A stretch of DNA of 32,000 nt from Wallemia ichthyophaga EXF-994 (Eukaryota > Fungi > Basidiomycota), in assembly GCF_000400465.1 (NCBI RefSeq), contig NW_008806285.1:30001-62000 (forward strand), given 5' to 3'. Position 1 is the stretch's first letter, and each line of letters opens with the position of its first letter. Positions 1-32,000 of this stretch are shown here, one piece after another. The notes beneath the pieces were generated by a model that saw only the letters and a program-made list of their open reading frames with translations, was not told the origin of the DNA and did no database searches. The translations under genes and the position numbers were made by a program.

Positions 1-2
1 GC

Positions 3-1209
3 TTAAGCTTGTTGAGTTTGTTGGAGTGGAGAAGGAGCAGCTTGGATTTTGTTTTCGTAGGTGTCTTCGACATTCTCATAAGGTCTCATTGGTTGAAGGC
101 CCCACTTTTCAAACAGCTCAGCGTCCTGATCTTTCTCGACACCGTCTGTAGTAAGCATGTAGCCTGAGAAGATGGCATTAGCACCTGACATGAAACACAT
201 TGCTTGTTCAGCATCAGTAAACATCTTTCTTCCTGCTGCTATTCTGACAATTGACTTTGGCATGACGATTCTAGCTGTTGCGATCGTTCTGACGACCTCC
301 TCAACTGCAACCGGGGTGTTGTTTTCCAATGGTGTGCCCTTTATTGGAACGAGTGCGTTGACAGGGAAAGACTCTGGATGTTCAGGGAGACGGGAGAGTT
401 CCCAGATCAAACCAACCCTGTCATCTTGCTGCTCACCAAGACCGAGAATACCACCTGAGCAGACGCTGATTCCTGCGTCTCTGACATTTGAGATAGTGCT
501 CAACCTGTCATCGTATGAACGAGATGTGATGACCTGGAATTTTATTAGATAAAGCAACGTAAACGCGCAAGCCACTAACCTCCGGGTAGTATTCTCTTGA
601 AGTGTCTAAGTTATGGTTGTATGCAGTGAGGCCGGCATCTTTCAAAGCTATAGCTTGCTCAGACGAGAGCATACCAAGCGTGGTGCAGACTTCCATACCC
701 ATACCCTTGATCTCCCTAACCATGGCCAAGATTCTATCGAAACCACGCTTGCGACCGCCTACATCTCTCCAAGCTGCGCCCATACAGAAACGGGTAGAAC
801 CCGCATTTTTAGCGCGCTTAGCTTCTTGAATGACAGGATCTAAAGCGAGTAGCTTTCCAGCCTCAGTGCCAGTACTGTATCTGCTAGACTGAGAGCAATA
901 GCTACAGTCTTCTGAACAACCGCCAGTTTTGATGTTCATAAGAGTGCACAGCTGAACCTTTCCAGGCTCGTGGTACATGCGGTGTACGCTGGCTGCTCTG
1001 TAAACCAATTCGAGGAGAGGCTGTTGGTATATAGCCTGGATATCATTCCTATTCCAGTCATTGCGTATATCACCATCCTTGTGCTCCTTCGAGCTATTTA
1101 CTGGTCCGTTGGGGGTAAATGGATGGGGATTGAGTTGAGTTGCAAGGCTTCTCGACTGAACTAGTATTTTAAATTGCTGGCGTGGCTTGAATAGGTGCTT
1201 GTTGATCAT
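3..1209 (-). CDS. BIO2: Biotin synthase (radical SAM), two exons: complement(join(3..533,580..1209)), 386 aa
   Basis: CSEDCSYCSQS CxxxCxxC motif, YNHNLDTS, VCSGGILGLGE, ESFPVNAL, RIAAGR, GANAIF. The 46-nt intron 534..579 (GTTAGT..CTAAT..CAG) joins the two ORF-track fragments in frame (EYYPE|VITSR). The N-terminus MINKHLFKPRQQFKILVQSRSLA is presequence-like. Confidence 0.96.
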
Positions 1210-1367
1210 TTTCTTTTCTTTCTTTTCTCGGTGATGGCCGTCTAGCGTCAACGATAAGCCATCGCAACTTTCCGGCACACTCAAAATCCGATCGAAGGAC
1301 TTTTAGGGACAGCGGCTTTTTCGGAATCAACTGGACTATTAAACATTAGATATCGGATATATTCAAC
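1210..1367. promoter_or_regulatory. 158-bp bidirectional promoter region between BIO2 and BIO3-BIO1
   Basis: Lies between two divergent start codons (1209 on minus, 1368 on plus). No specific binding site could be assigned. Confidence 0.7.
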
Positions 1368-4006
1368 ATGCCTCACTTATACAGACACTTGCGAGTTAAT
1401 CAGATATTTGGTGCGTGCCAGTGAGCAGACTGAAAGTGCAGCAACTCACAGCCATCCACGCAGGCGCTAACACCGACGTTGGCAAGACTCTCATCACAAC
1501 TGCTCTTGTCTTGGCAGAATCGCAGCGAACGAAGAACAACATCTTCTATTTGAAGTAAGTTGCTATTTGCTGGAGTTTGGCACATTCTCATTCTCCCAAA
1601 CAGACCTGTCAGTACTGGTCCTGCTGCTGATCAAGACGACGCGTGGGTACTTTCCATTTCGGCGGAGTGTTTGTTGACTCCCGCTCAGTTTTCTCCAGCG
1701 CTTCTCTAATAACGACAGAATACACAACCACACTCTCTTTCGCTACAGTGATCCCGTCTCTCCTCACTTAGCCGTTAGCAGAGAATCCGCAACCCAAAAA
1801 CCTCCGTCCGATAAGGATTTTGCAACCTCAATTGGAAACTACATTAGCAGCAAAGCCAGTCTAAACAACTCTCACTCTCTTTACGTCGAAACTGCGGGTG
1901 GTGAGTTTCCGGTGATTTTCCGAGGCTGCATGTTGATATTGAGACACAGGCGTACACTCTCCAACTTTAACTGGAACCAGCCAAGCTGATGCTTACAGGT
2001 CATTGCTGTGAGGCTTTTTCCCTCTCGTCTTGCTCTATCTAACAACACCGGCAAGTCTCCCTACCATCCTCATAGCCTCGTCGCATTTGGGCGGAATCAG
2101 CACTACTTTAGCTGCCTATGAGAGTCTGCATATGCGAGGCTATAGCGTAGAAGCGATCCTTGTATTTAGGGAGGAGTACTACGCCAACTACCAATACCTC
2201 AGTGATTGGGGACGGGAGAGAGGCGTGCATGTCGCAGTGATAGATCAACCACCGTCCAAAGACAGCAATGCATTAAATGACCAGGAAGCACTCCAAGCAT
2301 ATTTCAGCAGTCTGTCTAACGGCGACGGTGCAGTGTTGAGCACACTCGACGAACTCGACACACGCCACAAGAAGCGCATTGAGGAAATCAAGACAATGCC
2401 ACAACGCACACTAGACAGTATTTGGTATCCGTTTGCTCAACACTCCCACATCAAATCCGCTGAGCAGATCGGCGTTATCGACAGCGCACATGCTGACCAC
2501 TTCGATGTTCACAGACCAGCGTCTGCGTCTCAGGATCTACTACAACAAGATTTCGACGGAAGTGCTTCTTGGTGGACGCAGACACTCGGCCACGGTAACG
2601 TTACACTCGCTCTGGCTGCTGCACATGCAGCTGGTCGGTACGGTCATGTGCTTTTACCTGGACACACGCACAAACCTGTACTGGAACTTTGCGAAAAACT
2701 CCTCAAAGGCCCGGGTAGCGGGTGGGCTAACAAGGCTTTCGTTACTGATAACGGTAGTACCGCTATGGAGGTAGCCCTTAAAATAGCCCTCCGAGCTTGC
2801 TCGAAGAAGTATGGTGCTGCGAATAGAGGCGTGCTCGGATTGAGCGGTAGCTACCACGGTGACACTATCGGTAGTATGGATGCTTCTGAGCCATCTGTAT
2901 ACAATAACGCAGTCGAATGGTATTCCCCAAGAGGCGGTTTCTGGTTTGATTCACCGCTCATCAAGTACAAGAGTGGAGAGATAGTTCTGAAGGGCGCAGT
3001 AAGTATGGGCGTACCAAAGGGTGCTGCTGTTGATGGCGATTATTGGGAGATGGCTATCTCTGACTCTATCGCTGGTGCTTATGGCGTAGAGGAGCGTTTA
3101 AAAACGACTCTGACTGTTTTTTACAGAGATTCCATTCAAAACACTCTCGAAAGGCTCGTCGAAGAAGGCAGACACTTCGGTGCACTCGTCATGGAACCAC
3201 TTGTTATGGGCGCAGGAGGTATGCTCTGTGTTGATGTGAGTTGGTTTTACGTCTAATACTTCCATCTTACACAATTTAAGCCGCTGTTTCAGCGTGTACT
3301 CGTTGATACAGTGCGTGACAACGAAGAGCTATTCGCCAACCAAGCTGGCGATGCATACGTTCAAGGACAGGACTGGCAGGGATTACCGGTTGTTTTCGAC
3401 GAGGTGTTTGCGGGTCTATACAGACTCGGCCAGCAAACTCCGTTGTCTATAATCGGCACCCACCCAGATGTATCCGCTTATGCCAAGATATTGTCTGGCG
3501 GGATTGTACCGCTTTCTACAACATTGGCAAGACAGAGTCTGTTCGACAACTTTTTAGGGGAGGAGAAGAAAGAAGCGCTGTTACACGGCCACTCATATAC
3601 CGCCCATCCTATTGGGTGCGCTGTTGCGAATGCGTCGTTGGATGAGATAAACAAGTTAGCAGAGAGTGATGAATGGCATGCATCGAGAGTTGCATGGGGC
3701 AGTAATACCGAGAGCGGTGCTTGGAGCTTATGGACCCCTGAGGCTGTGGAAGTGCTATCACACCTCAACAACGTCGATGGCGTCGTCGCTTTGGGTAGCG
3801 TGTTGATAATACATCTCAAGTCATCAGGCAAAGGATATGAGAGTTCAGAAGGACAGCGTTTTCTGGCGTCGCTGGCTAGCGAAGGTATCCACTCCAGACC
3901 TCTTGGTGATACGGTCTACTTTATGGCCAGCTTGAACACATCCAAGGAGGCGATAGAGGATATCCAAAACAAAGTGATTCATGGGCTTGAAAAATTTGAT
4001 GTTTAA
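1368..4006 (+). CDS. BIO3-BIO1: Bifunctional dethiobiotin synthetase / DAPA aminotransferase (BioDA fusion); introns at 1411..1463, 1555..1603, 1643..1688, 1901..1949, 2008..2055, 3236..3280
   Basis: Spliced N-terminus gives QIFGANTDVGKT (BioD P-loop), KPVSTGP, VETAGGVHSP and LGGISTT. The C-terminal class-III aminotransferase part has WYPFAQH, DGSASWWTQ, DNGSTAMEVALK, SYHGDTIG, FDEVFAGLYR, the PLP lysine in AKILSGG, and LHGHSYTAHPIG. Confidence 0.94.
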
Positions 4007-4051
4007 TAAGGATTGATTTGCTTTTATAAATGTACCTGACTGACGTTGAGA

Positions 4052-5087
4052 ATGGTTGGTGGAGAGTAGCAAGCCAGACAAAGCTGAGAGAGTGATAGTG
4101 CATTGTAGTTTACGCTGTCAACAGACACTCGAAATACCAGCTGTGGGTGATGCGCTTTGTGCGCTGACTTATGGCTGCTGCTGACTGACCAAGTGCACTG
4201 GCTGCGAATAGAGACGAGTGGCTTGAAAGGCCTACACAGCCAGCGAGAGTGCACAACTTCGGTGATGATTCCAAGGAGGAGTGTATATCCGGGATTGATC
4301 TGCTAATGCAGGGTACTTGGATTGGAGTGAGCAAGTCGGGCAAAATAGCAGCGCTGTGGGTAAATCTATATCTGAATAGATCTACTAACAGCGAAACAGC
4401 ACAAATTACTTTGAACCGCTCCCGAAAGACGGAAAATTGCTCAAGTCAAGGGGAGCGATAACGCGAGACTGTCTCCAGAGCGGCAGAAGCATTGAAGACG
4501 ATCTCGAAGAGGTTTCAAAAATCAAAGACGAAGTGGGGCCGTTTAACCTGTTACTCATTCAGGCCGAAAAGGGGAACGTGCGCTACGGCTACGCCACAAA
4601 CAGATCGATATCGACAAACTACCACGGAATGTTTAGCGAGGACATTGGAGGCATGTCGAATGGATATGTAGACGCCAACGACGAGATAGCCTCACAGTCA
4701 GAGTGGCACAAAGTAAAGCGCGGCAAAGAAGACCTCGACAAGTCAATTGAGCGCGATATGCAAGAGACGGAGCTACTCGATACACTCGAGAATGCTATCT
4801 CCAATGAGGTACACCCAATGCAGACAAGACAGCATTTTCAATTCAGCGCGAGAATCCCACCAATTATTATGCGTCCGGGCGCCAATCCGATTCCTGTGGA
4901 TGAAGCAAACAAAGACGATATCAAGGCGATATACGCGACGAGGCTCATCACATTTATCCTCGTCGATAACGACGGCAATGTTAAATTTATTGAAAAAGAT
5001 ATTTACCAACTACGCGGCTCAGATGTCCTCAAGGCTGATAGCCAGCGCTCTTTGTTCTTCGACAACGACCACGGTCAATCTAAATAA
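4052..5087 (+). CDS. TANGO2: TANGO2/NRDE-family (DUF833) protein; exons 4052..4054, 4099..4142, 4194..4355, 4400..5087
   Basis: Splicing gives M-CIVVYAVNRHSKYQLALAANRDEWLERPT, then GTWIGVSKSGKIAALTNY, KSRG, GPFNLLL, GMSNG, WHKVKRGK and YATRLITFILVD, all typical NRDE-family motifs. Confidence 0.88.
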
Positions 5088-5120
5088 TTTGATTGTTTTC
5101 GTCTCCATCTGCTTATCGTG

Positions 5121-8100
5121 ATGGGTATGCCAGTAGAGCACATATTGCGCAATGCCAGGCAGAGGCCACTCAACAACGACGAAGTATCTGTGGGTACCGC
5201 GGAAATGGCGAGAGATGGGTGGCTTATTCAAGTTCACGCAGCACGTTATCGCACCTATCTCTGAATTCCTATTTGAAAAGGGCAAGGAGAATGGCGAGAA
5301 GAAACCTGATTGGTTTAGCGATAAATACAACGGGAATGGTATTCTTACAGAAGCCACGGCATTTGCTACGCGTTAGTTTTGGTTTGGCGCTTGAGTTTTG
5401 ACTTAAGGAATGCTCAGGTCTATTCGCTTATTTACCACCCAAAGAGGAGCTACTGATTTACCAGGATCATCTCTTTCAACAGCTTTTTAGTAATCCTCAC
5501 AGGGTACTGGATTGGCAGCTCTGCAAGCTACAGGCTCGATACATGTGAGTATTGTGCATTTACTTGCAGTAAACCGTAACACTAACACTCTCCAGCTACT
5601 TCCGCAATATCAGCGACAAGAAGCTGAATAGCTTCTTTTCAAACATCTACCGATGGGAAGCTCAAGCTTATCAACCACTTCTCTCCGAAACAGCTTCTCC
5701 ACTCATCAGCTTAGACAACATTAACCAATCACTATACCACATGTGCATCTTGCATCCTGAATTTTTCTTCATGGGAGAAGTCATCAGCGTTATGCTCCCG
5801 AAACTTCAAGGCGATGTCGGTTTCATGGACCACCTCCCACCCCCACCGACGATCCTCGCATTGACAGCATCTGACAATGAAGACGTCAGCCAATGGGCGA
5901 ACGATATGATCGATAGACATACTTGGAAACCAATCACCAAGGAAAATGCCAAGGTGTACTTGATCATTTTTCGCAACATCCTCAAGCTTATTGTCGATAG
6001 AGAGAATGGGAATCTCGACGCTGATGGAGAGTGGCCTATACAGGATGACCCGGAAGTACTATGGACCGTCCTCGCCAAGACACTAGCCGCTATGGATTCA
6101 AGTGCCATTGAGGAAGTCAGCAGATTTTGTCCTGGGTTATTGAAAGACGTACAGAGGCACCTATGTGATGTTAGGGGTAGGACATTTACACCACTTTTGA
6201 GGTGTTTTGTCGCTCTCATATCTGTCAAACAAACATACTGGTCTGTGGACTCGTATAATGAACAGCAGAGGCAGAAAAATGACGACGAGCATTCAGTTTT
6301 ACTTCTGCGACTGATGAATTCAGTTTTGGATAATCCACTTTACAGGCCTCTGGTGACACAGCCTGTCACCTTCCGCCACGATGACGATATGAGTTGGCCT
6401 CTCAATTGGTGGTCGAATCTCGTTATGAATGTCGAAGATGTCCATGAGTTACATGATTCAGCCCTAAGGAGTATTGCTAGGAGAGGTTTCGAGTCCACTG
6501 GTAACGGCGGCGAGAACACCAAATACAAGTACTACGAAAATATCATTGGCGTTTTAGAGAAATGCCTAAACAAATATGAAGGAAATGAGCGAAAAATGCA
6601 ACTGGTTTTTGAAATTCTAAGCATATACAAGAATAGCTTGCTCGAGACGGCCTTTTTGTTACAAGAAGGCAACCCAGCACGTGGCAAATCACAAGAAGCC
6701 ACAAGAGGTTTGTTGCGACTGTGTCTAAGAAAAGATTGTGTTCGCCTAAAGCGCGGTTTAAATGACTTCATGGCAAAATTTACTCCATGGAAAGATTACG
6801 AGAGGCAGCGTCAGCGGAAAAAAGTACCCAAAGAACCAAAAGTAGAACTTGACACAAAGAAAACTATCATTGCGACAGAAATTTGGGCTGCAGTATACAC
6901 AGTTATTGGCCTTACGAACAATATCGATGATCAGTTTGCATGGAATTTAATCCTAACAAATTTGTCGTCGATTAGCCACCTTTCGCAGCTGGAAAATAGT
7001 CAATACGACGAAACAGTTGTTCCCGCTCGGATGAAGAACACTCTATTAACATTTAGGTCGGCGTACAACAATGCGATTAATACTATGCAATTCCAATTCA
7101 GAAAATTGGTACAGAATTATCTCGACGATTCGACACAACACCTTCAGATATTAGAACATACGCTTAAGGCTCCGAATGTGCAAATGGCAATAATGCGGTT
7201 ATACCTATCACCCAACGGAGAGATCCACGAGCCTATAATCAGTCTACTCAAGATGATTTCAGATCAAGATGAAAAATCTGAGGCTATACAATGGATGCTA
7301 TTCAAACACCCCAAGACTTTCTTAGGCGGTGTAGCTGCACAATGCAAGACATTCTTGTCGGTCGCAGATTTGCATCTCGAGGCCTTGAACTTTGCCAATT
7401 GTATATCAAATCAGAATGAAGAAATACTGCCGATGATCGCTTCTTCTTCAACCGGCTTCCTCAATCGATATGGTGGAGAACCAGCAATCAAGCAAGCTTT
7501 GCTTGAGTATTGGGTGGAGCTTTGTAGATTTACATCGTGTGTACTCAAATCGGCTCCCAAGTGGCACAGATATTGTGGCAAGGAGGAAATGATTTCATGG
7601 ATGCGTGAATCTATCACACTTGCTGGTGTTCTTCTTGATTCTGAAAAAGAGTTGCAGAGGTATATTACTTCAGTTTCTTCAAAAATGGTACGTTTTTGTG
7701 TAAGTTTCTCCTTACCACTTACACCCAATAGCTCGAACCCTTAAATGAGGTACTGGTTCAGTCTGTGGGCTGGCTCAGAGCAACAGATATGACAGTCGTA
7801 GAGTTTACCTTCAGATTTATCGACTCTACTCTTTCAGCATTTAAACAGTCGGAATGTTTACCTGCACCGAAAGCTTTGGAGATGCTGAATGTATTTCTTG
7901 ATTCTCGCGTTCTGTATCTTGGTTTCTGACCTCACAATCACAGGACTACTATCGTCAGGCAAACAAACCTGGAGGCTCTGTGATGAAGCTATCACATCTT
8001 TCGCTCAGTAAACTCAAGTACCACCTTTCTACATTCAACGATGAGAGTGATGAGGAGGATGTGCAGATCATCGATAAGAAGCCATCGCTTGGTAAATTGC

Positions 8101-11100
8101 AGAAAGCACTGGGTGTTGACAAGAAGCCTAGTCCGGCTGATTTTTTGAAGGAAAAGCAGCACGAAAGGGAGCGTCAAGAGAAAGCTAAACAGGCGGAGCA
8201 GGTAAAGAATCCATTTATGAGGAAAATTGCTGGTAAGCCACTTCTCACCGGACTCACCACAAAGAAAGGCGAAGCGCGTAAACCTTTTGTTGCTCCACAG
8301 AGGCTAACATACGGCGGTAATAAAAAGGAAGAGTCAGAATCATCCGATGATGGCGGTGACCCTGGTGGCTTGAAGGATATGGATTTGAATCCTGAGCAGG
8401 CCAAGCAGAAGATGCAAGCTGTGAAAGAGAGAAGAGGCGGTACCAAGGTTATCGATCCTCTAGTCGGAACGTCAACCAAAAAGCAACAATTGAAGAGTGA
8501 TGCGAAGCGTGATGAATCATTCCAACGCCGTCAGAGACTCGATCCTGATATCAGCGACTTACAGAAACTCCTGCTCAATGTTGACTACAACGATCCTAAC
8601 ATGAAGATCGGTTCGCTTGATCCTACACAACGGATCCCTATCGACTTCAGAAACTACACTCACTATTGGGACATAATGCGACCACTTCTATTCGAAGAGA
8701 CATCTGAGCAGCTCAAGCAAGCCAGATCGGCAGTACAAGTGGAGGAGACGGTGACTGTCTACGTTTCCGCTAAGACGTTTGTAAATGATTATGCGGAAGT
8801 TGTGTTGAATGTCAAATGCAATGCGCCATCCCAGTACTCACTGAGCGAGAATGAGCTGGTGACGCTGAGTAAAGATGATGGCATCCAGCCTGGTGCCCAA
8901 AGATCAGGAGCACCGACTGAGAATCATCCATGTCAAAATCTCATCGCTAAGGTGCAAAGTTTCAAGCGCAGACATCAAGATCTCATTGTGACAGTGTGGT
9001 TACCGCTGCGCAGATCTGCTGCTTTCCAAGATAAGCACAAGTGGAAAATGCAGAAATTCTATTCGCTCAGCACGCTATACAGAGAATATGGTGCGTTGAA
9101 AGGCTTACAGTATTACGGGCCTGTGATGAATAAGATTCTCAATCCCGTAATCAAAGATAAGTTGCAGTTAGATAGTGATACAGTTAAAAAAACGATGAAA
9201 ATGTTGGAAGTTAACGAATCACAAGCTAATGCTGTGCTTAGCGCCCTCTGTACACCTGCAGATGGCTCTTTCAGTCTCATTCAAGGTCCACCTGGTACTG
9301 GTAAATCTAAGACCATTCTGGCATTAGTTGCTCAGTTTTTGAGCATGAGACCTAAGCCTATAGTCAGCAAAGCCAACCCAAATGCGGCTGATGGCTGGGT
9401 GCCTCCAAAAATACTCCTTTGCGCACCTTCTAACGCTGCTATTGATGAAGTTGTCAATAGACTAAAAGTGCCTATTAGGGGTGTTAATGGTGACATGAAA
9501 GAAGTGAACGTAATCAGAATAGGTGCAGATTCGTCAATGTCAGTTTCTGCTAAAGAGCGCTCGCTAGAGGAGTTGGTAGATCAGCGCGTCAACTTGGATC
9601 CGACAAGTGCCAGCATGGACAATGGATCGATGGTCGGTGACTATAGAGACCAGTTGACACAGTGTAAAAACAGCATTAATGAGATCAGAAACACTATCAA
9701 CCAGAAGCAGCAGAATGAAGGGACAGCCACTCAAGGTGAGAAAGAAGAGTTGAGGAAGTTGAGCGACAAGAGGAATGAGATATCTACCAAGCTGGATAAG
9801 GCCAGAGATACGCAGAAGTCATCTGCCAAAGCTAGAGATGCATCGAGACGAACACATCGCAGAGCAGTCATGATGGAAGCTGATGTTGTATGTTCGACAT
9901 TGTCAGGTGCTGGTAAAGGAGATCTAGCTGAGTTGCCGGTTGACTTTGAGACTGTGATTATTGATGAAGCAGCACAAGCTGTTGAAGTGTCAGCGCTAAT
10001 TCCATTCAAATATGGATGTAAGAGACCGATACTAATTGGTGATCAGCATCAGTTACCTCCAACTGTAATGTCCACTGAAGCTAGCAAGAAAGGATATTCG
10101 AGGTCTTTGTTTGTCAGACTGATGGAGACTAACAAAGGATGCGTGCATTTGTTGAACGAACAATATCGTATGCATCCAGATATATCCAAACTGCCTTCAG
10201 CTGTATTCTACCAAGGTCAGTTAAAAGATGGGTTAAGGATGGCCGAGAAGACTAAGGCTCCGTGGCACGATAATGCCTTATTCGGAACTTACAGGTTCTT
10301 TGACTTCGCACAAGGTTCTGAAAGGCGCGTAGATAATTCCTACGTGAATGATGGCGAAGCAGATCTTGTCATATCGCTTTATGAGAGATTAAAGAGACAG
10401 TTTGGTGAAGAGTTTTCATTGGATTACAGAGTCGCAATTATTGCAACATACAAACAGCAAGTCTTCAATATCAAGAGAAAACTCAGGAACAGGTTTAACA
10501 ACACAGATAAAGATATCTTAGCCAAAGTTGATGTAAATACCGTCGATGGTTTCCAAGGTCAAGAGAAGAGCGTTATTATATTATCCACAGTTCGATCTTC
10601 CCAATTTGATAACGATGGCGTTTTCAAGGATCGCAGTGGAGGTCCTATCGGTTTCTTGAAAGATATGAGACGTATGAACGTTGCTTTGACTCGTGCTCAG
10701 TCGTCCTTGTTCATAGTAGGAAATGCTGACAGGCTGTCGTACGATGAAACATGGAAGAAGATTGTTGGCGATGCACAGGGTAGAAATTTACTTGAGAAAG
10801 TGAGTACATGAAGACGCTTTAATAACACTGCTAACAGTGAACAGGTAAATGCCAAGTACTTCCAACAGCCAGCGAATCATGTGGCTGCGAAAGCCAAGCA
10901 ACCTGCCAAACACCCATCAGGATTCGAGAAGGATGTTCGCAACAACGCCAAAAAGAACGATAAGGGTGAGGTTGAGCAGCAATCAATACCAGACAACCTT
11001 GTTCCAGCTAGCAATTCTCCCGTAAAGCGCAAAGCGACTGCTGAGAGTGGATCCAGCATGGCGAAAAAGATGAAAGCCGCTGAAATGAATCAAAATGACA

Positions 11101-11440
11101 GCAACGTAATAGACATTGATGGTGATCAGAATAGTGACATACCAGGTATTAGGTCAGATTCAGCAGATCAGTTGGTCAATGCACCAGTTCTTGAATCAGT
11201 AAACATGGACACCGACTCCAGCAATCGTTCCCAGTCTGTATCAGTTGAGCCTGGCAAAGGACCTCGTACAATGATGCACAATGGCACGGCGCAAGATGAT
11301 GAGCAGAAGAAAGCTATCCAGGCAGCACACAACAGGAAGAAACAAGCAGCCAAGAATAACTCTATGTTTATCAATAAGAAGAAAGTGTGTTCTGCGTTGT
11401 TAAAAATATTTTCACTAACGCTCAGTAGCCAAAGAAATGA
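5121..11440 (+). CDS. SEN1: Sen1/senataxin-like SF1 RNA/DNA helicase with N-terminal Sen1_N region; multi-exon (introns near 5190, 5372, 5545, and at 7688..7731, 7891..7943, 10800..10844, 11385..11428)
   Basis: Helicase motifs QGPPGTGKS, ILLCAPSNAAIDE, IIDEAAQ, GDQHQLPP, QYRMHP, TVDGFQGQE and RRMNVALTRA. Upstream exons splice in frame into the 667-aa ORF (EATAFATRLFAY). The exact start (5121 or 5127) and the last acceptor are less certain. Confidence 0.9.
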
Positions 11441-11574
11441 GATAGCTAAGAAAATTACTATCAAACTTTCCAAAATTCAAAGGCATTTCATTTATGATTG
11501 GTATCATCAAGATCAGCATCAATCACATTACTACATAAAATTGGCAGCTTAGCAGAAGATTGGCATAAGTTGAA

Positions 11575-12793
11575 TTAGAGACGGGCCTCAGGTCTCTTCT
11601 CACGAACTAAACCTTGCTGAGCTGTTAAAGCTACTAGTCTGCCGTCTTGTGACCAAAACTCTCCTTGCACATTTCCGCGTCCGTGTGCTGAAACTGGGCA
11701 AAAAGTCCTGTATATGAGCCACTCGCCCGCGTCGAAATTGTCGTACTTTTGTGAAAAAAATGAGCAGATGAAGCATATGAAAGTGCCACTCACAAACCAC
11801 ATGGAATGATCGAGTGAAGTAATCATGCCGAGATTTGAATACTGACGCAACCCAAGGGAGTGAGCGACCGTGTGCAGAAAGTTCAAGTCCGACATGTACG
11901 CTAATACTGCCTTTTAATCTTAAGCGCAGTTACGCGTTAAAAGCTTTACCAACCTTTTGCTTTGAATCCTTATCACCGGGTGAGCTTTTCGCTTTGATCC
12001 ACCAGCTAAACTCATTTGAAATGTTAAGGTTACCCTTTTCGTCATACTGACTGACTTTCGATGCGTCTTTTAAAGCGACATCTGACGTGCGACGTTCCTG
12101 TGTGATTTCAGTTGTGCCTAGCTAAGAGTAAACTTAAAACTGACATCTATTCTTGCTATGATGGTTTCAGACAGCTTACTGTCTAGCTTGGAATGATACT
12201 TATCCAAAAAGCGCTGCCATCTGTCTTCACTCAACTCGCATTCCTCTGGTGGAGGTATGTCGGCCGGTGGTTTGATGGAAAATTTAGGCTGAGAAGGTTC
12301 TGGCTGAGCAAAAGAAGCAGTGAGAGTGAATATGTTATTGCCATCTTGGCTGGCTCTAACGCAGTACGTCTGATAACTTTTACCTAGACGTAAAGGCTGT
12401 ACATCTATTAAGTTGATAGCCGGTGAGATTAGGTTAAGTGGGAGAAAGCTCACTCACGATAGACGACTGGCATCGTGGATTGACCAGCTAGTAGAAAATA
12501 GCAATGAAAGGAATGGAGGCCGTAACGTTCGCCGGACCTGTCTTCGGTTACGAGGGTGGCGGCTTGAATAGCTTGAGATATAACTGAACCACCGAATACA
12601 CCAACGGAGGCGGATACGGGCTTCCATAGAGGTTTCTAATTAGTAGTCAGAGGCTGTTTTTTCTAGTCGGCAAACGTACTTTTGACCGGTAGAGATAGAG
12701 GTCGATCTTTTCGAGCTGAAGACGGGGTGAATTATGCATGAGTGGGTATTAGATACGCACATCTAAATTACTGCTAATCCAATCGTTGCCCAT
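11575..12793 (-). CDS. TES1: Peroxisomal acyl-CoA thioesterase II (TesB/ACOT8 family); introns include 12716..12760, 12636..12679, 12405..12457, 11746..11793
   Basis: Spliced product MGNDWISSNLDLEKIDLYLYRSK..GVFGGSVISQAIQAA..LHSFHCYFL..AVLAYMSDLNFL..SLDHSMWF..GRGNVQGEFWSQDGRLVA..QQGLVR. It ends in ARL*, a canonical PTS1. Confidence 0.92.
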
Positions 12794-12806
12794 GTCTTAG
12801 AAAGAT

Positions 12807-12838
12807 GTTGAAGCGGTTGAAGCGGTTGAAGCGGTTGA
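12807..12838. repeat. Tandem repeat, about 3.5 copies of the 9-mer GTTGAAGCG
   Basis: Read directly: gttgaagcg gttgaagcg gttgaagcg gttga; lies 13 nt upstream of the thioesterase ATG on the minus strand. Confidence 0.95.
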
Positions 12839-13305
12839 GGGTGATGGCCGTAAATGACTCAAAGGAACATGTGGAGGTTGATAGCCGGTAATAACACTCG
12901 CATTGATAACCAATAGGCTGCGGAGTTGCACGATCGTATAAAGTCATAGGTACGTTCCCAAGACGCGTAGACACCCAGAAATGAAGTGACATTCTGTCAA
13001 GCGTGACATAATGAGGCATATGAGCAGTAATCAAGACAAATAAGGCAATTGGGCCAGGTGCCATGTCCACATATTGAATCAGCTGACGCCATGCATGGAA
13101 TTGACGTTGCGCACCCGCTTTGGAGGCAGTCGGCAAACGAAGCGGATGCAGGTACTAAATAAACTGCGCCAGAAAAGCTGCTTCTTCTTAGACCACCAAT
13201 TTTAAAATAATTTTGTCTGATCGAATTCCGCACTTAGTCAGGATCCCAAGCGCACGCGGCAAAGCCAGACAACACGACTTGAATTTAACGACCACATCGC
13301 AAAAT

Positions 13306-16300
13306 ATGGAAATAGCAGTTGGGATTGCGGTACATGACTTTGAGCCTTCAGAACGAGATCCATCGATACTTAGCTTCAGTAAGAATGATATCGTGCACAT
13401 ACTCAATAAGGATGCTTCCGGTTGGTGGGATTGCCAAGTCAACGGTATTAGAGGCTGGCTGCCTATGAATTACGTGACAGAGGATATCGTACGTGCTTAT
13501 ATCCCCTCTCCACTTTATACTCACATTGATACCACAGGACGCTTTCTACGGCAACAGCGAAGATGATCTCGAGACTCGTGATGCTGACAAGAAGGATCAT
13601 CTCAAAATCTCAGACGATAATCTCAACGACGACTTTCCCCACGACGATCTTAATCCGCAGTCACAGCCCAAGGATTCTCCAATTGCAGCCGTGCGGAATG
13701 CTTTGACTTTGGTGAAATCTGCTGTTATATCTAGTCACCTGTCACACCTTCAGCCAGCTACAGCTTGTGTTATATCCTCGGTTAGATCCCTTCTCGCATC
13801 CGCAGACGCTTTGAACAAGGACTCGCATAGCAACAAGATTAGCGCGTCTATCGCAGAAAACAGACGAAATCTACTGTCTCTGCTATCCAGGTTCGTCGTT
13901 CAAAGCAGATTGGTTATGAAAGAAGCTTTGCAAACCTCCAATAAGGTTTTGCTAAGCGAGGATCTCGAGGAGGTTATTCCGATGGCCGATCAAGTTTTCG
14001 TCTTGGCTGAGAATTTCGCAAATCTCTGCAAGTCGCATGGTATTAGTCTAGGCGAAGATTTCACCCCTTATTCTTCTCCGCATACATCTCAATTGCCTCA
14101 TCATGAAACCAAGTGTCAAACTGAAAACGACATCCAAATTTCAGCTATACAAAGACAATCATCTGGAATATCCAGAATGACTTCCTTTGACTCTTTCAAG
14201 AGCTCCGCAGCTCAATCCGGCGCCTCTTCAGCCGTATCTCTCGTTTTCAATACCCGTGATGCGGGTGATTATTTGACCGAGGATAATATCAAACATGAAT
14301 CCTCCGCGGATCAAACTTTTGACAAACTTCTTTACGTTATCAATGAGGCTCTCAAGTCAACTATCGCAGCAACCCTCGGACATTTACACGCCATGCCCAG
14401 TCAAAATCATGCGTCATCTAGTATCCATTTGATCGACCTACTCAAGGAGACGATAGCAATAGTAAAGCGTCTTCTGACGGTTTTACAATCAATTCAACAG
14501 AATGGTCCGCTGAATACCATCGTTCCTAGGGACGGTTCTATGTTGGATGAAACAATTAGAGACACATACCTTTCCACTGATGATTTGGTAGCAGCAGCGG
14601 AGTCTTTACTATTTAATCAACCTCAAACGACATTGATAGATAGTACGCACGAGTCAAAGAGACACCACTTACTCTCGTGTATAATGCAAATTTACAAGAT
14701 AACAACGGAAGCGTATGAGATATCTTCGAGAATGATTGAGTACGCATCAAGGGCATCTATACCATTAAAATTGAACGTAAACATGCCAAACCGCACATCT
14801 AAGACTAGTCTACAAGACATAACAAATAATGATTTCAACAAGACGTTATCACAGCAAGACACGCTGCCACAAACAGTTACAGAAGCTAGTCAAAAAGAGC
14901 TTAAGAGACGGCACAGAAGACAACAGACGTTGTCAATGTTTGATAGAAGGACTGCCAGTCTTACGAATCTCCAAGATCAATTCCAATATGACAACAGTGG
15001 CAAGGAAGAGGGTAAAGAAATATTAACGACACCCACACTCCAAGATACCTTCGATCATGATAATGAAAATGACCGACCAGAGAGCAGTGCATCACATGAT
15101 ACGACTATCTGCGCACCATATATCACTTTCACAAGTACAGAAAATATTGGCACACCAACACAGGTTGAGAACATGAAGAATATATCTCCAACTTCAGGCA
15201 CATTCACAGAACAAAGCTCATCACCACAGTGGAATAATTGGGGAAATTCAAATGTGCTGAATTTGCCCACAGGCAGTCCAGAAGCGAGCAAATCATCCAC
15301 AACGCCCGAATCGCCTGTCGGTATTGCATTACCGTTGAGCACTCCGGACGTTGCAAAGGGACATGCCGTTGGTGGCAAGATGCCTAGTTTATCAAACGCA
15401 CCTGGTAGTTTTGATTTATCCGCTCTCAGACCTAGACCGCGAGCTAGAGCTGCGACTGTTGGGACAGCCGATATTAGTCAAAATCGCTATGATGAGAAGG
15501 AAAATTCTGCAGATTCGCCAGCATTGAAGTTGTCGTTCAGTGGTACGAATCCAAGTATTAGTAATACACAAAGAGATGATCTATCGGCAGCTTCGTTGAC
15601 ATCAGGATCTGAAGCCAACGGATCTATCGCGTCGACGAGAAGCAACACGGACGATGGTTTTGGTAAGGCTGGCACGTCTACACCCGCTACTGTTCACAGC
15701 TGGGTTTTGGATGAAAAAGGCTCGATTCGCGACAAGCCCAAGTTTGATATCGGTATTGAGACGGACAGTGACGGTGAAGATGTTGATAACTTGCCTCCAT
15801 TGCCGCTAAAGCAATACAGCGGGCGTCAACGCCAGAGAGCACTCACGACATCAGCGGCTCAGCCTTCCTCGCATCGTGGTTTGCAATCGACCGTCAACTT
15901 TGGGAAATATGATATAGTCAGAGGCGGTATGAATAACAAAATCATGGGCGCAACATTACCATCACTCGTGGCAACACTCACACCACACGATGTGACGCTC
16001 GACATCAATATTTTAGAAACATTCATGATGACATTTAGGCTATTTACGACACCGATCCAATTCGCAATTGAGCTTAAAAGTCGATTCGAAAATGCCGATG
16101 ATATTGAAAATAACAGTATCAGCAATACGATCAGACTGGGAGTGTATAATCTAGCCAAATTGTGGCTTGAAGTACATTGGGTCGATCGAGAAGACTACAA
16201 TGCACTTGAGACTATAGAGGATTTGGGTGTGAATTCCAACACTATGAACACATATACCGCATCGACTGATGTCTTATTGAATCTCATTGATAGACGTCGC

Positions 16301-17566
16301 TTCGAGCATGAGCATCCAGAGTCGATGAATCACAACAACAGCTCGTACAATTCAATAAGCAATAAGACAAAGTCTAAAAGACATGATGGACAGCATTCGC
16401 TCAAGATGTTTAAGAATCTGCAATTTTCAGAGACTAGCTCGGTTATGATGAACAGATATAGCAGGAGTTCAATAGGTAGTTCGATGGATCAGATACCAGT
16501 ACCACAAATCGGCAAGACACTTTTAAATCACTTAAAGTCGCCTCAAGGGTTGACGTCAGCTCCACTACCTACGGACTTCGAGCCAATTGAAATGGCGAGG
16601 CAGTTGACAATAATGGAGAGCAGGTTGTATCAGTGCGTTACTGTCTCAGAATTACTTAGTGTCAATGAAGGCGGAAGCAATAAAAAAGGCGTAGATGCGA
16701 ATGACGTCAGACCGGCTCTAAAGGCTATGAGTGAATTCACCACCCGCGTTACAGCTTGGGTGAGCGAATCCATCCTTAGAGAGGGCGAAGCTAGAAAAAG
16801 AGTACCTCCGATCAAGTTTTGGATCAAGGTGTGCAAGGTGGGTAGGATAAAATTTGTCGAGCTGTCTGACACGATTACCAGCATTCACTTTCGCTGAACA
16901 ACTACGGACTACTTATTGCGATTGTTTGTGGCTTGACGACATCGACAATCAGTAGACTCAAGCGGACTTGGGAGGTGTGTGAGAGTGTTACAGAAATAGC
17001 ACATGCTAATATCATCATTTAGCTCGTACCCGTAAAACATCGCAATCTGCTAAACAACCTCAACACAATGGCTGCATGTGATAGGAACTATGCAGTATAC
17101 AGAGCCAAATTACGTTCAGCTCAATTACCCGCATTACCATATGTCGGGCTGTTCCTGTCAGATCTTACATTTGTGCACGTTGGTAACAAACCAACGAGAC
17201 CATCATCGATAGATGGCAGAAGACAGGTGATCAATTTTGACAAGTATGAGAAGCTCAAGAACATTATTCAAGGTGTGTTGAATAATATACCAAGTATCAG
17301 TATTAACCAGATTATTAGATTTTATGAGATTTCAAGAGCCTTTCAGGTTGACAGAAGTGCCCGAGTTCCAAACATACCTGCATAGAGCATTGACACATGT
17401 GGAAGCCAGCAACGAATCAGCACAAGATTTGTATAATAGAAGCTGTGTGCTTGAACCAAAGAACTCGAGCGTGTCAATGCAGAAAGTGAAGAGCAATACA
17501 TCGATAGATTCTCTGAGACATTCAGTAGATCGCAGGGAGTTATTTGGATGGACAAAAAGACATTAA
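13306..17566 (+). CDS. SH3-domain Ras guanine-nucleotide exchange factor (Cdc25/Ste6/Sql2-like); introns 13489..13537, 16838..16881, 16975..17022, 17273..17318
   Basis: N-terminal SH3 (AVHDFEP..LSFSKNDIVHILNKDASGWWD..RGWLPMNYV), REM/RasGEF_N (GATLPSLVATLT..FMMTFRLFTTP), and a CDC25 catalytic domain (EMARQLTIME, SRLKRTWE, PALPYVGLFLSDLTFVHVGN, INFDKY, SCVLEP). The specific paralogue cannot be determined by eye. Confidence 0.9.
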
Positions 17567-17921
17567 AAAAGACATACAGTAACGACACAATTTAGAAAGG
17601 AGACATTGGAATACGATATAAATATTCCTGTACAATGACAATGCAAATGTATAATTAAATATTGAATGAAATGATTAAGAATGTGATTGATAATAAAGCT
17701 GATAAATTGTTAATAAGCATTTAAAAGTTTGTAGAATATTCGCCATCGCCATGTTTCGCCTGATCATTTTAGGAATAACAAATTGCCACAACTGAACCCA
17801 TAATTGAGGCGGTTGCTTTGGTTATCCAAGAGCCGCCACGATTTTTAGAAATTTATTTAGAGCGTCTAGAGTAGCTTTATCCTCAATACCAACATTCAAT
17901 TTTACAGCCACAACGAATATT

Positions 17922-18957
17922 ATGTCAGAGAGAGTACACAACAGAGTAGTGAGTTGTGTAGATGATAGTCACAGCAAATAGCTCATACATGCCATAGGTT
18001 ATCATTGGATCAGGTCCAGCTGGTCACACAGCAGCAGTTTACCTCGCTAGAGCAGAAATGTCACCTGTCATGTTCGAAGGAATGCTTGCGAACGGTGTGG
18101 CTCCAGGTGGTCAACTCACAACGACAACCGATGTCGAGAACTATCCAGGTTTCCCAGACGGTATTAGAGGTCCTGAGATGATGGACAAGTTTAGAGCCCA
18201 GTCTGAGAGATTCGGTACTCAGATCCACACTGAGACCATCTCCAAAGTTGATTTATCCAACAGACCTTTCAAATATTGGAGAGAGGGTTATGAGGAAGAT
18301 GGAGAAGCGTTTGAGTTGGCTGACTCTCTCATTTTAGCCACAGGTGCATCTGCCAAGCGTTTGTTCATACCTGGTGAAGAAACATATTGGCAGTCAGGTA
18401 TTTCTGCATGTGCAGTTTGCGATGGTGCAGCACCAATTTTCAGAAACAAATCTTTGGCAGTCATTGGTGGTGGTGACTCCGCAGCAGAAGAAGCTACATA
18501 CCTCACCAAATACGCTTCACATGTTCACGTCTTAGTACGCAAGTCTGAATTAAGAGCTTCAAAGATCATGGCTGCAAGATTACTCAAGCATCCTAAGGTT
18601 ACGGTTCACTGGAACACAGTCGCAACTGAAGCACTTGGTGATGGCGATTTATTGCAAGGTCTCGGCCTCAAAAACACTCAATCTGGTGAAACTAGCAAGT
18701 TGGACGTGAATGGTCTGTTCTACGCTATCGGTCACGAACCTGCCACCGAACTTGTTAGATCTCAAGTAGATACTGATAACGACGGATATGTTAAGACTGT
18801 GCCAGGTACCACCCAAACTAACATCAAGGGTATCTTCGCTGCCGGTGACGTTCAAGATAAAAAATACAGACAGGCTGTCACATCAGCTGGTTCAGGTTGT
18901 ATGGCAGCTTTGGAGTGTGAAAGACTTCTTGCAGAGGAAGAAGTTGAGGAATCATAA
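17922..18957 (+). CDS. TRR1: Low-molecular-weight NADPH thioredoxin reductase; join(17922..17948,17998..18957)
   Basis: [14 protein letters not shown] (FAD site, completed by splicing out 17949..17997), [17 protein letters not shown], the ACAVCDG redox Cxx[12 protein letters not shown], and FAAGDVQD. Confidence 0.97.
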
Positions 18958-19305
18958 AAATCATTATAGAACTCTTCTTCATATATTAATATCTAGTTCA
19001 TTCATGCTTTATGTAAATGAAAATTGATCAAAATGTTCAAGTAATTTGTTATCAATGTTTATGTATGATCGTGTATACAAGCAAGTGAGGAGTAATGTAT
19101 CCAAGTGTCCGTTTGGGTATTGCTGTGACACTGAATATACGTATATTGATTGAATGATTGTCAAGAATGACTTTAAATTTGATATTTTTTGGTATGCTCT
19201 TCTTTTAAAATGAATGAAATGAGACTGAATCGAGTGAATTTAATTGAATGACCACCTTGTTTGGTATCCGCTATTTGTTTGAAAATGCAATAATTTTGTT
19301 ATCTC

Positions 19306-21193
19306 TTAAGCACCGAAGCTTTGACCTACACCGACACTCTCACTCAAGTTGGATTCACCGACGTATGTAAAACCTTGGAATTGTCCTTGTACAGTTTGTG
19401 ATAAATGGCTGTCCTCAACTACACTATCTTGAGGTGCTTCAGATGTGAATTCTTCATCAAAGTTGCTGGTATCAATTGCAGATGCAACAGCAGGCTTGAA
19501 TGGTGGCTGAATTTTCTTTGATGACAATCTCTTCCATTCAATATTGTTAACGAAGAATGGATGATCTTTGATTTCTTGGGCACCATTGTATCCTAATCTA
19601 GCAGATGGGTTACGATGTAACAATCTCGACAAAATATCTTTCGCATCTGGACTAAACTCGTCACCAAATCTGAGTGGATCTTGAAGAATCTTTCTATACA
19701 TTTCGTTGGTATTTTCATCGTAAAATGGTGGTAGACCTGACAACATTTCATAAAGCAAAACGCCGAGTGTCCACCAATCAACTGATTTAGTATATCCCTT
19801 ATTCAAAAGTAATTCCGGAGCGAGGTATTCAGGTGTACCGCAGAAGGTGTTAGTTGTCTCGTTTTCTGTCATGTTCAATTTACACAGACCAAAATCACAC
19901 AACGCGATGTGTCCTGTGTAATCCAACAAGATATTTTCGGGTTTGAGATCTCTGTAGACGACATTGAAGCCGTGCAAGTGCTCCAGTGCCAACAACAATT
20001 CAGCTGTATAGAATCTCGACCTAGCCTCGTTGAATCGGCCTTCACGTTGCAAATGGTGGAACAGTTCGCCACCGTTGACAAATGCAAGAACGAGATAAAG
20101 CTTTTCAGTTGATTGGAAACTGAATTTCAAAGGTACGATAAATGGGTTATTGACTTGAGCGAGAACAGTTCTTTCTGCTAGAGTGTGTGTAACTTCGGAT
20201 CGATTGACAATATGTGCTTTGCGGATCGTTTTCAATGCATATATACGCGAAGTGTCTCTCTTTCTTACTTGCATCACTTTGCCGAATGATCCTTTACCGA
20301 TAACCTTGAGTAGATCGAAGTCCTCGATTGTCAGTGATGAGGCTCTTGCTTGGAATGAGACTTGAATAAGCATGTGACCAGAGCCACCTGCCACAGGATA
20401 CCAAGATTCTGTTGCGCGCTTGAGTAGAGTTAGAAAGGTGACTACTGTAATAAATTACCTACGTTTGACTCAAAATCTGGAATGAATTTAACAGCACCCA
20501 AAAAGAGATCAGAGTTGCCCATATCATTTAATCCAGTGGCATTTTGACCAGGTAGATTGCTTGATCCGGTTCTTAGGTAGGTAGATATAGCTATCTCGCT
20601 AGCTCTCGAAACATCACTTGAGATTTATGTAAACAACGAGCATATCTGCTGATAGGATACTCACAAATGAGCCTTGTACATCCAAACAGGCTGGTCGAGT
20701 CTACCACCGAGCGCATCAACAAGAATTTCATTCTTATCGAATTCCATAACGATATAAGGGAGCCACCAGCACTGTTTGCGTTGCATGCTGTCCCTGTTGT
20801 TGGAGCTGTAAGAGGACTGACGTGCGTGGTTGACAGATGTGGAGGTGACGCTTGCGGCAGCAGCAGCAGCCTGTGTGGCTAAAGCTTTCTCAATTTGTTG
20901 CGGAAGTGACTGACCCGGCAATTCCAAATCGCGGGCTTCGACGACTCTGATGGTAAGGACACCTGAACGATGAATAGGAGCGCCAGAAGCGGTAGAAACG
21001 GAGGTACCGTTAGTGGAAGGAGAAGAGGAGATTACAGGGGAAGCTGTGGAAGTCTGTCTAGATTGAGTGGATAGATTTGAGGAAGATGACTTTGAGCTGA
21101 GTGGGTTAGCTTCTTTGAGTTCTTTCAAGTGTTAGCTGATTGTATAATAACATATGGTGACGCACTTCTGCCTAATTTCCATGTACTTGACAT
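19306..21193 (-). CDS. YPK1: AGC Ser/Thr kinase of the Ypk1/Gad8 type; introns 21122..21165, 20617..20664, 20419..20462
   Basis: MSSTWKLGRKLKE start, C2-like region (LTIRVVEARDL..PYIVMEFDKNEILVDAL), kinase GKGSFGKV/YRDLKPEN/DFG, activation loop NTFCGTPEYLAPE, and hydrophobic motif FQGFTY. Confidence 0.95.
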
Positions 21194-21512
21194 AGCGTCT
21201 TAATGTTTGAATCAAAGGAATATTCATCTCGAGGTTTGTAAAAACTAAAGCTGAAAATTGATTTTATTGTTGCAATATATTGTAGAATGCTTGAAATATA
21301 GAAATCGTATTCCATTTAGCGTAAATTTCATTTCCACTCGCTTACACCTTCGATTACGTTGGGTACCTCAGGGACAATATTCTAAATACTTCCTGATATA
21401 CCCATCTAGCACGCTCGTTTATAATTATGGTCTCGGTTTTCCATTCCTTTAGGCCTTCCTTCCGTGAAGACAAATGCAACACAGCCAATAACCCACCCAG
21501 TACAAAGCCTTC

Positions 21513-22717
21513 ATGACATTACCAAATCACAATGAGACCTTAGGTGTATGTTCAAGACTAGCTGATGAGCTTGTGAATTCAATTATCGGTTTTGATTTCA
21601 ATACCGACGACTTGACAATATCACAGAATCAATTACCCCAGGAACTTGACATTAGACTGTCCAGCGCACCAAATACAACAACCACGCGTAGAATTTTCAC
21701 TCCATTAAAGAGTACACGTCGGAGGAAGACACCAAGCTCACTCAAACGTTATGATCGCGGGTGGTGTGCGTACTGGAAAGGCAAGTCTGTTTAAATTAAA
21801 CCTAGACACTTTTTATCTCAATCAAGCTGCTAGTATCACTCAGCGCACCGAGGTCACATCTCATTCACTCTGAAACATCAACCCCAACATCTATTCTATT
21901 CGATCAATTTGGACGACGGGGAGAATTCGTTTGAACTTATGATACTAAGTTTGAATGACACAACTGAATTAGATTATGGTGTTGATGGAAATGCTAGTAA
22001 GGATGTTGACACAATACTAAAACATGCCGTACATCTCTACACTCAAATACTATATCAAGAGTTGAGAGATTTCAGCTGTAATAGCACGAAATCGCTTGAC
22101 ATGCACATTCATGTTTGTAGCTAGATGATTGAACCAGCCAAGTTGCTTACTGCCAGTAATGGTTTATTGGCGCTACAGCAGCATGTATTACCAATTATGT
22201 TACGCCTAGCTACATGTATAAATGTCTTACCTGTCACTGCACGCGCTGACAGTCTCACCGATCGTCAGAGATACTTGGATTCAGCGAGAGAATATCTACA
22301 CCAGAATCTAATACTCATAGAATGATTTCCATTTAGAGAATTTCAATATAGTCAACCGAGTTGATCAAGATTCGTCAAAGTCACTTCGTCCACTCCATCT
22401 GTACCTTACGACGATACTTCGACTTCAGTTCACCTCGATCCAGCTCCATACGTTATTGTTATACCAGAACCATTCGAGAGACCATTGAAAACTAGGAAGT
22501 ACAGATGGGGAACTGTGAATGTTTTTGATGATGAACAAACAGATTTCAACGCTTTGCATAATGTTTTATTTGGCGCTAATTCGGATGTTAGAGGCTTTAA
22601 CTTGAATATTACAACTAACAAGAATAACCGCAGTCTCTGAGAGCGCGCATTAGAGAAACACTTTCCGAAAGTTTCAGAAAGGAAACTCTCACAGATATTC
22701 AGCAAAAGAAAAGATAA
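21513..22717 (+). pseudogene. Disabled divergent septin-family GTPase gene
   Basis: Septin-like motifs occur in order across frames: NVMIAGGVRTGKAS (G1), ILSLNDTTELDY (G3-like), DMHIHVCS*MIEP, NVLPVTARADSLTD (G4), RKYRWGTVNVFDDEQTDFNALHNVL (septin unique element). In-frame stops at 21871, 22122, 22323 and 22362, two apparent frameshifts, and one intron remnant 22587..22633. Confidence 0.8.
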
Positions 22718-22921
22718 ACATTTATCAAATACAACTAATCAATTGGGACAAAATCAATTACTATCATTTCTATGTTGTAAACAGACTTGTTAGCCAAAAA
22801 TATCGGAAAAGTTTTCGAAGGTATGTATTTCCTACTGTTTTTCTTTTTTTTTTCTTATCGATGCATAATTTTGTTTATCAACATTAAAATACATGTAATG
22901 TAATTATAATAAATAAAGTTA

Positions 22922-25900
22922 TTACCACGACAACTTCTTATCAAACCCTTGCAAAATTTGATCTAAACCGTCTAACTCCTCAGTATCAATCTCATTCTGT
23001 GCTTTTTTATACAGCAGCCCGCAATCAAGATTGACACAAGGCACGTCTTGAGAGGGAAGCGTATGAGCGCATGATGCGCAAATTGTATGAAAATCTCTCA
23101 TCTTCGATTGAGTTCTATAGTTCCTACTAAGCAGCTTGTATACAGTATCACTGATATTTGAATCCGCTCTACAACTACTACAAATTGCTTCTTTTGAGGC
23201 TTCACCGCATGTTTCACACGTTCCACTTCGAACGTAATTGCCAATCACACCACCTCTCCGTGTATGTGTAAATGGTTTCCTAGCCTCCGCTTTGAATTTT
23301 CTAGACATTGTCGCATACCATGAGTGTACATCAGCGCCCATAAGGTTAAATATCCTCTCTAATGGTGGAATGAGCACTCTCTCTATGTAGTACTTCGCAT
23401 CTATTCGCAAATTGCCATTTCTAAGTATTTCCTCGGGTTTTACTGCTCTGTCTACTTGTCGATCAGAGCTGCCTTCAGTGATTACATAAGGTACTCTTTC
23501 ACCGTAATGAGCTGCTGCTCGTGGATCATCCGTCAGCGCTTTCGTTGCTACCATTACTCCAGGTATTGGAACGACATTGTTGGAGTATGTCCCTAGTCTT
23601 ACTTCCTTGGCAAATGTAAAGTCCTGAATAGAGACTCGGCCTTGGATGACCTTGTTGAATTGTCTCACGCAGTATTCCTTTACTTGTGATAGGTCTGATG
23701 TTTTATATAATACTCTGAGTGACGAGTGTTAGATATTCTCATGATCAATAATGCCACCCACTTTAAAGCTGCTTCCACCATCTTTGCCTGAGCAGGTACG
23801 CCATCTCGACGAACAGTCTCGATACCTTTGGCTTCAAATACGCCCACTGTATCTGACGATCGCTCAAACATGTTCCCAGTGTACCGCTTCTTTGCTAATA
23901 GGACTGACGGCAAATACATCTGGAACAGGTTTAGCAAACAACATGTTTAAACAACATGCTCACCTTCTCTAACTTTAACTTTATAGGTCGTGGATTAGAC
24001 TTTGTGACAGCCTCAGCAATAGCTGCGCCAGTTTCGAATGCCTCTTTCTGAGATTTACCTTTGAGTCTGACAAAGAGTGAATCAGTGTCGCCATAGACGA
24101 CATCAGCACCCCATTCCTCATTTCTTTCAATAAATTGAATAGCCTAAAACAATAACGTTATTTAAGCAGTAATGAAGCATCAACCGCCTACCCTTTCTAA
24201 TGTCTCCCTCCCAGTTTGGACAATCGAATCAGCTAGCTCTACACTTGGCATTCGACCACTATAACTGGCCGACGTATATCCGTATGTGACATTTGCCATG
24301 AGCTTAAGAGAGAGCTGCCTGGCATGTTGCAATTTCTTGAGATACTTTGGAAATAGTTAGGACTACTGATCATAACAACCGACGACCTACCTTGTCATCT
24401 CTGTTCTCTTGCATAGATTCTTTGATCATGATGCGCGTATCCAACAGTTCCGCCAGCATTTTTGATAGAAGTGACTTGCGCACGTGTGGCTTGACATACA
24501 TCAGCCCATTAGGTGCGACTGCTAGGTTGTTAGATAACAGTATTTCCAATGTTTCACTCACAATTTATATCATTTTTGAGGGCATCGAGTATTTTTGATG
24601 ACTCAGCATGATCGATGATCCCAAATTTATACTTGCTGTCATAAGGTTTCACACGTCCCAGGCAAGTTGAATAGCAGTAATTGTACGCAAGAATAATGGA
24701 AGGATATAAAGACTGAAAGTCAAGCACTATGACAGGATCTTTGTAGAACGCAGACTGGGGTTCCATGACCAAGGGCAAAGCTTCAGCAGCTTGTTGACTG
24801 CCCACTTGGTTTCTGGACGGCGAAATCAACACGTAGTTTTCGGGCTTAGCGATCCGGAACATTAATGCTTCGACTTTGAATTGCGAGCCACGCGATATGA
24901 CACTATAGAAATCTACACCGATCGTGCGAGCAAATTCACTGCTTTTATTAGGTATAGGACTGGTAGAAAGGGAGTCTACTCACGCTGTTTTTGTAATTAT
25001 CTCCATTGAGTCGAGTATATCACCAATTAATTTGACCCTTGATGTAAAGACATCTAGTACTCTAGCGAAGGAAGATGCATTTCCAGAAACCCACCACTGG
25101 CTCAGAGTTACTGGTTCATACTTTGGGACTCTGAATTGTGTAAGCTGGATATTAAAGTAAACCTTTCACCCACCTTCGCTTTAATAGACTATGAGTAACG
25201 TGCTCGAATGTCGTCTGTGGCAAACTCAATTCAGAGCGCGCCAGTCTCCAGACGTTAAAAACATGTCTACCTGGTGAGGTGAAGGTACTGGTTTTCATCT
25301 CAGCCCATCGTTCACCCCCATTAATATTCCGCATCGTCCTAGATTTGATTCTAGACGTCTCCTCACTCAATTCTAATCCAATTTCTATGCGTGTCCGCTC
25401 GACTAGGTATCCCCACGACCCCAGCTCCGTATCCCAGCCTGCGAGGATATCAGGATCAAAATGCTGCACTTTATCTATAAGGGTGAATATTAAATCCGCT
25501 TCGTTGATAGCAATTTCCATATCGTATCCGTCTAATTTGTATTTGGTTTCGCCTTCAACGACTATCATACCCCTTTCTACATCCTCATTCATGTCGTGGT
25601 AGGAAAAAAAAACAGCCTCGACTGGATTATACTCAGGATTAGACACTTTCGTGTTGTTGCTCCTCGCGAAAACCTCGACAACCATCATCGTAAGTTGGGT
25701 TTGAACGTCGTGCTCTCGCGGCTCATACTTTTTTCCTCCACTGGCCGTCGATGCATCTAAACCGTAAACTTGTCCCGAAGGCGGTCCTTCAATCTGCAGC
25801 AACGTTAGCTGGCAAAAGCAATGTATTAGTAACCAACCTGAGTATGAAAAACCTTCTGAGAACTGGCTTTCTTGCTTTTGTAATCAGCTACCACGCTGCG

Positions 25901-27895
25901 CTTTGAGGGAGGCAATGGGGCATACTCAAAATATCTAGCTCCTCTCGTCGAGTAAGTATCGCAGCTCCCATCCCAGCTTGGTATGACGTCGCCTTTCAGT
26001 ACAAACACCCTTCCTGCGTATTCTCGGGGTCTTTCAGGAACGTCTGATGCATTAGAATAGTAAGGATCGCGATAAATCTTCGTTGGGGCTCTCTGTTCTT
26101 TTAGGGACTGCAAAGCTTCTTCGATGGTAGGTGGTGGAATGCTGTATTTGTAAATACTCTTATCCTGGTTTATTCGTGGTGCTTGTGACTTTCGCGGTGT
26201 AGTTACACTATTCTGCGATGAGCTTAGCAGCTTTCGCGGTGTTGCCTCTTCGATCTTTGTGTGAATCATACCGATTGTAAGACCTGGTGTAACTTGGCGC
26301 TGAGATAGGTTGGCTAGAATCTCCTCATATTCTTGTGAGGCGAGCAAATCGCTGCTGTTTGATCGACTTCTTTTTCTCTGTGGCTGTTCGCTCTCCTGGC
26401 TATCTGGAACGACTTCCAGAGTTGGTTCACGTTTCAATGGTGTCTCTGAAGATTTATACATTGAGTCCATTAGTGAAAGCTGCTTCATTGATCCTTTACT
26501 ATCGCTTAGCATTGTGCTTTCTCGGCCGCTCAAAGCCCTCCCTGGAAATTCATGAAGACCAGTATTTTGAGCAAAGCTATCAAATGGGTTGTTGTCGATA
26601 TCCATATTCATTACGTTTGACTTTTGAGTAGCCAGCTGTTGACTGACGATCGGCTCTATATCCTTGTTGGGTTGAGATGATGAAATATCTAAGTACTGAC
26701 TGCTATCCTCATTCCGGAGCTCCTTTCGTCGTTCTGAAGGATGGAAGAGAGCCTCAGTACTCTCGAACACAGTCATCAAGTGGTGCTCCTCAGTAAAAGG
26801 TGGCGCAAAATCTGCGCCGTTATTGGTATCTGAAATCCTATCAAAAAATGAGTCTAAGATATCGTCTAGATTGTCCCACAAAGGAAAAGTGGCAGAATCA
26901 TTGCGACCTCCTTTAACACTCCCCTGAATCTGGATTGATGATGGTAAACCCTTGGCTTCACGTCTTTTCTCTTCGTTTAACCATAATTCTCTAAGAGAAG
27001 GTAGAAGCTTTTCGTCAGGAACCAGCTCTTCGTAAGGAGCGTTGTGTATGTAACGTGGTGCTATCCTATACCTATTTTCAATCCAGGAAGCACGAACGTC
27101 AAACTCAAGCACGCAATTGGTGTCTCTTGGAATGTTGTGTGTGTCTTTCTCGTCTATTGTTGATGCATTGATAACATTCTCTGCTACAACTTGATCGCTA
27201 TGCCAGTCATACACGGTAGGCTCTGTGATTATGAGAACAGTGCAAGGAATGTAAAATAAACACACACCTGGTAAAGGGTACCTGTACTTAGCTTGGGATA
27301 ACTCAAGCCAATCGCATCCGTAGAGGTTGAAATCGGTAAAGAACTGAAGCAGATAAGGAGAATGTGATTCAAAAGGCTGAAAAGTGGAATTCATTAGCTG
27401 ACCGGACTCCATCAACTGCACCAGTCTGGGAATATGCTTGGGATCATTCATCATTATCTTTAGAAACGGACGTGTTCCGACATTGTAGCCATAAAAAGGG
27501 GTACCTTTGCAAATAACAATAGCACGGACGAATTGTGTGGTAGACAGCTTGTCACTCATGTTTCTCCGCAGGCTAAAAGCGAGAGACTGATTGATAGACA
27601 AGCCTAATTGGTGAACATAGTCGCGCACTGAGGAGATGATCAGAGATGACGATCATAAAGGGTGATAAGAGCGCGTACCTTTTTCAGGGGTGACGCTATG
27701 CTTGTACTCTATGTAGAAATAAGGGTAGATGCCGTGTACGTGAGCGCAGGCCATTTGGCCCGTATCAAGCCTGCCGAAAACGCGTATAACGGGAACGGTG
27801 GCCAGTGGGAATGGAGAGAAATTACTGACATTATCATCAAAATAAGAAATTGGTTTAAATAAATTAAAATCTAAGTTGGAAATTCGTATTTTCAT
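22922..27895 (-). CDS. REV3: DNA polymerase zeta catalytic subunit; multi-exon (e.g. introns 27628..27678, 27223..27267, 25794..25837, 24939..24983)
   Basis: [100 protein letters not shown], and C-terminal CysA/CysB metal clusters (CETC..CSSC; CASC..CVNLDC). Confidence 0.96.
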
Positions 27896-27903
27896 TATTT
27901 CAT
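27895..27903 (-). promoter_or_regulatory. Minimal uORF ATG-AAA-TAA overlapping the REV3 start codon (TAATG)
   Basis: The minus strand reads aagaag ATG AAA TAA TG; the last A of the stop is the A of the REV3 ATG. Confidence 0.65.
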
Positions 27904-28014
27904 CTTCTTGGAAGGGAATTGATCGTCGGCGTTAGATTGAGAAAGGCGTTGGCGCTTGTTGGATTGTGGACTGCAGAAATTTATTAAATTCGTCTAGTTA
28001 CAAGAAACAGACAA

Positions 28015-28690
28015 TTACTGTTGCTTTGAGAAGTACTCAGACTTGTTGCCTGGGTTGATGGTTGAGCTGTTGGTCTCTGGGTTCCAGTCAGCTGGGCAAA
28101 CTTCACCGTGGACGTCAGTGAATTGGAATGCCTTGACAAGACGGATCGATTCTTCGACCGAGCGTCCAACTGGGAGGTCGTTGACGGTGATTTGGCGGAG
28201 TGTTCCCTTTGGATCGATCAAGAATGAGCCACGGAGGGTTACACCTTCGTCGAGGAGAACGCCGTAGTTCTTTGCTACCTTGTGTGACTTGTCTGAGAGG
28301 AGTGGGAGCTTGAGGTCTGGGCCGAGACCACCTTCGTTACGTGGAACATTTGCCCAGGCCAAGTGGGTGAATTCTGAGTCGGTGGATGCACCGAGAACTT
28401 CAACGCCAAGCTCCTTGAACTTTGGGAGTGCCTTGTTGAAGGCCAAAATCTCAGTTGGACACACAAATGTGAAATCCATTGGGTAGAAGAAGAGTATGAG
28501 CCTTCCCTGTGTCAGTTTTCACTGTAGCGTGCTTACAAACTCACCATTTGCCCTCGTATGTCTTGTTTGTAACTTCCTCGAACAGTCCTTCCTACAAGCT
28601 GTAAGCGAAGGTCATCGAAACACTTCTTTTACTCACGCGAACGGCGGTACCGCTGATTTCTGGTGCTGGCTTTCCGATTAATGAGGCCAT
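28015..28690 (-). CDS. TSA1: Typical 2-Cys peroxiredoxin (AhpC/Tsa1 type); coding introns 28592..28636 and 28502..28544, plus a 5'-UTR intron 28693..28737
   Basis: [18 protein letters not shown]|EGLFEE..YEGKW|[17 protein letters not shown] (peroxidatic Cys), [23 protein letters not shown], and GEVCPA (resolving Cys). Confidence 0.96.
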
Positions 28691-29357
28691 TTCTGTTGAG
28701 CACGTTAGCGGTAAAGATTGTTGATATTTAAACTCACTTGAGTTGCTGATTGTAGGAAAAGAAGGTGTAGGAGCTCAAGTCGATTTTAAATCACAATGCT
28801 ACATCATTTAACAACGTTTACCCGCTTTGGCTTCAATGTTTAGGCAGCGCTACATCATAATTAGCCTCTATCCTTCCTTTGAAATATTTCCTTCGTCTGC
28901 ATATCCGAAGCAATCACGTAATCTTGGTGGTTATCCTACAATTTCGGAAACTTCTGGATGTTACTGCAGCCTAATACTATTTATTCTGTATTCTTCTGCT
29001 GCGTTCAGTCTTCTCGCTTAAACGTATCTAGACTTATCTTTAAATGTCCGATGAGACCGTTGAGTCAGCTTAAATTAGTTCCTAAAAATAAGATGCGCGA
29101 CATGCTTAATTTACTGAGCTATTCTTGTTTTTATTACTCTTTTGCCCTCTAGCTGGCCTTTATTACTCGCAATTACATCAGTCCATCAAAATGTCAAGCC
29201 AGCATGCTTTGTGATTGCGCTCTGATATGCAGAAGCACCACATTTATTGCGATGTAGAGCATTTTCAACAACCCCTCACGTTCTTCAATGCGATACAGGT
29301 AAACGTAAATCGTGCATGAGTAAAAATCTAAATGAAAATAAACAAAACAAAACTATA

Positions 29358-32000
29358 TTACCAAAATGCACACCATCCTACGAAAGCCATACAAAGGACC
29401 TCGAGAGAAGTGGCTTGTAATATAAGTTTGTCAACTTGCTCACCCACAGTGAGTGTCTCAGTTGGTTTGAAGTCACGACCTGTTTCAAGTTAGACTGTTT
29501 TGGCTGTTTCTTACCAGCAACACTCACCTGATAACTTTGCTTCAACTCTTCTCATGACAGCTAATGCTCTTCTGTTCACAGGCTCCGGTCTTCGGTCGTT
29601 ACCTATTGTCTCGTCCCTAACACCATTCTCTACCAGATTTCTTTCATCTGCCACACTCCGTCTATTCTTTGCACTCGATGGATCTGTAACTACGTAAGCT
29701 AAACAACAGTCGGTAACTGTTCACCTACCAATGTTCTCCGCATCCAAACGCCAATTAATCAATGGATCGTGAACAAATGCAGCCAATACAGCCATGAGAG
29801 AATCTCTGTTATTCCTCAACACACTCATGACAATATCACAAGTACGCTTAAATGATCCCTCGACACCACACACCTCCATTGCCAAAACGAGCATTCTAGT
29901 CAATCTGAAAGGCATTCTCTCTGGATACTTATCTCTATGCTGAGCAACTTCGAAGCTATCACCGAAATCAATGTGGATAACTCCACCAGTAATTCTATCA
30001 ATCAGCAGATTCGAAGGATGTCTGTCACCAAGACCTAGGATATAACCAACCATACTCATCACTGCCAAGCTACGTGTGTAATTTGTTCGACGTTCCAACC
30101 AAGCTTCACTATTTCTAGATTTCAGCCAAAGAATTCTGTAAAGATCTTGACCAGTGGTATTGTCGAGAGCGTACTCGAAGACTTCCAACTTGTTGAGGTG
30201 ACACAGGTGGTCGAAATCTGGAGCCATTTGCAGCATCAATCTGTGCTCAATGTTCAATAGAATCTTTCTAGTCTCGCGATAGTCCCTGATCAGCATGTGC
30301 ATCGTATCAGTGTTTTGCACCCATCCTAAAAGACCAGAGTTTGGAGAGATTGGTATAACGGAAAATCTGTGAATGGACAAATGACGTTTGAATGACTCCG
30401 GATTTACGGAAAGGAGAAGATTGATGAGGCCGAACAATTGCATCGCACGCTCATCTTGGCGAAGATCTTCATGTCCTTTCAACAGATACATATACTCCTT
30501 TCCATCACTACCCCTGATCTCCATCTTTCTTGGCCTTTGCTTCGTAGTCAACACCGACAATCTGGGAACGACCGCTGCTATTCTGATGACTGGCTTTCCT
30601 GATTGGTACGTACCAGGCACAGCCAAGTCGAGATCTTTGGCGTTAAGTAAGCGTGGGGCCACATACTGTAGTTCGATAGCAGTGAGCGCGGTGACCTGCT
30701 TCTCAATCTTCCTGAACACTGGGTAATACAGATCCCAAGCCTGGTTGAGGTCTGCCGCATGTTTGGTATGCTTCCACTTCCTGCAGTAGTCTCTAGCTTC
30801 TATCAACTCCCTAGAGAACGCCTGAACGAATGAAGTCTCACGCAAAGTCTCTGGACCTCTATCGAGCAAGTCATGCAATGGCTTGAGCGTCTCAATCATA
30901 GCAGCTGGGTTATGATGTACGAAGTAATGTCTGGATGCCTCTTCCAATCCTTCGTGCCACATTTCATTCCAAAGTATAGCAACCCTGATCAATTCATTAG
31001 AAACTAGTCCAGCTTGTTCAACCAGCTTGGGTGAATGCTCGCGCATCCTGTCCATTATAGCCAATGCAGCAGCTTTACGAGTCTGAGATTGAGATTTCGA
31101 CGCCACTGTGAGTGGATAGATCAATGCTTGTGGGTGGGCTCTCCCAACAGCACATAAGAGCTGATGGATCAATCTCCGAACGTTCAAGTTTGGTGCGTGG
31201 ATCCTAGCAATGATCTGCGGTATAACCTCCAGCCAAGTATCGACAGAGATGGTAGTGAATCCTTGAGACAGCGTTGAAGAGACGTCTTCGTGATAGCCGA
31301 ATTGAAACCACAATGTTAGCAGACGAAGCGTGTCCTGGAGGGAGTTACCGCCAGACAAGGCAATAGACTTGAAGAATGCCTGTACAGCAGGTACAATATG
31401 TGTGACTAGAGTCTCTGGCTCAACTTCTTCGCTAGCATTCTCGAGATGAGCGATAACTTCGAAGTTGGCCAGCGCAAAGGTGTGCCAAGCCTTATACCAA
31501 CTAGGGTCAAGTTGTGTGGCTTGGTAGAATGCACCGAGGATGTCATCAGCATCGTTGATAAACCAGTCCTCCTGAAGAGCAACCTGCCACTGACCTTGCT
31601 TGAAGTAACATCTAGCCAGTAAGTTTTTGTATTCTGTGATTTTGCCCTGCTTGTAGTACTCATTAGCAATAGCACGTGAGCTCTCAGTTGGGTTCAGGCC
31701 AAGGTCGTTGGATAGAGATGCCGTGAAATCTCTCAACCAATTCAAAGACTCGTCTTGAGCACCCTTTGCCCAAGTGAATTTGAGATGAGCGTAAATGACC
31801 TGTGGAGGGGCTTTTTGGGTAGTGCTGTTCGAGTAAACGCTTGGATCCGGCCCGAGGAGGGAGTTAATAACTTTTTCAGCCAGGAACATTCTATCAGACT
31901 TTCTGCATAAGTTGGCGAACTTGATCCACATCTGTGTGTCTTCTGCTGGAGACAGAACAAGTGTGCGCACTTGCAATATCCTCTGCCAGACTTCAACATC
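29358..32000 (-). CDS. TOR: Target-of-rapamycin kinase, 3' part (end of FAT, FRB, PIKK kinase, FATC); runs off the window end; introns 29684..29728 and 29480..29527
   Basis: [27 protein letters not shown] ([31 protein letters not shown]), [36 protein letters not shown], and a terminal FATC ending GWCAFW*. Confidence 0.97.

Follow-up and report, generated by a model that had tools for sequence, protein, structure and literature searches.

Structure of the TRR1 locus and its leader

We analyzed a window of 32,000 nt from Wallemia ichthyophaga EXF-994; all coordinates are positions within it. The gene of interest, TRR1, consists of two exons and is preceded by several features in its leader (Table 1). 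The spliced product corresponds to the annotated W. ichthyophaga thioredoxin reductase P0001 (100% identity, 328 aa) and is 71–80% identical to other basidiomycete thioredoxin reductases (TRRs). Pfam assigned the domains Pyr_redox_2 (1e-47), Pyr_redox_3 and Pyr_redox, the redox-active CxxC motif reads CAVC (residue 147), and an FAD motif of the GxGxxG/A type is located near the N-terminus. TRR1 is a low-molecular-weight NADPH thioredoxin reductase of the TrxB/Trr1 type. A survey covering both Wallemia genomes reports one thioredoxin reductase gene for most Basidiomycota (PMC10512322).

Table 1 Features of the W. ichthyophaga TRR1 locus in 5′ to 3′ order (window positions)
Feature	Position	Strand	Remarks
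AUG uORF in the TRR1 frame, 14 codons, MFRLIILGITNCHN plus stop	17751..17795	+	Two stops between uORF and extension; not conserved in other Wallemia lineages
Conserved non-coding block TTTAGGAATAACAAATTGCCACAACTG	17768..17794	+	44–70 nt 5′ of the ACG; common to L011, partly to W. mellicola
In-frame TGA	17805..17807	+	5′ limit of the opening in the TRR1 frame; read from the sequence
Initiation context AAGAGCCGCC	17828..17837	+	100% identical in sister lineage L011
ACG, candidate start of the long isoform	17838..17840	+	First near-cognate codon of the open frame; column ACG/ACG/ACT/GTG across four Wallemia lineages
AUU, alternative or additional candidate start	17841..17843	+	Near-cognate directly 3′ of the ACG; A at -3; ATT in 3/4 lineages
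Basic amphipathic segment IFRNLFRASRVALSS	17841..17885	+	Conserved presequence-like core; FRNLF is a Tom20-type phi-x-x-phi-phi motif
IPTFNF	17886..17903	+	Best-conserved block of the extension; invariant in 4/5 sequences via synonymous changes; IPAFNF in L011
Variable linker TATTNI	17904..17921	+	6, 7 or 9 residues depending on lineage; whole-codon differences only
TRR1 annotated AUG and exon 1 (MSERVHNRV)	17922..17948	+	Presumed start of the cytosolic isoform; A at -3
TRR1 intron 1 (GTGAGT...CATAG)	17949..17997	+	Spliced CDS matches P0001 with 100% identity
TRR1 exon 2 including stop codon	17998..18957	+	Pyr_redox_2 domain, GSGPAGH FAD motif, CAVC redox center

Upstream of the annotated AUG, the TRR1 frame is open from position 17808, giving 38 codons with neither a stop nor an in-frame ATG. 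Within this stretch lies an ACG directly preceded by GCCGCC (17832–17837) and placed exactly 28 codons in frame 5′ of the ATG (17922–17924). The sequence between ACG and AUG encodes T/M-IFRNLFRASRVALSSIPTFNFTATTNI, with three Arg, seven Ser/Thr and no Asp or Glu. An earlier note on this DNA had described the AUG-less open frame, the position and context of the ACG, and the absence of acidic residues next to three Arg, and we found each of these as described. The annotated protein begins at AUG 17922, and the extension is unannotated.

The extension evolves like a protein-coding sequence

We compared the leader with those of a second, identical W. ichthyophaga strain (L015) and its sister lineage (L011), of W. 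mellicola (L001–L004) and a close relative of this species (L012–L014), and of a distant, AT-rich Wallemia-like metagenome lineage (L005–L010). In the clusters of the protein collection, we found no transcript-derived or spliced Wallemia sequences covering the leader. The leaders of the other lineages have 39–46 open in-frame codons, again free of in-frame AUGs, and all encode the same peptide (TIFRNLFRASRVALSSIPTFNF, TIFRNLFNASRVALSSIPAFNF, TIFRNIFKASRVALSSIPTFNF and VFFRRLFKPTSTALSASSYIPTFNF), which follows the pattern IFRNLF.AS.VALSSIPTFNF across the four Wallemia lineages. The stops or frameshifts that the earlier note had named as arguments against its reading are absent from the orthologous segment in all four lineages, and evolution is protein-like in the TRR frame only. 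In this frame, pN/pS is 0.11–0.14 when the three closer lineages are compared with one another (Fisher p = 1.4e-5 to 1.9e-4) and 0.39–0.45 against the distant lineage (p = 0.006–0.02), whereas the other two frames contain stops and yield ratios of ~1. Substitutions are concentrated at third positions (2/1/10 by codon position between W. ichthyophaga and W. mellicola), Arg residues are retained despite switches between AGA, CGA and CGC, and indels comprise whole codons only, keeping the frame open.

All six codons 5′ of AGA-GCC-GCC differ non-synonymously between W. ichthyophaga and L011, while AAGAGCCGCCACGATTTTT is identical; the coding signature begins at the ACG column. The leader of a septin gene, used as a control, has in-frame stops in all lineages and could be aligned only with many gaps. 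Nucleotide identity of the TRR1 leaders (0.73–0.79) is only moderately higher than that of the septin control leader and of the intron (0.56–0.69); the pattern by codon position, not identity, carries the argument. Because the four Wallemia lineages share a frame-specific signature of purifying selection, we take the extension to be translated almost certainly. We regard this cross-species coding signature as the decisive evidence against a chance origin. Together with the presequence features described below, it supports the core of the earlier note, that of a translated, AUG-less in-frame extension resembling a mitochondrial presequence.

Candidate start codons

The context AAGAGCCGCC stands out from its surroundings: the 16 nt preceding it are scrambled between W. 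ichthyophaga and L011, and AGCCGGC is kept in the corresponding region of W. mellicola. Each lineage offers at least one near-cognate codon at the ACG column or the next one, namely ACG plus ATT, ACG plus ATT, ATT, and GTG. Neither column is near-cognate in all lineages, since the ACT of the W. mellicola clade is not a near-cognate codon and the second column reads ATT/ATT/ATT/TTT. The start site is ambiguous for this reason. The ACG itself is shared by some lineages only: it recurs in identical context in L011, but is replaced by ACT in the W. mellicola clade and by GTG in the fourth lineage. As in W. ichthyophaga with its ACG, the GTG of L005 is the first near-cognate codon of its own open frame; an in-frame CUG is present further upstream in W. 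mellicola and L011.

We consider the ACG the best start candidate in W. ichthyophaga because no near-cognate codon precedes it in the open frame and L011 has the identical context; the adjacent AUU, a weak initiator, may share or take this role. With AUU retained in three lineages, translation probably begins at ACG and/or AUU. A stricter version, in which AUU 17841 or another near-cognate codon is the sole start of the W. ichthyophaga long isoform and the ACG acts as a Thr-like context codon, would account for the replacement of ACG by ACT in the W. mellicola clade while ATT is retained in three of the four lineages with A at its -3 position. We find it rather unlikely, as initiation in fungi is generally better at ACG than at AUU, the ACG shares its 10-nt context with L011, and the distant lineage has TTT in the ATT column next to a GTG in the neighboring one. 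Moreover, the corresponding adjacent codons of Cryptococcus LeuRS were considered together (PMC7049704).

The extension resembles a mitochondrial presequence

The claim that the peptide has the composition of a matrix-targeting sequence was borne out in all lineages by sequence features. Acidic residues are absent throughout, the net charge is +3 in W. ichthyophaga and +2 to +4 overall, and 4–7 residues are Ser or Thr. The hydrophobic moment over 11 residues, which we calculated ourselves and did not obtain from a trained predictor, is 0.68–0.82 across lineages; the value for W. ichthyophaga, 0.82, lies at the 99th percentile of 3219 null windows, defined as 28-codon segments lacking stops and drawn from the six reading frames of the window. 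Only 0.5% of these 3219 combine the absence of acidic residues with a net charge of at least +3 and a hydrophobic moment at least as high. A phi-x-x-phi-phi motif is found in all lineages as FRNLF, FRNIF or FRRLF. These values are akin to those of AUG-initiated presequences of other fungal TRRs, whereas the cytosolic N-terminus scores low. The extension thus looks like a mitochondrial import signal, the localization being predicted from such features.

Two properties are less typical. Inspection of the Wallemia peptides for an MPP cleavage site (R-2, R-3 or R-10) revealed no clear motif, SRVAL|SS being the best match. IPTFNF is conserved more tightly than is usual for a presequence, a hint that it may have another or a further role. 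Both would suit an extension that is translated from a near-cognate codon and serves another purpose, such as delivery to the intermembrane space, tethering to the outer membrane or another organelle, or regulation. A precedent exists in yeast Gpx3/Hyr1, which reaches the intermembrane space by an 18-residue non-AUG extension (Kritsiligkou et al. 2017, PMC5368413). We nevertheless judge such a non-matrix role improbable, because composition, charge, amphipathicity and the Tom20-type motif are traits of matrix presequences and match those of the AUG-initiated fungal TRRs. Inspection by eye also led us to drop two specific destinations, as the extension lacks the hydrophobic core of a signal peptide and contains no PTS2-like pattern (R-[LVI]-x5-[HQ]-[LA]).

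Upstream elements and alternatives to non-AUG initiation

Further upstream lie a short uORF and a conserved block (Table 1). The uORF matters only if the transcriptional start site (TSS) lies upstream of 17751, where it would intercept ribosomes; the block at 17768–17794 may belong to the core promoter or be an element of the leader. From the candidate start to the main AUG, none of the three frames contains an AUG (0 in 84–102 nt, five sequences). AUG depletion, in the extension or 5′ of it, was rejected as an argument for a long leader because this absence is not significant on its own (P(0) = 0.24–0.40 per lineage). A structured RNA was also rejected, both as the cause of the conservation and as a hairpin enhancing initiation (MFE -8.5 kcal/mol, z = +0.23), as was a known RNA family, the only Rfam match being a chance one (19 bits against a threshold of 167).

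A conserved peptide could also be read from an AUG in an unrecognized, spliced upstream exon, making non-AUG initiation unnecessary. Every lineage has an AG at most 8 nt 5′ of the conserved peptide (TCGTTAG|CC in W. mellicola), but by our own estimate chance would place an AG this close in ~40% of cases. In addition, the 355-nt intergenic space contains no conserved AUG or GT donor, and the closest AUGs on the 5′ side, at -163 to -263 nt relative to the main AUG, open short ORFs that contain stops and are not conserved. The sole plausible donor in W. mellicola, GTAAGG, would join out of frame, a branch-point-like CTAAC was not seen, and Wallemia introns at this locus measure ~50 nt. We therefore rejected the upstream exon as very improbable. 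Equally improbable is an untranslated leader conserved by chance or as a promoter or RNA element: nearby non-coding blocks such as 17768–17794 are conserved as well, but the synonymous bias at third positions is frame-specific, indels are confined to whole codons, RNA structure and Rfam gave no credible signal, and the control septin leader shows in-frame stops and many alignment gaps.

A model for two TRR1 isoforms

We consider it likely that W. ichthyophaga TRR1 gives rise to two proteins from one mRNA by near-cognate initiation and leaky scanning, with the minor isoform directed to mitochondria. A minority of scanning ribosomes would start with Met-tRNAi at ACG 17838, in the context AAGAGCCGCC, and/or at AUU 17841, and produce an extension of 27–28 residues, (M)IFRNLFRASRVALSSIPTFNFTATTNI, fused to thioredoxin reductase. 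Its positively charged, amphipathic presequence would direct this minor long isoform into mitochondria. Most ribosomes would leak past the weak start and initiate at AUG 17922, yielding the annotated cytosolic enzyme. No AUG intervenes in any frame, a prerequisite of leaky scanning, and the main AUG has an A at -3. As the AUG-less extension is conserved as protein and resembles an import signal, one gene probably supplies both cytosol and mitochondria. Within this model, we infer the exact start codon, the inclusion of 17838 in the transcript, mitochondrial import and the sub-compartment reached, and the ratio of the isoforms.

Relation to known dual-targeted enzymes

S. cerevisiae ALA1 (ACG) and GRS1 (UUG) are experimentally proven dual-targeted tRNA synthetases. 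As proposed here for TRR1, a single gene yields the mitochondrial isoform from an upstream in-frame near-cognate codon and the cytosolic one from the AUG by leaky scanning; unlike TRR1, both encode aminoacyl-tRNA synthetases, and their presequences are unrelated. For thioredoxin reductase, S. cerevisiae has a dedicated mitochondrial paralogue, Trr2. In addition, its Trr1 has been listed as a candidate for a non-AUG extension gaining a mitochondrial targeting signal (Monteuuis et al. 2019, PMC6582344). This candidate belongs to the same enzyme family and involves the same proposed mechanism, but the yeast extension is not known to be homologous or conserved, whereas purifying selection on the Wallemia extension is clear throughout a fungal class. 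As S. cerevisiae Trr1 has already been proposed to have a non-AUG mitochondrial extension, Wallemia TRR1 is a well-supported new case of the same proposed mechanism.

Within the same phylum, the LeuRS and ArgRS of Cryptococcus neoformans and C. deneoformans have mitochondrial isoforms from near-cognate starts (PMC7049704), that of LeuRS beginning at gccaccACGAUU (Wallace et al. 2020, PMC7049704). Cryptococcus LeuRS resembles the Wallemia case in its adjacent ACG and AUU within a GCC-rich context (gccaccACGAUU there, gccgccACGAUU in W. ichthyophaga), and in the order of elements: start, predicted presequence, then a strong AUG that gives the cytosolic form. The Cryptococcus cases concern different enzymes and have support from ribosome profiling and TSS mapping, whereas the evidence for Wallemia TRR1 is comparative. 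Gpx3/Hyr1 is likewise a thiol-redox enzyme with a short, cryptic non-AUG N-terminal mitochondrial signal, but it belongs to another protein family, targets the intermembrane space and is stress-linked. Our literature search found no paper tying Wallemia TRR to non-AUG initiation.

An AUG-initiated presequence, followed by an internal Met where the Wallemia AUG lies, is present in many other TRRs of basidiomycetes and Mucoromycota (Zychaea P0101, Microbotryum P0056 and P0059, Moesziomyces P0041, Phenoliferia P0084, Meira P0072, and P0007). In Arabidopsis, both NTRA and NTRB are expressed in cytosol and mitochondria (PMC7539121). These enzymes share with Wallemia the arrangement of a single low-Mr TRR gene with a presequence 5′ of an internal Met where the short form begins, but use an upstream AUG (dual AUG or alternative TSS) instead of a near-cognate codon.

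Tremellomycete leaders and implications

In a set of seven Tremellomycete TRR1 genes (C. neoformans, C. deneoformans, C. gattii, Cryptococcus sp. DSM 104548, two Kwoniella and Tremella mesenterica), all seven leaders have 71–138 open in-frame codons before the annotated AUG and no in-frame AUG. These leaders are conserved, with a presequence-like composition, and most contain R/K-G-[IL]-[STA]-[AT]-[IV]-P, resembling an MPP R-3 site (R-G-I|S/T-A). The supplements of Wallace et al. (PMC7049704) do not contain CNAG_05847. That a non-AUG mitochondrial thioredoxin reductase isoform is old and widespread in Basidiomycota, and not a peculiarity of Wallemia, is a suggestion for which we see roughly even chances. 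If true, a mitochondrial thioredoxin reductase would be missing from many annotated basidiomycete proteomes, including that of a WHO critical-priority pathogen in which TRR1 is essential and has been proposed as a drug target, and one essential redox gene would have switched repeatedly between AUG and near-cognate starts, other lineages using AUG there. This gives a concrete reason to revisit the Cryptococcus TRR1 leaders, for which ribosome-profiling data of the genus exist.

The case would be a clean, evolution-backed addition to the few non-AUG dual-targeted enzymes other than tRNA synthetases, and would display turnover of the start codon on a conserved presequence (ACG, ACT plus AUU, GTG, and AUG elsewhere). 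Standard annotation leaves Wallemia, and apparently many other basidiomycetes, with a cytosolic thioredoxin reductase only, so that their mitochondrial thioredoxin system has no reductase assigned to it. The conserved non-AUG extension would fill this gap from the same TRR1 gene and would correct the inventory of mitochondrial redox defense in W. ichthyophaga, an extreme halophile living under oxidative stress.

The TRR1 locus and its upstream reading frame

The annotated W. ichthyophaga thioredoxin reductase (TRR; P0001, 328 amino acids) is the exact translation of the spliced TRR1 reading frame and shows the Pyr_redox_2 fold, the FAD motif GSGPAGH and the redox centre CAVC. TRR1 lies between a RasGEF gene and an AGC kinase gene, with an intergenic space of only 355 nt. 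The order RasGEF, TRR1, AGC kinase (minus strand), septin is kept in W. ichthyophaga, its sister lineage L011 and W. mellicola. Housekeeping genes (SEN1 helicase, DNA polymerase delta, TOR kinase) make up the rest of the window. A survey that took in both Wallemia genomes reports one thioredoxin reductase gene for most Basidiomycota (PMC10512322); in contrast, some Mycena species have two copies, such as P0046 and P0047 of Mycena latifolia on one 927,967-bp contig.

Direct reading of the sequence bore out the geometry described in the earlier note. An ACG directly after GCCGCC precedes the main ATG by 28 codons in the same frame. This frame opens at 17808, after a TGA (17805-17807), and has no ATG before the main one. 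The peptide, (M/T)IFRNLFRASRVALSSIPTFNFTATTNI, has three Arg and neither Asp nor Glu. Two features were absent from that description: ATT, a second near-cognate codon (a non-AUG codon usable as start), directly 3′ of the ACG, and an in-frame uORF of 14 codons beginning with AUG, with two stops between it and the extension. Two non-coding blocks upstream of the ACG are common to the window, L011 and W. mellicola and may represent core-promoter, TATA-like or leader elements. Judged by eye, positions 17753-17773 closely resemble the leader of L005, a distant Wallemia-like locus (ACGTTTCGCCTATTCATTTTGG; ~18/21 bases), though offset and frame differ between the two.

Features of the TRR1 region in the window and at compared loci
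Feature	Location	Strand	Details
RasGEF gene	13493-17566		last exon ends at 17566
Conserved block	17643-17655		GCAAATGTATAAT
uORF	17751-17795	+	MFRLIILGITNCHN-stop; GCC-AUG context; absent from other Wallemia lineages
Conserved block	17768-17794		TTTAGGAATAACAAATTGCCACAACTG
Extension	17838-17921	+	ACG at 17838-17840
TRR1 coding sequence	17922-17948, 17998-18957	+	
TRR1 intron 1	17949-17997	+	GTGAGT...CATAG
AGC kinase gene	19306-~21000	-	
Septin gene	21427 onward	+	
L011 extension, main Met			TIFRNLFNASRVALSSIPAFNFNSATANL-M
W. mellicola extension, main Met			TIFRNIFKASRVALSSIPTFNFAANVNA-M
L005 extension, main Met	gene at 2717-3873		VFFRRLFKPTSTALSASSYIPTFNFNKPSSNINI-M
Open leader, L017 (C. neoformans)	1288-1500		
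Open leader, L023/L024	988-1200		
Open leader, L020	904-1200		
Open leader, L019	973-1200		
Open leader, L022	787-1200		
Open leader, L021	844-1200		

The extension carries a frame-specific coding signature

Orthologous loci were traced from proteins in the TRR cluster and came from a second W. ichthyophaga strain (L015), the sister lineage (L011, run SRR25399871), four W. mellicola assemblies (L001-L004), a close relative of W. mellicola (L012-L014) and a more distant AT-rich Wallemia-like lineage in metagenomes (L005-L010). The last has ~90% amino-acid identity in TRR, a much higher AT content, extra introns in the gene (three within the first ~40 codons versus one in W. ichthyophaga) and an ABC transporter in place of RasGEF as upstream neighbour.

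The leader of L015 is identical to that of the window, and every recovered Wallemia locus has an open TRR-frame leader without in-frame AUG, encoding the same peptide. As the proposed extension would lead one to expect, the orthologous segments contain neither stops nor frameshifts; the frame is open 38-46 codons upstream of the AUG throughout, and extension length varies by whole codons only. Using Nei-Gojobori counts over ungapped blocks and a Fisher test for synonymous excess, we obtained pN/pS of 0.11-0.14 for the three closer lineages (pS 0.53-0.69, pN 0.06-0.09; p = 1.4e-5 to 1.9e-4) and 0.39-0.45 against the distant lineage (p = 0.006-0.02). The other two frames of the same alignment gave ratios of ~1, contained stops and yielded no synonymous excess. 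Most differences fall on third codon positions (e.g., 2/1/10), and Arg is kept despite AGA/CGA/CGC/CGT codon changes. The leader of the septin gene, taken as control, has in-frame stops in all lineages and is alignable only with many gaps. The extension region gave no RNA-structure signal (z = +0.23) and matched no Rfam family credibly. On this evolutionary evidence, the frame-specific signature together with the controls, 17838-17921 is very probably translated in the TRR frame.

Presequence-like features and probable destination

In all lineages, the extension peptide lacks acidic residues, has a net charge of +2 to +4 and reaches an 11-residue hydrophobic moment of 0.68-0.82. Among 3219 stop-free 28-codon windows drawn from all frames of the window, 0.82 falls at the 99th percentile, and only 0.5% combine all three properties. 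The peptide contains a phi-x-x-phi-phi motif (FRNLF/FRNIF/FRRLF), a kind bound by Tom20. These values lie within the range of AUG-initiated presequences on other fungal TRRs, whereas the cytosolic N-terminus scores low.

Many TRRs of basidiomycetes and Mucoromycota have an AUG-started presequence followed by an internal Met at the position of the Wallemia AUG, e.g., in Zychaea (MLFLARAVRPTTLFRPSPYPSARSTFSTSRFI-MAPKHHKVVVIGSG), Microbotryum, Moesziomyces, Phenoliferia and Meira. The natural reading is that Wallemia TRR1 would supply both cytosol and mitochondria, one mRNA giving a minor mitochondrial isoform from a near-cognate start and a major cytosolic one. The core of the earlier interpretation, an in-frame N-terminal extension without AUG that resembles a mitochondrial presequence, is supported. 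Alternatively, the extension might send TRR to the intermembrane space or elsewhere, as the non-AUG extension of Gpx3 does (PMC5368413); no clean cleavage motif of the mitochondrial processing peptidase (MPP) was seen in the Wallemia peptide, and its IPTFNF block is unusually conserved for a presequence.

Candidate start codons

Between W. ichthyophaga and L011, the coding signature sets in at the ACG column: all six codons that precede AGA-GCC-GCC differ non-synonymously (GGCFGYP versus GEILACR), and AAGAGCCGCCACGATTTTT is identical. Synonymous sites inside the extension are less conserved than AAGAGCCGCCACGATTTTT, which suggests selection on the initiation context. The ACG is the first near-cognate codon in the open frame of W. 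ichthyophaga, and its homolog in L005 is GTG, also first in its frame and with A at -3. The W. mellicola clade has ACT, which cannot pair as near-cognate; its start would have to be the adjacent ATT or an in-frame CTG 11 codons upstream. This ATT (A at -3) is kept in three of four lineages, and L011 also has ATA and CTG upstream. Every lineage thus has a near-cognate codon in one or the other of these neighbouring columns, yet no single column is near-cognate in all. The putative start in the window is best stated as ACG and/or AUU, and we lean toward a contribution of the ACG itself in W. ichthyophaga. Weak AUGs and near-cognate codons have repeatedly been swapped for each other in fungi (PMC7049704). 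No lineage has an AUG in any frame between candidate start and main AUG, which is statistically unremarkable alone and is what leaky scanning requires.

Translation from an AUG in an upstream exon spliced onto the leader is highly improbable, as the nearest upstream AUGs (163-263 nt ahead of the main AUG) lack a conserved position and head short ORFs with stops, a conserved GT donor was not found, and the sole plausible W. mellicola donor gives an out-of-frame join.

Relation to known systems and to Tremellomycete leaders

Near-cognate initiation is an established mechanism for yeast ALA1 and GRS1. The mechanism proposed for Wallemia TRR1 would be the same, and the same as in Cryptococcus LeuRS and ArgRS, whose mitochondrial forms arise from near-cognate starts (PMC7049704). 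The same enzyme in S. cerevisiae, Trr1, figures in a list of proteins that gain a mitochondrial targeting signal through a non-AUG extension (PMC6582344), and expression of Arabidopsis NTRA/NTRB covers cytosol as well as mitochondria (PMC7539121). We found no paper on Wallemia TRR initiation. Given these precedents, the Wallemia extension is new, unannotated and unusually well conserved, whereas the proposed mechanism is already known.

We also inspected seven Tremellomycete TRR1 loci (C. neoformans, C. deneoformans, C. gattii, Cryptococcus sp. DSM 104548, Kwoniella europaea, K. newhampshirensis and Tremella mesenterica). In each of the seven, including C. neoformans CNAG_05847, the frame before the annotated AUG is open for 71-138 codons and contains no further AUG. 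These leaders are basic, Ser/Thr-rich and presequence-like in composition, and most share the motif R/K-G-[IL]-[STA]-[AT]-[IV]-P, which fits an MPP R-3 site. Their conserved N-terminal block (STISTI / ISFSIRT) contains AUC/AUA/AUU codons; in the transcript-derived relative P0014, an AUG starts the homologous block (MRTAVLRRS...). The 213 nt leader aligns without indel across the three pathogenic Cryptococcus species, unlike the sequence further upstream. Its pN/pS is 0.27-0.53, and only the comparison of C. neoformans with C. gattii reaches significance (p = 0.001).

One long Cryptococcus TRR1 model (P0151, C. tetragattii XP_066613763.1, 429 aa; compared with L017 1100-1500) starts at an upstream AUG and reaches REPKRTGEVSKK by way of two other frames of the same leader and predicted introns. 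The model looks artefactual but indicates that a long transcribed leader was visible to annotators.

The Tremellomycete leaders probably encode the same hidden non-AUG mitochondrial isoform. This suggests, on thinner evidence than for Wallemia, that a hidden TRR isoform may be widespread in Basidiomycota.
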